NCBI GenBank assembly: GCA_035259885.1
Contig: DATFWC010000303.1
Coordinates: 1 to 49,565 of the forward strand
DNA length: 49,565 nucleotides
Origin: Xanthobacteraceae bacterium
Lineage (GTDB): Bacteria; Pseudomonadota; Alphaproteobacteria; Rhizobiales; Xanthobacteraceae
Direction: 5' to 3'
Shown here one piece after another: positions 1-49,565 of the stretch. Under the pieces are notes generated by a model. The model was not told where the DNA came from. It saw nothing but the letters and a program-made list of their open reading frames with translations, and did no database searches. Each line of letters begins with the position of its first letter. The stretch's first letter is position 1. Both the position numbers and the translations under genes were made by a program.

Positions 1-880
1 CTACATGCCCCGGCGGCAACCCCAGCGCCTCGGCCATGGCGTCGGCCAGCGCCGCGAGCCTTTCGCAGTCGAGCCGGTCACGCAGATAGACGCCGCAATA
101 GACGTCGGGCGGCTTGGGCAAGAATCCGTCCTGGCAGATCACGATGCTCGGCGGCACCTCGCGCCGCGGCAGCAGCGCCACCCCGAGCCCCGCCGCCACC
201 GCAGCGAGAAGACCGTTCGACGAGACCGCCGAAAACACGATCTTGTAGTCGCGTTCAGCCTGGTTGAGCAGCGACGTGGTGATGCGGTGCATAAGGCCGC
301 CTTCGTTCAGCGTGACCACCGACAGGCGGCCGCTCGGCTCGATGACAGTGCCGGGGCCGTGAATCCATGACACTTCCTCGCGCCAATAGTGGCGGGCGTC
401 GAGCGCCGGCCCCGACGTTGTGAGCGCGATCGCCAGGTCGAGCTGACCCTGGCGCAGGTCGCGCAGGAGATATTCCGATCGATCGCCGCGCAGCTGGAAG
501 CGCACCTGCGGCGTGCGCGCCTGAAACTCGGCGACAACCCGCGGCAGGATCGAAGAGGCAAAGTCGCCCGGCATACCGACCCGCAACGGCGGCGACGATG
601 AAGCCGGCACCAACGCGGTCAGGATCTGGTCGTTGATGCCCAACATGCGGCGGCCGTAGTTGACCACAAGCTCGCCCTGGTCGGTCAGCGTCACGCCGGG
701 CGCGCTCTTATCGAAGAGCTCGACGTCGAGCAGGAATTGCAACCGCTTGATCTGGGCGCTTACCGCAGGTTGCGTGACGCCCAGCGCATGTGCCGCCTTG
801 GTGAAGCTGCGCAGATCGACCACGGCAATCAAGGTGCGCAGCAGTTCGGTGGGGATATTGGTGGTCGGAATGGCTGTCAC
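1..880 (-). CDS. LysR-family transcriptional regulator (3' end runs off the left edge)
   Basis: Absent from the ORF track because it is open to the window edge. My minus-strand translation from a GTG near 880 reads VTAIPTTNIPTELLRTLIAVVDLRSFTKAAHALGVTQPAVSAQIKRLQ... (LysR winged HTH). A LysR effector-domain-like region follows with no stop down to position 1. The exact start is uncertain. Confidence 0.8.
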   Translation of the reverse strand, partial: MTAIPTTNIPTELLRTLIAVVDLRSFTKAAHALGVTQPAVSAQIKRLQFLLDVELFDKSAPGVTLTDQGELVVNYGRRMLGINDQILTALVPASSSPPLRVGMPGDFASSILPRVVAEFQARTPQVRFQLRGDRSEYLLRDLRQGQLDLAIALTTSGPALDARHYWREEVSWIHGPGTVIEPSGRLSVVTLNEGGLMHRITTSLLNQAERDYKIVFSAVSSNGLLAAVAAGLGVALLPRREVPPSIVICQDGFLPKPPDVYCGVYLRDRLDCERLAALADAMAEALGLPPGHV

Positions 881-882
881 GC

Positions 883-900
883 ACAAACAACGGTGTTTGT
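883..900. promoter_or_regulatory. Inverted repeat ACAAACA-N4-TGTTTGT abutting the LysR start
   Basis: Read directly. Perfect 7-bp arms lie immediately 5' of the putative start of the LysR gene. Candidate operator or leader hairpin; function cannot be shown from sequence. Confidence 0.3.
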
Positions 901-1068
901 CACCGCTCCCCTGCTCGAATCGCACCGGCAACTCTAATTAACACCTTTCGCGTGTAGGTTATTGCACACGCTGCCAGGACGCAAACCCGATTCAACCACG
1001 AGTATGCATAACCCGACAGCTGCAATCCGGCCATACACACCTGCGCCGTCCTCCTCCGGCGCCGGCCG

Positions 1069-2235
1069 CTACTTGATCCGTTCCAGCACGCTCACGTAGT
1101 TGGCCACGGCAGCGCCGCCCATGTTGAAGATGCCGGCGAGCCGCGCGTTCTTCACCTGCATGTCGCCGGCGCTCGCGGTGAGTTGCATGGCGGCGAGCGC
1201 ATGCATGGACACGCCGGTCGCGCCGATCGGATGGCCCTTGGCCTTGAGCCCGCCCGATGGATTCACCGGCAGCCGCCCATCCTTCTGGGTCAGGCCCTCC
1301 GCCACCGCGCGTGCGCCTTGGCCTTCCGGCACCAGGCCCATGGCCTCGTACTCGATGAGCTCGGCGATGGTGAAGCAATCGTGGGTCTCCACCAGGCTGA
1401 GATCGCGCAGCGTGATCCTGGCGGCGGCGAGCGCGTCAGCCCATGCACGCGCGCAGCCTTCGAACTTGAGGATGTCGCGCTTCGACATCGGCAGGAAATC
1501 CTGGGCGTGGGCGGCGGCGCGAAACGCCACGGCCTTGTTCATCGCCAGTGCGGTCTCGACGTCGGCGAGGACGACAGCGGCCGCGCCGTCGGAGACGAGC
1601 GAGCAGTCGGTGCGCTTGAGCGGCCCCGCCACGATGGGATTCTTCTCGCTCTCGGCGCGGCAGAACGCGTAGCCCAGATCCTTGCGCATCTGCGCGAACG
1701 GGTTGGCGACACCGTTCTTGTGGTTCTTCGCAGCGATCATGGCGAGCGCGTCCGACTGATCGCCGTGGCGCTGGAAATAAAGTCCCGCGATCTTGCCAAA
1801 AATGCCGGCAAAGCCGCCATCGATATCCGCCTCCTCGCGCACATAGGAGGCCTTGAGCAGGTTGCGGCCGATCTCCGGCCCCGGCGTAGTAGTCATCTGC
1901 TCGACGCCGACGATCAGGGCCACGCGGGCATGCCTGGCCTCGATGGCCTTGATACCTTGGTGGACTGCCGCCGACCCGGTCGCGCAGGCATTCTCCACCC
2001 GCGTGGCGCGGCGGAATCGCAGCTCAGGCGCGGCCTGCAGCATCAGCGCAGCGGTGAAATCCTGCGCCGAGAAGCCGGCATTGAAATGACCGAGCACCAT
2101 CTCGTCCACGTCCTTGGCGCCCACTCCGGCATCCGCCAGGGCTTCGTTGGCCACGCGCACGATCAGGCTCTCGACCGTCTCGCCCTCAAGCTTGCCGAAC
2201 GGCGTATGGGCCCAACCGATGATGCAGGCAGTCAT
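1069..2235 (-). CDS. Thiolase-family acetyl-CoA C-acyltransferase (SCP2/nonspecific thiolase-like)
   Basis: ORF track 1069..2289, trimmed to the internal ATG (MTACIIGWAHTPFGKLEG...) preceded by GAGG. Thiolase hallmarks: VENACATGS, C-terminal NPSGGLKAKGHPIGATG and NMGGAA. Confidence 0.9.
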   Translation of the reverse strand: MTACIIGWAHTPFGKLEGETVESLIVRVANEALADAGVGAKDVDEMVLGHFNAGFSAQDFTAALMLQAAPELRFRRATRVENACATGSAAVHQGIKAIEARHARVALIVGVEQMTTTPGPEIGRNLLKASYVREEADIDGGFAGIFGKIAGLYFQRHGDQSDALAMIAAKNHKNGVANPFAQMRKDLGYAFCRAESEKNPIVAGPLKRTDCSLVSDGAAAVVLADVETALAMNKAVAFRAAAHAQDFLPMSKRDILKFEGCARAWADALAAARITLRDLSLVETHDCFTIAELIEYEAMGLVPEGQGARAVAEGLTQKDGRLPVNPSGGLKAKGHPIGATGVSMHALAAMQLTASAGDMQVKNARLAGIFNMGGAAVANYVSVLERIK

Positions 2236-2541
2236 GATGGCCTCGCGAAAGTTTTGGCGCCCACGTCCGGCGCGGCACCCGCCCGCCAAAGCGCGGCGCT
2301 GCCGGCTTCCGGCGATTCGGGCCCCGGCGACCCTGAACGCCCATTCATATTGAACGTGATCCGCCGCGAAAGCACGTCGAATTTTCGTCGCTTTCGTGGC
2401 CGATGCGCGTTAACCGCTTGACGCGGACGCCGGGCCGCGGCCGGCCGGAGCCTTTGCCTTGCGTCCGACGTTGGGTTTAGATAGCGGTCAGCCGATCGAC
2501 TCGGAGCTTTTGCGCCATTTCATGAAAACGGACGGCACCCA

Positions 2542-3930
2542 GTGAAATTTGGCCCGCCGGCGAAGAACATCCGAACTCTCCTCATCGCCATCACGGCATC
2601 CGCTGCGGTCGCGCTCGGCGCCACCGCGGCCGCCGCCGGCCCTGAAGCCGCGCTCCTGATCGACGCCGACAGCGGCCGCGTGCTCTACGCCGAGAACGCC
2701 ACCACGCCGTGGTATCCGGCCTCCGTCACCAAGATCATGACCGCCTACGTGACCCTGAAGGCCGTGAAGGAGGGGCGCATCTCGATGGACAAGCTGCTGA
2801 CCGTGTCGGAGAACGCGGCCGCGCAGCAGCCGGCGAAAATGGGTTTTCAGCCGGGCACCACGCTCACCGTCGAGAACGCCCTGAAGATGATGATGGTGAA
2901 GTCGGCCAACGACATGGCGGTGGTGCTCGCCGAGGGCGTGTCGGGCTCGATCGAGAACTTCGCCACCGAGATGAACCGCACGGCGGCGCGACTCGGCATG
3001 ACGCAGACCTCCTATGTCAACCCCAACGGGCTGCCCGCCGACGGCCAGATCACGTCGGCGCGCGATCTCGCCATTCTGGCGCGGGCGGCGATCCGCGACC
3101 TGCCGGAATACGAGCTCTACTGGCATATCTCCGCGATCAAGTTCGGCAGGCGCGTGATGCGCAACTACAACACACTGATCGACCGCTATCCCGGCGCCGA
3201 CGGCATGAAGACGGGATTCATCTGCGCCTCCGGCTTCAACCTGGTGGCAACCGCGACCCGCGGCGGCCGGCGCCTGATCGCCGTGGTGCTCGGCTCGCGG
3301 TCCGGCATGCAGCGGGCCGAAAAGGCGGCTCAGCTGCTCGAGCGGGGCTTCACCGGCGGCGGCGGGCTGTCGTGGCTCATTCCCGCTTTCGGCACGGTCG
3401 ACGGGCTGCAGCCGATCGATGCGGCGCCGCCCAACCTGCGCGACGACATCTGCAACGCCAAGGGCCGCCGGCGCCCGCCCTCCGATGCTGAGGCGGCAAC
3501 CACCCAGGCCGAGGAATCCACGTCCTCGCTGGCCATGATGGCGGGCTTTCAGCTCGGCCCGCCCAGGGCGGGCCTGATCGGACCGCTGCAGCCCTCGATG
3601 GCGCCGATCGTGGTCTATACCGGCCCAGTGAAGAGCCCGGCCGCGCTCGAGCAACTGGCGTCCGCTCCAGACCGCGAGACCAAGAAGCGGGCGAAGAAGA
3701 GCGGCACCCAGGCGGCTTCGACCCAGGCAGCGCCGGACGCGGCGCCCAAGCCCGCCGCCAAGCCGGGGGCCAAGCCCGCCGCCAAGACGGCCGCGAAGCC
3801 GGCTTCCGGCGACGCCAAGGTGGCGCCGGCGAAACCGGCGGCCGCCAAGCCGGCGTCGGCAGAGCCTGCTGCCAAGCCGAAGCCGAAGCCCAAGCCGAAG
3901 CCGGTCGCGGCAACGCAATCGAAGCAATGA
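2542..3930 (+). CDS. D-alanyl-D-alanine carboxypeptidase (peptidase S11, PBP5/6-like) with Ala/Pro/Lys-rich C-terminal tail
   Basis: ORF track with GTG start. Signal-peptide-like N-terminus. SxxK (SVTKIMT), SxN (SAND) and KTG (KTGF) motifs. The last ~110 aa are low-complexity AKP/KP repeats. Confidence 0.9.
   Translation: MKFGPPAKNIRTLLIAITASAAVALGATAAAAGPEAALLIDADSGRVLYAENATTPWYPASVTKIMTAYVTLKAVKEGRISMDKLLTVSENAAAQQPAKMGFQPGTTLTVENALKMMMVKSANDMAVVLAEGVSGSIENFATEMNRTAARLGMTQTSYVNPNGLPADGQITSARDLAILARAAIRDLPEYELYWHISAIKFGRRVMRNYNTLIDRYPGADGMKTGFICASGFNLVATATRGGRRLIAVVLGSRSGMQRAEKAAQLLERGFTGGGGLSWLIPAFGTVDGLQPIDAAPPNLRDDICNAKGRRRPPSDAEAATTQAEESTSSLAMMAGFQLGPPRAGLIGPLQPSMAPIVVYTGPVKSPAALEQLASAPDRETKKRAKKSGTQAASTQAAPDAAPKPAAKPGAKPAAKTAAKPASGDAKVAPAKPAAAKPASAEPAAKPKPKPKPKPVAATQSKQ
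3874..3903 (+). repeat. In-frame hexanucleotide tandem repeat (AAGCCG/AAGCCC) x5 encoding (KP)5
   Basis: Read directly: aagccg aagccg aagccc aagccg aagccg, inside the carboxypeptidase tail. Confidence 0.85.
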
Positions 3931-5075
3931 GCGATGCGCCGGCGCCCCCGCGGCGGCCGGCCGGCAGCCGGCAACCGGGCGCCCCGCTTCCACTCACGGT
4001 GCTGACCGGCTTCCTCGGCGCCGGGAAGACCAGCCTGCTCAATCGCCTGCTGAAGGATCCGGCGCTGGCCGACACGGCGGTCGTGATCAACGAATTTGGC
4101 GAGGTCGGTCTCGATCATTTGCTGGTTGAGCAGGCCGACGACGGCCTGGTCGTGCTGACCACCGGCTGCCTGTGCTGCACCATGCGCGGCGACCTCGTCG
4201 ACGCGCTCGAACGGCTGCTGCGCGCGCTCGACAACGGCCGCGCCACCTTCCGCCGCGTGATCGTCGAGACCACCGGCCTGGCCGATCCGGCGCCGGTGCT
4301 GCACACCGCGATGCTGCATCCCTATCTGGTCATGCGCTATCGCCTAGACGGCGTCCTCACAGTGGTCGATGCGGTGAACGGGTCTTCGACGCTCGATCAA
4401 CATGCGGAAGCCGTGAAGCAGGCGGCCGTCGCCGACCGGCTGGTGCTGACCAAGACCGACCTTCTCGACACGCCGGACCGGCGCGCCGTCGCCGACCGGC
4501 TGCGGCGGCGGCTGCAAGACCTCAATCCCGCGGCGCCGATTCTCGACGCGCTGGCCGGCGAAGCGAACGCGCAAAACCTCTTCGATTGCGGCCTCTACGA
4601 TCCTAACCGCAAAATCCCCGATGTCAGGCGCTGGCTCGCCGCCGAGGCCTACGCGTCGGAAGACCGTCACGACCAGCACCACCACGATCGCAACCGGCAC
4701 GACGACCACATCCGCGCCTTCTCCATCGTTAGCGAGGCGGCGATGCCCGCCGCCACGCTGGAGATGTTCCTCGACCTGCTGCGCTCGCTGCACGGGCCGA
4801 ACCTGCTGCGCCTCAAGGGCATCGTGCGCCTGGCGGACACGAACCAGCCGCTCGTCATCCACGGGGTGCAGCACGTGTTCCACCCGCCCGTGATGCTGCC
4901 GGCCTGGCCCGACCATGACACCCGCACCCGGCTGGTGCTCATCATGCGCGATGTCGAGCCGCGTACCATCCAGGAACTGTTCGGCGCGTTTCTCGGCAGC
5001 GCCCCTCCGGATCGTCCCGACCGCGCCGCGCTCCTCGACAATCCGCTGGTCCCGTTTGGCGGGCGCGACCTTTGA
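3927..5075 (+). CDS. COG0523/CobW-family G3E GTPase (putative metallochaperone)
   Basis: ORF track. Walker A GFLGAGKTSLLNRLL, CxCC motif (CLCCTMRG), ETTGLADP. His-rich insert EDRHDQHHHDRNRHDDH. The ATG overlaps the upstream stop (ATGA). Confidence 0.9.
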   Translation: MSDAPAPPRRPAGSRQPGAPLPLTVLTGFLGAGKTSLLNRLLKDPALADTAVVINEFGEVGLDHLLVEQADDGLVVLTTGCLCCTMRGDLVDALERLLRALDNGRATFRRVIVETTGLADPAPVLHTAMLHPYLVMRYRLDGVLTVVDAVNGSSTLDQHAEAVKQAAVADRLVLTKTDLLDTPDRRAVADRLRRRLQDLNPAAPILDALAGEANAQNLFDCGLYDPNRKIPDVRRWLAAEAYASEDRHDQHHHDRNRHDDHIRAFSIVSEAAMPAATLEMFLDLLRSLHGPNLLRLKGIVRLADTNQPLVIHGVQHVFHPPVMLPAWPDHDTRTRLVLIMRDVEPRTIQELFGAFLGSAPPDRPDRAALLDNPLVPFGGRDL

Positions 5076-5194
5076 TCGCCTTGCGGCCCTTGCCAGACTC
5101 CCCCGATCTACCCGATCTTAACCGTCGCACGGCAATGGCGGGCGGCCTGTTCGGCAGGCCGATAACATGCAACTGGACCGTGCCGAGGGAGCCC

Positions 5195-6994
5195 ATGGGA
5201 TTTCTGGACCGCATCAAGGGCGATTTTGCGTATCTCCGCGCCGCGCTGCGCACGCTCAAGCTGACGACGCCGATCGCCAAGAACCCGACGCGCGTGTTCC
5301 CCAACGTCATCGATGACCTGGCCGACCGGTTCGAGGAGGCGCCGGCGCTCCTGTCGGATCGCGAGAGCTTCACCTATCGCGCGCTGGCCGAGCGCTCCAA
5401 TCGCTACTCGCGCTGGGCCCTCGCACAGGGTCTCAACAAGGGCGAGGCGGTGTGCCTGCTGATGCCGAACCGGCCCGAATACATGGCGGTCTGGCTCGGC
5501 ATCACGCGCATCGGCGGCGTCGTCTCGCTGCTCAACACCAACCTGAGCGGCACCTCGCTTGCCTATTGCATCAACATCGTGGATCCCAAGCACATCATCG
5601 TGGCGTCCGATCTCGCCGCGACCTTTGCCACCGCGCGCCAGCATCTCGCCACCAACGCCAAGGTGTGGTCGCATGGCGACGGTGCGCCCGAGTTCGCCCG
5701 CATCGACCACGCGATCGAAAAGCTTCCGGGCGAGCGCCTGGCGCCGGAGGAACGGCGGCCCCTCACCATCGAGGACCGCGCCCTGTTCATCTATACGTCG
5801 GGCACGACCGGCCTGCCCAAGGCGGCCAACATCAACCATTACCGCCTGATGCTGGCGAGCCACGGCTTCGCCGGCGCCATGAACACCGGCCCAAGCGACC
5901 GCATGTACGTCTGCCTGCCGCTCTACCACACGACCGGAGGCGTGTGCGCGGTCGGCTCGGCACTGGTCAACGGCGGATCGGTGGCCATCCGCGAGCGGTT
6001 CTCCGCGCGCGAATTCTGGGACGACGTGGTGCGCTGGGACTGCACGCTGTTCCAGTACATCGGCGAACTGTGCCGCTACCTGCTCAACAGCCCGCCCAGC
6101 CCGAACGAGATCCGGCACCGCATCCGCCTGTGCTGCGGCAACGGCCTGCGGCCCGACGTGTGGCCCGAGTTCCAGAAGCGGTTCCGCATTCCGCACATTC
6201 TCGAGTTCTACGCCGCCACCGAGGGCAACGTGGCGATGTTCAATTTCGAGGGCAAGGAGGGCGCGGTCGGACGGATTCCCTGGTTCGTCGCCCATCGCTT
6301 CCCGACCGCCGTGGTGCGCTTCGACGTCGAGAAGGAGCAGCCAGTGCGCAACGCCGAAGGGTTCTGCATTCCCTGCGCGCCCAACGAGCCGGGCGAAGCG
6401 ATCGGAAAGATCCTCAACGATGCCAGCAAGCCCTCGACCCGCTTCGAGGGCTATGCCAGCCAGGCCGAGACCGAGAAGAAGATCTTGCGCAACGTGTTCG
6501 AGGCCGGCGACGCTTGGTTCCGCACCGGCGACCTGCTGCGCAAGGACGAGAATGGATACTTCTACTTCGTCGACCGCATCGGCGACACCTATCGCTGGAA
6601 GGGCGAGAACGTGGCAACGTCGGAAGTGTCCGAGACGATCACCGGCTTCCCCGGCATCAACGAGGCCAACGTGTACGGCGTCTCCGTGGCCGGCCGCGAC
6701 GGCCGCGTCGGCATGGCGGCCGTGGTGGTCGATGGCAATCTCGACCTCACGGCGCTGCGCGCCCATGTGATCAGCCGGCTGCCAGAATACGCGCGGCCAA
6801 TGTTCGTGCGCATCAAGAGCGAGATCGACGTCACCGGTACGTTCAAGCAGAAGAAGGTTGACCTGGTGCGCCAGGGCTTCGATCCCACCGGCACGACCGA
6901 TCCGATCTATTTCAACGATCCTGCGAGCCAGTCCTTCGTGCGGCTCGACAAGGACCTGTACGATCGCATTCAAACCGGCCAGGTGCGCGTATGA
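5195..6994 (+). CDS. Long-chain acyl-CoA synthetase, fatty-acid-transport-protein (FATP/FadD6-like) family
   Basis: ORF track 5072..6994, trimmed to MGFLDRIKGDF... (ATG preceded by GAGGGA). AMP-binding motif YTSGTTGLPKAA. FATP signature FYFVDRIGDTYRWKGENVATSEV. Confidence 0.9.
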   Translation: MGFLDRIKGDFAYLRAALRTLKLTTPIAKNPTRVFPNVIDDLADRFEEAPALLSDRESFTYRALAERSNRYSRWALAQGLNKGEAVCLLMPNRPEYMAVWLGITRIGGVVSLLNTNLSGTSLAYCINIVDPKHIIVASDLAATFATARQHLATNAKVWSHGDGAPEFARIDHAIEKLPGERLAPEERRPLTIEDRALFIYTSGTTGLPKAANINHYRLMLASHGFAGAMNTGPSDRMYVCLPLYHTTGGVCAVGSALVNGGSVAIRERFSAREFWDDVVRWDCTLFQYIGELCRYLLNSPPSPNEIRHRIRLCCGNGLRPDVWPEFQKRFRIPHILEFYAATEGNVAMFNFEGKEGAVGRIPWFVAHRFPTAVVRFDVEKEQPVRNAEGFCIPCAPNEPGEAIGKILNDASKPSTRFEGYASQAETEKKILRNVFEAGDAWFRTGDLLRKDENGYFYFVDRIGDTYRWKGENVATSEVSETITGFPGINEANVYGVSVAGRDGRVGMAAVVVDGNLDLTALRAHVISRLPEYARPMFVRIKSEIDVTGTFKQKKVDLVRQGFDPTGTTDPIYFNDPASQSFVRLDKDLYDRIQTGQVRV

Positions 6995-7548
6995 CGGACG
7001 CGGCAGGCCTCAGCACGCCGGAAGAAGTCGTCGGGTTCTGGCAGGCCGCCGGTGCCGACAAATGGTTCACCAAGGACGATGCCCTCGACGCCGCCATTCG
7101 CGCGCGCTTTCTCCCCACCTATGAGGCCGCGGCGGCCGGGCGGTTGAGCGCGTGGGAGGCGACGGCGGCCGGAGCGCTGGCGCTCGTCATCGTGCTCGAC
7201 CAGTTTTCGCGCAACATGTTCCGCGGCAGCGCCAGCACCTTTGCGGCCGATCCGCTCGCCCGCGCGGGCGCAGACCGCGCGCTGGAGCGCGGCTTCGACC
7301 AGGCGGTGCCACAAGACCTGCGCACGTTCTTCTATCTGCCGTTCATGCACTCGGAAACGTTGGCCGACCAGGAACGCTGCGTCGCCCTCTACCGCGCGCT
7401 GGGCGACGACGACAGCCTGAAATATGCCGAGGACCACGCCGACATCATCCGCCGCTTCGGCCGCTTCCCCCATCGCAACGACGTGCTGGGCCGTGCCACC
7501 ACGGCCGAGGAACAAGCCTTTCTGGATGCTGGCGGGTTTGCCGGGTAA
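6991..7548 (+). CDS. DUF924-family protein
   Basis: ORF track. LDQFSRNMFRG, FFYLPFMHSE and RFGRFPHRNDVLGRATTAEE match the DUF924 pattern as I remember it. ATGA overlap with the synthetase stop. Confidence 0.8.
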   Translation: MTDAAGLSTPEEVVGFWQAAGADKWFTKDDALDAAIRARFLPTYEAAAAGRLSAWEATAAGALALVIVLDQFSRNMFRGSASTFAADPLARAGADRALERGFDQAVPQDLRTFFYLPFMHSETLADQERCVALYRALGDDDSLKYAEDHADIIRRFGRFPHRNDVLGRATTAEEQAFLDAGGFAG

Positions 7549-7635
7549 GCGCGTCTGTGCCGCGTCTTCGATGCGCGGCGACGCCACTTGCGTCGACCTC
7601 CGTGGTGCTTGCCTGGGCGATCGCACCAACGCGGC

Positions 7636-7763
7636 TGTTATTCCGGCCGAGCGCCGTGGGCGCGAGAGCCGGAACGCATGTACACCAGCCGAGCCTTGTT
7701 TTCTGACGCCGGGGTACTTGGGTCCCGGGTCTCGCCGCTTCGCGGCTCGCCCGGGATGACAGC
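7636..7763. repeat. REP-A palindromic intergenic element, copy 1 (inverted orientation)
   Basis: Terminal inverted repeats GTTATTCCGG...CCGGGATGAC. Each arm is itself a GC hairpin. Aligns by eye with five other copies. Confidence 0.85.
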
Positions 7764-7846
7764 CCAGTATGTGGCGCGCCGCGCGCGGCCTGCTACACTC
7801 GGGTGGAGGGCGCCCTGCGCTTGAGCGAAGCTTTCGGAGGAAACGG

Positions 7847-8818
7847 ATGCCGGCCTTGTTGAAAGTCATGCGAACCATACTGGCGGGCGCCGCCCTGGTG
7901 GCGGTGTTGGCGCCGTCCGCGTTCGCCCAGATGGAACTCAAGATCATGGCGCCGGCGGCGCCGGGCGGCGGCTGGGACCAGACCGCGCGGTCGATGCAGC
8001 AGGCGCTGGTGGCGGAAAAGATCGCCCGCAGTGTGCAGGTCACCAACGTGGCGGGCGCCGGCGGCACCGTCGGCATCGCCCAGTTCGTCAACGGCGCCAA
8101 GGGCGACGGCAACCAGCTCATGGTGAGCGGCTTTGTCATGGTGGGCGCCATCCTCACCAACAGGTCGCCGGTGAGCCTCGACCAGGTCACGCCGATCGCG
8201 CGGCTGACCGAGGAAACCCAGGTCATCGTGGTGCCGGCCAACTCGCCGATCAAGACCGCCAAGGATCTGGCCGAGGCGGTGAAGAAGGACGTGTCCAAGG
8301 TGACCTGGGCGGGCGGCTCGGCCGGCGGCATCGACCACATCATGGCGGCGCTGTTTGCCGGCACCGCCGGCGCCGATGCCTCCAAGGTCAACTACATCCC
8401 GTTCTCCGGCGGCGGCGAGTCGCTGGCCGCCATCCTCGGCGGCAAGGTGACGGCTGGCATCTCGGGCTACGGCGAGTACGAAGGACAGATCAAATCCGGC
8501 AAGCTGCGGGCGCTCGGCGTGACGTCGCCGCAGCGTCTCCCCGGCATCGACATTCCCACCTTCAAGGAGCAGGGCATCGATCTCGTGCTCACCAACTGGC
8601 GCGGCGTCATGGCGCCGCCCGGCATCACGGCAGAGCAGAAGAAAGCGCTCGGCGACGCCATCGAGAGAATGGCCAAGTCGGCCACGTGGAAGGACATTCT
8701 CAAGCAGAAGGGCTGGGACGACGCCTACCAGCCGGCCGATGCGTTCACGAAATTCCTCAAGGAGGAGCAGGCGCGCGTGCATGACGTGCTGAAATCCGTC
8801 GGTCTCGTGAAGTCGTGA
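7847..8818 (+). CDS. tctC: Tripartite tricarboxylate transporter substrate-binding protein (Bug/TctC family)
   Basis: ORF track 7769..8818, trimmed to MPALLKVMRTILAG... (GGAGG 6 nt upstream). Signal peptide. Bug-family body followed by tctB/tctA-like genes. Confidence 0.9.
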   Translation: MPALLKVMRTILAGAALVAVLAPSAFAQMELKIMAPAAPGGGWDQTARSMQQALVAEKIARSVQVTNVAGAGGTVGIAQFVNGAKGDGNQLMVSGFVMVGAILTNRSPVSLDQVTPIARLTEETQVIVVPANSPIKTAKDLAEAVKKDVSKVTWAGGSAGGIDHIMAALFAGTAGADASKVNYIPFSGGGESLAAILGGKVTAGISGYGEYEGQIKSGKLRALGVTSPQRLPGIDIPTFKEQGIDLVLTNWRGVMAPPGITAEQKKALGDAIERMAKSATWKDILKQKGWDDAYQPADAFTKFLKEEQARVHDVLKSVGLVKS

Positions 8819-9297
8819 CCATGCAGGAAGCCGGCACGAGGCGGCGGCCCGATCCAGCGGCGATTGCGATCGCCGCGGTCCTGCTCCTGCTGGCGCTCAT
8901 ACTGTTCTGGGACATGAGCCGCCTGGAGATTTCCTCCACCTACGGGCTCGGGCCGAAGGCGATGCCGATCGTGGTGGCGATCGGCCTCGCGCTGCTCGGG
9001 ATCGGGAACCTAGTGACCGCCTTCACCACCGGGCTGCCCGAGCCGGAGCCTGCCGACCCCAAGCCGATACTGCTCATCCTCGGCGGGCTGGCGGCGCTCA
9101 TCGCGCTGATCGGCCTCGGCGGCGGATTCATTCCCGCCACCGCCATCCTGTTCGCCGCCACCTCGGCGGCGTTCGAGCGCCGCGCCTTCCTCACGGATCT
9201 GCTCATCGGCGCCGTGCTCGGCCTCGTCGCCTACCTGTTGTTCGACAAGGTGCTGACGCTCTCGCTTCCGGCCGGGCCGCTCGAACGGCTGTTGTGA
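8815..9297 (+). CDS. tctB: TctB-family small membrane subunit
   Basis: ORF track. 160 aa with four hydrophobic segments. Positioned between TctC- and TctA-like genes. The start could be GTG 8815 or ATG 8821. Confidence 0.8.
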
Positions 9298-9310
9298 CGG
9301 AGTTGCTGCG

Positions 9311-10810
9311 GTGGATACGCTCGCGTCGCTCGCTCACGGCATGGCGGTCGCGGTGCAGCCGACCAACCTGCTGTTCGCCCTGATCGGTGTCCTGCTCGGC
9401 ACGGCGGTCGGCGTGCTGCCCGGCATCGGGCCGGCGCTCACCGTCGCGCTGCTGCTGCCCGTCACCTACAAGCTCGACCCCGCCGGCTCGCTGATCATGT
9501 TCGCCGGCATCTACTACGGCGGCATGTATGGCGGCTCGACCACCGCCATCCTGATCAACACGCCGGGCGAGAGCGCCTCCATGGCGACCGCGCTGGAAGG
9601 CAACAAGATGGCCAAGGCCGGGCGCGGCGGGCCGGCGCTCGCCACCGCGGCCATCGGGTCATTCGTGGCCGGCACCATCGCCACGCTCGGACTCACTTTC
9701 CTGGCGCCGTGGCTGGTCGAGGTCGCGGTGCAGTTCGGCCCGGAAGACTATTTCGCGCTCATGTGCGTCGCTTTCATCACGGTGTCGGCGACGTTCGGAG
9801 ATTCGCCCGTGCGCGGGCTGACCAGCCTGTTCATCGGGCTGACGCTCGGGCTGGTCGGCATCGACAAGCTCACCGGCCAGGCGCGCCTGGCGTTCGGGAT
9901 CCCGGAACTGCTCGACGGCGTCGAGGTGACGACACTGGCGGTCGGCCTGTTCGCGGTGGGCGAAGCGCTCTACGTCGCCTCGCGCCATCGCCACACCAAG
10001 GAGACGCTCGAGCCGGTACGCGGCTCGTTGTGGATGACGCGCGAGGATTGGAAGCGCTCATGGCTGCCGTGGCTGCGCGGCACCCTGTTCGGCTTTCCCA
10101 TCGGGGCGCTGCCGGCAGGCGGCGCCGAAATCCCGACGTTCCTCTCCTACTCGACGGAAAAACGCCTGACCAAGCACCCGGAGGAGTTCGGCAAGGGTGC
10201 GATCGAAGGCGTCGCCGGACCGGAAGCTGCCAACAATGCCTCCGCCGCCGGAACGCTGGTGCCGCTGCTCACGCTCGGCCTGCCGACCTCGGCTACCGCT
10301 GCCATGATGCTGGCCGGTTTCCAGCAGTACGGGCTCAACCCGGGGCCGCTCTTGTTCGCCGACAAGCCCGACCTGGTGTGGGGCCTCATCGCCAGCCTGT
10401 ACATCGCCAACGTCATGCTGCTGGTGCTCAACCTGCCGCTGGTGGGGCTTTGGGTGCGGCTGCTGGCGATCCCGACGCCGTGGCTCTATGCCGGCATCCT
10501 GGTGTTCGCCACCATGGGCACGATCGCGGCGAAACCGTCGGTGGTCGAGCTCACCATGCTCGGTGTGTTTGGGCTCATGGGCTATGCGATGCGCCGCTAC
10601 GACTATCCGATCGCGCCGGTGGTGGTGGGCCTGATCCTTGGGCCGGTGGCGGAAAGCCAGCTGCGGCGCGCACTGTCCATCAGCCTGGGCGATCCGCTGG
10701 TGCTGGTGCAGAGCCCGATCTCGGCCACGCTGCTGGCGATCGCATTCATCGCGCTGGTGGCCCCGTTCGTGATGCGCGGCCTGGGCCGGTTCAAGGCGGA
10801 GGAGGATTAG
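9311..10810 (+). CDS. tctA: TctA-family large permease subunit
   Basis: ORF track. 499-aa polytopic membrane protein with a typical TctA N-terminus (...[15 protein letters not shown]...). Confidence 0.9.
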
Positions 10811-10818
10811 GGCCGCGC

Positions 10819-11712
10819 ATGCCCGAGTTCCACGGCGTCTTTCCCTATCTGGTGTCGCCGATCGATGCGTCCGGGCGCGTCATCACCGACGTGCTGCAGC
10901 GCCTCTGCCACGATCTCATCGCGGCCGGCGTGCATGGCCTCACGCCGCTCGGCTCGACCGGCGAGTTCGCCTACCTCAACGCCGCGCAACGGCGCGCGGT
11001 GGTGCAGGCCACCATCGAGGCGGCGGCCGGCCGCGTGCCGGTGGTGGCCGGCGTGGCCTCGACCGCGACCGCCGACGCGGTCGAGCAGGCGCGCGAGTAC
11101 CAGCGCCTCGGCGCCGCCGGCATCCTTGCCATTCTCGAAGCCTACTTCCCGCTGAATGAGGCGCAGGTCGAAAATTATTTTCGCGCCATCGCCGACGCCG
11201 TCGACATTCCGGTCGTGCTCTACACCAACCCGCAATTCCAGCGCAGCGACCTGTCGCTCGATGTGATCGCGCGTCTCGCTGAGCATCCGCGCATCCGCTA
11301 CATCAAGGACGCCTCCACCAACACCGGCCGCCTGCTGTCGATCATGAACCGGTGCGAGCGCCTGAACGTGTTCTCCGCCTCGGCGCACATTCCGGCCTGC
11401 GTCATGCTCATCGGCGGCGTCGGCTGGATGGCCGGTCCGGCCTGCCTCGTGCCGCGCCAGAGCGTTGCGCTTTACGAGCTCTGCCGCGCTGGGCGATGGC
11501 CGGAAGCGATGGCGTTGCAGCGCGACCTGTGGCGCATCAACGAGGCGTTCGCGCGCTTCAACCTCGCGGCCTGCATCAAGGCCGGGCTGCAAATTCTCGG
11601 CTATCCGGTCGGCGACCCGGTGCCGCCGCAGGCGGCGCTCAATGCCGACGAGCGCCGCGCTGTCGAAGCGGCGCTGGCGGAGATTGCAGGTCGCGCGCAG
11701 AGCGCCGCGTAA
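10819..11712 (+). CDS. Dihydrodipicolinate synthase/N-acetylneuraminate lyase-family (class I aldolase) enzyme
   Basis: C-terminal part of track ORF 9709..11712, trimmed to [20 protein letters not shown] motif and candidate Schiff-base Lys in IRYIKDAS. Specific reaction unknown. Confidence 0.85.
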
Positions 11713-11816
11713 CCTTTGCGCAACCCGCCGCATCCCACCCACCCAACAGATTCTTAACGGTTTCTTTCTAGATTCCGCCGGTCGAGGCGAGCGCGCGGGC
11801 GCGGAGGATTCTTGGC

Positions 11817-13211
11817 GTGGCATTGACCGGCTCGGAGAATGTCGCGCGTTCGCGCATGCGGATGTTCGCCGCCATGCTGGCGCGCGCGCGCGCCTGGGCG
11901 GCTGACGGCAGCGACCGCTCGCTCGCCCAACGCACCGCCGGCACCGCCTTCCTGATCCGTGTGGCGAGCGCCGGCCTGCTCTATCTATCGCAGGTGCTGC
12001 TGGCGCGTTGGATGGGCAGTTTCGAGTTCGGCGTCTACGTCTATGTGTGGACCTGGGTGCTGCTGATCGGAACGCTCGCCGATTTCGGGCTCGCAGTAGC
12101 AGCGCAGCGCTTCATCCCGGAATATGCCGAGCACAAGGCGTACGACCTGCTGCGCGGCTTCCTCGTCAGCAGCCGCTGGCTGGCGATCGCCATGGCGACC
12201 GCCCTGGCGGCCCTCGCGGCGCTCGGCGTCGCGATGGTCGAGCCGTGGCTCGACCGCTACCTGGTGGTGCCGCTCTACCTCGCATGCGCGACAGTGCCGT
12301 TCTACACGCTGACCAGCATGCTCGACGGCATCGCGCGTTCCTACAACTGGGTCAACCTGGCGCTCGTGCCGCCTTATATCGGCCGGCCGTTGGTGCTCAT
12401 CACGGTCATGGGTGTGGCACACCTCGCCGGCCTGCCGGCCAATGCCACCACCGCCATGGTGGCGGCCGTGGTGGCGACCTGGCTCAACGCCATGGTGCAG
12501 CTCGTGCTCTTGGACCGCAGCCTGCGCACCAAGGTGGCGCGCGGGCCCAAGGCCTATGCGATCGCCACCTGGTTCCGCACCGCCATCCCGATCTTCATGG
12601 TGGGAAGCTTCTATCTGCTCCTCACCTATGCGGACATCCTCGTGCTGCAGCAGTTCCGCACGCCCGACGAGGTAGCCCTGTACTACGCCGCCGCCAAGAC
12701 GCTGGCCCTGGTCGCCTTCGTCAATTTCTCCGTCGCGGCTGCCGCCACCCACAAGTTTACCGAATATCACGTGGCCGGCGACCGCGCGCGGCTTGCCGCC
12801 TTCCTGGCCGACGCGATCCGCTGGACGTTCTGGCCGTCGCTCGCCGCCACCATCCTCATCCTGGCGCTCGGCCGGCCGTTCCTGTGGCTGTTCGGGCCGC
12901 AGTTCACTGCCGGCTACGGGCTGATGTTCATTCTCGCCGTCGGGCTCCTCTCGCGCGCCGCCGTGGGGCCGGTGGAACGGCTGCTCAACATGCTGGGCGA
13001 GCAGCGCGCCTGCGCGCTGGTCTACGCGGTCGCGTTCGCCGCCAACCTCGGCCTGTGCGTGCTGCTGATCCCGCCCTTCGGCGCGCTCGGCGCCGCCATC
13101 GCCACCGCATCGGCCGTGCTGGTCGAATCGATCCTCTTGTTCTTCGTGACCAAACGCCGCCTGGGCCTGCATGTTTTCGTGTGGGGAAGACAGCACGCGC
13201 CCGAGACGTGA
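11817..13211 (+). CDS. Polysaccharide/oligosaccharide flippase (Wzx/MOP superfamily)-like membrane protein
   Basis: ORF track. About 12 hydrophobic segments. Family call from overall pattern only. The start is uncertain (GTG 11817 or ATG 11856). Confidence 0.7.
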   Translation: MALTGSENVARSRMRMFAAMLARARAWAADGSDRSLAQRTAGTAFLIRVASAGLLYLSQVLLARWMGSFEFGVYVYVWTWVLLIGTLADFGLAVAAQRFIPEYAEHKAYDLLRGFLVSSRWLAIAMATALAALAALGVAMVEPWLDRYLVVPLYLACATVPFYTLTSMLDGIARSYNWVNLALVPPYIGRPLVLITVMGVAHLAGLPANATTAMVAAVVATWLNAMVQLVLLDRSLRTKVARGPKAYAIATWFRTAIPIFMVGSFYLLLTYADILVLQQFRTPDEVALYYAAAKTLALVAFVNFSVAAAATHKFTEYHVAGDRARLAAFLADAIRWTFWPSLAATILILALGRPFLWLFGPQFTAGYGLMFILAVGLLSRAAVGPVERLLNMLGEQRACALVYAVAFAANLGLCVLLIPPFGALGAAIATASAVLVESILLFFVTKRRLGLHVFVWGRQHAPET

Positions 13212-13290
13212 CGGTTCCGCTTCGGGGCGACATGTTTTAGGATTTGCCGCGGACCCGTCCCCCGCACACGCCGGGCAGCGGCAGCCGAGC

Positions 13291-14448
13291 ATGAACGACA
13301 TCACGGCGACCACGTCGCAATCGGATTCGTCGGTGCGTGCCGAGTGGCGGCCGCTCGCCGCGTGGAGTGCGATCGTGCCGCAATGGCGCGCGCTGGCGGC
13401 ACAGGCACTCGAGCCCAACGTGTTCTACGAGCCGGGCTTTGCCCTTCCGGCGGCAACGGTGTTCGGACGCAGCCTCGGCGCCGTGCTGGTGTGGTCGCAT
13501 GCCGACCGGCTCCTCGGCTTCTTTCCGGCGCGCGTCGAGCGCCCGTGCGGCCTCGCGGTGCTGACCGGGTGGACGCATCCGTACGGGCCGCTGGGCACGC
13601 CGCTGGTGGACCGCGACGAAGCTGCTGCCGTCATTGCGGCGTGGCTCGGTTACGTGACCGACGACGGCGCCTTGCCCGGCCTCGCCATGCTGCCGCTGCT
13701 GCCGGAAGACGGGCCGTTCGCCGGCGCGCTCGCGGCGGTACTGGCGCGCCGCGACATGGCGGCGGCCTCGATCGGACGTCATCGCCGCGCCCTGCTGGCG
13801 CCCGGCGACGAGCGCGCCGGCTATGTCGAGCAGGCCGTGGGCGCCAAGAAGCGCAAGGAGCTGCGCCGGCAGCGCCATCGCTTGGCGGACATGGGAACGC
13901 TGAAGATCGACGCCGCCACCAGCCCCACCGGGGTCGTCGACGCGCTACACGACTTCCTCGAGCTGGAGGCGCGCGGCTGGAAGGGCCGCGCCGGCACGGC
14001 GGCAGCCAAGAACCAGAGCATCCACGCCTTCATCGAGGCCGCCATGGCGGATCTGGCGGCGGACGGAAAGGTGCGCATCGACCGCCTGCGCGTCGGCGGC
14101 AACGCCATCGCGGCCGCCGTGACGCTGCGCAGCGGCGACAAGGCTTGGACCTGGAAGATCGCCTACGACGAGGAGTTTGCCCGCGCGTCCCCGGGCGTGC
14201 AGTTGATGCTGGAGGCGACGGAGTCGCTGCTCGCCGACCGCACGATCGCATCGGTCGACTCCTGCGCCACCGCCGATCACCCGATGATCGATCACCTCTG
14301 GCGCGAGCGCCTCGCCTTGAGCGACCGGCTCATCGCCACCGGCGCGGAGCCGCCGGTGTTTGCGCTGGCGAGCGGGCTCGAGCGGCTGCGCCGCATGGCG
14401 ATCGCCGGCGCCAAGATGCTGCGCGACCGGATCAAGCCGGCGCAGTAG
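13291..14448 (+). CDS. GNAT-type acetyltransferase (CelD/BioF2-like domain)
   Basis: ORF track 13171..14448, trimmed to MNDITATT.... Central KKRKELRRQRHRL and LELEARGWKGRAGTA resemble CelD-like GNAT proteins. Confidence 0.7.
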   Translation: MNDITATTSQSDSSVRAEWRPLAAWSAIVPQWRALAAQALEPNVFYEPGFALPAATVFGRSLGAVLVWSHADRLLGFFPARVERPCGLAVLTGWTHPYGPLGTPLVDRDEAAAVIAAWLGYVTDDGALPGLAMLPLLPEDGPFAGALAAVLARRDMAAASIGRHRRALLAPGDERAGYVEQAVGAKKRKELRRQRHRLADMGTLKIDAATSPTGVVDALHDFLELEARGWKGRAGTAAAKNQSIHAFIEAAMADLAADGKVRIDRLRVGGNAIAAAVTLRSGDKAWTWKIAYDEEFARASPGVQLMLEATESLLADRTIASVDSCATADHPMIDHLWRERLALSDRLIATGAEPPVFALASGLERLRRMAIAGAKMLRDRIKPAQ

Positions 14449-14597
14449 GGTGGGTTAAGGCGTCACACTCGGCTTACGGGCGAAGCCACAGCGTAGCACG
14501 CCGAAACCCACCGATGCTAAATGGCGGCTGGTGGGTTTCGGCGCGCGACACCGCGATCAAACCCATACGCTGCGGCACGCGCCTCAACCCACCCTAC
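14445..14597. repeat. REP-C nested palindrome (GTAGGGTGGGTTAAGGCG ... CGCCTCAACCCACCCTAC)
   Basis: Read directly. The outer ~18-bp inverted repeat encloses an inner hairpin CCGAAACCCACC...GGTGGGTTTCGG. Fills the convergent junction between the GNAT and the acyl-CoA synthetase. Confidence 0.8.
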
Positions 14598-14609
14598 GAA
14601 CTAGCTAGA

Positions 14610-16268
14610 CTAGGCCTTCTCCCGCAACAATCTGCGGATCACCTTGCCGGTCGTGGTCATCGGCATGGTGTCGATGAAGGCGACCTCGCGCGGGTATTCG
14701 TGCGCCGACAGCCGCGTCTTGACGAAGGACTGGATGTCGGTGGCGAGCTGTTCCGAAGGCGTCTGCCCGGCCTTGAGCACGATGAAGGCTTTGACAATTT
14801 CCGTGCGCACCGGATCCGGCTTCCCCACCACCGCTGCCAGGAACACCGACGGATGGCGGATCAGGCAATCCTCGATCTCGCCCGGCCCGATGCGGTAGCC
14901 CGACGACGTGATGACGTCGTCGTCGCGGCCGACGAAATGCAGATAGCCGTCGTCGTCAAAGCAGCCCTGGTCGCCGGTGGTCATCCAGTCGCCGATGAAC
15001 TTTTCGCGCGTCGCGTCAGGGCGGTCCCAGTATTCGAGAAACATCACCGGATCGGGACGTTTTATGGCGATCTGGCCGAGTTCGCCCGGCGCTGCGCGCG
15101 ACCCATCCGCGTGGATGACCGCGACGTCATGGCCCGGGACCGGCTTGCCGATGGCGCCTGGCCGCGACACGCCGATCAGGGCACAGGAGGCCGCCACCAG
15201 GTTGCATTCGGTCTGGCCGTAGAACTCGTTGATCGAAAGCCCGAGCGCCGAGCGGCCCCAGTCCAGCGTCTCGGCACCGAGCGCCTCGCCGCCCGAGCCG
15301 ACGCTGCGCAGGTTCACGTCGCGGCGCTGAGGCGACGCCGAACGCAGCATGCGCAGCGCGGTCGGCGGGATGAAGGCGTTGCGCACGCCGGTGCGCGCCA
15401 TCACGGCGAACGCTTCCTCGGGATCGAACTTCTCGAAGCGATGCGCCACCACCGGCACGCCGAACGCCAGGCTCGGCAGCAGGCAGTCGAGCAGGCCGCC
15501 GGCCCACGCCCAATCGGCCGGCGTCCAGAACCGGTCGCCGGCCCGCGGAAAGAAATCGTGCGGCATCTGAATGCCGGGAAAATGCCCGAGCAGGACGCGG
15601 TGCGCGTGCAGCGCGCCTTTGGGCGGCCCGGTGGTGCCTGACGTGTAGATCATCATGGCGGGATCGTCGGCCGACGTGTCTGCCGCCAGGAAATCGGAAG
15701 AGGCGCGCGCCAGCGTCTCGGCGAAGCCAATAGCGCCGTCGGCCGGCCCATCGGTCGACAGGATCACGGGCGGCAGCGGAGAAATCTCGGCGAGCTTGGC
15801 GAGCCCCTGCGCATTGGTGATGAGCGCGCGGGCGCCGGCATTTTCCAGGCGATAGCGGATGGCGTCGACGCCGAACAACGCCGCCAGCGGCAGCGCAATG
15901 GCCGCGAGCTTGTAGATGGCGATATGGATCGCCGCCACTTCGGGCATCTGTGGCAGCAGGATGGCCACGCGGTCGCGGCGCTTGACGTCGTGCGCACGCA
16001 ACACGTTGGCGAGCCGGTTGGAGGTCTCCTTCAGCCAACCGTAGGTGATTTTTTCGTCGCGACCGGGGCGGGTGTGCAGGATCGCGAGCCGGTTGGGCTC
16101 GCGGTCCGCCCATGCGTCGCACGCGGCGACGCCGATGTTGTAGCGCTGAGGGACGCGCCATCGGAACGCGCGAAGAAGCGCGTCGTAGTCGCGGATGTCG
16201 GGCAGCAGGCTCACGGTGCGGGAAGCTAAAACGAGCGCCTCGCCGGGTCCAGTGCCGGCCGCGAGCAA
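14610..16268 (-). CDS. AMP-forming acyl-CoA synthetase/ligase
   Basis: ORF track. YTSGTTGPPKGALH, and a C-terminal ...GKVIRRLLREKA typical of the ANL superfamily. The start may instead be the GTG at 16214 (VSLLPDIRDYD...). Confidence 0.85.
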   Translation of the reverse strand: MLAAGTGPGEALVLASRTVSLLPDIRDYDALLRAFRWRVPQRYNIGVAACDAWADREPNRLAILHTRPGRDEKITYGWLKETSNRLANVLRAHDVKRRDRVAILLPQMPEVAAIHIAIYKLAAIALPLAALFGVDAIRYRLENAGARALITNAQGLAKLAEISPLPPVILSTDGPADGAIGFAETLARASSDFLAADTSADDPAMMIYTSGTTGPPKGALHAHRVLLGHFPGIQMPHDFFPRAGDRFWTPADWAWAGGLLDCLLPSLAFGVPVVAHRFEKFDPEEAFAVMARTGVRNAFIPPTALRMLRSASPQRRDVNLRSVGSGGEALGAETLDWGRSALGLSINEFYGQTECNLVAASCALIGVSRPGAIGKPVPGHDVAVIHADGSRAAPGELGQIAIKRPDPVMFLEYWDRPDATREKFIGDWMTTGDQGCFDDDGYLHFVGRDDDVITSSGYRIGPGEIEDCLIRHPSVFLAAVVGKPDPVRTEIVKAFIVLKAGQTPSEQLATDIQSFVKTRLSAHEYPREVAFIDTMPMTTTGKVIRRLLREKA

Positions 16269-16274
16269 GCGCTG

Positions 16275-17258
16275 CTATTCCGGCAGGTCGATCTTCACCT
16301 CGCGGGTGATCCGGTTCCATAGGTCGAACTCGGCGCGCACGAATTGCCTCGCCTCGTCCGGCGAGCCGGTGGGTACGGCGCGCAACGACTGCGCCTTGAA
16401 CTTTTCCAGGACGGCGGGCGATCCGACCGCCTCGGTGGCAGCCTTGTGAATCGTCTCGATCACGCCCGGCGCGACGCCACTTGGCGCAAAGATGGCCAGC
16501 CACTGCACTGTCCCGATGCCAGGGAAGCCGAGCTCGGCGAGCGTCGGCACGTCGGGATAGTCCGGCATGCGCTTCTCGGTGATGACGGCGAGGGGCCGCA
16601 ACTGCCCGGCCCTGATCATCGACGCCGGCGTCGCCACATTGAGGAACGCCACTTGGGCATCGCCGCTGACGAGATCGTTGAGCATGCCCGATGCGCCTGC
16701 CTTGTTGGGAATGTGCACGAGCTGGAGCCCGGCGCGCCGCGCCAGGATCTCCATGTCGTATTGCGGGAAGCTGCCGACGCCGACGCTGGAGAACCGGACT
16801 TTGCCGGGATTCTGCTTCGCATAGGCGATGAACTCGGCAAAATTCGTCGGCGGGAAGCTTTTGATCGTGGCGATCAGGAAACCCGGCAGATCGGCCACGC
16901 GCGCCACCGGCACGATGTCCTTTTCCGCGTTGATGCGCATCTTGCCGGGATAGAGGATGGGCGTGATCACGTTGGCGTTGTTGTTGCCGAACATCAGCGT
17001 GTAGCCGTCGGCCTTTGCGCGCGCCAGTTCCTCAAGCCCGAGGATGCCGAACGCACCCGGTTTGTTCTCGATGACGAAAGGCTGGCCGAGCGCCTGCCGC
17101 ATCTGCTCGGTGACGATGCGCGCGACGATGTCCACCGCGCCGCCGGGCGCATAGGGCACGATGACCTTCACGGGCCGCACCGGAAAACTGTCCTGCGCGT
17201 GCGCCGCGCCGACCGCAAGACAGAGAATGGATGCGAGCATCGCGATACGACGCGGCAT
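16275..17258 (-). CDS. Bug-family (TctC-like) extracytoplasmic solute receptor, orphan
   Basis: ORF track 16275..17519, trimmed to MPRRIAMLASILCLAVGAAHAQD (GGAGA upstream). No tctAB-like genes adjacent. It lies directly upstream of the ligase. Confidence 0.9.
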   Translation of the reverse strand: MPRRIAMLASILCLAVGAAHAQDSFPVRPVKVIVPYAPGGAVDIVARIVTEQMRQALGQPFVIENKPGAFGILGLEELARAKADGYTLMFGNNNANVITPILYPGKMRINAEKDIVPVARVADLPGFLIATIKSFPPTNFAEFIAYAKQNPGKVRFSSVGVGSFPQYDMEILARRAGLQLVHIPNKAGASGMLNDLVSGDAQVAFLNVATPASMIRAGQLRPLAVITEKRMPDYPDVPTLAELGFPGIGTVQWLAIFAPSGVAPGVIETIHKAATEAVGSPAVLEKFKAQSLRAVPTGSPDEARQFVRAEFDLWNRITREVKIDLPE

Positions 17259-17431
17259 GGCGTGATCTCCGGCAACACGAGCCCGGACGGCCCGATATCG
17301 CCCGATGCTAGTGCACGGATCGACACAATGGAATTGGCCGAACGCGGTACGCATGGCCCTTCGGCGGGCGATGGCCCGGATTTGCTTTAATTCATCGGGG
17401 CTATCATTGCCTGGACGTGCAACCTCTCCCT

Positions 17432-17588
17432 TGTCATCCTGGCCGAGCGCGAAGCGCGAGAGCCGGGATCCATGTATCACTGCGACAATGGCAAGAACGC
17501 TGGCGAGAACCGGCAACACCGGGGGTACTTGGATCCCGGATCGGCGCGCTTTGGCGCTGCGCGCCGCGCGCCGTCCGGGATGACAGCC
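17432..17588. repeat. REP-A element, copy 2 (inverted orientation)
   Basis: GTCATCCTGG...TCCGGGATGAC. The reverse complement aligns with the canonical copies. Confidence 0.85.
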
Positions 17589-17601
17589 GCGTTTTCTTTC
17601 G

Positions 17602-18141
17602 CTAGCCCGGCTTGTCGTCCGGGGCCGCCAGGATCAGGGCCCAGAACACGCGGTACTTGCTGCCGGGCGCATAGATCGCCGCGATGCCCATATGGGTGGC
17701 GCCCTTGAGCAGCATGTTGGCGCGGTGGTGCGGCGAGTCGCGCCAGCCGGAAAACGCCTCGGCGATGGTGTGGTAGCCGGCCGAGACGTTTTCCGCCGCG
17801 ATCTTGGCGTCGAAGCCGGAACCCTGGATGCGCGTCTTGAACGGACGCGCCACGTCGTGGTCCATCTTGTTGCGCGCCACCATGGCCTGCGCCTGCTCCT
17901 GCGCCAGCCGCATCAGGGTGGGATCGAGTGCGACCGTGGAGAGCCCGTTGTTCTGCCGGTAGTTGGAGATCATGGCGGCGGCCGCCGGCGCATCGAGCAC
18001 GACACCCGCCTGGGCGAGGTTCTTGTAGAAGCCGGGCTCGCTCACGGTCGGCGCCACGTCGGCGGCGCAGCCGGCCACGCCGGCCGCCGCCGTTGCCAGC
18101 ATCAGCATGCGCACGACAATGCAGAAACGCCCTACACCCAT
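17602..18141 (-). CDS. CAP/SCP (PR-1-like, YkwD-type) domain lipoprotein
   Basis: C-terminal part of track ORF 17602..20016. MGVGRFCIVVRMLMLATAAAGVAGC (lipobox), then ...ENVSAGYHTIAEAFSGWRDSPHHRANML... Confidence 0.85.
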   Translation of the reverse strand: MGVGRFCIVVRMLMLATAAAGVAGCAADVAPTVSEPGFYKNLAQAGVVLDAPAAAAMISNYRQNNGLSTVALDPTLMRLAQEQAQAMVARNKMDHDVARPFKTRIQGSGFDAKIAAENVSAGYHTIAEAFSGWRDSPHHRANMLLKGATHMGIAAIYAPGSKYRVFWALILAAPDDKPG

Positions 18142-18203
18142 TCCGATTCCCCGCGTCCGTCCCGCGAACGTGCGCACGGAACAATGACCAAAACGTGAAT
18201 TTT

Positions 18204-20657
18204 CTACGCCCGCTCGGGCTTGGCGGCGAGCATCTGCGGCTCGGCCGCCGCACCGCTGCCGTCGAGGATCCGCACCTCGTACTGGGGATTGGGGATAGCA
18301 ATCTTGGCCAGGCGGAAGCGGCGCAGAATCTCGAAATGCAGGTCGCTCTTCACTGGCAGGCCGTTGTCCACATGGCCGACCACGCAGCGCAGCTCGAACT
18401 GCAGTGTGCTGTCGAGCGACACCAGGAAGGCGCGCGGCGGCGGCGTTTCCAGCACGAGCGGGTGATCGCGCGCGCAGCTGAGCAGGATGTCGCGCACCTC
18501 TTCCGGATCGGCATCGCAGTTCACCCCGACCTTGCAGATGATGCGGCCGGTCGGATTGCCGTGCGTCCAGTTCTTCACCACGCCGGTGATCAGCTCGGAG
18601 TTCGGGATGATGACGCTGGCGCGGTCGAACGTCTCGATCTCGGTGGCACGCACGCTGATGCGCCGCACGTAGCCTTCCTCGCCCTTGACCACGATGGAGT
18701 CGCCGACGCGGATCGGCCGCTCGGCGAGCAGGATCAGGCCGGAGACGAAGTTCGACACGATCGATTGCAGGCCGAAGCCGATGCCGACCGACAGCGCGCC
18801 GGCGATCAGGGCGATCTTCTGCACGTCGATGCCGAGTGCGGCGAGCGCGAAGGTGAGCGCCGCGATGACGCCGATATAGCCGATGATGGTGGACACCGAG
18901 AGCTGCAGGCTGGGCTCGAGCCCGGTGCGCGGCAGGAAGCGCGTCTGCAGCCAGCGCTGCACGGCGCGCGTCGCCAGGATGCCGATGAGCAGCACGGCGA
19001 AGGCGCCGAGGATGGCGGTGAGCGAGATGGTGATTTCGCCGATGCGGAAGCCGAACACCGCGCCCTGCACGGTGCCGAACATGTCGGCGGCGAACATGCC
19101 GGAACGGCCGAGGACGGGGAAGATCGCCACCAGGACGAGGAGGATGCGGACCACGGCCGACAGCACCGTGCCGATCAGCTCGACGCCGCGCGGGCCGATG
19201 CCGAAGGTCGCCGCAATGGCGCGGTTGCGTGGCGTGTCCCCGGTCAGCACCTCTGTGAACAGGGCGTCGGTGAAGATCAGGCAGATACAGAGCTCGGCCA
19301 GCACCGCCAGTACGATGAGCAGGCGGCTCGCGAGGAACGCCGCGAAGCCGATATAGCCGAGCGCCAGCGCCACCAGGATGGCGGCCACGACCAGCCACGC
19401 CGCCGCCCGGATCCATTGCGCGCCCGCGTGGCCCGCGATTGCCTCGGCCGGAGCGCTCTCGCGCACGCGCAGCAGCGTGCTGGCGACGATCGCCACCACG
19501 ATGACGGCGAACAGCGCGCTGGTGGCGATGGTCAACGACACCGGCGCCACCACGGCGCGGTGGATGACGTTGAGGAAGATCGCGGCACCCAGCACCCGCA
19601 TGGCCCAGGCGAACCGGTGCGTCAGGCGGCGAGCCGTGACGTCGTCGATGGGCACGAGCCGGCGCGCCGGTGTGCCCGGCGCCAGCAGGCCAGCCACGGC
19701 GCCATGGCTGAACGACGCGATGGCGACCGCGGTGACCAGGCCCTTGCCGATGTGCCAGATTGGCGGCGGGATGAGCCCGCAGGCGTCGAACACGAGCAGG
19801 ACGGCGCCCGCGCACAGCGGCGCCGTGAGGCCGACCTGGAGGGTCGAGATCAGCGCGGCCAGCGCCTTGGCGAAGCGCGTCTCCACCCGCGGTACGAATT
19901 CGCGCCGGCGCCACCAGCGCACGAACACGGTGGCGGCGGCCGCCAGCGCCACCAGCGTCACGGCGGCCAGGATGATGCCGCTCACGCCCCCGGTCTCGTA
20001 GGCGTAGCTCCACCACGACTGGACCAGATAGCCGACGCTGCGCAGCTCCTGCGGCGCCGCGTCTGCGACGTCGCGCCAGAAGGTGAACTGCAGCGCGCTC
20101 GGCGTGCGCTTGAACAGGCGTTGGGTGAATATGGCACGGCGGCGGTCGGTAATGCGGTCGGTGAGCTGGTCGGCGCGCAGCGCCAGCTGCCGCGCCTGGC
20201 GCAGCGTGGCGTCGAGCTCGCCAAACACCTTGGTGAGGCGCTCACGCTCCGCCGCCAGTCCGGCATCCTCGGGCGGAGCGGTAGCCGGCGGCGCCGGCCC
20301 GAGCTGCTTGAGGCGCGTATCGACCTCGCTGATCTGCGGCTCGAGCGCATCGGTGCGCCCGCGCAGGCCGTCGCGCACGCCTCCGATGCGGTCGCGCAGC
20401 TCGACCAGAGAATCGTCGCCGATGCCCTCGCGGCCAATCGCGGTCTCGATCTGGTCGAGCTCGAACCGGAACGGGTCCAGCGCCGCGAGCGGCGACGGCC
20501 GTGTCGGCTGCGCCGATGCCGGCTGTGAAGCCGTCGGCTGTGACGATGCGGGCTGCGCCCAGGCCGGCGCTGTCGGCACGAGTGCGATCAGCCCCGCCGC
20601 GACGAGCGCCATCAAGGCCAGCCGGCACACCGGCACGCGAGCGAATCGGGTCGCCAT
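18204..20657 (-). CDS. Mechanosensitive channel, MscK/KefA-like (long periplasmic N-domain plus MscS core)
   Basis: ORF track 18204..20708, trimmed to MATRFARVPVC.... Signal peptide, coiled N-region, about 10 TM segments. MscS-like C-terminus (...LLAERPIRVGDSIVVKGEEGYVRRISVRATEIETFD...). Confidence 0.9.
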   Translation of the reverse strand: MATRFARVPVCRLALMALVAAGLIALVPTAPAWAQPASSQPTASQPASAQPTRPSPLAALDPFRFELDQIETAIGREGIGDDSLVELRDRIGGVRDGLRGRTDALEPQISEVDTRLKQLGPAPPATAPPEDAGLAAERERLTKVFGELDATLRQARQLALRADQLTDRITDRRRAIFTQRLFKRTPSALQFTFWRDVADAAPQELRSVGYLVQSWWSYAYETGGVSGIILAAVTLVALAAAATVFVRWWRRREFVPRVETRFAKALAALISTLQVGLTAPLCAGAVLLVFDACGLIPPPIWHIGKGLVTAVAIASFSHGAVAGLLAPGTPARRLVPIDDVTARRLTHRFAWAMRVLGAAIFLNVIHRAVVAPVSLTIATSALFAVIVVAIVASTLLRVRESAPAEAIAGHAGAQWIRAAAWLVVAAILVALALGYIGFAAFLASRLLIVLAVLAELCICLIFTDALFTEVLTGDTPRNRAIAATFGIGPRGVELIGTVLSAVVRILLVLVAIFPVLGRSGMFAADMFGTVQGAVFGFRIGEITISLTAILGAFAVLLIGILATRAVQRWLQTRFLPRTGLEPSLQLSVSTIIGYIGVIAALTFALAALGIDVQKIALIAGALSVGIGFGLQSIVSNFVSGLILLAERPIRVGDSIVVKGEEGYVRRISVRATEIETFDRASVIIPNSELITGVVKNWTHGNPTGRIICKVGVNCDADPEEVRDILLSCARDHPLVLETPPPRAFLVSLDSTLQFELRCVVGHVDNGLPVKSDLHFEILRRFRLAKIAIPNPQYEVRILDGSGAAAEPQMLAAKPERA

Positions 20658-20863
20658 CGTGGTTTTCCCCTGTGGCCGGGGTCTCACGCGGCCGCAATGC
20701 CGTGTCAAGCATCGCCCTTCGGGCCGGCGCGCCGCCGGTGCCCGCGCCTGCGGTGTTTTGCGAGCCCTGGCAATGCCTTGTGGCGACTGCCGCCGTGTCG
20801 CGTTGTCGCCACAGGAGTATTGCAGTACATGTCGGCAGCTGCGGGGAGGAACGGATTGGCCGA

Positions 20864-23023
<2,160 letters not shown>

Positions 23024-23109
23024 GCAACCTATCCGCCCACGGCCCATTGGACAGCCGCCCGGGTTGGCGCGATCCTGGGCGCGAGGCAAGATTTCCGAGG
23101 GAGAGTGTC

Positions 23110-24411
23110 ATGGACGAGCGCACCCGCGAACCCATCCAGATCCGGGCCGAGGACATCAACCCGCGCTACAACTGGGCGCGCGCGCTGCCGGCGCTCGGCA
23201 CCATGGGGGTCGATTTCGAGGAACGCGTCGACTACCGGCGCCTACACCGCTACCGGCTGTCGCGCGTCAAGCAAGCGCTGGAGAAATCCGACCTCGGCGC
23301 ACTGCTGGTGTTCGACGTCAATAACATCCGCTACATCACGTCGACCAAGATCGGCGAGTGGGAGCGCGACAAGTTGTGCCGCTGGGCACTGCTCACCCGC
23401 GACGGCGACCCGATCCTGTGGGACTTCGGCTCCGCCGCCGTGCACCACAAGCTCTACGTGCCGTGGCTCAAGCCCGAGAACTGCAAGGCCGGGCTGATTG
23501 GCCTGCGCGGCACGGTGTCGCCGTCCTTCGGCCTGATGAAGCGCCACGCCGAGGAAATAGCGGCGCTGATCCGCGAGGCGGGCGTCGGCAACATGCCGGT
23601 CGGCGTCGACATCATCGAGCCGCCGATGATGTTCGAGCTGGAGAAGGCGGGATTGAAGATCGTCGACGGCCAGCAGACCATGCTGGAGGCGCGCGAGGTC
23701 AAGAACATCGACGAGATCGCGCTTCTCAACCGCGCCGCCGCCATGGTGGACGGCGCTTACCACCTGATCAACGAGGAGCTCAAACCTGGCGTGCGTGAGA
23801 ACGACATCGTCGCCAAGGTGAACGAATTCCTCTACCGCAACGGCTCCGATGACGTGGAGGCGATCAACGCCATCTCGGGCGAGCGTTGCAACCCGCACCC
23901 GCACAACTTCACCGACCGCATGCTGCGCCCGGGCGACCAGGCGTTCTTCGACATTCTCCAGTCGTTCATGGGCTACCGCACCTGCTACTACCGGACCTTC
24001 AATGTCGGGCGCGCCACGCCGGTGCAGCACGACGCCTACAAGAAGGCGCGCGAGTGGCTCGACAACGCCATCGCGCTGATCACGCCCGGCGTCACCACCG
24101 ACAAGGTGTGCTCGGTGTGGCCGAAGGCGCCGGAGTTCGGTTTCCCGGACGAGATGGCGGCGTTCGGGCTGCAGTTTGGCCACGGGCTCGGCCTAGCGCT
24201 GCACGAGCGGCCGATCATCTCGCGCGTCGTGTCGATGGATCACCCGACCGAGATCAAGGAAGGCATGGTTTTCGCGCTCGAAACCTATTGCCCGGCCAAG
24301 GACGGGTTCTCGGCCGCGCGCATCGAGGAGGAAGTGGTGGTCACCGACAAGGGCTGCCGCGTGATCACGCTGTTCCCGGCCGAGGAGCTGCCGATCAGCC
24401 ACAGGTATTGA
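23110..24411 (+). CDS. M24-fold (creatinase/prolidase/DddP-like) protein, atypical metal site
   Basis: ORF track 23047..24411, trimmed to MDERTRE... (GAGGGAG upstream). Pita-bread motifs FFD..., GHGLGLALHERP, FALETY, IEEEVVVT. The second canonical Asp appears replaced by Cys (GYRTCYYRT). Confidence 0.8.
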   Translation: MDERTREPIQIRAEDINPRYNWARALPALGTMGVDFEERVDYRRLHRYRLSRVKQALEKSDLGALLVFDVNNIRYITSTKIGEWERDKLCRWALLTRDGDPILWDFGSAAVHHKLYVPWLKPENCKAGLIGLRGTVSPSFGLMKRHAEEIAALIREAGVGNMPVGVDIIEPPMMFELEKAGLKIVDGQQTMLEAREVKNIDEIALLNRAAAMVDGAYHLINEELKPGVRENDIVAKVNEFLYRNGSDDVEAINAISGERCNPHPHNFTDRMLRPGDQAFFDILQSFMGYRTCYYRTFNVGRATPVQHDAYKKAREWLDNAIALITPGVTTDKVCSVWPKAPEFGFPDEMAAFGLQFGHGLGLALHERPIISRVVSMDHPTEIKEGMVFALETYCPAKDGFSAARIEEEVVVTDKGCRVITLFPAEELPISHRY

Positions 24412-24434
24412 GCCCGGTTGCCGTGTGAGGGGAC

Positions 24435-24671
24435 GTGCGAACCGCTCTGCGCTGGAGTTCCTATCGGGCTTTTTTCTATTCGAATGAACGCGACGAACCT
24501 GCGCACGTGCATGTCCGTCAGGGCGACCGGGAAGCCAAATTCTGGCTTCATGACCTTACCGTCGCGGTGAATATCGGGTTTCCTGCACACGAACTCGGCG
24601 ATATTATCCGTCATCTGCGATCACATCGCGAAGAACTGCTGGCGAGCTGGAATGACTACTTTGGAGATTAA
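24435..24671 (+). CDS. DUF4160-family small protein
   Basis: ORF track. GTG start with GAGGGGA upstream. ...AFFYSNERDEPAHVHVRQGDREAKFWL... is the DUF4160 signature as I recall it. About 54% G+C by hand count. Confidence 0.8.
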   Translation: MRTALRWSSYRAFFYSNERDEPAHVHVRQGDREAKFWLHDLTVAVNIGFPAHELGDIIRHLRSHREELLASWNDYFGD

Positions 24672-24894
24672 TGTTGGCGACCTTCGTGCACGCGCGGTCG
24701 AGTTCACGGCGAGCGAACTGGTGGTAACACTCGTCGATGGCCGCAAGATCGCGACGCCGCTTGAATGGTATCCGCGCCTGAAGAACGCCACGCCTGAGCA
24801 GCGCGCCAAATACGAAATCATGCCGATGGGCATTCACTGGCCGGACCTCGACGAAGATCTCGGGATCGCCGGAATGCTGAAGGGGCGTTCCTGA
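24652..24894 (+). CDS. DUF2442-family small protein
   Basis: ORF track. ...VVTLVDGRKIATPLEWYPRLKNATPEQR...IHWPDLDEDL... matches the DUF2442 pattern. Overlaps the DUF4160 ORF by 20 nt in another frame. Confidence 0.8.
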   Translation: MTTLEINVGDLRARAVEFTASELVVTLVDGRKIATPLEWYPRLKNATPEQRAKYEIMPMGIHWPDLDEDLGIAGMLKGRS

Positions 24895-24903
24895 GCCGGC
24901 GGC

Positions 24904-24963
24904 ATGCTGGCCGCCTTCGCCACGCTCCTCGTCTGTCAACTCGCTGGCGAAACCCTGGCTCGG
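24904..24963 (+). pseudogene. N-terminal fragment of a CidA/LrgA-like holin-like gene
   Basis: MLAAFATLLVCQLAGETLA with GC-rich third positions resembles LrgA/CidA N-termini (LL.FQL.GE.L). The coding signal in this frame stops after ~20 codons, and no lrgB-like gene follows. Confidence 0.3.
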
Positions 24964-25168
24964 CGTTCACCCGCGCGCCCGCGCACGGCCTGTGGGAGAG
25001 CGAAGGCGAGACCCACCGCGACGACATCGTGGTGTCGATGTGACGCCGCCCCGACCTCGACAGGACATGGCGGCGGCACTGCCGCAGGCGCCTCGAGACC
25101 ATGTTCCGCCAGGAAAAGATCATCCGTGCGCGGGATGTGGAGATTCTGTAGCGGCACGACCTCTCCAC

Positions 25169-25296
25169 TGTCATCCCGGACGGCTCGCATCAGCGAGCCG
25201 ATCCGGGATCCAAGTATCCCGGCATCAGCAATTTATCCAGACGGGGATACATGGTTCCCGGCTCTCGCGCCTTTGGCGCTCGGCCGGGATGACAGC
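25169..25296. repeat. REP-A element, copy 3 (canonical orientation)
   Basis: CTGTCATCCCGGAC...GGCCGGGATGACAGC, at a convergent junction. Confidence 0.85.
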
Positions 25297-25318
25297 AGAA
25301 ACATCGATGACCCAATGA

Positions 25319-26578
25319 TCAATCCGCCGCGATCCCCATCGCCTCCTGAAAGGCGCGGCGCACGTGCGGCGGCTGGCCGTAGTGATGGCGGAATTCCTTG
25401 AGGCGCGCCTTGAGCAGCGGAAAATTGTCGAACTCGGCGAGCGCCATGCCCTCGGTATTGACCTCGCGCGCCATGTTGGGCAGCGCGATGCACTGCGCCG
25501 CGTTGGCGGTGCGGATGACGCCCTTGGGATCGCGCCCCGCCGCAACCGCGTCCATCTCCTCGAACAGCCGCTGGCGCATCATGGTGATGCCCACATCGCT
25601 CGAGCGCAGGTTCTCCTTGGTGCGGTCCGCGATGGTGCCCTGGCCAACCCAGGCGACGATGTCCTGGTTGATGACGTGGCTGGAAATCCAGCGGCCGGAC
25701 GAGTCCTTGATCGGGCTCACCCAGGTCGGGATGTCCTGCTGCACGAAAGGCTCGCGTTCTCTGGGCACGCGCATGAAGAACCACGCCACGCTGAGCGTGT
25801 TCTCGTCATCCACCGGCACGCGCCATTCGAAATGGCTGCCGAGAAAGAAACCGTTCGGCCACAGCGCCACACGGCCGACCGTCCAGTAGCGGTCGCTCTC
25901 GCTCTGGCCCTCGCGCACGCGCTTGTACACGAAGCCGTGCTCGAACTCCTCGAACTTGATCCTGAGATGTTTTGGCGCCGCGCCGTCGCGGCCGGTGAGG
26001 CGTAGGCTCCAGTTGTCGTGCATCCATTCGAAATGCACCGGATCGATCGAGTTCTCCTGGCACTGGAACCAGTTGCACGGCACATCGGCGAGCACGATCT
26101 CGCGAAAGCCGTTGGGCCAGGTGAACGGCTCCCACTCGGGCAGCTCGGGCGCTGGCTCGGGCCCGAGATAGGCCCACAACAGGCCGGCCAGCTCGCGCAC
26201 CGGATAGGCCGTGGTGGCACAGCGCTCCCTGGCGCGCGGGTTGGCATTGGCCACGTCCTCATACGGCTGCTCCAGGCAGCGGCCGCTCTCGTCGAACAGC
26301 CAGCCGTGGTAGCTGCAGCGGATGCCGGTCGCCTCCACCCAGCCATAGAGGAGATCGGCACGCCGGTGCGGGCAGTGGCGGTCGACCAGGCCGTAACGCC
26401 CGCCGAGATCGCGGTAGAGCACGAGGTCCTCGCCCATGAGCCGGATCGGCTTGATCGGATTTTTTTCGCCAAGCTCCGATGCGCCGGCGATCGGCTGCCA
26501 GTAGCGCCGCAGCAGCGCGCCCATCGGCGTGCCCGGCCCGACGCGGGTGAGCATTTGGTTCTTCTCGGCTGTAAGCAC
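25319..26578 (-). CDS. Rieske [2Fe-2S] non-heme-iron oxygenase, alpha/monooxygenase-type subunit
   Basis: ORF track 25319..26869, trimmed to the GTG start (VLTAEKNQMLTRVGPGTPMG...) with GGGGAGGG upstream. Rieske motif CPHRRADL...CSYHGW. Fe motif DPVHFEWMH. Confidence 0.9.
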   Translation of the reverse strand: MLTAEKNQMLTRVGPGTPMGALLRRYWQPIAGASELGEKNPIKPIRLMGEDLVLYRDLGGRYGLVDRHCPHRRADLLYGWVEATGIRCSYHGWLFDESGRCLEQPYEDVANANPRARERCATTAYPVRELAGLLWAYLGPEPAPELPEWEPFTWPNGFREIVLADVPCNWFQCQENSIDPVHFEWMHDNWSLRLTGRDGAAPKHLRIKFEEFEHGFVYKRVREGQSESDRYWTVGRVALWPNGFFLGSHFEWRVPVDDENTLSVAWFFMRVPREREPFVQQDIPTWVSPIKDSSGRWISSHVINQDIVAWVGQGTIADRTKENLRSSDVGITMMRQRLFEEMDAVAAGRDPKGVIRTANAAQCIALPNMAREVNTEGMALAEFDNFPLLKARLKEFRHHYGQPPHVRRAFQEAMGIAAD

Positions 26579-26643
26579 GGGCGCCCTCCCCTCTGGTGCT
26601 CGAGGAGATTGGCAAGCACGCGATGCCGCCGCAACCGGTCGCG

Positions 26644-27411
26644 CTATGCGCGCGCGGCGCTGCTCTGGCGCAGATGCGGCATGCGCTCGCTGAGCAGCGA
26701 GCCCGGATAGTAGGTCAGGGCGAAGGCCGGCTGGGCGCGGATTTCGTCGAACCAGCGCACGACGCGCGGCAGGTCCTGCCAGTCCCCGGCGCGGCCGAGG
26801 TCGGCCATGCGCACCAGTGCCGGCATCACGGAAATGTCGGCGAGCGTGATCTCTTTGCCCAGGAGCCACGGGCCGCCGCTGCGGGCGATCTCGGCGTCCA
26901 TGCGCTCGTAGGTGCGGCGCAGGCGGGCGAGCGCGGCCTGCATCTCGGCGTCGGGGAAGCCCTTGCGCCCCATGGTCAGCATGAACTCGCGGCGCAGCGG
27001 CTTGGCCTCGGCAAAGGCCTGAAACTCCTCGTCGCTCATGGCGGCAAAGCGCGGCAGGAAGGCGAGATTGAATGTGGGCACGCGCACCGCCGCCGCCGGC
27101 ATCTCGTCAATGAAGCGCATGAGCGAACGCATATGCGCGCGCTCGGCCGGTTCCGGCGGCGTGAAGCTTTGCGCCGGCGCCACCTCGTCGAGATATTCGA
27201 CGATGACCGAAGAGTCGATGATGATCGCGCCGTCGTGGTCGAGCGTCGGCACCACGCCGTTGGGATTAAGCTTGAGATACTCGGGCTTGAGCTGGTCGCC
27301 CGCCAACAGGTCGAGCTTCACCTCCGTGAACGGAAGCTGTTTGGCATTGAGCACGAAGCGGACCCGCTGGCTGCAGGTCGACGGCGGCGCGTTGTAGAGC
27401 GTGAAGGGCAT
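26644..27411 (-). CDS. Glutathione S-transferase family protein
   Basis: ORF track 26644..27492, trimmed to MPFTLYNAPPS... (GGAG upstream). ...NPNGVVPTLDHDGAIIIDSSVIVEYL... GST N-domain. Confidence 0.85.
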   Translation of the reverse strand: MPFTLYNAPPSTCSQRVRFVLNAKQLPFTEVKLDLLAGDQLKPEYLKLNPNGVVPTLDHDGAIIIDSSVIVEYLDEVAPAQSFTPPEPAERAHMRSLMRFIDEMPAAAVRVPTFNLAFLPRFAAMSDEEFQAFAEAKPLRREFMLTMGRKGFPDAEMQAALARLRRTYERMDAEIARSGGPWLLGKEITLADISVMPALVRMADLGRAGDWQDLPRVVRWFDEIRAQPAFALTYYPGSLLSERMPHLRQSSAARA

Positions 27412-27437
27412 GGGACACTCCGCACGATAGTGGCGGT

Positions 27438-27574
27438 TGTCATCCCGGACGGCGCGCAGCGCCGATCCGGGATCCAGGTACCCCGGCATCACAGATCAAT
27501 GTTGGCAGTATTGCAAGCGCGATGGTCGTGGATCCCGGCCCTCGCGCCTATAGGCGCTCGGCCGGGATGACAGC
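27438..27574. repeat. REP-A element, copy 4 (canonical orientation)
   Basis: TTGTCATCCCGGACGGCGCGCAGCGCCGATCCGGGATCC...GGCGCTCGGCCGGGATGACAGCC. Confidence 0.85.
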
Positions 27575-27602
27575 CGAGAAGATGGCTGGACCTCGTTCCG
27601 CC

Positions 27603-28562
27603 TCAGCTCTCCAGCCCGGTGGGCACGTTCTTGTGCTCGCTCTCGAGTTTCATGCCGGAGGCGAGCGCCATGGTCTCGGCCAGCGCGGCAAAATCCTTCT
27701 GCAGGTATTCGTCCGCGTTCTTCTGCAGGGTGGCGGCGCCGAAGTGGCTCTGGATCACCTCGCGCGCCGCGGCGGTGACTGGCATGATCACGTCGTTCTC
27801 GCGCCCGAGCTCGAGCCCGAGGTCGAGGTCCTTGCGCAGCAGCTCCGGTGTGAACGTGGTGGTCCAGTCGAGGTTGACCAGCGCCGGCGACTTGTAGGCC
27901 GTGAACATCGAGCCCATGACGCTGTTGTTGAGGAAGGCCAGGAAGGCGTGGCGCGGCACGCCCATCTTGTTGGTCAGCAGCGTGATCTCGATCAGGTTCT
28001 CGATGACGACGCCGAGCATGACGTTGTGGGCGATCTTGCACACGCGCGCGAGCTCGCCTTCGCCGACGTAGGAGACGCCGCGCGGTGCGAACACATGGAT
28101 CATCGGCTCGGCGGCGCGGAACGCTGCTTCCGGGCCGGACGCGACGGCGGACAGCTTTCCGGCCTTGATCACCTTGGCGTTGCCGCTCACCGGGCAGGCG
28201 ACGAAGTCGGCGCCGAGCTGCTTCAGGCGGTCGCGGATGGCGGCGGATTCCTCGACCCCGATGGTGGAGCAGTCGACGAACACCGGCGGCACTTTTCCGC
28301 CCGACCCGGTGACGCTGTTCTTGCCGAAATAGACCTGGTCGAGATCCTTTCCCGTCGAGACGATGGAGAACAGCACGTCGACGCCCTTGAGGTCGAACAG
28401 GTTGTCGACGATCTTGCCGCCCTTCTTGGCGAGCGGCTCGGCCTTCGACCGCGTGCGGTTCCAGATCGAGACGTCGTAGCCGGCATCGAGCAGCCGCTCG
28501 GCCATGGGGTAGCCCATGCGGCCCATGCCGATCCAGCCGATCTTGTGAGTGTTCTTCGCCAT
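27603..28562 (-). CDS. NAD(P)-dependent beta-hydroxyacid dehydrogenase (3-hydroxyisobutyrate dehydrogenase family)
   Basis: ORF track 27603..28610, trimmed to MAKNTHKIGWIGMGRMGYPMAERLL (AGGAGA upstream). GxGxxG plus a 6PGDH-like NAD-binding pattern. Confidence 0.9.
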   Translation of the reverse strand: MAKNTHKIGWIGMGRMGYPMAERLLDAGYDVSIWNRTRSKAEPLAKKGGKIVDNLFDLKGVDVLFSIVSTGKDLDQVYFGKNSVTGSGGKVPPVFVDCSTIGVEESAAIRDRLKQLGADFVACPVSGNAKVIKAGKLSAVASGPEAAFRAAEPMIHVFAPRGVSYVGEGELARVCKIAHNVMLGVVIENLIEITLLTNKMGVPRHAFLAFLNNSVMGSMFTAYKSPALVNLDWTTTFTPELLRKDLDLGLELGRENDVIMPVTAAAREVIQSHFGAATLQKNADEYLQKDFAALAETMALASGMKLESEHKNVPTGLES

Positions 28563-28741
28563 CGAAAAGTTCTCCTGTAGCGGCATGCGCCGGGCCCCTG
28601 CAGGCAACACCCGCAGCGGACATCCGGATGATGATCGCGGATTTCGCCGCCCGCACTAACACGGCAGCGGTGACGTCGCAATGCGCTTGAAAACCGCGCT
28701 GGACTGGGGAGTGGGAGCGCGCCGAGCTCGCCGTTAATGCA

Positions 28742-29806
28742 TCATTTCACCAGCCGCGCGAACAAGCGGTAGGCCGGCTGCGCCAGCAGCAGGATGACGA
28801 TGATGCGCACGAGCTGAAAGCCCGCCACCACGGTGCCGTCGAGCCCCAGGAGCTTTGCGGTCAGCACCATCTCGGCCATGCCGGCGGGCGCGAAAGCGAG
28901 CACCAGGGTGGGAACCGGCAGCGCCAGCGCCAGCCCGACGGCGGCAGCGATGAGTGCCATGACGGTGGCGCCGACGACCACGACCACGCTCGAAGCGATC
29001 ATGAGGGTGACGAGACGGGTCAGGAACTCGCGGCGGAACTGGACGCCGAGCGACGCGCCGATGAGGATCTGCGCCGGGATGAGGACAAGGGCGGGCATGC
29101 GCCCTTGCGCCAGGCCGATGAGCCCGAACACGACGCCGACCGCGATGGCGCCCATGAACCAGGCGTTGGGGAACATGAAGGACGCGAAGGCGGCGCCGCC
29201 CAGTGCCGCGGCGGCGAGCAGCGCGCAGGTGATGGGCCAGTCCATGGGAATGCCGGGCGCCACCGCCGTGGTGGCGCCGTGCGAGAACTGGATCACCAGG
29301 AACGGCGCAATGGCGACGATCAGACCGACCCGCAGCGTCTGCGCCAGCATGATCGGCTCGAGCTCGGCGCCGTAGCGTGGCGCGATGTTGACCATTTCGG
29401 CGACGCCGCCCGGCACGGTGGCGAAGAACGCCGTGGTCTTGTCGAGGGGCGACAGCCTCATGAGCAGCAGCGCGCCGCACGCGCCCACCACGACCGACAC
29501 CACGGCCACCGCGACCATCAGGTGCACGAGCGACAGGAGCGTGAGGATCACGGTGATGTTGAACTGCACGCCGATGCCGGCGCCGATCACCACCTGGCCG
29601 ATGGTGCGGCCGTAGCGTATCGGCTGAATCGGCGCGCCCAGGAGGCCGACCAGCGCGGTGGCGAACAATGAGCCCAGCAGCCACGGCAGCGGCAGCCCGC
29701 CGAGGCGCGCCAGCACGGCGCCGACCACCGCCGCCACCAGGGTGGCGGCGCCGGCCGCGATGCGTGGGAGAGCGGAAGCTGAAGCAACCAGGGCGTCGTC
29801 CTTCAT
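28742..29806 (-). CDS. AbrB-duplication membrane protein (COG3180, putative ammonia-monooxygenase-like/AbrB family)
   Basis: ORF track. 354-aa polytopic protein with an internally duplicated hydrophobic pattern. Family call from overall pattern. Confidence 0.7.
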   Translation of the reverse strand: MKDDALVASASALPRIAAGAATLVAAVVGAVLARLGGLPLPWLLGSLFATALVGLLGAPIQPIRYGRTIGQVVIGAGIGVQFNITVILTLLSLVHLMVAVAVVSVVVGACGALLLMRLSPLDKTTAFFATVPGGVAEMVNIAPRYGAELEPIMLAQTLRVGLIVAIAPFLVIQFSHGATTAVAPGIPMDWPITCALLAAAALGGAAFASFMFPNAWFMGAIAVGVVFGLIGLAQGRMPALVLIPAQILIGASLGVQFRREFLTRLVTLMIASSVVVVVGATVMALIAAAVGLALALPVPTLVLAFAPAGMAEMVLTAKLLGLDGTVVAGFQLVRIIVILLLAQPAYRLFARLVK

Positions 29807-29845
29807 GGCACCCCGAGTTGCGATGTTCGAGACCTCGACGCGTCT

Positions 29846-30295
29846 TTAAGCGGCGGCCGCCACGCGCACGTGGTCGGGCACCGGCATGGGCTTGTTGGCG
29901 CTGTTGAGGAACTCGATGGTCATGAAGACCATCTCCTTGTCGCCGAGATTCTCGAGGTCGTGTACCTTGAACTGGCCGGGCCCGTAGGTCTCGTGGCGCG
30001 TCTCGCCCGGCTGGTAGGTGTATTCCACCGTGGTGCCGTCATGCACGTGCTGGCGGCCGCGCCCGCCGGTGACCGAGGTCCAGAAATAGTCGAGCACGTG
30101 GCGGTGGAAGCCGATGCGCTCGCCGGGCGCCAGCCGGATCATCCATACCCGCACCCGGTTGCTCTCCGATACCAGGGTGGTGCCCACGCACGGATTGGGG
30201 TTTTTGGCCTCGCGCTCGAACTCCGCCTCGATCTCGGCCGGCCACGCACTCTTGTCCGAACGTTCCGCGGCTTTATCCACCATCGACAGGGCCAT
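29846..30295 (-). CDS. Cupin-domain protein
   Basis: ORF track. Cupin motif-1-like GERIGFHRHVLDYFWTSVTGG and motif-2-like GQFKVHDLEN. Confidence 0.65.
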   Translation of the reverse strand: MALSMVDKAAERSDKSAWPAEIEAEFEREAKNPNPCVGTTLVSESNRVRVWMIRLAPGERIGFHRHVLDYFWTSVTGGRGRQHVHDGTTVEYTYQPGETRHETYGPGQFKVHDLENLGDKEMVFMTIEFLNSANKPMPVPDHVRVAAAA

Positions 30296-30369
30296 ATCAT
30301 TCCTCCAGCAAAAGCAGGTCTCCTATATAGCGCGTTTTCTCCCCCTGAGAACCGGCAGGAACGAAACCC

Positions 30370-31593
30370 TTGAATGACGCCACGTCACGCCGCGCCCTGG
30401 TCGTCGGCGGCTCCATGAGCGGGCTCCTGGCGGCGCTGCTGCTGCGGCGCGCTGGCTGGGCGGTCGACGTGTACGAGCGGGTTGAGGGAGAACTGGCCGG
30501 CCGCGGCGCCGGCATCGTGGCCCAGCCCGAGCTGATCGAGACGCTGCGCTCGATCGGCATCGATCCGCCCGACCTCGGCGTCCACATCACGACGCGAAAA
30601 ATTTTCGATGCCTCGGGCCGGCTGACCGGCGAGATCGAATGCCCACAGGTGCTCACCGCCTGGGAGCGCGTCTATCGCTGCCTGCGCGACGCGTTTCCGG
30701 CGCAAAATTATCACCGTGGCCGGGGCCTGATGCGCCTGGAGCAGGCCAGCGATGCCGTCATGGCGCACCTCACCGACGGCAGCCGCGAGCACGGCGACCT
30801 GCTGGTGGGCGCCGACGGCATCCGCTCCACCGTGCGCCAGCAGCTCCTGCCCGACCTGGTGCCGCTCTATGCCGGCTACGTGGCATGGCGCGCGCTGATC
30901 CCCGAAAGCGCCTTCGCGCCGGAAACACATCGCGAGTTGTTCGAATACATGTCGTTCTGCCTGCCGCCGGGCGAGCAGTTTTTGGGCTACCCGGTGGCCG
31001 GACCCGACAACGATCTGCGGCCCAGCCATCGCCGCTACAACGTGGTCTGGTACCGCCCGGCTGACGAGCGCAGCAAGCTGCAGTGGCTGCTCACCGACGA
31101 GAGCGGCACGACGCATGCGATCTCGATTCCACCGCCGCTGATCCGTCGCGAGGCGATCGCCGAGATGCGCGCGGATGCCGAGCGCCTGATCGCGCCGCGC
31201 ATGCGCGAAATCGTGCGGCTGATCGAGGAGCCGATCCTGCAGCCGATCTACGATCTGGAAACGCCACGCATGGCGTTCGGCCGCGTCGCCATCATGGGCG
31301 ACGCCGCCTTCGTGGCGCGGCCGCACGTGGCGGCGGGCGTCGCCAAGGCGGCAGACGACGGCATGGCGCTGGTCAAGGCGCTCGCCATGCAGGACGACGT
31401 CACCACGGCGCTGCGCGCCTTCGAGGCGGCGCGGCTCGGCGTCGGCCAAAGAATCATCCAGCGGGCGCGCCACCTCGGCGCCTACCTGCAGGCGACACAG
31501 GAGACGGAAGAGGAACGCGCCCACTCGGCTCGCTACAGCATCCCGGACGCCGTGCTGGCCGAGACCGCGGTGCTGGATTTCTTGTATGGGTAA
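30370..31593 (+). CDS. FAD-dependent aromatic monooxygenase/hydroxylase (2,6-dihydroxypyridine hydroxylase-like group)
   Basis: ORF track with TTG start. Dinucleotide fold ALVVGGSMSGLLAALLLRRAG. GADGIRS. GDAAFVARPHVAAGVAKAADDG. Confidence 0.85.
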   Translation: MNDATSRRALVVGGSMSGLLAALLLRRAGWAVDVYERVEGELAGRGAGIVAQPELIETLRSIGIDPPDLGVHITTRKIFDASGRLTGEIECPQVLTAWERVYRCLRDAFPAQNYHRGRGLMRLEQASDAVMAHLTDGSREHGDLLVGADGIRSTVRQQLLPDLVPLYAGYVAWRALIPESAFAPETHRELFEYMSFCLPPGEQFLGYPVAGPDNDLRPSHRRYNVVWYRPADERSKLQWLLTDESGTTHAISIPPPLIRREAIAEMRADAERLIAPRMREIVRLIEEPILQPIYDLETPRMAFGRVAIMGDAAFVARPHVAAGVAKAADDGMALVKALAMQDDVTTALRAFEAARLGVGQRIIQRARHLGAYLQATQETEEERAHSARYSIPDAVLAETAVLDFLYG

Positions 31594-31598
31594 GCGCA

Positions 31599-31722
31599 TG
31601 TCCCGCACGCGGTGCAGCGCGAAGCGATGCACCGCAGATGCGGGACCCCGGTTTCTTTGTGATAACAACCGGGGTCCCGGGTCTGCAGCGCGCCACTGCG
31701 TGCTGCGCTGCGCCCGGGACAG
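31599..31722. repeat. REP-B palindromic element, copy 1
   Basis: GTCCCGCACGCGGTGCAGCGCGAAGCGATGCACCGCAGATGCGGGACCCCGGTT...AACCGGGGTCCCGGGTCTGCAGCGCG...GCGCCCGGGAC. Two tandem hairpins at a convergent junction. Confidence 0.85.
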
Positions 31723-31728
31723 GCAGCG

Positions 31729-32787
31729 TCACAAACCCAACAGCCGCTTCGCATTCCCGCCCGCGATCGCCGCCATGGCGGACGCATCCAGGCCCGCCGA
31801 TGCGAGATGGCCGATCGGGTCGTATTCCGCCATGTCGAACGGATAATCGGTGCCCATGATGACGTGGTCGGTACCGACGAGCTCGATCAGGGCCCTGAGC
31901 TGGTGCGGCGTGAACACCACCGTGTCGAAAAAAATCTTCTTGAGATACGTGGTGGGCGGCTTGGGCAGGCTGCCGTGCGAATCCGAGCGCGCGCCCCAGG
32001 CATGGTCGATGCGGCCGGAATAGGCGGCGAGGTAGCCGCCGCCATGCACAGCGAGAATTTTCAAGGCTGGATGACGCTCAAGCACGCCGTCGAAGATCAG
32101 GTAGTGCAGCGCCAGCGTGGTCTCGAATGGATTGCCGATGACGTTGTTGAAATAGAAGCGCGACAGGCGCTGCGCTTCCGTGAAGCCGTTGGGATGCAGC
32201 ACGACCAGAGCGCCCAGCTCCTCGGCTTTCTTCCAGAACGGCGCATAGGCAGGCTCGCTGATCTCGTGCCCGGCGACGTTGGTGAGAATTTCCACGCCCC
32301 TGAAGCCGATATTCATGCAATGCTCGAGCTCGTTGGCCGCCTCCTTGCCGTCCTGCAGCGGCACCGTGCCGAGTGCGACGAAACGATCCGGTTTCTTGGC
32401 AACGTATTCGGCGAGCCCGTGGTTCACCATGCGCGAAGCTTCGACCGCGATATCGAGCGGCACCGTGTAGTAGCACTGGTTGGGCGGCGGCATGACGAGC
32501 TGCAGGTCGAGGCCCATGGCCTCCATGTCCTTCAGGCGCGCGTCATAGGTGGTGATGCGCGAGCGGATGTCCTCCTCCTGCTTCTGGCTCAGCGCCTTGG
32601 TCTCGGCCGACGCGAAGTGCGCCAGCGGGATCGTCGACATGTCGAGGTGGGGCTTCACCAAGGCCGCCGCCTGCGGCACCGCCACGTGCGAGTGTATGTC
32701 GATCGTCGTGCTCTTGGGCCTGATCACGCGGCCGGGCTGCCCATGCTCGCGCGCGGCAGTCGGCTCGTACTTGTTCCATTGGGCCAT
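31729..32787 (-). CDS. Amidohydrolase-2 family enzyme (ACMSD/LigW-type decarboxylase or hydratase)
   Basis: ORF track. IDIHSH (HxH), HPNG, GTDYPFD. Confidence 0.9.
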   Translation of the reverse strand: MAQWNKYEPTAAREHGQPGRVIRPKSTTIDIHSHVAVPQAAALVKPHLDMSTIPLAHFASAETKALSQKQEEDIRSRITTYDARLKDMEAMGLDLQLVMPPPNQCYYTVPLDIAVEASRMVNHGLAEYVAKKPDRFVALGTVPLQDGKEAANELEHCMNIGFRGVEILTNVAGHEISEPAYAPFWKKAEELGALVVLHPNGFTEAQRLSRFYFNNVIGNPFETTLALHYLIFDGVLERHPALKILAVHGGGYLAAYSGRIDHAWGARSDSHGSLPKPPTTYLKKIFFDTVVFTPHQLRALIELVGTDHVIMGTDYPFDMAEYDPIGHLASAGLDASAMAAIAGGNAKRLLGL

Positions 32788-32801
32788 GACGTGTCTCGCT
32801 C

Positions 32802-33335
32802 TCAGGAGGTCCTGTTCTGGCGATACGGTTCGAGCGCACGCGCCAGGATTTCGCGCGCCGGCTCCGAGCCGTCGAGCGGACGCAGGGTGCGGCGCCTGAT
32901 CTTCCAGCCCTGCGGCGTGCGCACGAGCTCCCAGCGGTTGGCGCCGACGCGATGGATGCGAAAGCCCTTCGAGGCGCCGTGATTGGGCACCTCGACCGGC
33001 TCGCCCGTGGTCTGCGGCGTCAGGATCTGCAGGTAGGAGGTGACCACCGCGGTGTCGCCGTCGATGGCAATGTGCGGCAGGCCGGCGAAATGCGCCAGGC
33101 CGCCGCGGATCGCCGCCTGGTGGCCCGGCGTCTGCATGATCGCCGCAACCTCCTTGTTGCCGGTGGCGCCCATCAGGTGCTCGCCTCGGTCGAACACGCC
33201 GTCCTCGGCATAGACCTGCGCCGTGTAGTAGTCGGCGCCGGTGTCGGCGCTGGGCGGATGGCTGGCGATGAGATTGAGAATCTCCAGCCGGTCCTCGATG
33301 GCGCGCAGGCGCTGCTCGATATTGCCTTGGGTCAT
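32802..33335 (-). CDS. SnoaL-like/NTF2-fold protein
   Basis: ORF track. N-terminal ...LRAIEDRLEILNLIASH... typical of SnoaL_4-type proteins. Weak, pattern-based call. Confidence 0.6.
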   Translation of the reverse strand: MTQGNIEQRLRAIEDRLEILNLIASHPPSADTGADYYTAQVYAEDGVFDRGEHLMGATGNKEVAAIMQTPGHQAAIRGGLAHFAGLPHIAIDGDTAVVTSYLQILTPQTTGEPVEVPNHGASKGFRIHRVGANRWELVRTPQGWKIRRRTLRPLDGSEPAREILARALEPYRQNRTS

Positions 33336-33352
33336 GGCGACATTACTTCGGC

Positions 33353-33497
33353 TGTCATCCCGGACCGCGAGCGAAGCGAGCCGAGTCGGGATCCAAGTAC
33401 CCCCGCATCAGAAATCATGGTTGGCCTTTCTTCAACTGAAGCACCGGGAGTCTTGGATCCCGGCTCTCTCCCCTTCGCCGCTCGGCCGGGATGACCC
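33353..33497. repeat. REP-A element, copy 5 (canonical orientation)
   Basis: GCTGTCATCCCGGACC...CTCGGCCGGGATGACC. Confidence 0.85.
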
Positions 33498-33515
33498 CGG
33501 AGACGGTGCTCCCCA

Positions 33516-34241
33516 TCAGAACACGCCGAGGTGCTGGCGAAGGTCGACAGCGTCGCGCGTGAGCTCGGCGGCGGTCGACACGACGGCGACGCGGCCGCTG
33601 TTGAGGATGACGACATCGTCGGCGATGTCGAACACCAGCTTCGGGTTCTGCTCCACCAGCACGATCGAGAGCCCACTCTCCTTGAGCTTGCGGATGGTGG
33701 CCATGACCTCGGCGACGATCTGCGGCGCCAGGCCTTCCGACGGCTCGTCCATCAGCAGCACGCGCGGATTGGACATGAGCGCGCGGCCGATGGCGAGCAT
33801 CTGCTGTTCGCCCCCCGACAGGTAGGCGGCGAACTGGCTCCTGCGCTCGGCGAGGCGCGGGAACATGCTGAACACGGTGTCGATCGTCCATGGCGCATGA
33901 CGGGCGCCGGCATCGGGCTTGCGCGCCGCCACGACGAGGTTCTCGCGCACCGTGAGGCTCCTGAAGATGCGGCGGCCCTGCGGCACCAGAGCGACGCCAT
34001 GCGCCGCGATGAGTTCCGGGGGCAGCCCGCCGACCGAGGTGCCGAACACCACGACGTCGCCGCCGCGCGGCGGCAGCAGGCCGACCGTGACGTTCATGCA
34101 CGTCGTCTTGCCGGCGCCATTGCGCCCGAGCAGGCCGAGCAGACAACCTTCGCCGAGCGAGAACGACACCTTCTGCAGCACGTGGCTGTCGCCATAGAAG
34201 GCATCGACGTCGCGGAGCGTGAGCGCGCTAGTGCGGTGCAT
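33516..34241 (-). CDS. ABC transporter ATP-binding protein, LivF-like
   Basis: ORF track. Walker A GRNGAGKTT, signature LSGGEQQML, Walker B LLMDEPSEGL. Confidence 0.9.
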   Translation of the reverse strand: MHRTSALTLRDVDAFYGDSHVLQKVSFSLGEGCLLGLLGRNGAGKTTCMNVTVGLLPPRGGDVVVFGTSVGGLPPELIAAHGVALVPQGRRIFRSLTVRENLVVAARKPDAGARHAPWTIDTVFSMFPRLAERRSQFAAYLSGGEQQMLAIGRALMSNPRVLLMDEPSEGLAPQIVAEVMATIRKLKESGLSIVLVEQNPKLVFDIADDVVILNSGRVAVVSTAAELTRDAVDLRQHLGVF

Positions 34242-34394
34242 TTGAAGTTCCTAACAGGTTGCGGCAAGCTCGCATAGGAACTTCAAATGCATAAACCGCA
34301 CTAGCAATATTGATATTGCTGGTGTTCCTTTGATTGCGAAGTTCGCACGAGAGTTTGCCGCGAAGTCTTGCGAACTTCGCAATCGGAACACTAG
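34238..34394. repeat. AT-rich nested palindromic element filling the livG-like/livF-like junction
   Basis: Read directly. Perfect 16-bp stem 34238-34253/34275-34290 with a 21-nt loop. Central palindrome AGCAATAT-TG-ATATTGCT (34303-34320). Second perfect 16-bp stem 34332-34347/34369-34384 with a 21-nt loop. CTAGTG/CACTAG at the borders. About 46% G+C by hand count. Confidence 0.9.
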
Positions 34395-35128
34395 TGGCCA
34401 AGGTAGACCTCCCGGGTACGCGGGTCGGCCACGACCTCGGCGCGCGTGCCCTCAACGATCACCTCGCCGAAGTGCAGGAGCGTGATGCGCTCGGCAAAGT
34501 CGAGCGCCACGTCCATGTTGTGCTCGATCATCACGATGGTGACGTCGCGCGGGATTTTTTGCAGCAGCTCGCGCACGTCGCGCCGCTCGTCGATGGAGAG
34601 GCCGGCGAACGGCTCGTCGAGCAGCAGCACCTTCGGGGCCTGTGCCAGCGCCATGGCGATCTCCACCCGCCGCCGCTCGCCATAGGACGTCTCCGACAGC
34701 GGGCGGTGCACGATGTGATCGAGGCCCACGCGCACGAGCGCCTCGCGCGCCCGCGTCACGAGATCGTGCTGCCGGTCGAGATCGATGAACGGATCCCAGC
34801 GCAGCCGCGACAGGCCGAGCAGTGCCAGCGTGACGTTGCGCAGGATCGTGTCGTGCGGGAACAGCGTGATGATCTGGTACGTGCGGGCCATGCCGAGATG
34901 GGCGCGGCGGTGGCTGGGCAGGCGCGTGATGTCCTGGTCGAACAGGAGGACCGAGCCGGAATCGGGCGCGATCTCGCCGGTGATGAGATTGAACAGCGTG
35001 GTCTTGCCCGCGCCATTGGGGCCGATGATCAGCCGCCGCTCGCCCGGCGCAACGTTGAGGTTGACATTGGCGGTGACGCGCAGGCCGCCGAACGATTTCG
35101 ACAGGGCGTTGACGCAGAGCGCCGTCAT
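34391..35128 (-). CDS. ABC transporter ATP-binding protein, LivG-like
   Basis: C-terminal part of track ORF 34391..36055, trimmed to MTALCVNALSKSFGG... with ATGA overlap to the permease stop. Walker A GPNGAGKTT. Confidence 0.9.
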   Translation of the reverse strand: MTALCVNALSKSFGGLRVTANVNLNVAPGERRLIIGPNGAGKTTLFNLITGEIAPDSGSVLLFDQDITRLPSHRRAHLGMARTYQIITLFPHDTILRNVTLALLGLSRLRWDPFIDLDRQHDLVTRAREALVRVGLDHIVHRPLSETSYGERRRVEIAMALAQAPKVLLLDEPFAGLSIDERRDVRELLQKIPRDVTIVMIEHNMDVALDFAERITLLHFGEVIVEGTRAEVVADPRTREVYLGH

Positions 35129-36117
35129 GGGCTCGGCTCCTCGGCCGGGCGCGCCGCCACGCCGTTGCGCCGCGCGCGCAGCTTCTGCCAACCCCAGCGG
35201 CACAGGCGCACGCTGCCCGGCACCAGGCCCTCCGGCATGAAGCTGATGATGACGACGAACACGACGCCGAGCACCAGATTCCAGCGCTCGATATAAGCGC
35301 TGACCACGTTCTTCATGATCACCACGATGGTGGCGCCGGCGATCGGCCCGAGCAGGGTGGCGGTACCGCCCGAGATCACCATCAGCAGCACCTCGGCGGA
35401 CCCGGTCAGGGCGGCGACCTGCGGGCTGATGAACTGGTTGTAGTAGATGAACAGGAGCCCGGCGATGCCGGTCCAGAAGCCAGAGAACAGGAACGCCAGG
35501 AAGCGGATCAGCCACACGTTGTAGCCGAGCGCGGTCATGCGCCGCGCCTGGTCGCGCGTGCCACGCAGGCTGGCGCCGAACGGCGAGCGCACGAACACCG
35601 TCATGGTCAGGACGGCGAGCAGGAAGACGAGCAGCGTCGCGTAGTAGAACGTGTCGGCGCGCGACAGGCTCAGGCCGAACGGCGCCGGCCGCGTCGTGAC
35701 GTTGATGCCGTTGTCGCCGTTGGTCACGCTCGCCCAGCGGTAGGCAATGCCCCACACGATCTGGCCGAGCGCCAGCGTGATCATCAGGAAGCCGATGCCG
35801 GTCGAGCGCAGCGCCAGCACGGCGAACACGGCGGAAGCCGCCAGCGTGACCAGGATGGCAAAGAGGTCGGCGGCGAGATGGCCATGGCCGGCCTGCAGCA
35901 CCAGGGCGCCGGCATAGCCCGCAATGGCGAACAGGCCGGCATGGCCGAGCGAGACCAGCCCGCCGTAGCCGACCAGAACATTGAGCGCCAGGGCGAACAC
36001 GGCGAACAGCAGGATCTGGCTGGCGATGTTGATGTAGTAGTGATTGCCCACCCACACCGGCAGCGTCACGAGCAGCAGGATGGCGAGCGCGATCGCCCCG
36101 TGGCGCGGCGTGATCAT
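35125..36117 (-). CDS. Branched-chain-amino-acid-type ABC permease, LivM-like
   Basis: ORF track. Polytopic membrane protein that overlaps both neighbours by 4 nt. Confidence 0.9.
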   Translation of the reverse strand: MITPRHGAIALAILLLVTLPVWVGNHYYINIASQILLFAVFALALNVLVGYGGLVSLGHAGLFAIAGYAGALVLQAGHGHLAADLFAILVTLAASAVFAVLALRSTGIGFLMITLALGQIVWGIAYRWASVTNGDNGINVTTRPAPFGLSLSRADTFYYATLLVFLLAVLTMTVFVRSPFGASLRGTRDQARRMTALGYNVWLIRFLAFLFSGFWTGIAGLLFIYYNQFISPQVAALTGSAEVLLMVISGGTATLLGPIAGATIVVIMKNVVSAYIERWNLVLGVVFVVIISFMPEGLVPGSVRLCRWGWQKLRARRNGVAARPAEEPSP

Positions 36118-36974
36118 GCCACGACCCGGCCGAACAGGCCCTGCGGCCGCAGCACCAGCACCAGCAGCATCGGCAGGAACAGGATGACGTAGGCGAGATC
36201 AGGGAACATCGCCTGGCCGAAATTGTAGAGGAAGCCGATCAGAAAGCTTCCCACCAGCGCGCCGAGCAGGCTGCCTGTGCCGCCGAGGATGACGACAATC
36301 AGAGCGAGCGGCAGCATCTCGAAGTCGAGGCCGGGATAGACCGACAGATAGGGCGCGCCCATGACGCCGGCGAAGGCGGCGAGCGCTGCGCCGAGGCAGA
36401 ACACCAGGGTGAACAGCCGCGACACCTTGATGCCGACCACGCGCGCAATCGGCGGGTCATCGACGCCGGCACGGATCATGGCGCCCAGGCGCGTCCAGTC
36501 GACCATCAGCCACAGCGCGATGGCGACCACGACCGCGACGCCCACGATCACCAGACGGAACAGCGGAAAGAAGATGCCGAACGCCTGCACAGCGCCCGCC
36601 AGGTGGCGCGGCGTCGCCGGCTGCCATGGATCGCCGGTCCAGATCATCAGGCAGAGGTCGCCGATGATGAAGGCGAAGCCGAGCGTCAGCAGCACCTGCG
36701 GCAGCACCTGCCCTTCCAGGCGGCGCAGCAGCAGGCGCTCGATCACCCCGCCGATCACCGCCATGGCCAGCCCGCTGAGCAGCGCGGCAAGCCAGAAGTT
36801 CAGCCCCTTGTCGAGGAAGGTCACGCCGAAATAGGCGCCGAGCATGAAGAACGAACCATGCATCAGGTTGGGGATGCGCATCAGCCCGAAGATCAGGGAA
36901 AAGCCGGCGGACAGCAGGAACAGTAGGCCGCCGAGCGCAATGCTGTTCACCGCGAGAAGAACCCAAACGCTCAT
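36114..36974 (-). CDS. Branched-chain-amino-acid-type ABC permease, LivH-like
   Basis: ORF track. Polytopic membrane protein. Confidence 0.9.
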   Translation of the reverse strand: MSVWVLLAVNSIALGGLLFLLSAGFSLIFGLMRIPNLMHGSFFMLGAYFGVTFLDKGLNFWLAALLSGLAMAVIGGVIERLLLRRLEGQVLPQVLLTLGFAFIIGDLCLMIWTGDPWQPATPRHLAGAVQAFGIFFPLFRLVIVGVAVVVAIALWLMVDWTRLGAMIRAGVDDPPIARVVGIKVSRLFTLVFCLGAALAAFAGVMGAPYLSVYPGLDFEMLPLALIVVILGGTGSLLGALVGSFLIGFLYNFGQAMFPDLAYVILFLPMLLVLVLRPQGLFGRVVA

Positions 36975-37055
36975 GCTCGTCTCGACCGCTCGTGCTGGAC
37001 GTCGGTGGTGCCGCGCAACGGTTTTGATCTGGTCTCGAAGGACACCGCTATTGCT

Positions 37056-37242
37056 CCATCCCTCCCCTGCGGGGGGAGGTGGCCGAGCGCAGCGAGGCCG
37101 GGCGGCGGGTGAAATGAAAGGACAAATTCATCGCTTGCGCATCATCCAATCGAAACGGCTGTGGACGACATCTGCCTCGTCACCACCCGGCCGGCCTCCC
37201 GACCACCCTCCCCTGGCGCGCTTCGCGCGCCAGGGGAGGAGG
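37056..37242. repeat. RIME-like inverted pair of CCTCCCC...GGGGAGG hairpin modules
   Basis: Left module at 37056-37111 (CCTCCCCTGCGGGGGGAGG...). Right module at 37181-37242, including a perfect 15-bp stem CCTCCCCTGGCGCGC/GCGCGCCAGGGGAGG (37207-37239). The modules are mutually inverted. Confidence 0.75.
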
Positions 37243-37296
37243 CTGTTGGCTAGCCGAAATCAACCGGCAGCGCCACGTGGATGAATGGACTGAAAT

Positions 37297-38541
37297 TTAC
37301 TGCTCGAGATTCTTGGCGGGCGGTTCGTCGCGCGCATAGACGGGCTTCGCCAGGAATTCCTTCTCGTTATAGGTCCAGAACTGGCTGACGTCTGGATAGG
37401 TCTTGATGATGCTGTTGACGAGTTGGCCGCCCTTGCGTTCGCACTTGCGGATGAACACGTCACCGACGGCATTGCCCAGGTGATCGAACTTGACGGGTCC
37501 GCGCGGGGTGTCGGTCAACGTGATCTGATGCAGGGTTTCGGCGAACGCCTTGCGGTCGTCGACCTTGCCGCCAGCCTTCTCGATCGCCGCCTCGACGCAC
37601 TGGCCGGCGATATACATGCCGGCCGAATAGCCGCCCGGCAGCACGTTGTAGTCCTTCTGCATGGCGGCGACGAAGCGCTTGTTGCTCGGCGTGTCGCGAT
37701 CGGCCGAGTACCAGGCAGCCGAGATGACGCCGACCGCCTCATCGCCGAGGCTGCGCAGCAGCGCGTCGTCCATGGCAGTCCAGCCGGCGAGCAGCGGAAT
37801 GCGCCCCTTGAGACCAAGATCCGCGTAGGCGCGCATGAACTTCACCGGGTTGGAACCGGCAAAACCGTTGAACACGCAGTCGACGTTGCTGATCTGGGCC
37901 ACGTAGGGCGTGTAGTCGGGCGTGACCAGCGGCGGCCACAGCTTCTTCACCACCTTGCCGCCGTCGTCCTCGAACACGCGCTGGAAGCCGGCCATCTGCT
38001 CGTGGCCGAAGGCAAAGTCCTCGGAGATGGTGGCGGCGCGCTTGTACTTGAGATCCTTGGCGGCGTAGTCGGCGATCACATGGCAGCACTGCGCCGACGT
38101 GGAGGACGGACGGATGACGAATGGATTAGCCTTGCGCTGGGTGACGTCCTCGGCCGCCGCCAGGCTGATGAGCGGAGTCTGGTTGTCGCGCACATAGTCC
38201 GTGATGGCGAGCAGCTCGAACGCCGCCAGCGGACCAAGAATGACGTTGACCTTGTCGCGCTCGATGAGCTCCTGCGCCTTGGTCTTGGCCCCGGCCGGAT
38301 TGCCGCCGGTGTCGGCCGAGATGAAATCGACCTTGCGGCCGGAGAGCGTATTGCCCTTCTCCTTGAGAAGGCTGGCGATGCCCTGCTCCATCTGGATGCC
38401 GCCCTGCGCCAGCGGCCCGGTCTTGACCGTCAGCAGGCCGATCTTGAACGCCGCGCCCTGGGCGCGCAGCACCGCCGGCGCATAGATCGCGGCACTGGTC
38501 GCCGCCAGACCCTTCAATACTGTTCTGCGTTTGATGCTCAT
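37297..38541 (-). CDS. ABC transporter periplasmic substrate-binding protein (LivK/Peripla_BP_6-like) with twin-arginine-type signal
   Basis: ORF track 37297..38658, trimmed to MSIKRRTVLKGLAATSAAIYAPAVLRAQG (GAGGAAGGA upstream). Confidence 0.9.
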   Translation of the reverse strand: MSIKRRTVLKGLAATSAAIYAPAVLRAQGAAFKIGLLTVKTGPLAQGGIQMEQGIASLLKEKGNTLSGRKVDFISADTGGNPAGAKTKAQELIERDKVNVILGPLAAFELLAITDYVRDNQTPLISLAAAEDVTQRKANPFVIRPSSTSAQCCHVIADYAAKDLKYKRAATISEDFAFGHEQMAGFQRVFEDDGGKVVKKLWPPLVTPDYTPYVAQISNVDCVFNGFAGSNPVKFMRAYADLGLKGRIPLLAGWTAMDDALLRSLGDEAVGVISAAWYSADRDTPSNKRFVAAMQKDYNVLPGGYSAGMYIAGQCVEAAIEKAGGKVDDRKAFAETLHQITLTDTPRGPVKFDHLGNAVGDVFIRKCERKGGQLVNSIIKTYPDVSQFWTYNEKEFLAKPVYARDEPPAKNLEQ

Positions 38542-38969
38542 TGGTTTTCCTTCCTCTGAAACGCGAGGCTCAAGTTGTCTTACGGCCGACCTCACTGATC
38601 GACACCACAGCCGAAATGCGCGCCCGCCGCAAGCGGCGGTGCTGCCGCGGCATCGCACGGATTGGCGCCGGGGTTGGTGGCGTATGGCGTCGCACCGCCG
38701 GGCCGAACCCTAAACGCGGGGGGCGGCCCAGAGATGCATCAGTTTTCCTGATGCCCGAAATCGTCGCCCGCGTCCATGGCTTCCGCAAAGGTTGATGCGG
38801 CAGCGGACGTCCGGGCCCGTCACGCAGACGGGCGGTTTAGGTTAACGGGAGGACAAGCTGGAAGTGACGAGTCTACCGATGCATGGTGGTCCGCGGCATA
38901 TTTGGCGGCGCGGCGGCCGCACACCAACCACCGGCCGCGACGGCATGAGGCCGAAGGCCGCGGCTCGAT

Positions 38970-39580
38970 ATGTTGCAAACATCCTTCCGACCCGGTGCCG
39001 AAAAGCCGCTCGCGTGCGTCATGGGCGGGATGGACCTGGTGCGTTCGCTCGGGCTGTTCGGCGTCCGCTCGGCCGTGGTGGCGCGGCCCGGCAGCCCGGC
39101 GCTGTACTCGCGGTTCACGCACAGCGCGCTGCGCCGGGACGGATTTCACGAGCGCGATGAAGATTTGGTGCACGCGCTCGAGTGGTTGACCGGCGTCGCC
39201 AAACTCGACTTCAAGCGCGCGCCCGAGGGGCGACTCCTGCTGCTAGAGATCAATCCGCGTTTCAACCTGTGGCACCACCTGGGCGCGGTGGCCGGCGTGA
39301 ACCTGCCAGCCCTGGTCTATGCCGATCTCGTCGGCCTGCCGCGGCCGGCCACGCGACCGGCGCGCGCTGGGGCTCGATCTGGAACGACTTTCCGGCCGCG
39401 CATGCGTCGGGCCTGCCGCTGTGCCGCTGGCTGCCATGGATGCTCGGGTGCGACGCCAAGTCGGCCGTCGCCTGGGACGATCCGATGCCCCTCGTGCGCA
39501 GCATGCTGCATGGCGGATTTGCTCGCGCGAATCATTCGCCCGCGGTACCGTCGCTCAAACTGCACGAGCAGGCCGGATGA
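38970..39580 (+). pseudogene. Decayed ATP-grasp-domain gene (internal deletion plus frameshift)
   Basis: The frame from 38970 gives an N-terminal piece (ACVMGGMDLVRSLGLFGVRSAVVARPGSPALYSRFT). It jumps directly to an ATP-grasp C-terminal piece (AKLDFKRAPEGRLLLLEINPRFNLWHHLGAVAGVNLPALVYADLVGLPRP). The sense then continues only in the frame of ORF 39182..39580 (ARWGSIWNDFPAAHASGLPLCRWLPWMLGCDAKSAVAWDDPMP). The frame switch is near 39360-39372. Confidence 0.5.
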
Positions 39581-40389
39581 AGCTCGCTATTCTCTCCGAC
39601 ATCCACGCCAATGCGGAAGCGCTGCGTGCGACCCTGGCCAAAATCTCCACCGTCGCCGTCAACCGCATCGTGTGCCTCGGCGACATCGTCGGCTACAACG
39701 CCGACCCGGCCGCCTGCATCACGCTGCTGCGCCAGGCCGGGGCGCTATGCGTGGCCGGCAATCACGACCGCGCGGTCACCGGGCAGATCACAGTCGAAGG
39801 CTTTCCCCACACCGCCGTGCGGGCGGTGGCGTGGACACGAAAACGGCTCGACGCCGAGGCGCTCGACTATCTGGCCGGGTTGCCGCCCACGCTCAGCATC
39901 GCGGGGCAGCTAGTGGCGGTGCACGGCGCGTTGCATCCGGAGCACGGCTTCGAGATGGTGCGGCTCGACAGCGACGAGGCGCGGCGGCTGAGCTTTGCGG
40001 CCTTGATGCGCCACCCCTCGGGCGCGCGGGTGTGCGCTGTCGGGCATACGCATCATGTCGGCATCTTCGAACTGGAGGACGGCACGATCCGCCAGCGCAC
40101 CGCCGATCCGGTGGCCCTGCGTCCCGGCGCCTTCTACCTGATCAATCCCGGCAGCGTCGGAGAGCCGCGCACCGCCGACCCTCGTGCCAGCTTCCTCGTG
40201 CTCGATGGGGCGCGCCAAGTCGTGTCCGTGCACCGCGTCAGCTATGACGCCGAGGCGGCGCTGGCGAAGACGCGGGCCGCCGGGCTGATGCCGGCGTTCT
40301 CGTTCCTGCCATCGCCGGTGCGCGACGGCCTCAGGTGGGGCGTGCGCGCCGCCGGGCTTTCCGACGCCGTGAAGCGGATGGTCGGCTAG
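39577..40389 (+). CDS. Metallophosphoesterase (calcineurin-like, YfcE/MJ0936-type)
   Basis: Track ORF 39319..40389, trimmed to MKLAILSDIHAN. Motifs DIH, GDIVGY, GNHD, GHTH. ATGA overlap with the last frame of the ATP-grasp remnant. Confidence 0.85.
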   Translation: MKLAILSDIHANAEALRATLAKISTVAVNRIVCLGDIVGYNADPAACITLLRQAGALCVAGNHDRAVTGQITVEGFPHTAVRAVAWTRKRLDAEALDYLAGLPPTLSIAGQLVAVHGALHPEHGFEMVRLDSDEARRLSFAALMRHPSGARVCAVGHTHHVGIFELEDGTIRQRTADPVALRPGAFYLINPGSVGEPRTADPRASFLVLDGARQVVSVHRVSYDAEAALAKTRAAGLMPAFSFLPSPVRDGLRWGVRAAGLSDAVKRMVG

Positions 40390-41336
40390 CGCCTCGCGCG
40401 GTTTCGAGCCGCGCGCTTTGTGCGCCGGCCTCCGGCGGAGCGGCCGCGCGTCACGCCGGCCATGTCCTCGAGCACCGCGCACACCGCGGCGGTGTCATGG
40501 GCCGCGTGGCCCTGCGACATGGCGGCGGCGTAGATCGGCAGGGTGGCGCTGAACAGCGGTGTGGGACAGCCGGCGCCGGCGGCATATTCGCCGATCACTG
40601 CCATATCCTTCTGCCACGTGGAGATCTTCATGGTGGCCTCGCTGTAGCGGTTGCGCACCATCATGGGGGCGCGCAGCTCGAACACGCGCGAGGTCCCGGC
40701 GCCGGCGGTGACGAGGTCGTGTACCACCTTGGGGTCGAGTCCGGCCTTCATGCCCAGCACCATGGCTTCCGCGCTGGCCACGTTGTGGATCGCGACCAGC
40801 AGATTGGCGACGTATTTCATGCGGCTGCCGTTGCCGTATTCGCCGAGGTCGTACACGGCGCGCGAAAACGCCGCGAACATCGGACGCAGGCCTGCGATCG
40901 TCTTGGCATCGCCGCTGGCGTAGACCACGAGGTCGCCCACCCGCGCCTGCGCGCCCGTGCCGCTCACCGGGCAATCGAGCGCAACATGGCCGGCCGCCTG
41001 CATCGCCTGCGCGGCCTGCATCTTGTCGGCGAGCGCGAAGGTGCCGGCCTCGATCAGGACGCGGCGCGGCGCGCCGGCCGCGATGATGTTCTTGACGGTC
41101 GCTTCGAGCGCATAGGGCGTGGGCAGGCTCGTGATGATGACCGGCACCTCACGGGCCACCGCCTTGGCATCCGGCACGATCTTCACGCCCGCCCGCGCGG
41201 CTTCCTTGCGGCGGGCCGGATTGGTGTCGAAGCCGACAACGCGCCAGCCGGCGGCCGCGAGGCGTCGCGCGTAGGCACCGCCCATGATGCCGAGGCCAAT
41301 GACTCCGACCGCACCTTTGCGTCTGGCCGCCTTCAT
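40386..41336 (-). CDS. NAD(P)-dependent beta-hydroxyacid dehydrogenase family protein (second paralogue)
   Basis: ORF track 40386..41372, trimmed to MKAARRKGAVGVIGLGIMGGAYARRLAAAG. Unusual Arg-rich C-terminal tail. Confidence 0.85.
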   Translation of the reverse strand: MKAARRKGAVGVIGLGIMGGAYARRLAAAGWRVVGFDTNPARRKEAARAGVKIVPDAKAVAREVPVIITSLPTPYALEATVKNIIAAGAPRRVLIEAGTFALADKMQAAQAMQAAGHVALDCPVSGTGAQARVGDLVVYASGDAKTIAGLRPMFAAFSRAVYDLGEYGNGSRMKYVANLLVAIHNVASAEAMVLGMKAGLDPKVVHDLVTAGAGTSRVFELRAPMMVRNRYSEATMKISTWQKDMAVIGEYAAGAGCPTPLFSATLPIYAAAMSQGHAAHDTAAVCAVLEDMAGVTRGRSAGGRRTKRAARNRARR

Positions 41337-41485
41337 TCCGATCCTCCTCGCCCGCGTCCCCCGTCGACTCATGCGCCGCGACTATGCCCCATCATGGTAC
41401 GCAATGAAGCCTCTTTTTTCGCCGCAACCGTTCGCCTATCGTCGGGCCGCACGTAGTTTCACTGATCTCAAGCCGTGGGGGAATC

Positions 41486-41932
41486 ATGTCGGTTGTCACT
41501 CTGGCGCAGGCCAGCACCATCGTCGACGTCGCGCTGAAGACCGGACGGGACACCAAGTGCGCGCCGCTCAGCGTCGCGGTTCTCGATGCCGGCGGGCACC
41601 TCGTGGCGTTCAAGCGCGAGGACAAGTCGGGCATCCTGCGCTTCGACATTGCGTTCGGGAAGGCGTGGGGTGCGCTCGGCATGGGGTTCGGCTCCCGCAC
41701 GCTGTTCGAGCGTGCCGCCAATACCCCGCAGTTCTTCACCATGCTGGCGGCGGCGAGCGGCGGACGCATCGTGACCAATCCGGGCGGCGTGCTGATCCGT
41801 GACGGCGGCGGCGACGTCATCGGCGCGGTCGGGATCTCCGGCGACACGTCGGAGAAGGACGAGGCCTGCGCTATCGCCGGCATCGAGGCGGCGGGCCTGA
41901 GGGCCGATCCCGGCGGCACCACCAAGGCTTGA
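41486..41932 (+). CDS. GlcG/HbpS-like (DUF336) protein
   Basis: ORF track. ...GGVLIRDGGGDVIGAVGISGDTSEKDEACA... is the DUF336 signature. Confidence 0.85.
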   Translation: MSVVTLAQASTIVDVALKTGRDTKCAPLSVAVLDAGGHLVAFKREDKSGILRFDIAFGKAWGALGMGFGSRTLFERAANTPQFFTMLAAASGGRIVTNPGGVLIRDGGGDVIGAVGISGDTSEKDEACAIAGIEAAGLRADPGGTTKA

Positions 41933-41943
41933 GGAGACTCGCC

Positions 41944-42594
41944 ATGAAGCTGTTTTCGTTCTGGCGCTCGCTGGCCACCTACCGCGTGCGCATCGCGCTC
42001 AACCTCAAAGGCATCCAGCCCGACGAGGTGATCGACGTGAACCTGATGAAGGCCGAGCAGCGCGCGGAACAATTCCGCGCCGTCAACCCGATGATGGCGC
42101 TGCCGGCATTGATCGACGGCGACGGACCGACGCTGGTCGAGTCGCTGGCGATCATCGAATATCTCGACGAGGTGCATCCGCATCCGCGGCTGCTGCCGGC
42201 CGACCCGCGTGGGCGCGCCCGTGTGCGCGGGCTGGCGCAGATCATCGCCTGCGATTCGCATCCGCTGGTGGTGCCGCGCGTACGCGAATACCTCGAGCAT
42301 GAGTTCAAGCTCGACGAGCCGACCCGCATGGCCTGGTGCCGCCACTGGATCACCGCGGCGCTCACGGCGCTGGAGGCGCATCTGAAGAGCCCGGACACGG
42401 GAAAATTCTGCCATGGCGATGCGGTCGGCCTCGCCGACATCTGCCTGGCCAGCCAGGCGGCCGGCGCCAAATTCTTCCAGGTCGATACGTCGCCCTACCC
42501 GACGGTCAACCGCATCGTCGACGCCTGCCTGGCGATGGACGCGTTCGCACGCGCGCATCCGCTCAAGCAGCCGGGCGCGCCGGCCTCTACGTAG
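41944..42594 (+). CDS. maiA: Zeta-class GST: maleylacetoacetate/maleylpyruvate isomerase
   Basis: ORF track 41929..42594, trimmed to MKLFSFWRSLATYRVRIALNLKG.... ...LPALIDGDGPTLVESLAIIEYLDE.... Confidence 0.8.
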   Translation: MKLFSFWRSLATYRVRIALNLKGIQPDEVIDVNLMKAEQRAEQFRAVNPMMALPALIDGDGPTLVESLAIIEYLDEVHPHPRLLPADPRGRARVRGLAQIIACDSHPLVVPRVREYLEHEFKLDEPTRMAWCRHWITAALTALEAHLKSPDTGKFCHGDAVGLADICLASQAAGAKFFQVDTSPYPTVNRIVDACLAMDAFARAHPLKQPGAPAST

Positions 42595-42597
42595 GGC

Positions 42598-43590
42598 TCA
42601 GCGCCTGCCGCCGGCGCGCGCGTGGCGGGCGGCGCCCTCGCCTTTCGCCCGCCTGAGCCTGCGCGCGTCCATTGCCTCGTCCCAGACTTCCTGGATGTGC
42701 GCCACCTCGGCCTCGAACCGCTCGAGGAACAGCCGCGCCTGGGTGCTCAAGGTCCGCCGCGCCGGCTGGATGACGACGCAGTCGATGTGCATCGGCGGAT
42801 CGACGATCGGATTGACGATGAGGTCGCCCTTGTCGATGTCGTTGACCGCGATGACGCTCGGCAGCACCGTTACCCAGTCGGAGCGGGCGATGAATTCGAA
42901 CGTGCCCATCATGGCGTCCATTTCCAGCGTGGCGGCGACCTCGATGCCGTGCGTCTGGAAATAGGTGTCGAGGTTGCGCCGGCGCACGTTGTGCGGCGCC
43001 GGCACCACCACCTTCAGCGGCGCCAGCGCGGCCAGCCGCACCGGCGCCAGCGGCTCGAGCCCGCGCTGGCGGCCGGAGATCAGGACTTCGCGGTCGCGCA
43101 CGAGCAGCCGTGACTTCAATCCGATCTGCCCCTCGAAGGCTGGCACGATGGCGAAATCGAGTTCGTCGTCGCGCACCATCTCGGTGAGCAGGCCGCTGTA
43201 GCCTTCGAACACATGCAGCCGCACGTCAGGATAGCGCGGCACGAAGTACTCGAGCGTCGGCGCCAGCACGGCGCGGGTGAAGGTCGGCATCAGCCCGATG
43301 CGCAGGTCGCCGGTCACCAGGCCGCCGAGCGCCCGCACCTCCTCGTCGGCAGTCTCCAGCATGCCCACCGCCTCGACGCAGCGCCGGTAGTAGCGCAGGC
43401 CCGCCGGCGTCGGCACCACGCCGGCGCTCGAGCGCTCGAACAGCTTTACCCCGAGCTCGCGCTCGACTGCGGCGACGTGCTGCGAAATGCCGGATTGGGT
43501 GGCGTGCTCGCGCTCCGCCGCACGCGTGAACGAGCCCTCCTCGCACACGGCGATGACCGCGCGTATTTGGCGAAGGGCGATTGCCGACAT
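42598..43590 (-). CDS. LysR-family transcriptional regulator
   Basis: ORF track. HTH ...EEGSFTRAAEREHATQSGISQHVAAVERELG.... Divergent from the M24-like operon. Confidence 0.9.
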   Translation of the reverse strand: MSAIALRQIRAVIAVCEEGSFTRAAEREHATQSGISQHVAAVERELGVKLFERSSAGVVPTPAGLRYYRRCVEAVGMLETADEEVRALGGLVTGDLRIGLMPTFTRAVLAPTLEYFVPRYPDVRLHVFEGYSGLLTEMVRDDELDFAIVPAFEGQIGLKSRLLVRDREVLISGRQRGLEPLAPVRLAALAPLKVVVPAPHNVRRRNLDTYFQTHGIEVAATLEMDAMMGTFEFIARSDWVTVLPSVIAVNDIDKGDLIVNPIVDPPMHIDCVVIQPARRTLSTQARLFLERFEAEVAHIQEVWDEAMDARRLRRAKGEGAARHARAGGRR

Positions 43591-43699
43591 TAGAAAACCT
43601 TATGCATCAGCGCAGAATATATTATTTCTTCTGCATGTGCCATATATCTAGGATATCGCAGTCATTTTTCGCAAAAGCCTTGCGTTCGGGAGGATCCTC
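43591..43699. promoter_or_regulatory. AT-rich divergent promoter region with a LysR-box-like inverted repeat
   Basis: GCAGAA-N11-TTCTGC at 43612-43634, extendable to an imperfect TATG...GCAGAA arm pair. GGGAGGA lies 5 nt upstream of the ATG at 43700. Confidence 0.45.
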
Positions 43700-44968
43700 A
43701 TGGGAGCGAATTTCGGCACCGTCGGCATGGACTGGCAGCAGCGCGTCAACTGGGACCGCCTGCGCACGTACCGGACCGAACGCGCGCGCGAGATGATGAA
43801 GAAGCACGGGCTCGGCGCCATGCTGTGCATGTACGACGAGAACGTGCGCTACCTCACCGGCACGCTGACGCCCGGATGGAACCGGCTCAAGCCCGGCCTG
43901 CGCTACGCCATGCTGTGCGGCGACGGGGCGCCGATCCTGTTCGAGCAGGGCGACCTGGGATTCCAGATCGAGCGCCACTCGCCGTGGCTGCCCAAGGAGA
44001 ACGTCCGCCATTCCTTCGCCTGGATCAAAGGCGCGGCCGGCCCCGCCTCGACCCAGCAGGTGACCAAGTTCACCAACGCCATCATCGAGGAGATGAAGCG
44101 GCACGGCGTGTGGGGCCAGAAGCTCGGCGTCGATTTCATCGACATCAACATGATCAACATCTTTCGCGACAAGAACATCACCTGGGTCGACGGCATGACC
44201 CCGATGATGGAGGCGCGCGCGGTCAAGAACGTCGACGAGCAGGAATGCATGCGCATCGTCGGCGCCATCGGCGACGCCACCCACTGGGAATGCATGAAGT
44301 TCCTGCGGCCCGGCATCACCGAGAACCAGGTCACGGCGCACCTGATGGAATATCTCTACTCGTTCGCCGGAATGGAGGACGTCGAGGACGTCATCGTGTC
44401 GTCGGGCCCGAACACCTGGCCCAACTGGCGCAACTTCTCCGACCGCATCATCCAGCCGGGCGACATCGTGTTCATGGATCTCGCCGCGCTGACGTGGAAC
44501 GGCTACAAGTCCTGCTACTACCGCACCTATTGTGTCGGCAAGGAGCCGACGCAGGAGCAGAAGGACACCTACGCCACCGCGCTCGAGTGGCTGTACGACT
44601 CGATCGACGCCGTGAAGGTCGGCGCCACCACCCGCGACATCGCGGAGAAATGGCCGTCCGCCATGGAGACCTGGGGCTACGAGGACGAGGATCAGGCGGC
44701 CGCCAATCTGTGGGGCCATGGGCTCGGGCTGGCGCAGTACGACCAGCCGGTCATCTCGCGCATCTGGTCGCTCGACCATCCGGTCGAGATCAAGGAAGGC
44801 ATGACGTTTGCGCTGGAGACCCAGCACGGAAAGCGCTTCCGTTACGGCGTCCGCATCGAGGAAATGCTGATCGTGCACAAGGATTCGATCGAGATCGTCT
44901 CCAATTTCCCGGTCAAGCAAATTACAGTGGTTGACCCGTTGCCGGGCTATGGCGACCACGTGAAGTGA
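43700..44968 (+). CDS. M24-fold (creatinase/prolidase/DddP-like) protein, atypical metal site (paralogue of 23110..24411)
   Basis: ORF track. Same architecture as the first copy. FMD..., GYKSCYYRT (Cys at the second-Asp position), GHGLGLAQYDQP, FALETQ, IEEMLIV. Confidence 0.8.
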   Translation: MGANFGTVGMDWQQRVNWDRLRTYRTERAREMMKKHGLGAMLCMYDENVRYLTGTLTPGWNRLKPGLRYAMLCGDGAPILFEQGDLGFQIERHSPWLPKENVRHSFAWIKGAAGPASTQQVTKFTNAIIEEMKRHGVWGQKLGVDFIDINMINIFRDKNITWVDGMTPMMEARAVKNVDEQECMRIVGAIGDATHWECMKFLRPGITENQVTAHLMEYLYSFAGMEDVEDVIVSSGPNTWPNWRNFSDRIIQPGDIVFMDLAALTWNGYKSCYYRTYCVGKEPTQEQKDTYATALEWLYDSIDAVKVGATTRDIAEKWPSAMETWGYEDEDQAAANLWGHGLGLAQYDQPVISRIWSLDHPVEIKEGMTFALETQHGKRFRYGVRIEEMLIVHKDSIEIVSNFPVKQITVVDPLPGYGDHVK

Positions 44969-45013
44969 CGGCGGCGCGCCAAGCGGTGCGCTGCAGGTGG
45001 TACGGAAAGCGCG

Positions 45014-46294
45014 ATGACCGAATTCATCGTCAGCCTCGGCGCGCCCGCAGGCGTGGTGGCCGACCGCATCGGCCCCAAGGCCGCGAACCTGGCGGCGCTG
45101 GCGCGCGCCGGCCTGCCCACCCCGGGCGGCTTCTGTCTCACCGCCGACGCCTACCGGCACCAATGCGAGCAGCTCGGTCTCGCGCCGTTGCTGGCCCGCT
45201 TCGGCGCCGCCAGCCCGCCGGAGGCGCGGCGGCTGTCGGTGGAGATCCGCCTGAAGCTCTATCAGGAGCCGATCGCGCAACAAATTCTAGAACCGCTGCT
45301 CGCGGCCTGGCGTGAACAGCGCCAAGCGCATGCGCTTGGCGCTGTTCGCTCGTCGGCCCTGATCGAGGACCGCGCTGGCGCCAACTTCGCCGGCCAGTTC
45401 GAAAGTTTTCTCGGCCTCGACAGCGAGGCCGACGTCCTCACCGCCGTGCGCGCCTGCTGGGCGGCGCTGTGGACCAGCAATGCGCGTCGCTACATGGAGA
45501 ACAACGCGCTCAATCCGGCCGACACCGCGATGGCGGTGCTCATGCAGCCGCTGGTCGCGGCGATTGCGTCGGGCGGCGGCTTGAGCGAGACCGCCGAGGG
45601 CCAGATGCTGTTGAGCGCGACCTGGGGGCTCGGCTCGGCGATCGCCCAGGGCGAGGTGGTGCCTGACCGCATCGCGCTCTCGCGCCAGGGCTTTTTGCGC
45701 GACATCCAGCCCGGCCGCAAGGATCACCGCGACGCCTGCCAGCACGGGCGCGGCGCCGCGCCGCAGGCGGTGCCGGCCGAACTGGTGAACAAGGCCTGCC
45801 TCGATGCCGGCCAGGCCGTGACGCTCGGCCGGCTGCTGCGCAAGGCCGAGGACGTGCTCGGCTATCCGGTCGAGATCGAATGGGCGCTGGACGAGAGCGG
45901 CTTCAAGGTGCTGCAGGCGCGGCCGCTGCACGTCGCGCCGGTCCGCCTGCCGGACGAGATCTGGCTGAAGCATCCGGGACTCAACGGCCATCCGGCGGGC
46001 GTCGGCTGGGGGTCGGGGCGTGCCGTCATCGTCAACTGCGAATGCGAGCTCACGCGCGTGGCGCCCGGCGACATCCTGGTGACCAAGGTGGCCGGGCCGG
46101 CGCTCAGCCATATCCTGCCGCGCGTCGGCGGCGTGGTGGCAGAGCTTGGCGGCAGCACCTCGCACCTCGCATCGCTGGCGCGCGAACGCGGCATTCCGAT
46201 GGTGCTGGGCGTGCTCGATGCCACCAGCCGGATTCCCGACGGCGCCCAGGTTGCGGTCGACGGGGTCGCCGGCATCGTGCGTTGGATGCGCTGA
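45014..46294 (+). CDS. PEP-synthase-like protein: PPDK_N nucleotide-binding domain plus phosphohistidine swivel domain, no PEP/pyruvate TIM-barrel
   Basis: ORF track. IGPKAANLAALARAGLPTPGGFCLT, VRSSALIEDRAGANFAGQFESFLG. C-terminal GGSTSHLASLARERGIPMV (swivel His). The protein ends ~35 aa later. Confidence 0.85.
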   Translation: MTEFIVSLGAPAGVVADRIGPKAANLAALARAGLPTPGGFCLTADAYRHQCEQLGLAPLLARFGAASPPEARRLSVEIRLKLYQEPIAQQILEPLLAAWREQRQAHALGAVRSSALIEDRAGANFAGQFESFLGLDSEADVLTAVRACWAALWTSNARRYMENNALNPADTAMAVLMQPLVAAIASGGGLSETAEGQMLLSATWGLGSAIAQGEVVPDRIALSRQGFLRDIQPGRKDHRDACQHGRGAAPQAVPAELVNKACLDAGQAVTLGRLLRKAEDVLGYPVEIEWALDESGFKVLQARPLHVAPVRLPDEIWLKHPGLNGHPAGVGWGSGRAVIVNCECELTRVAPGDILVTKVAGPALSHILPRVGGVVAELGGSTSHLASLARERGIPMVLGVLDATSRIPDGAQVAVDGVAGIVRWMR

Positions 46295-47310
46295 TGCGCC
46301 CGCGTATCTTCGTCACCCAGCCGATCGCCGACAGCGCGCTCAAGCGCCTGCGCGAGCTGGCGTCGGTCAAGGTCAATCCCGACGCCAGCCGTGTGCCGCG
46401 CAAGCGCGACCTCATGGCGGCGGCGCGGGCGTGCGACATCCTGTTCAGCCGCCTGCACGACCGCATCGACCGCGACGTGCTCACCGCCAATCCCAAGCTG
46501 CGCGCGCTCTGCTCGATGACGATCTCGCCCGACGCCATCGACGTCGCGGCAGCGACCGAACTCGGCATTCCGGTCACCGTGATCCCGCCAATGGTGGGCG
46601 AGGCGACCGCCGACATCACGTTCGGGCTGATGCTGGCGGTGGCCCGCCGCATCCTGGAAGGCGACCGCCTGGTGCGCAAAGCCGTGTTTCCGGGCGGCCA
46701 GTCGAACTACCTCACCGGCTCGCACGTCTACGGCAAGACGCTCGGCCTGGTGGGCGGTGGCGGGCGCATCGGCAAGGCGGTGGCGCGGCGCGCGCGCGGC
46801 TTCGCCATGCGCCTCCTGTACTGGACGCCGCGGCGCAAGCCGGAAGCCGAGGAACGCGAGGCCGGCCTCACCTATGCGGCGTTCGACCAGCTCCTGGCCG
46901 AGTCCGACTTCGTGTCGCTGCACTCGCCGCTCACGCCAGAGACGCGGCACCAGATCGGCGCGCGCGAGCTCAAGCTGATGAAGAAGACCGCCTATCTCAT
47001 CAACACGGCGCGCGGACCGATCGTCGACGAGGCGGCCCTGGTGCGCGCACTGGCTCGGCGGCAGATCGCCGGCGCTGGTCTCGACGTGTTCGAGCACGAG
47101 CCCAAGGTCGAGCGCGCGCTGACCAAGATGCCCAACGTGGTCCTGACGCCCCATCTCGGCAGTGCCGTCACCGATCTACGCGAGGAGATGGCGCACGTGG
47201 TGGTCGACAACATCGTCGCTGTGCTGGAAGACCGCGTGCCGCCCAACTGCATCAACCCGCAGGTGCTGGCGGAGCCGGCGGCCGTGGCCGTGGCGCGCGC
47301 CGCCCAGTAG
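46294..47310 (+). CDS. D-isomer-specific 2-hydroxyacid dehydrogenase (glyoxylate/hydroxypyruvate reductase-like)
   Basis: Track ORF 45880..47310, trimmed to MRPRIFVTQP.... The ATG overlaps the upstream stop (TGATG). GLVGGGGRIGKAV, NTARGPIVDE, LDVFEHEP, TPHLGS. Confidence 0.85.
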   Translation: MRPRIFVTQPIADSALKRLRELASVKVNPDASRVPRKRDLMAAARACDILFSRLHDRIDRDVLTANPKLRALCSMTISPDAIDVAAATELGIPVTVIPPMVGEATADITFGLMLAVARRILEGDRLVRKAVFPGGQSNYLTGSHVYGKTLGLVGGGGRIGKAVARRARGFAMRLLYWTPRRKPEAEEREAGLTYAAFDQLLAESDFVSLHSPLTPETRHQIGARELKLMKKTAYLINTARGPIVDEAALVRALARRQIAGAGLDVFEHEPKVERALTKMPNVVLTPHLGSAVTDLREEMAHVVVDNIVAVLEDRVPPNCINPQVLAEPAAVAVARAAQ

Positions 47311-47336
47311 CAGAACCGCTGTTTTCGGAGCTCGCC

Positions 47337-48299
47337 ATGGCTCGTCCCCTGATCGCCGTCACTGACAGCGTGTTTCCCAGCCTCGATCCGGCCAAGGCCG
47401 CGCTCAAGCGCATCGATCCGGAGCTGAAGATGGCGAAGAGCGCGGCTGCAGACGATATTCTAGCGGTGGCGCGCGATGCCGACGCCGTGCTCGTCACCTA
47501 CGCGAAGCTCACCGGCGACCTGCTGCGCCAGCTCACGCGCTGCAAGGTGATCGGCCGCTTCGGCCTCGGGGTCGACAACATCGACCTGCCGGCGGCCAAG
47601 GAGATGGGCATCACGGTCACCTATGTGCCCGACTATTGCCTGCAGGAAGTGTCCGATCACGCCATGGCGCTGCTGCTGGCGCTGGCGCGAAAAATCCCCC
47701 TGTCCAATCAGCTGGTACAGGCCGGCCGCTGGGAGATGCCGGCGGTCGTGCCGATCTATCGGCTGGAGGGCCGCGTACTCGGCCTCATCGGCTTCGGCAA
47801 CATCCCGCGCAAGCTGGTGCCCAAGGCGCAGGCGTTCGGCTTGCGCGTGATCACGCACGATCCCTACCTCGCGCCCGACGTGCCCAAGGCGCTCGGCGTG
47901 GAGAGCGTGAGCTTCGACGAGCTCTTGCAAAGAAGCGAGTTCATCTCGGTGCATGCGCCGCTGACGCCGCAGACGCGCGGGCTGGTAAATGCCGCCGCCT
48001 TCACGAAGATGAAGAAGGGCGTGCTTATCGTGAATACCGCGCGCGGCCCGCTGATGGATGAGGCGGCGCTGGTGCAGGCGCTCGATTCCGGCCAGGTCGG
48101 TGGCGCGGCGCTCGACGTACTGGCCACCGAGCCACCGCCCAGAGACTCCCCCCTGCTCGGCCGCGACAACGTGATCCTGTCACCGCACACGGCGTTCTAT
48201 TCGGTCGACGCGCTCAACGAGCTGCAGACCAAATGCGCCAGCGACGTGGCGCGCGTGCTGTCGGGCGAGAAGCCGGTGTATCCCGTGAAGATGCCGTAA
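47337..48299 (+). CDS. D-isomer-specific 2-hydroxyacid dehydrogenase (CtBP/PGDH-like), second copy
   Basis: Track ORF 46146..48299, trimmed to MARPLIAVTD.... GLIGFGNIPRKLV, NTARGPLMDE, LDVLATEP, SPHTAF. Confidence 0.85.
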   Translation: MARPLIAVTDSVFPSLDPAKAALKRIDPELKMAKSAAADDILAVARDADAVLVTYAKLTGDLLRQLTRCKVIGRFGLGVDNIDLPAAKEMGITVTYVPDYCLQEVSDHAMALLLALARKIPLSNQLVQAGRWEMPAVVPIYRLEGRVLGLIGFGNIPRKLVPKAQAFGLRVITHDPYLAPDVPKALGVESVSFDELLQRSEFISVHAPLTPQTRGLVNAAAFTKMKKGVLIVNTARGPLMDEAALVQALDSGQVGGAALDVLATEPPPRDSPLLGRDNVILSPHTAFYSVDALNELQTKCASDVARVLSGEKPVYPVKMP

Positions 48300-48303
48300 C
48301 GCC

Positions 48304-48428
48304 TGTCCCGCGCGCGGTGCAGCGCGCAAGCGGTGCACCGCAGATGCGGGACCCCGGTTCTTCGCGGTAAGCAACCGGGGTCCCGGGTCTGCACCGCATC
48401 ACTCCGTGCTGCGGTGCGCCCGGGACAC
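48304..48428. repeat. REP-B palindromic element, copy 2
   Basis: Same orientation as the copy at 31599 and mostly identical by eye, again at a convergent junction. Confidence 0.85.
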
Positions 48429-48431
48429 GAG

Positions 48432-49202
48432 TCACTCCGCGGTCCAGCCGCCGTCCAACACCAGGGCCGCGCCGGTCATCAGCGACGAGGCGTCGGACGC
48501 CAGGAACACGATCGCACCGGTGATCTCGTCAAGCTGGCCGAGACGGCCGAGCTTGATCTTGGCCAGGACCTCGTTGCGGAACGCCTCGTTCTGGAAGAAC
48601 GGCCGCGTCATCGGGGTCTCCAGAAAGGTCGGCCCAAGGCTGTTGACGCGGATGTTGTGCGGCGCAAGTTCGATCGCCATGGCCTTGGTGAAGCCCTCCA
48701 TGGCGTGTTTCGACGCGCAATAGACGGTGCGCCGCGCCGCCCCCACGTGGCCCATCTGCGACGAGATGTTGATGATCGAGCCGTGCCGCCTGGCCTCGAT
48801 CAGGCGGCGTGCCACCGCCTGCGCCATGAAGAAGGCGGCGCGCACGTTGAGGGCGAAGATGGCGTCAAAATCCTCGACCTTGACCTCCATGAGGTAGGCC
48901 GGTCGGTTGGTGCCGGCATTGTTGACCAGGATGTCGAACGGCTCCGCGGTCGCGACCGCGGAGCGCACGGCGTCGAGATCGGTGACGTCGAGCGTGAGCG
49001 GCTCGGCCGCCTCCCCGCGGGCGCGGATTGCCGCGGCCGCATCCTCGATCTCGGCTTGCGTGCGCGCCGCCACCGTGACGTGTGCACCCGCGGCGGCAAG
49101 CGCCGAGGCGGCCGCCAGCCCGATGCCGCGCCCGCCCCCCGTCACCAGCGCCCGCTTGCCGTCGAGGCGGAAGGACGGAGTTTTCGCGAGATCGGGAGTC
49201 AT
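48432..49202 (-). CDS. Short-chain dehydrogenase/reductase (SDR)
   Basis: ORF track. TGGGRGIG, NNAG, YCASKHA. Confidence 0.9.
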   Translation of the reverse strand: MTPDLAKTPSFRLDGKRALVTGGGRGIGLAAASALAAAGAHVTVAARTQAEIEDAAAAIRARGEAAEPLTLDVTDLDAVRSAVATAEPFDILVNNAGTNRPAYLMEVKVEDFDAIFALNVRAAFFMAQAVARRLIEARRHGSIINISSQMGHVGAARRTVYCASKHAMEGFTKAMAIELAPHNIRVNSLGPTFLETPMTRPFFQNEAFRNEVLAKIKLGRLGQLDEITGAIVFLASDASSLMTGAALVLDGGWTAE

Positions 49203-49233
49203 GTGGTGATCAACTTTTATCCACTCGCTCGGC

Positions 49234-49388
49234 TGTCATCCCGGGCGAGCCGCGCAGCGGCGAGACCCGGGACCCAAGTACCCCGGCATTGGGAAATTAT
49301 CGCGGACGACCCTCGGTGACACAAATCACCACAGGGGTACGTGGGTCCCGGCTCTCGCGCCTGACGGCGCTCGGCCGGGATGACAGCC
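49234..49388. repeat. REP-A element, copy 6 (canonical orientation)
   Basis: CGGCTGTCATCCCGG...CCGGGATGACAGCCG, a 15-bp perfect terminal inverted repeat. Confidence 0.85.
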
Positions 49389-49414
49389 GAGGTGGCAGAC
49401 AGGCGGCTTGCCAA

Positions 49415-49565
49415 TCACTCCGCTGCCTGGGCGTAGCCGATGTTGCGGCCGCCGTAGCGGCGCACGCGCACATTGGCCTGCTCGGCATGAGCATAAAAAC
49501 CCTCGAGGATGCATAGGCGCGAGCAGTACTCGCCGATCAGCGCACTGGCCTCGTCGGTGAGCACC
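49415..49565 (-). CDS. C-terminal end of an unidentified protein (5' part beyond the right edge)
   Basis: My minus-strand translation reads ...[49 protein letters not shown]-stop, with GC-rich third positions. Not in the ORF track because it is open to the edge. Family not recognised. Confidence 0.35.

Follow-up and report, generated by a model that had tools for sequence, protein, structure and literature searches.

Our analysis of a chromosomal contig of a soil Xanthobacteraceae bacterium, 49,565 nucleotides (nt) long and here referred to in its entirety as the window, indicates that two small overlapping genes within it most probably form an intact and active type II toxin-antitoxin module on the chromosome, a member of the DhiTA (DUF4160/DUF2442) superfamily. 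This reading is based on the Pfam matches of both proteins, the relationship of the first protein to the toxin DhiT, the toxin-first layout of all 32 related loci, the presence of copies on plasmids, purifying selection on both genes, and the retention of the conserved toxin residues. ORF A (positions 24435 to 24671, plus strand) starts with GTG, encodes 78 amino acids (aa), and represents the DUF4160 toxin component (DhiT superfamily). ORF B (positions 24652 to 24894, plus strand) starts with ATG, encodes 80 aa, and represents the DUF2442 antitoxin component (DhiA superfamily). A preliminary description of this DNA, made from the letters alone, had placed two ORFs at these positions, overlapping by 20 nt (24652 to 24671) in different frames, and the ORF listing agrees. 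It had also assigned the two proteins to DUF4160 and DUF2442 and proposed profile searches as a check, and Pfam confirmed both families at 71 and 76 bits, far over the cutoffs. ORF A matched PF13711 (DUF4160) with an E value of 8.5e-20 and 71.2 bits (cutoff of 23), its residues 10 to 73 covering positions 2 to 65 of the 65-position profile, and ORF B matched PF10387 (DUF2442) with an E value of 3.7e-21 and 75.6 bits (cutoff of 23.9). The toxin-first, co-directional, and overlapping DUF4160-DUF2442 layout, which is the criterion of the DhiTA superfamily, is that of ORF A and ORF B. As had been described, the GTG start stands behind a G-rich motif, a Shine-Dalgarno (SD)-like GAGGGG located 2 nt upstream of it (positions 24427 to 24432, plus strand), and a 23-nt spacer separates ORF A from the stop of the preceding M24 gene at position 24411. 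Open frames arising by chance in GC-rich DNA were also considered, but the HMM scores, the dN/dS values, and hundreds of length-conserved homologues rule this out for the two ORFs.

The interpretation of the pair as a toxin-antitoxin or addiction module, already put forward in the preliminary description, fits published experiments on the same domain pair (PMC8198452, PMC12724237). The accompanying remark, that no function had been established experimentally for either family, has been superseded by the published work on DhiTA and on a Thermus pair. The dhiTA locus of Dickeya dadantii 3937 (DDA3937_RS07415/RS07420) was described in 2021 as a co-transcribed, toxin-first operon of a DUF4160 toxin and a DUF2442 antitoxin (PMC8198452). 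DhiT inhibited the growth of Escherichia coli and Dickeya without filamentation, and co-expression of DhiA abolished this effect; furthermore, the dhiTA promoter was repressed by approximately 50% by the antitoxin and by 70 to 99% by the complex, and dhiTA did not stabilize a test plasmid in E. coli (PMC8198452). The window pair resembles DhiTA in the combination of Pfam families, in the toxin-first order of two overlapping genes that run in the same direction, each with about 80 codons, and in its chromosomal location. However, the genes overlap by 20 nt in the window pair and by 3 nt ("-3") in Dickeya, the window pair belongs to an alphaproteobacterium of approximately 67% G+C, and it starts 23 nt after the M24 stop and lacks a conserved 100-bp promoter region of its own.

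The second characterized system is the "Persistence-Enhancing Module" of a Thermus thermophilus plasmid, reported in 2025, which encodes DUF4160 and DUF2442 proteins of 87 and 92 aa, respectively, and raises plasmid persistence (PMC12724237). The module deprived of the second ORF yielded no transformants in Thermus, the module had no effect in E. coli, and an AF3 heterodimer of the two proteins was reported (PMC12724237). The domain pair and the gene order are the same as in the window; nevertheless, the Thermus module is plasmid-borne and its proteins are slightly longer, whereas the copy in the window lies on a chromosome, and none of the genes next to it serves replication or mobility. A DUF2442 gene usually stands behind DUF4160, which is also found at the C-terminus of Menshen NsnC as an effector domain; the other effector domains of NsnC are mostly RNases or nucleases (PMC12065111). 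The toxin domain is thus shared with Menshen and is read as an effector there, but in NsnC it is fused to an N-terminal inactive-PIN (inPIN) domain and works with NsnA (ParB-DUF262) and NsnB (ABC ATPase). ORF A stands alone as a 78-aa protein paired with DUF2442, and its surroundings encode neither NsnA nor NsnB. In Synechocystis, the DUF4160 protein Ssl2064 sediments together with RNA-rich fractions and belongs to a shortlist of RNA-chaperone candidates (PMC8136920). The locus is a distant member of a validated toxin-antitoxin family and therefore not a new system. HigBA, HicAB, and MqsRA are likewise toxin-first type II systems of small proteins. The window pair has this reversed gene order and small size in common with them, but it has no known sequence or fold relationship to them, and their antitoxins carry helix-turn-helix (HTH) or RHH DNA-binding domains, which DUF2442 lacks.

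Both genes are under strong constraint. ORF A has 247 close homologues, 68 to 96% identical and almost all 78 aa long, in soil metagenomes and in Xanthobacteraceae, Beijerinckiaceae, and Tardiphaga genomes, and an exhaustive search of the DUF4160 family yielded 1789 representatives at 50% identity, nearly all of them of 75 to 135 aa. In an alignment of 130 diverse members, at least 81% of the sequences retain each of the residues E21, P22, H24, H26, A34, K35, W37, L38, G48, F49, E53, W72, and F76, and V27 is also among the conserved positions. ORF A keeps these positions, with the E21-P22-x-H24-x-H26 and A34-K35-x-W37-L38 motifs, E53, and W72 intact, and the sole family-wide conserved toxin residue missing from it is P2. 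Comparison of cassette copies from different contexts gave dN/dS values of 0.04 to 0.16 for ORF A and 0.06 to 0.24 for ORF B, and this purifying selection (0.04 to 0.24 over both genes) argues that both are functional and constrained.

The relationship to the Dickeya toxin is distant. Against the NCBIfam equivalog model NF048015 (toxin_DhiT), ORF A scored 30 bits (E value of 5.9e-7) and did not reach the cutoff of 100, which makes it a relative of Dickeya DhiT rather than an equivalog. Plasmid homologues of ORF A scored 18 to 25 bits against the same model, and among the enterobacterial plasmid homologues, in which a true DhiT equivalog was sought, none was found at the cutoff of 100. NCBIfam held no match for ORF B, neither protein matched the defense models of PADLOC-DB v2 at E values up to 0.1, and PHROGs gave one marginal match (E value of 0.013) to a family of unknown function. 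The AlphaFold2 (AF2) model of ORF A (pLDDT of 92.9) consists of five strands and two helices. Foldseek comparison of the model with the PDB and BFVD returned nothing better than an E value of 0.28 or a TM score of 0.5, and the ORF A sequence had no match in the PDB. Judged by this model, the DUF4160 toxin appears to have a structurally orphan fold, and since the model has no structural neighbor, the mechanism of the toxin is not readable from it.

ORF B has 2261 homologues. The N-terminus M-[ST]-T-L-E-I-D is conserved in 45 ORF B homologues and, together with the identical 20-nt overlap in related loci, it identifies the ATG at position 24652 as the start of ORF B. The TTG at position 24661, which is called as the start in locus L081, where the ATG is replaced by ATT, was considered and ruled out, as M1, L4, and E5 are invariant in the aligned homologues. 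The AF2 model of ORF B (pLDDT of 88.5) matched the structural-genomics DUF2442 structures 2x8n and 3k8r with TM scores of 0.68 to 0.72 and a probability of 1.0. The preliminary description had likened the protein to Nitrosomonas NE0471; the DUF2442 fold stood, with TM scores of about 0.7 to the two structures above, but the link to NE0471 itself (2auw) was seen weakly (TM score of 0.43, E value of 0.58).

The survey of related loci, which had been suggested as a check of recurrent adjacency, revealed a DUF4160 frame directly upstream of, and overlapping, the DUF2442 gene in 32 of 32 cases (L081 to L112), a count that takes in loci in which the gene index had missed the DUF4160 frame. In two of these loci, the toxin is decayed and the antitoxin intact, by a frameshift in L109 and by truncation in L112. 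The adjacency also holds for most of the 39 plasmids in PLSDB whose toxin is 44 to 49% identical to ORF A, nearly all of which have an annotated overlapping DUF2442 gene. Aeromonas plasmids of 3.4 to 3.7 kb carry only rep, mob, and the DUF4160/DUF2442 pair; on the Acetobacteraceae plasmid p1, the pair adjoins a RelE/ParE pair and parB; and in Salmonella SGI4 and a Serratia IncI1 plasmid, it is located 3′ of ssb. These plasmid and ICE pairs (Aeromonas, Pantoea, Erwinia, Salmonella SGI4, Serratia IncI1, and Acetobacteraceae p1) share with the window pair the toxin-first overlap, which spans 17 to 29 nt, and the position directly behind a co-directional gene. In contrast to the window pair, they reside on mobile replicons beside rep, mob, ssb, par, or other toxin-antitoxin genes. 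They are annotated as DUF proteins only. A homologue is also carried by a phage-like record, Erwinia phage LS-2018a.

The overlap measures 20 nt in all close homologous loci in which both genes were called, as well as in the Salmonella SGI4 and Serratia plasmid copies. In the window (positions 24652 to 24671, plus strand), the end of ORF A, TGG AAT GAC TAC TTT GGA GAT TAA, is read out of frame with the beginning of ORF B, ATG ACT ACT TTG GAG ATT A.. The start of ORF B is located within the conserved W-N-x-x-F-G-x end of ORF A, and no SD-like motif was found in front of it, which suggests coupling by termination and reinitiation. We consider the overlap a probable site of such translational coupling. 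A G-rich, SD-like motif is present 2 to 10 nt upstream of the ORF A start in all homologous cassettes. DNA homology between contexts extends from this motif, a few bases before the ORF A start, to the stop of ORF B; the conserved unit of approximately 460 bp consists of the coding pair and its ribosome-binding site only.

Comparison between contexts revealed no conserved promoter or operator upstream of the cassette, and DhiTA-type autoregulation may therefore not apply here. A scan of positions 23900 to 25400 for sigma-70-like promoters, which is of limited value for a high-GC alphaproteobacterium, found none. No terminator-like site was detected between M24 and ORF A, nor a plus-strand terminator after ORF B. 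In every context, the cassette is located 0 to 69 nt 3′ of a co-directional host gene, with one annotation having a 4-nt overlap, and in five independent contexts the upstream genes encode an M24 protein, a HAD hydrolase, a carboxyl-transferase, a HEAT-repeat protein, and an SDR. Transcription is probably driven by the upstream gene or by a promoter that lies within it. In the window, M24 would be the likely source of read-through transcription into the cassette, and a promoter within M24 is possible as well.

The cassette also stands out by its composition. The G+C contents estimated by hand in the preliminary description (about 54% for ORF A and about 61% for the rest of ORF B) agree with the computed values of 53.6% and 61.4%, the latter for the non-overlapping part of ORF B. 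At 57.4% G+C, compared with 67.4% for the window, the cassette has the lowest G+C content of any 460-bp segment in the 49.5 kb, approximately 3.4 standard deviations below the mean, so that its description as a low-GC outlier was correct. The low G+C content is not simply a sign of recent arrival, as low GC3 is found across the subfamily in every host context. GC3 is 0.53 in ORF A and 0.70 in ORF B, compared with 0.88 to 0.91 in the flanking M24, Rieske, and GST genes, and the subfamily cassettes all show low GC3 (0.51 to 0.65 for ORF A and 0.64 to 0.74 for ORF B), compared with 0.81 to 0.92 in the adjoining host genes. Recent foreign insertion was considered as the full cause of the low G+C content and judged insufficient, since every copy in the subfamily shares the low GC3. 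Between contexts, synonymous sites are saturated (dS > 1), and in shared contexts the dS of the cassette is 2 to 3 times that of the flanks. In the close genome pair L097/L098, cassette and flanks co-diverge, with a dS of 0.13 for the flanks and 0.04 to 0.09 for the cassette.

The low GC3 may reflect selection for AT-rich third positions. If AT-richness is maintained, throttled translation of the toxin, control of mRNA stability, or attraction of an AT-binding silencer are possible reasons. Alternatively, the alleles may have been repeatedly replaced from a lower-GC mobile pool. A broader proposal, that the DUF4160 toxin acts by a mechanism unlike that of any characterized toxin and that the subfamily is an unusual kind of toxin-antitoxin module, which has no conserved promoter of its own and rides on the host gene that happens to lie upstream, with its AT-rich synonymous sites actively maintained, is one that we put forward tentatively, as a possibility that is more doubtful than probable.

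The M24 peptidase/creatinase-like gene upstream of the cassette (positions 23047 to 24411, plus strand; PF00557, E value of 3e-37) is co-directional with it, and its true start is probably the ATG at position 23110 (MDERTREP...). Among Xanthobacteraceae, 80 species representatives carry M24 orthologues of 81 to 91% identity; most of these representatives are Pseudolabrys- and Rhodoplanes-like metagenome-assembled genomes. The preliminary description had pointed to conserved core synteny as an argument against its reading; however, a cassette within 6 kb of M24 was found in 0 of the 80 species-level orthologous loci, and it is hence accessory and not core. The neighbors in the window are M24, Rieske, GST, and histidine kinase genes. 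A convergent GST gene is located 3′ of M24 in 22 of the 80 loci, and a Rieske gene in the M24-GST interval is rare (2 of 80). Across these 22 loci, the M24-GST gap spans 56 to 4001 bp, compared with 2232 bp in the window, which marks the interval as a variable spot.

Positions 24016 to 28421 are 99.5 to 100% identical in four contigs from four samples, which indicates that the complete arrangement, with its remnants, has become fixed in a population that recurs between samples. L081 contains M24, the cassette, and a longer lrgA. Sliding identity between L081 and the window is 88% up to position 24257 and then 98.5% over positions 24258 to 24958, a tract of approximately 700 bp that comprises the last 154 nt of M24, the cassette, and an lrgA stub. 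The M24 3′ segment of this tract is not unusually conserved in the 80 orthologues (mean identity of 86.6%, maximum of 92%), which, together with the step in identity at position 24258, argues that the tract was recently exchanged through recombination within M24. The tract thus looks like a recent recombinational exchange, as judged from L081, a 1.5-kb metagenome contig that is possibly a chimeric assembly. The diverged lineage L110/L111 also carries a cassette in the M24-GST interval (identities of 80% for M24, 77% for GST, 71% for ORF A, and 81% for ORF B), and the association with this site is hence either old, with many losses, or renewed via flanking homology.

The gene fragments and the repetitive extragenic palindromic (REP) element that had been noted downstream of the pair are present. 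The first is a 5′ stub of approximately 18 codons of lrgA (CidA/LrgA holin-like; positions 24904 to 24958, plus strand), with 17 of 26 residues identical to the N-terminus of LrgA from L002; the remainder of the gene is deleted in the window. Intact lrgAB genes are located 3′ of M24 in L002 and L008, and the longer lrgA of L081 gave a Pfam LrgA match of 27.5 bits. The second fragment (about 24960 to 25148, plus strand) is a pseudogene consisting of the last approximately 60 codons of a conserved 101-aa ORF (tblastn, 48% identity, E value of 3e-13) and is broken by an in-frame TGA at positions 25041 to 25043. The intact ORF stands directly 3′ of M24 in the relative L044, and blastn aligned the remnant to positions 7426 to 7610 of L044 with 71% identity over 187 nt. 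Between these remnants and the convergent Rieske gene lies a REP/MITE-like structured repeat of approximately 150 bp (positions 25157 to 25306) with the terminal inverted repeats CTGTCATCCCGG / CCGGGATGACAG. At least five more copies are present in the window (27438 to 27577, 33352 to 33495, 7634 to 7762, 17432 to 17586, and 49229 to 49390). The repeat has a fold energy of -81 kcal/mol (z of -6.7) and could possibly serve as a transcript end or stabilizer. No Rfam family was found in the whole window.

In the mechanism that we propose, free ORF A, a predicted five-strand, two-helix protein with a conserved cluster of E-P-x-H-x-H, A-K-x-W-L, and E53, would arrest growth, and ORF B would bind and neutralize it as a protein antitoxin. 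Synthesis of the antitoxin would probably be coupled to ribosomes finishing the toxin gene, because the antitoxin start is located 20 nt inside that gene and has no SD sequence of its own, and the cassette would probably be transcribed with, or from within, M24. The pair would represent an accessory element of the variable M24-GST interval that is fixed in the population and was apparently exchanged between lineages through flanking homology. Our best guess for the toxin target is an RNA-directed activity that stops translation; this is weakly suggested by the arrest without filamentation caused by DhiT, the replacement of RNase or nuclease domains by DUF4160 in Menshen, and the presence of Ssl2064 in RNA-rich fractions. 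Against the toxin-antitoxin reading we counted the distance from DhiT, the lack of an NCBIfam match for ORF B, the lack of a PADLOC match, the lack of a conserved promoter, and the failure of dhiTA to stabilize a plasmid in E. coli.

Two other functions were weighed. If phage infection released the toxin, the pair could serve mainly in anti-phage defense by abortive infection, a proposal that differs from the toxin-antitoxin reading in the selected function only and that we regard as unlikely. Phage defense is by now a known role of many type II toxin-antitoxin pairs. The recruitment of DUF4160 as a C-terminal effector in the Menshen anti-phage system (PMC12065111) and the homologue in the Erwinia phage LS-2018a record point in the same direction, but neither protein was matched by the PADLOC models. 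Moreover, the neighborhood in the window is metabolic, with no defense island, integrase, or prophage, and the other contexts of the subfamily are likewise housekeeping or metabolic operons.

Alternatively, the pair may have been domesticated and no longer work as poison and antidote, its two proteins being kept for a different purpose in the cell, for example, regulation or RNA binding as a small complex linked to the upstream operon. In favor of this, the subfamily resides on chromosomes and is long-lived, as the saturation of dS between contexts shows, and it is under strong purifying selection; it is inherited vertically in very close genome pairs (L097, L098); its cassettes, which have no conserved promoter or operator of their own, always follow a co-directional host gene; and a cyanobacterial DUF4160 protein is on the RNA-chaperone candidate shortlist. 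However, the upstream host genes differ (M24, HAD hydrolase, carboxyl-transferase, HEAT protein, and SDR), so that no common pathway partner emerges, and the occasional decay of the toxin with an intact antitoxin in L109 and L112 is characteristic of toxin-antitoxin pairs. An active addiction module would be expected to show the strict linkage of the two genes and their conserved overlap, the copies on plasmids and ICEs, and the retained toxin residues, and we therefore consider domestication very unlikely.

With the pair read as a toxin-antitoxin module, two genes annotated as "DUF" can be named as a DhiT/DhiA-superfamily toxin-antitoxin pair, and the sequence behind them resolves into a stub of lrgA, the remains of a small gene, and a REP element, all within the variable M24-GST interval. 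For work on the mechanism, the locus offers no special leverage beyond that of an intact, well-conserved example with a minimal unit of approximately 460 bp. With 1789 clusters at 50% identity, the toxin family to which it belongs is a large one, and its members are spread over chromosomes, small plasmids, and ICEs. The details that the present locus and its relatives add are the conserved unit of that size, its place just behind a co-directional host gene, an overlap that stays at 20 nt, the absence of a conserved promoter of its own, the persistently low GC3, and the orphan toxin fold suggested by the model. Of these, the overlap, the missing promoter, and the low GC3 bear on how such cassettes are expressed and kept.

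The interval between the M24 peptidase-like gene and the convergent GST gene, which in the window spans positions 24412-26643 and holds the DUF4160/DUF2442 cassette, was compared with the orthologous M24 loci of 80 species representatives (L001-L080), none of which carries the cassette within 6 kb. This interval is a variable spot: its length ranged from 56 bp to 4 kb across 22 relatives, and its contents differed: L002 and L008 have lrgAB there, L044 has an ORF of 101 amino acids, and L066 has a Rieske gene. Upstream of the M24 gene, the hybrid histidine kinase gene (20501-23023) was syntenic in none of the 80 loci compared. Separately, a DNA segment at positions 44714-44821 is approximately 78% identical to part of the M24 gene, which points to another paralogue of the M24 family some 20 kb downstream of it.

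The gene adjoining the cassette, a Rieske/LigXa_C-type oxygenase gene on the negative strand (25319-26578), is itself accessory, being present in only two of the 80 orthologous loci (L066 and L035). Its mechanically predicted ORF (to position 26869) runs into the GST gene, while the real start yields a protein of 419 amino acids, as called in locus L117. The window also contains at least six dispersed copies of a REP/MITE-like element of about 130 to 150 bp within its 49.5 kb, at positions 7634-7762, 17432-17586, 25157-25306, 27438-27577, 33352-33495 and 49229-49390. The element is bounded by terminal inverted repeats (CTGTCATCCCGG and CCGGGATGACAG), encloses a palindrome and folds very strongly (-81 kcal/mol; z score of -6.7); a search of Rfam returned no family for the copies in the window. 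ORFs crossing the element are spurious, as exemplified by the peptide PGYLDPGSA, found in two of them.

Outside this locus, the DUF4160/DUF2442 pair was found on integrative and conjugative elements (ICEs) and conjugative plasmids, namely, in Pantoea (L114), on the plasmid form of Salmonella SGI4 (L115, 595-1075) and on a Serratia IncI1 plasmid (L116, 601-1090). On such elements the pair, with the same 20-nt overlap as the window cassette, lies between a PilL gene on its 3′ side and, immediately 5′ of it, either ssb or a gene for ICE replication, in what looks like the early-transferred region. Among the related cassette loci, PIN/VapC-type pairs lie close to the L091 cassette (L091, 575-1259 and 5421-6076) and a RelE/ParE-HTH pair close to the L102 cassette (L102, 3517-4111); no clustering of other toxin-antitoxin pairs with the cassette was observed in the window.

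The copies in some relatives appear altered. In L081, a short metagenome contig with a near-identical cassette, the antitoxin start is ATT in place of ATG (position 1057, corresponding to 24654 in the window), and the gene caller shifted the start to a TTG three codons downstream. The ATT may be an error of sequencing; if instead it is a true mutation of the start codon, it would reduce antitoxin synthesis. The lrgA gene on the same contig also carries a frameshift. Two further loci retain an intact DUF2442 gene beside a DUF4160 frame that contains a frameshift (L109, 2785-3014) or can be aligned from residue 21 onwards only (L112, 2844-3017); this may reflect toxin decay leaving an orphan antitoxin or, alternatively, long-read indel errors.

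Third-position G+C (GC3) was low in every cassette copy compared (window 24435-24894 and L082, L090, L091, L095, L097, L103 and L110), at 0.51 to 0.65 for the toxin gene (ORF A) and 0.64 to 0.74 for the antitoxin gene (ORF B), against 0.81 to 0.92 for host genes. Synonymous sites are saturated among these copies, yet the low GC3 is kept, and in shared contexts the synonymous divergence of the cassette is 2 to 3 times that of its flanks. The low GC3 of the cassette may reflect either selection for AT-rich codons or repeated allelic replacement.

Follow-up and report, generated by a model that had tools for sequence, protein, structure and literature searches.

PEP synthase (PpsA) combines an ATP-grasp domain and a phosphohistidine swivel domain with a PEP/pyruvate TIM barrel. 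Multi-protein dikinases acting on small molecules are also known: HpeHI, CreHI and PpsAB consist of a lone ATP-grasp protein and a protein in which the swivel is fused to an RPH-type substrate-binding domain (PMC12167813). VadK (Rv1127c) of Mycobacterium tuberculosis, a barrel-less dikinase derivative, undergoes His autophosphorylation and has metabolic enzymes as interaction partners (PMC13400623). The M24 fold is found in M24B peptidases, such as prolidase and aminopeptidase P, and in DddP, a non-peptidase M24 enzyme (DMSP lyase; PDB 4S00, 4B28) with a small carboxylate substrate and the metal ligands D295, D297, D307, H371, E406 and E421 (PMC4108388).

We analyzed a locus within a 49,565-nt stretch of Xanthobacteraceae DNA (the window; contig DATFWC010000303.1) that encodes an M24-fold, DddP-like protein beside a truncated PEP-synthase-like protein, here called the truncated dikinase. 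With its usual hydroxyacid dehydrogenases, this pair is probably an undescribed ATP-driven enzyme of soil bacteria. Literature searches for the domains, the NCBI product names and dikinase terms returned no description of the pair, and searches of NCBIfam and the literature gave no characterized pathway matching the cluster, in line with an earlier note on this DNA.

Organization of the locus

A gene for a LysR-type regulator of 330 aa (42598-43590, minus strand; Pfam HTH_1 and LysR_substrate) is divergent from four plus-strand genes. These encode the 422-aa M24-like protein (43700-44968), the 426-aa truncated dikinase (45014-46294), DH1, a D-2-hydroxyacid dehydrogenase of the glyoxylate/hydroxypyruvate-reductase type (46294-47310), and DH2, a D-2-hydroxyacid dehydrogenase of the short 3-phosphoglycerate-dehydrogenase/CtBP type (47337-48299). 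By sequence reading, 45 nt separate the M24 and dikinase genes, the dikinase and DH1 genes overlap by 1 nt (TGATG), and 26 nt lie between DH1 and DH2. The nested palindromic repeat REP-B (48300-48431) then separates DH2 from a convergent SDR gene (48432-49202, minus strand; 256 aa; Pfam adh_short). All six genes, the three gaps, the promoter palindrome and the terminal REP element lie where the earlier note had placed them, and Pfam and the coordinates agree with its description of two D-2-hydroxyacid dehydrogenases and a convergent SDR.

Both dehydrogenases contain catalytic and NAD-binding domains (Pfam 2-Hacid_dh, PF00389, and 2-Hacid_dh_C, PF02826), and neither reaches an equivalog cut-off. 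DH1 scored 331 bits against the NCBIfam glyoxylate reductase model (cut-off 455) and matched PDB 2dbq at E = 1e-80; DH2 scored 266 bits against PGDH (cut-off 454) and matched PHGDH in the PDB at E = 4e-58. The folding energy of the REP element is -94.3 kcal/mol (z = -8.2). A second copy with 90% identity lies at 31599-31721, and other contigs contain ~17 partial copies.

The regulatory intergenic core (43589-43634) contains an ATTAG-N5-CTTAT dyad that overlaps the lysR start codon (43589-43603), followed by GCAGAA-N11-TTCTGC (43612-43634), and a motif scan found two sigma-70-like minus-strand matches overlapping the region. When 28 related intergenic regions were aligned, the AT-rich core CAGA(A/T)TATATTATTTC and, upstream of it, an ATTAG-N5-CT(A/G)AT dyad were kept, but the outer palindrome arms were not; the palindrome singled out earlier is real, but in its exact form is limited to the window among these 28 loci. 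With HTH_1 and substrate-binding domains, a divergent gene and a putative binding site in the form of a T-N11-A type dyad, the regulator appears to be a typical LysR-type protein. It reaches no NCBIfam equivalog, the top model being CynR (152 bits vs a cut-off of 277). Its ortholog, at 65-80% identity, is divergent in about half of the Xanthobacteraceae loci; the gene is confined to this lineage, and another has its own, different LysR gene.

In many Xanthobacteraceae loci the SDR gene is conserved at the downstream side (66-91% identity) and precedes HisD-like and cyclase genes; it is absent from the gene maps of non-Xanthobacteraceae lineages. Upstream, Pfam and NCBIfam identified genes for an LtnD-like beta-hydroxyacid dehydrogenase (40386-41372, minus strand), an HbpS/GlcG-like protein (41486-41932, plus strand) and a GST (41929-42594, plus strand). 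These three (clusters c3, c2 and c12) recur in most Xanthobacteraceae loci and in a few taxonomically unassigned metagenome contigs (L112, L119, L127); their membership in the unit is uncertain.

Domain anatomy of the two proteins

In the truncated dikinase, Pfam identified PPDK_N (PF01326, ATP-grasp) at residues 17-308 of 426 (E = 1.8e-54) and PEP-utilizers (PF00391, swivel) at residues 350-420, with the protein ending six residues later. PEP-utilizers_C, the PEP/pyruvate TIM barrel, was absent, in agreement with the earlier description of a barrel-less protein with ATP-grasp and swivel-His modules, and the two domains occupy the whole chain, leaving no space for an acceptor domain. PpsA was the best NCBIfam and PDB sequence match: the protein aligned to positions 19-460 of the 798-position PpsA model at 218 bits (cut-off 598), and the PDB sequence matches were PEP synthase (8a8e, E = 6e-53) and RPH. 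Fold matches were RPH, PEP synthase, HpeI and PPDK. Of the PPDK models, TIGR01828 gave E = 1.5e-4, and NF004531 (534 positions), the sole short PPDK model among the NCBIfam matches, aligned with the swivel only, at 45.6 bits. Across 94 orthologs, RSS112-114, T382 and the swivel motif GGSTSH with its H384 are invariant; E287 and E289 are also invariant, and the length of ~426 aa is conserved. Because RSS112-114, T382 and H384 do not vary, the truncated dikinase looks active, although without an acceptor site.

The M24-like protein has the two-domain Creatinase_N (PF01321) plus pita-bread (Peptidase_M24, PF00557) fold, both in Pfam and in an AlphaFold model with a pLDDT of 91.6. A fold search matched this model to DddP, prolidases, creatinase and DoeA at probability 1.00. 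DddP was the top PDB fold match (TM 0.82, rmsd 3.0 Å, 404 columns, N-terminal domain included), prolidases were the best PDB sequence matches, and an ESM Atlas search returned generic M24 clusters only. The ligand set is D260, C272, H340, E373 and E387, in which Cys272 takes the place of the second, bridging metal-binding Asp of prolidases and DddP; the label "atypical M24" in the earlier note was thus well chosen. Cys272 is present in 37 of 37 aligned sequences of the family and its sister families, and C272-Y-Y-R275 and several Arg residues are invariant in the M24-like protein. D295, H371, E406 and E421 of DddP align with D260, H340, E373 and E387, whereas D297 and D307 align with A262 and C272, so that two of six DddP metal ligands are replaced. 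In DddP, the invariant residues Y366 and D377 overlie the metal site (candidate catalytic base); their counterparts are A335 and Q346 in a phmmer alignment with a one-residue gap nearby. Membership in DddP was rejected on these replaced residues and on an NCBIfam score of 92.6 bits against a cut-off of 600; identity is 22-23%.

Relatives of the M24-like protein are 79-95% identical across phyla, with an Actinomycetota branch at 69% (P0241). Between phyla the protein is ~80% identical, whereas the adjoining dikinase drops to 51-66%, and it evolves ~3 times more slowly than its partner at similar dS, which fits a protein under many constraints. Sister M24 families with 30-42% identity have the Cys variant of the metal site too. 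The sole member of these checked, a paralog in the window (23194-24396), has no adjoining dikinase gene; it adjoins a hybrid sensor kinase, which offers no functional hint.

Conservation of the pair

We collected 160 loci with the M24 gene, those from other phyla by a metagenome scan seeded with a Rokubacteria homolog. The dikinase gene was also present in 133, adjacent in 108 and separated by one gene in 24; since 20 loci were cut by contig ends, this corresponds to 133 of 140 informative loci. The pairing includes Rokubacteria-like contigs and a contig of 43% G+C, and holds at dikinase identities of 51-66%. Of 301 Xanthobacteraceae genomes, 51 carried at least one of the two genes: the M24 gene occurred in 47, the dikinase gene in 50 and both in 46. 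Among the apparent exceptions, G560 retains beside its dikinase gene an M24 gene with a broken reading frame, and two more lie at contig starts. None of 400 sampled Pseudomonadota genomes contained the pair. Overlapping stop and start codons occur in several lineages, and adjacency of the pair survives across phyla while all other neighbors change.

Of 112 pairs, 90 have a D-2-hydroxyacid dehydrogenase close by and 10 have a Zn-ADH in its place; any dehydrogenase accompanies 101. DH2 is lineage-specific and present in only some related loci, and DH1 and DH2 substitute for each other between loci, or a Zn-ADH takes over. The conserved core therefore comprises the M24 and truncated dikinase genes and one or more NAD-dependent dehydrogenases. 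The four genes grouped in the earlier note do co-occur in other genomes, but as a set of four they are not the conserved unit. A search for natural M24-dikinase fusions found none. Its two long matches joined M24 to a dehydrogenase; in one (P0391) the alignment breaks at residue 264 and an unaligned Ala/Arg-rich stretch follows, and this "fusion" was rejected as a probable frameshift artefact. The family is nearly confined to uncultured lineages but abundant: soil metagenomes contain thousands of members, and single clusters at 90% identity reach 2552 sequences.

A proposed joint enzyme, its alternatives and described dikinases

The domain content of the pair, its intact catalytic motifs and its tight genomic coupling are observed features, from which we infer a physical interaction, a direction of transfer and a substrate class. 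We propose that the two proteins act jointly as one ATP-dependent dikinase-type enzyme. The ATP-grasp domain would pyrophosphorylate His384 on its own swivel domain, and the swivel, having no TIM barrel, would carry the phosphoryl group across to the M24 protein, whose Cys-containing metal site would hold a small anionic substrate. This substrate would most likely be an enolisable 2-oxo- or hydroxy-carboxylate made or consumed by the adjacent NAD-dependent dehydrogenases, and its phosphorylated form could be a stable product or a transient intermediate driving elimination or hydrolysis. The chemistry sketched in the earlier note, phosphohistidine activation of a small hydroxy- or keto-acid with a hydrolytic or lyase step, fits this anatomy and is the best reading of it.

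Several observations support joint action: near one-to-one co-occurrence, adjacency and overlapping codons couple the pair; the dikinase motifs are intact, the acceptor domain is missing and the genome has no free barrel; the M24 protein retains D260, H340, E373 and E387 and adds invariant C272-Y-Y-R275 and Arg residues; dehydrogenases accompany most pairs; and multi-protein dikinases have precedent (PMC12167813). Several count against it. In one genome the M24 gene stands alone on one contig and the dikinase, DH1 and DH2 genes are on another; in a few loci (L153, L142) no dikinase gene lies within 8 kb of the M24 gene; fusions were not found in our search; and sister M24 families share the Cys site. 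To our knowledge, phosphoryl transfer from a phosphohistidine to a pita-bread enzyme has not been documented. On balance, we regard the mechanism as a whole as evenly poised between right and wrong.

The two proteins might instead catalyze separate steps of one catabolic route with no phosphate passed between them, the M24 protein working by itself as a hydrolase or lyase akin to DddP, creatinase or DoeA and the dikinase phosphorylating a small molecule alone or with a dehydrogenase. The split contigs, the loci with no dikinase gene nearby, the Cys site of sister families together with the dikinase-free paralog, and a variable gene order (dikinase-DH1-M24-DH2 in L015) all agree with such a division of labor. 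We nevertheless consider it unlikely, since the dikinase has no domain able to bind an acceptor, genomes carry the two genes in nearly 1:1 fashion, and their adjacency is kept across phyla amid changing neighbors.

It is more doubtful that the truncated dikinase is a VadK-like regulatory autokinase that adjusts flux by phosphorylating or binding the M24 enzyme or the dehydrogenases, even though VadK has the same two-domain architecture, His autophosphorylation and metabolic-enzyme partners (PMC13400623). By sequence, the truncated dikinase appears to derive from PEP synthase and not from PPDK, as the swivel-only match to NF004531 illustrates. Furthermore, regulators seldom have stop and start codons that overlap with those of a single target or pair 1:1 with it across phyla.

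A split PEP synthase, with a pyruvate/PEP barrel encoded elsewhere and PEP made from dehydrogenase-derived pyruvate, would explain why PEP synthase is the closest sequence family, but is very improbable. Both PEP-utilizers_C barrels of the genome, which is 84% complete, lie inside larger frames (a full-length 938-aa PPDK and a 767-aa open frame), and a separately encoded barrel was rejected because none of them is free-standing; the PPDK already provides the pyruvate/PEP step, and the pair is patchy in both genome samples. That the M24 gene encodes an ordinary Xaa-Pro peptidase, placed beside unrelated genes by chance or by shared ancestry of close relatives, is the least probable reading of all despite public annotations as Xaa-Pro amino- or dipeptidase and the prolidase sequence matches, because the bridging Asp is Cys in every member, every NCBIfam peptidase equivalog model scores far under its cut-off and the linkage persists in distant lineages with different flanking genes.

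Returning to the proposed joint enzyme, the genes around the pairs encode IolG-like, IolM-like and LtnD-like dehydrogenases, an FAH hydrolase, TctC and TRAP binding proteins, a cytoplasmic SsuA-like protein, a HisD-like protein, a cyclase, UbiD and CoA-transferases. They point to small hydroxy- or oxo-carboxylates but to no single compound, and they vary too much between lineages for a substrate to be named; a sulfonate (sulfolactate or DHPS), suggested by the SsuA-like and HisD-like neighbors, is only a guess. Tentatively, and at slightly less than even confidence, we take the M24 protein to be the acceptor or catalytic subunit of a new two-protein dikinase class, in which an unrelated metalloenzyme fold replaces the lost TIM barrel and conversion of ATP to AMP and Pi phosphorylates a small oxo- or hydroxy-acid or drives elimination or hydrolysis. 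The class would be widespread among soil Alphaproteobacteria that are uncultured, with Rokubacteria, Acidobacteriota and Actinomycetota as probable further hosts. If the two proteins do act together, they would represent a novel dikinase design, and the M24 fold would gain its first ATP-coupled role. Every family member is labeled "Xaa-Pro peptidase" or "pyruvate, water dikinase", and relabeling would alter metabolic reconstructions of soil MAGs. The near-constancy of the M24 partner between phyla marks an unusually constrained enzyme that merits biochemical study.

The M24-like protein shares with M24B peptidases (PepE 4EGE, PepQ) the Creatinase_N plus pita-bread fold and four of five metal ligands, but has Cys for the second Asp of their D, D, H, E, E site and a gene context of dehydrogenases and a dikinase rather than peptide metabolism. 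VadK resembles the truncated dikinase in its ATP-grasp and swivel-His architecture without a barrel, but is PPDK-derived, is described as a regulator of methylcitrate-cycle enzymes and has no M24 partner. PpsA has the same two domains in the same order and spacing, with the RSS and GGxTSH motifs, and continues into its barrel, whereas the truncated dikinase stops after the swivel and is paired with an M24 protein. HpeHI, CreHI and PpsAB, like the single-chain rifampin phosphotransferase (PMC4844700), are ATP-dependent dikinases with acceptors other than pyruvate, and the two-component systems likewise place their parts on separate proteins between whose sites the swivel His shuttles. However, their substrates are phenols, and the M24/dikinase locus has no evident aromatic link. 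HpeHI and PpsAB also split their domains differently: here, the ATP-grasp and swivel domains share one chain and the partner has the M24 fold.

Gene layout and promoter of the locus

Open reading frame mapping and translation resolved six genes: a divergent LysR gene (42598-43590, minus strand), four co-directional genes on the plus strand and a convergent SDR gene (48432-49202, minus strand; Pfam adh_short). The co-directional genes encode the M24 protein (43700-44968; Creatinase_N and Peptidase_M24), a truncated dikinase (45014-46294) and two D-2-hydroxyacid dehydrogenases, DH1 (46294-47310) and DH2 (47337-48299), each containing 2-Hacid_dh and 2-Hacid_dh_C. In the dikinase, PPDK_N (residues 17-308) and PEP-utilizers (residues 350-420) occupy the 426 aa, leaving no space for a third domain. 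These Pfam matches bear out all domain assignments of the earlier note, as the sequence does the gaps it reported between the four genes: 45 nt, a TGATG overlap (-1) and 26 nt. None of the five genes of interest reached an NCBIfam equivalog cut-off: the M24 protein scored 92.6 bits against DddP (cut-off 600), the dikinase 218 against PpsA (598), DH1 331 against glyoxylate reductase (455) and DH2 266 against PGDH (454).

A motif scan identified no convincing terminator or promoter inside the operon, where terminator-like sites occur at chance frequency, and transcription of the four genes as a single unit is plausible from the sequence. The palindrome GCAGAA-N11-TTCTGC, assigned to the promoter in the earlier note, is present at 43612-43634; in an alignment of 28 LysR-M24 intergenic regions its AT-rich core, CAGA(A/T)TATATTATTTC, is conserved but its outer arms are not. 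The same alignment revealed a conserved dyad, ATTAG-N5-CT(A/G)AT (43589-43603 in the window), which matches the LysR T-N11-A pattern. The dyad overlaps the lysR start codon in the window and several relatives; elsewhere among the relatives, lysR begins ~30 nt further away.

The REP-B element said to end the operon was confirmed 3' of DH2 as a strongly folding nested palindrome of 132 nt (48300-48431; -94 kcal/mol, z = -8.2). A second copy, 90% identical, lies at 31599-31721 (element length 125-132 nt). The source genome is an 84% complete Xanthobacteraceae MAG, of which the window is one entire contig, and partial copies occur on 17 of its other contigs, often close to contig ends, so REP-B may contribute to the fragmented assembly. 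In related loci, L046:12862-14169 and L050:13973-14926 being examples, genes for a HisD-family dehydrogenase (448 bits to the hisD domain model) and a 'putative cyclase' come next after the convergent SDR; the window, in which 48432-49565 is the related stretch, stops short of their expected position.

Conservation of the pair and its accessory genes

Two locus sets were compared: 80 loci from a scan of species-representative genomes, all Hyphomicrobiales or Xanthobacteraceae MAGs with 89-95% M24 identity, and 80 from metagenomes scanned with a Rokubacteria homolog as seed, with 79-90% identity to the window M24 protein and taxon labels inferred from the seed protein. The truncated dikinase gene was found in 133 of the 160 loci (directly adjacent in 108, one gene between in 24), although some counts are blurred by MAG frameshifts. 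Another 20 loci are interrupted by a contig end, and seven have downstream space without a full-length dikinase match; of two examined among these, L059 retains a partial match and L070 has the dikinase gene on another contig of the same genome. The pair persists where the dikinase is only 51-66% identical, and also in L150, a contig of only 43% G+C. In several lineages stop and start codons overlap, either between the M24 and dikinase genes directly or with an intervening Zn-ADH gene.

Among 301 sampled Xanthobacteraceae genomes, 47 contain the M24 gene, 50 the dikinase gene and 46 both. In two of the four dikinase-only genomes the gene stands at the very start of a contig, and another of the four, G560, carries a frame-broken M24 gene immediately beside it. 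None of 400 evenly sampled Pseudomonadota genomes yielded the M24 gene; the module is thus patchy in distribution and not housekeeping.

Dehydrogenases are the recurrent companions. Among 112 pairs with sufficient downstream sequence, a D-2-hydroxyacid dehydrogenase (DH1-type, DH2-type or both) lies near 90, only a Zn-dependent alcohol dehydrogenase near 10 and only GFO/IolG-like dehydrogenases near one, with no dehydrogenase in view for 11. The LysR ortholog and SDR are restricted to loci of the Xanthobacteraceae type. In another lineage the upstream genes are a different LysR gene and those for two IolG-like dehydrogenases and a TctC binding protein. Of the proposed four-gene unit, the M24-dikinase pairing is kept across lineages, but DH1 and DH2, like LysR and SDR, vary more over the 160 loci. 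What is conserved comprises the pair together with one or more NAD-dependent dehydrogenases of the alcohol or hydroxyacid type.

Several loci carry further genes. In 29 loci, representing at least three lineages, the operon includes a gene for an SsuA/NMT1-like 'binding protein', often in DH2's place and, in L143 and L154, between M24 and dikinase. Its product lacks a signal peptide (in L027:10747-11706, plus strand, the frame begins MADLPKLDVV directly after a stop codon) and could be an accessory subunit located in the cytoplasm, or else a pointer to a sulfonate substrate. In Rokubacteria-like L094 (3684-5738, minus strand), L096, L097, L100 and L109, UbiD-family (de)carboxylase and 'putative cyclase' genes on the opposite strand precede M24-ZnADH-dikinase, separated from it by one more gene. 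This layout, found in only one close contig group, resembles phenylphosphate synthase with a UbiD-type carboxylase. The module of L150:5984-16818 consists of DH2-like, FAH, M24, Zn-ADH and dikinase genes; 3' of it lie two family-III CoA-transferase genes and genes for an alpha/beta hydrolase, an SDR and an acyl-CoA dehydrogenase, which suggests that the product enters CoA-dependent acid catabolism. P0391, a 742-aa protein from two metagenome contigs, appears to fuse a DH2-like dehydrogenase to M24. Its dehydrogenase alignment ends at residue 264, followed by an unaligned Ala/Arg-rich stretch, and the apparent fusion probably arose by frameshift read-through between neighbouring genes of an Actinomycetota-like lineage.

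The M24 metal site and the truncated dikinase

In prolidases, a second Asp at the metal site bridges the metals, whereas the M24 protein has Cys272 at that position. The AlphaFold model of the M24 protein (pLDDT 91.6) best matched DddP DMSP lyases in the PDB (TM 0.82 over 404 columns), with prolidases, creatinase and DoeA ranking lower. DddP has six metal ligands (PMC4108388), of which D297 and D307 are replaced by A262 and C272; the invariant DddP residues Tyr366 and Asp377 are replaced by A335 and Q346, and assignment as DddP was rejected. Residues C272, Y274, R275, H340, E373 and E387 are shared without exception by 37 sequences, including sister families at 30-42% identity and a paralog in the window, so the Cys site marks a wider, unnamed M24 clade. 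The paralog (23194-24396, plus strand; 37% identical), a sister-family member with the invariant CYYR motif and Cys in place of the bridging Asp, lies directly 3' of a dCache hybrid sensor kinase gene (20753-23023), with no adjoining dikinase gene.

Within this wider clade, the family linked to the dikinase has a sharp boundary: identity to the window protein is at least 63-69% for its members and at most 42% for the next representatives. All members carry generic peptidase labels and come from MAGs or metagenomes, the named sources being Alpha-, Beta- and Gammaproteobacteria, Acidobacteriota, Rokubacteria and Actinomycetota. Between the window and Rokubacteria-like loci (L084, L094, L098), M24 is about 80% identical with dN/dS 0.18-0.20, compared with 52-59% and ~0.45 for the dikinase at similar dS. 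The M24 protein is thus unusually constrained, its high identity reflecting selection and not a separate recent transfer of M24 alone.

The dikinase aligned continuously to positions 19-460 of the 798-position NCBIfam PpsA model. Its top PDB sequence matches were PEP synthases and rifampin phosphotransferase, and its predicted structure matched RPH, PEP synthase, HpeI and PPDK. A length of ~426 aa is kept in hundreds of relatives, and 94 orthologs all share T382, H384 and the nucleotide-site motif RSS112-114; the protein resembles a functional enzyme rather than the product of a gene remnant.

Proposed phosphate transfer and known systems

A swivel His domain without an acceptor domain must pass its phosphate to the active site of another protein, and M24 is the only protein accompanying the dikinase across lineages. 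These considerations favour a two-protein dikinase, a reading to which we give roughly even credence. ATP would load His384, from which the phosphate would move to a small anionic substrate positioned at the metal site of M24. The accessory genes across loci, which are suggestive of small hydroxy- or oxo-carboxylates, include those for 2-hydroxyacid, IolG-like, IolM-like and LtnD-like dehydrogenases, CoA-transferases, a FAH-type hydrolase and binding proteins of the TctC and TRAP types. The simplest candidate would be an enolisable 2-oxo acid supplied by the dehydrogenases, analogous to the pyruvate used by PEP synthase. The phosphorylated species could be the product, or an intermediate driving elimination or hydrolysis, both known chemistries of the M24 fold.

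The two proteins could instead catalyse different steps of a common pathway, without passing phosphate directly to each other's site. We regard this as possible but clearly less probable; it is favoured by one Xanthobacteraceae genome, G401, in which dikinase, DH1 and DH2 lie together (L172, G401:C16:57000-76000) and the sole M24 ortholog lies on a different contig (G401:C37:49655-50914), behind LtnD-like and HbpS-like genes. Gene order also differs at one other locus, dikinase-DH1-M24-DH2. It is doubtful that the dikinase is a regulator resembling the barrel-less VadK. A split PEP synthase is very unlikely: the 84% complete source genome already encodes PPDK, and its domains include no separately encoded PEP-utilizers_C barrel, the only two lying in the full-length PPDK, together with PPDK_N, and in a 767-aa open frame, probably an enzyme-I homolog. 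Least credible of all is an ordinary prolidase adjoining unrelated genes.

The two-protein dikinase favoured here would have precedents. Literature searches found no published description of the M24-dikinase pair, and no characterised pathway matched, an outcome that the earlier note had named as refuting its proposal if found. Multi-protein small-molecule dikinases do exist: in HpeHI, CreHI and PpsAB, one protein contains the ATP-grasp alone and the other the swivel and an RPH-type substrate domain (PMC12167813). M. tuberculosis VadK, which derives from PPDK and is barrel-less, has been described as a regulatory autokinase (PMC13400623). Unlike the dikinase described here, all of these systems operate without an M24 partner.
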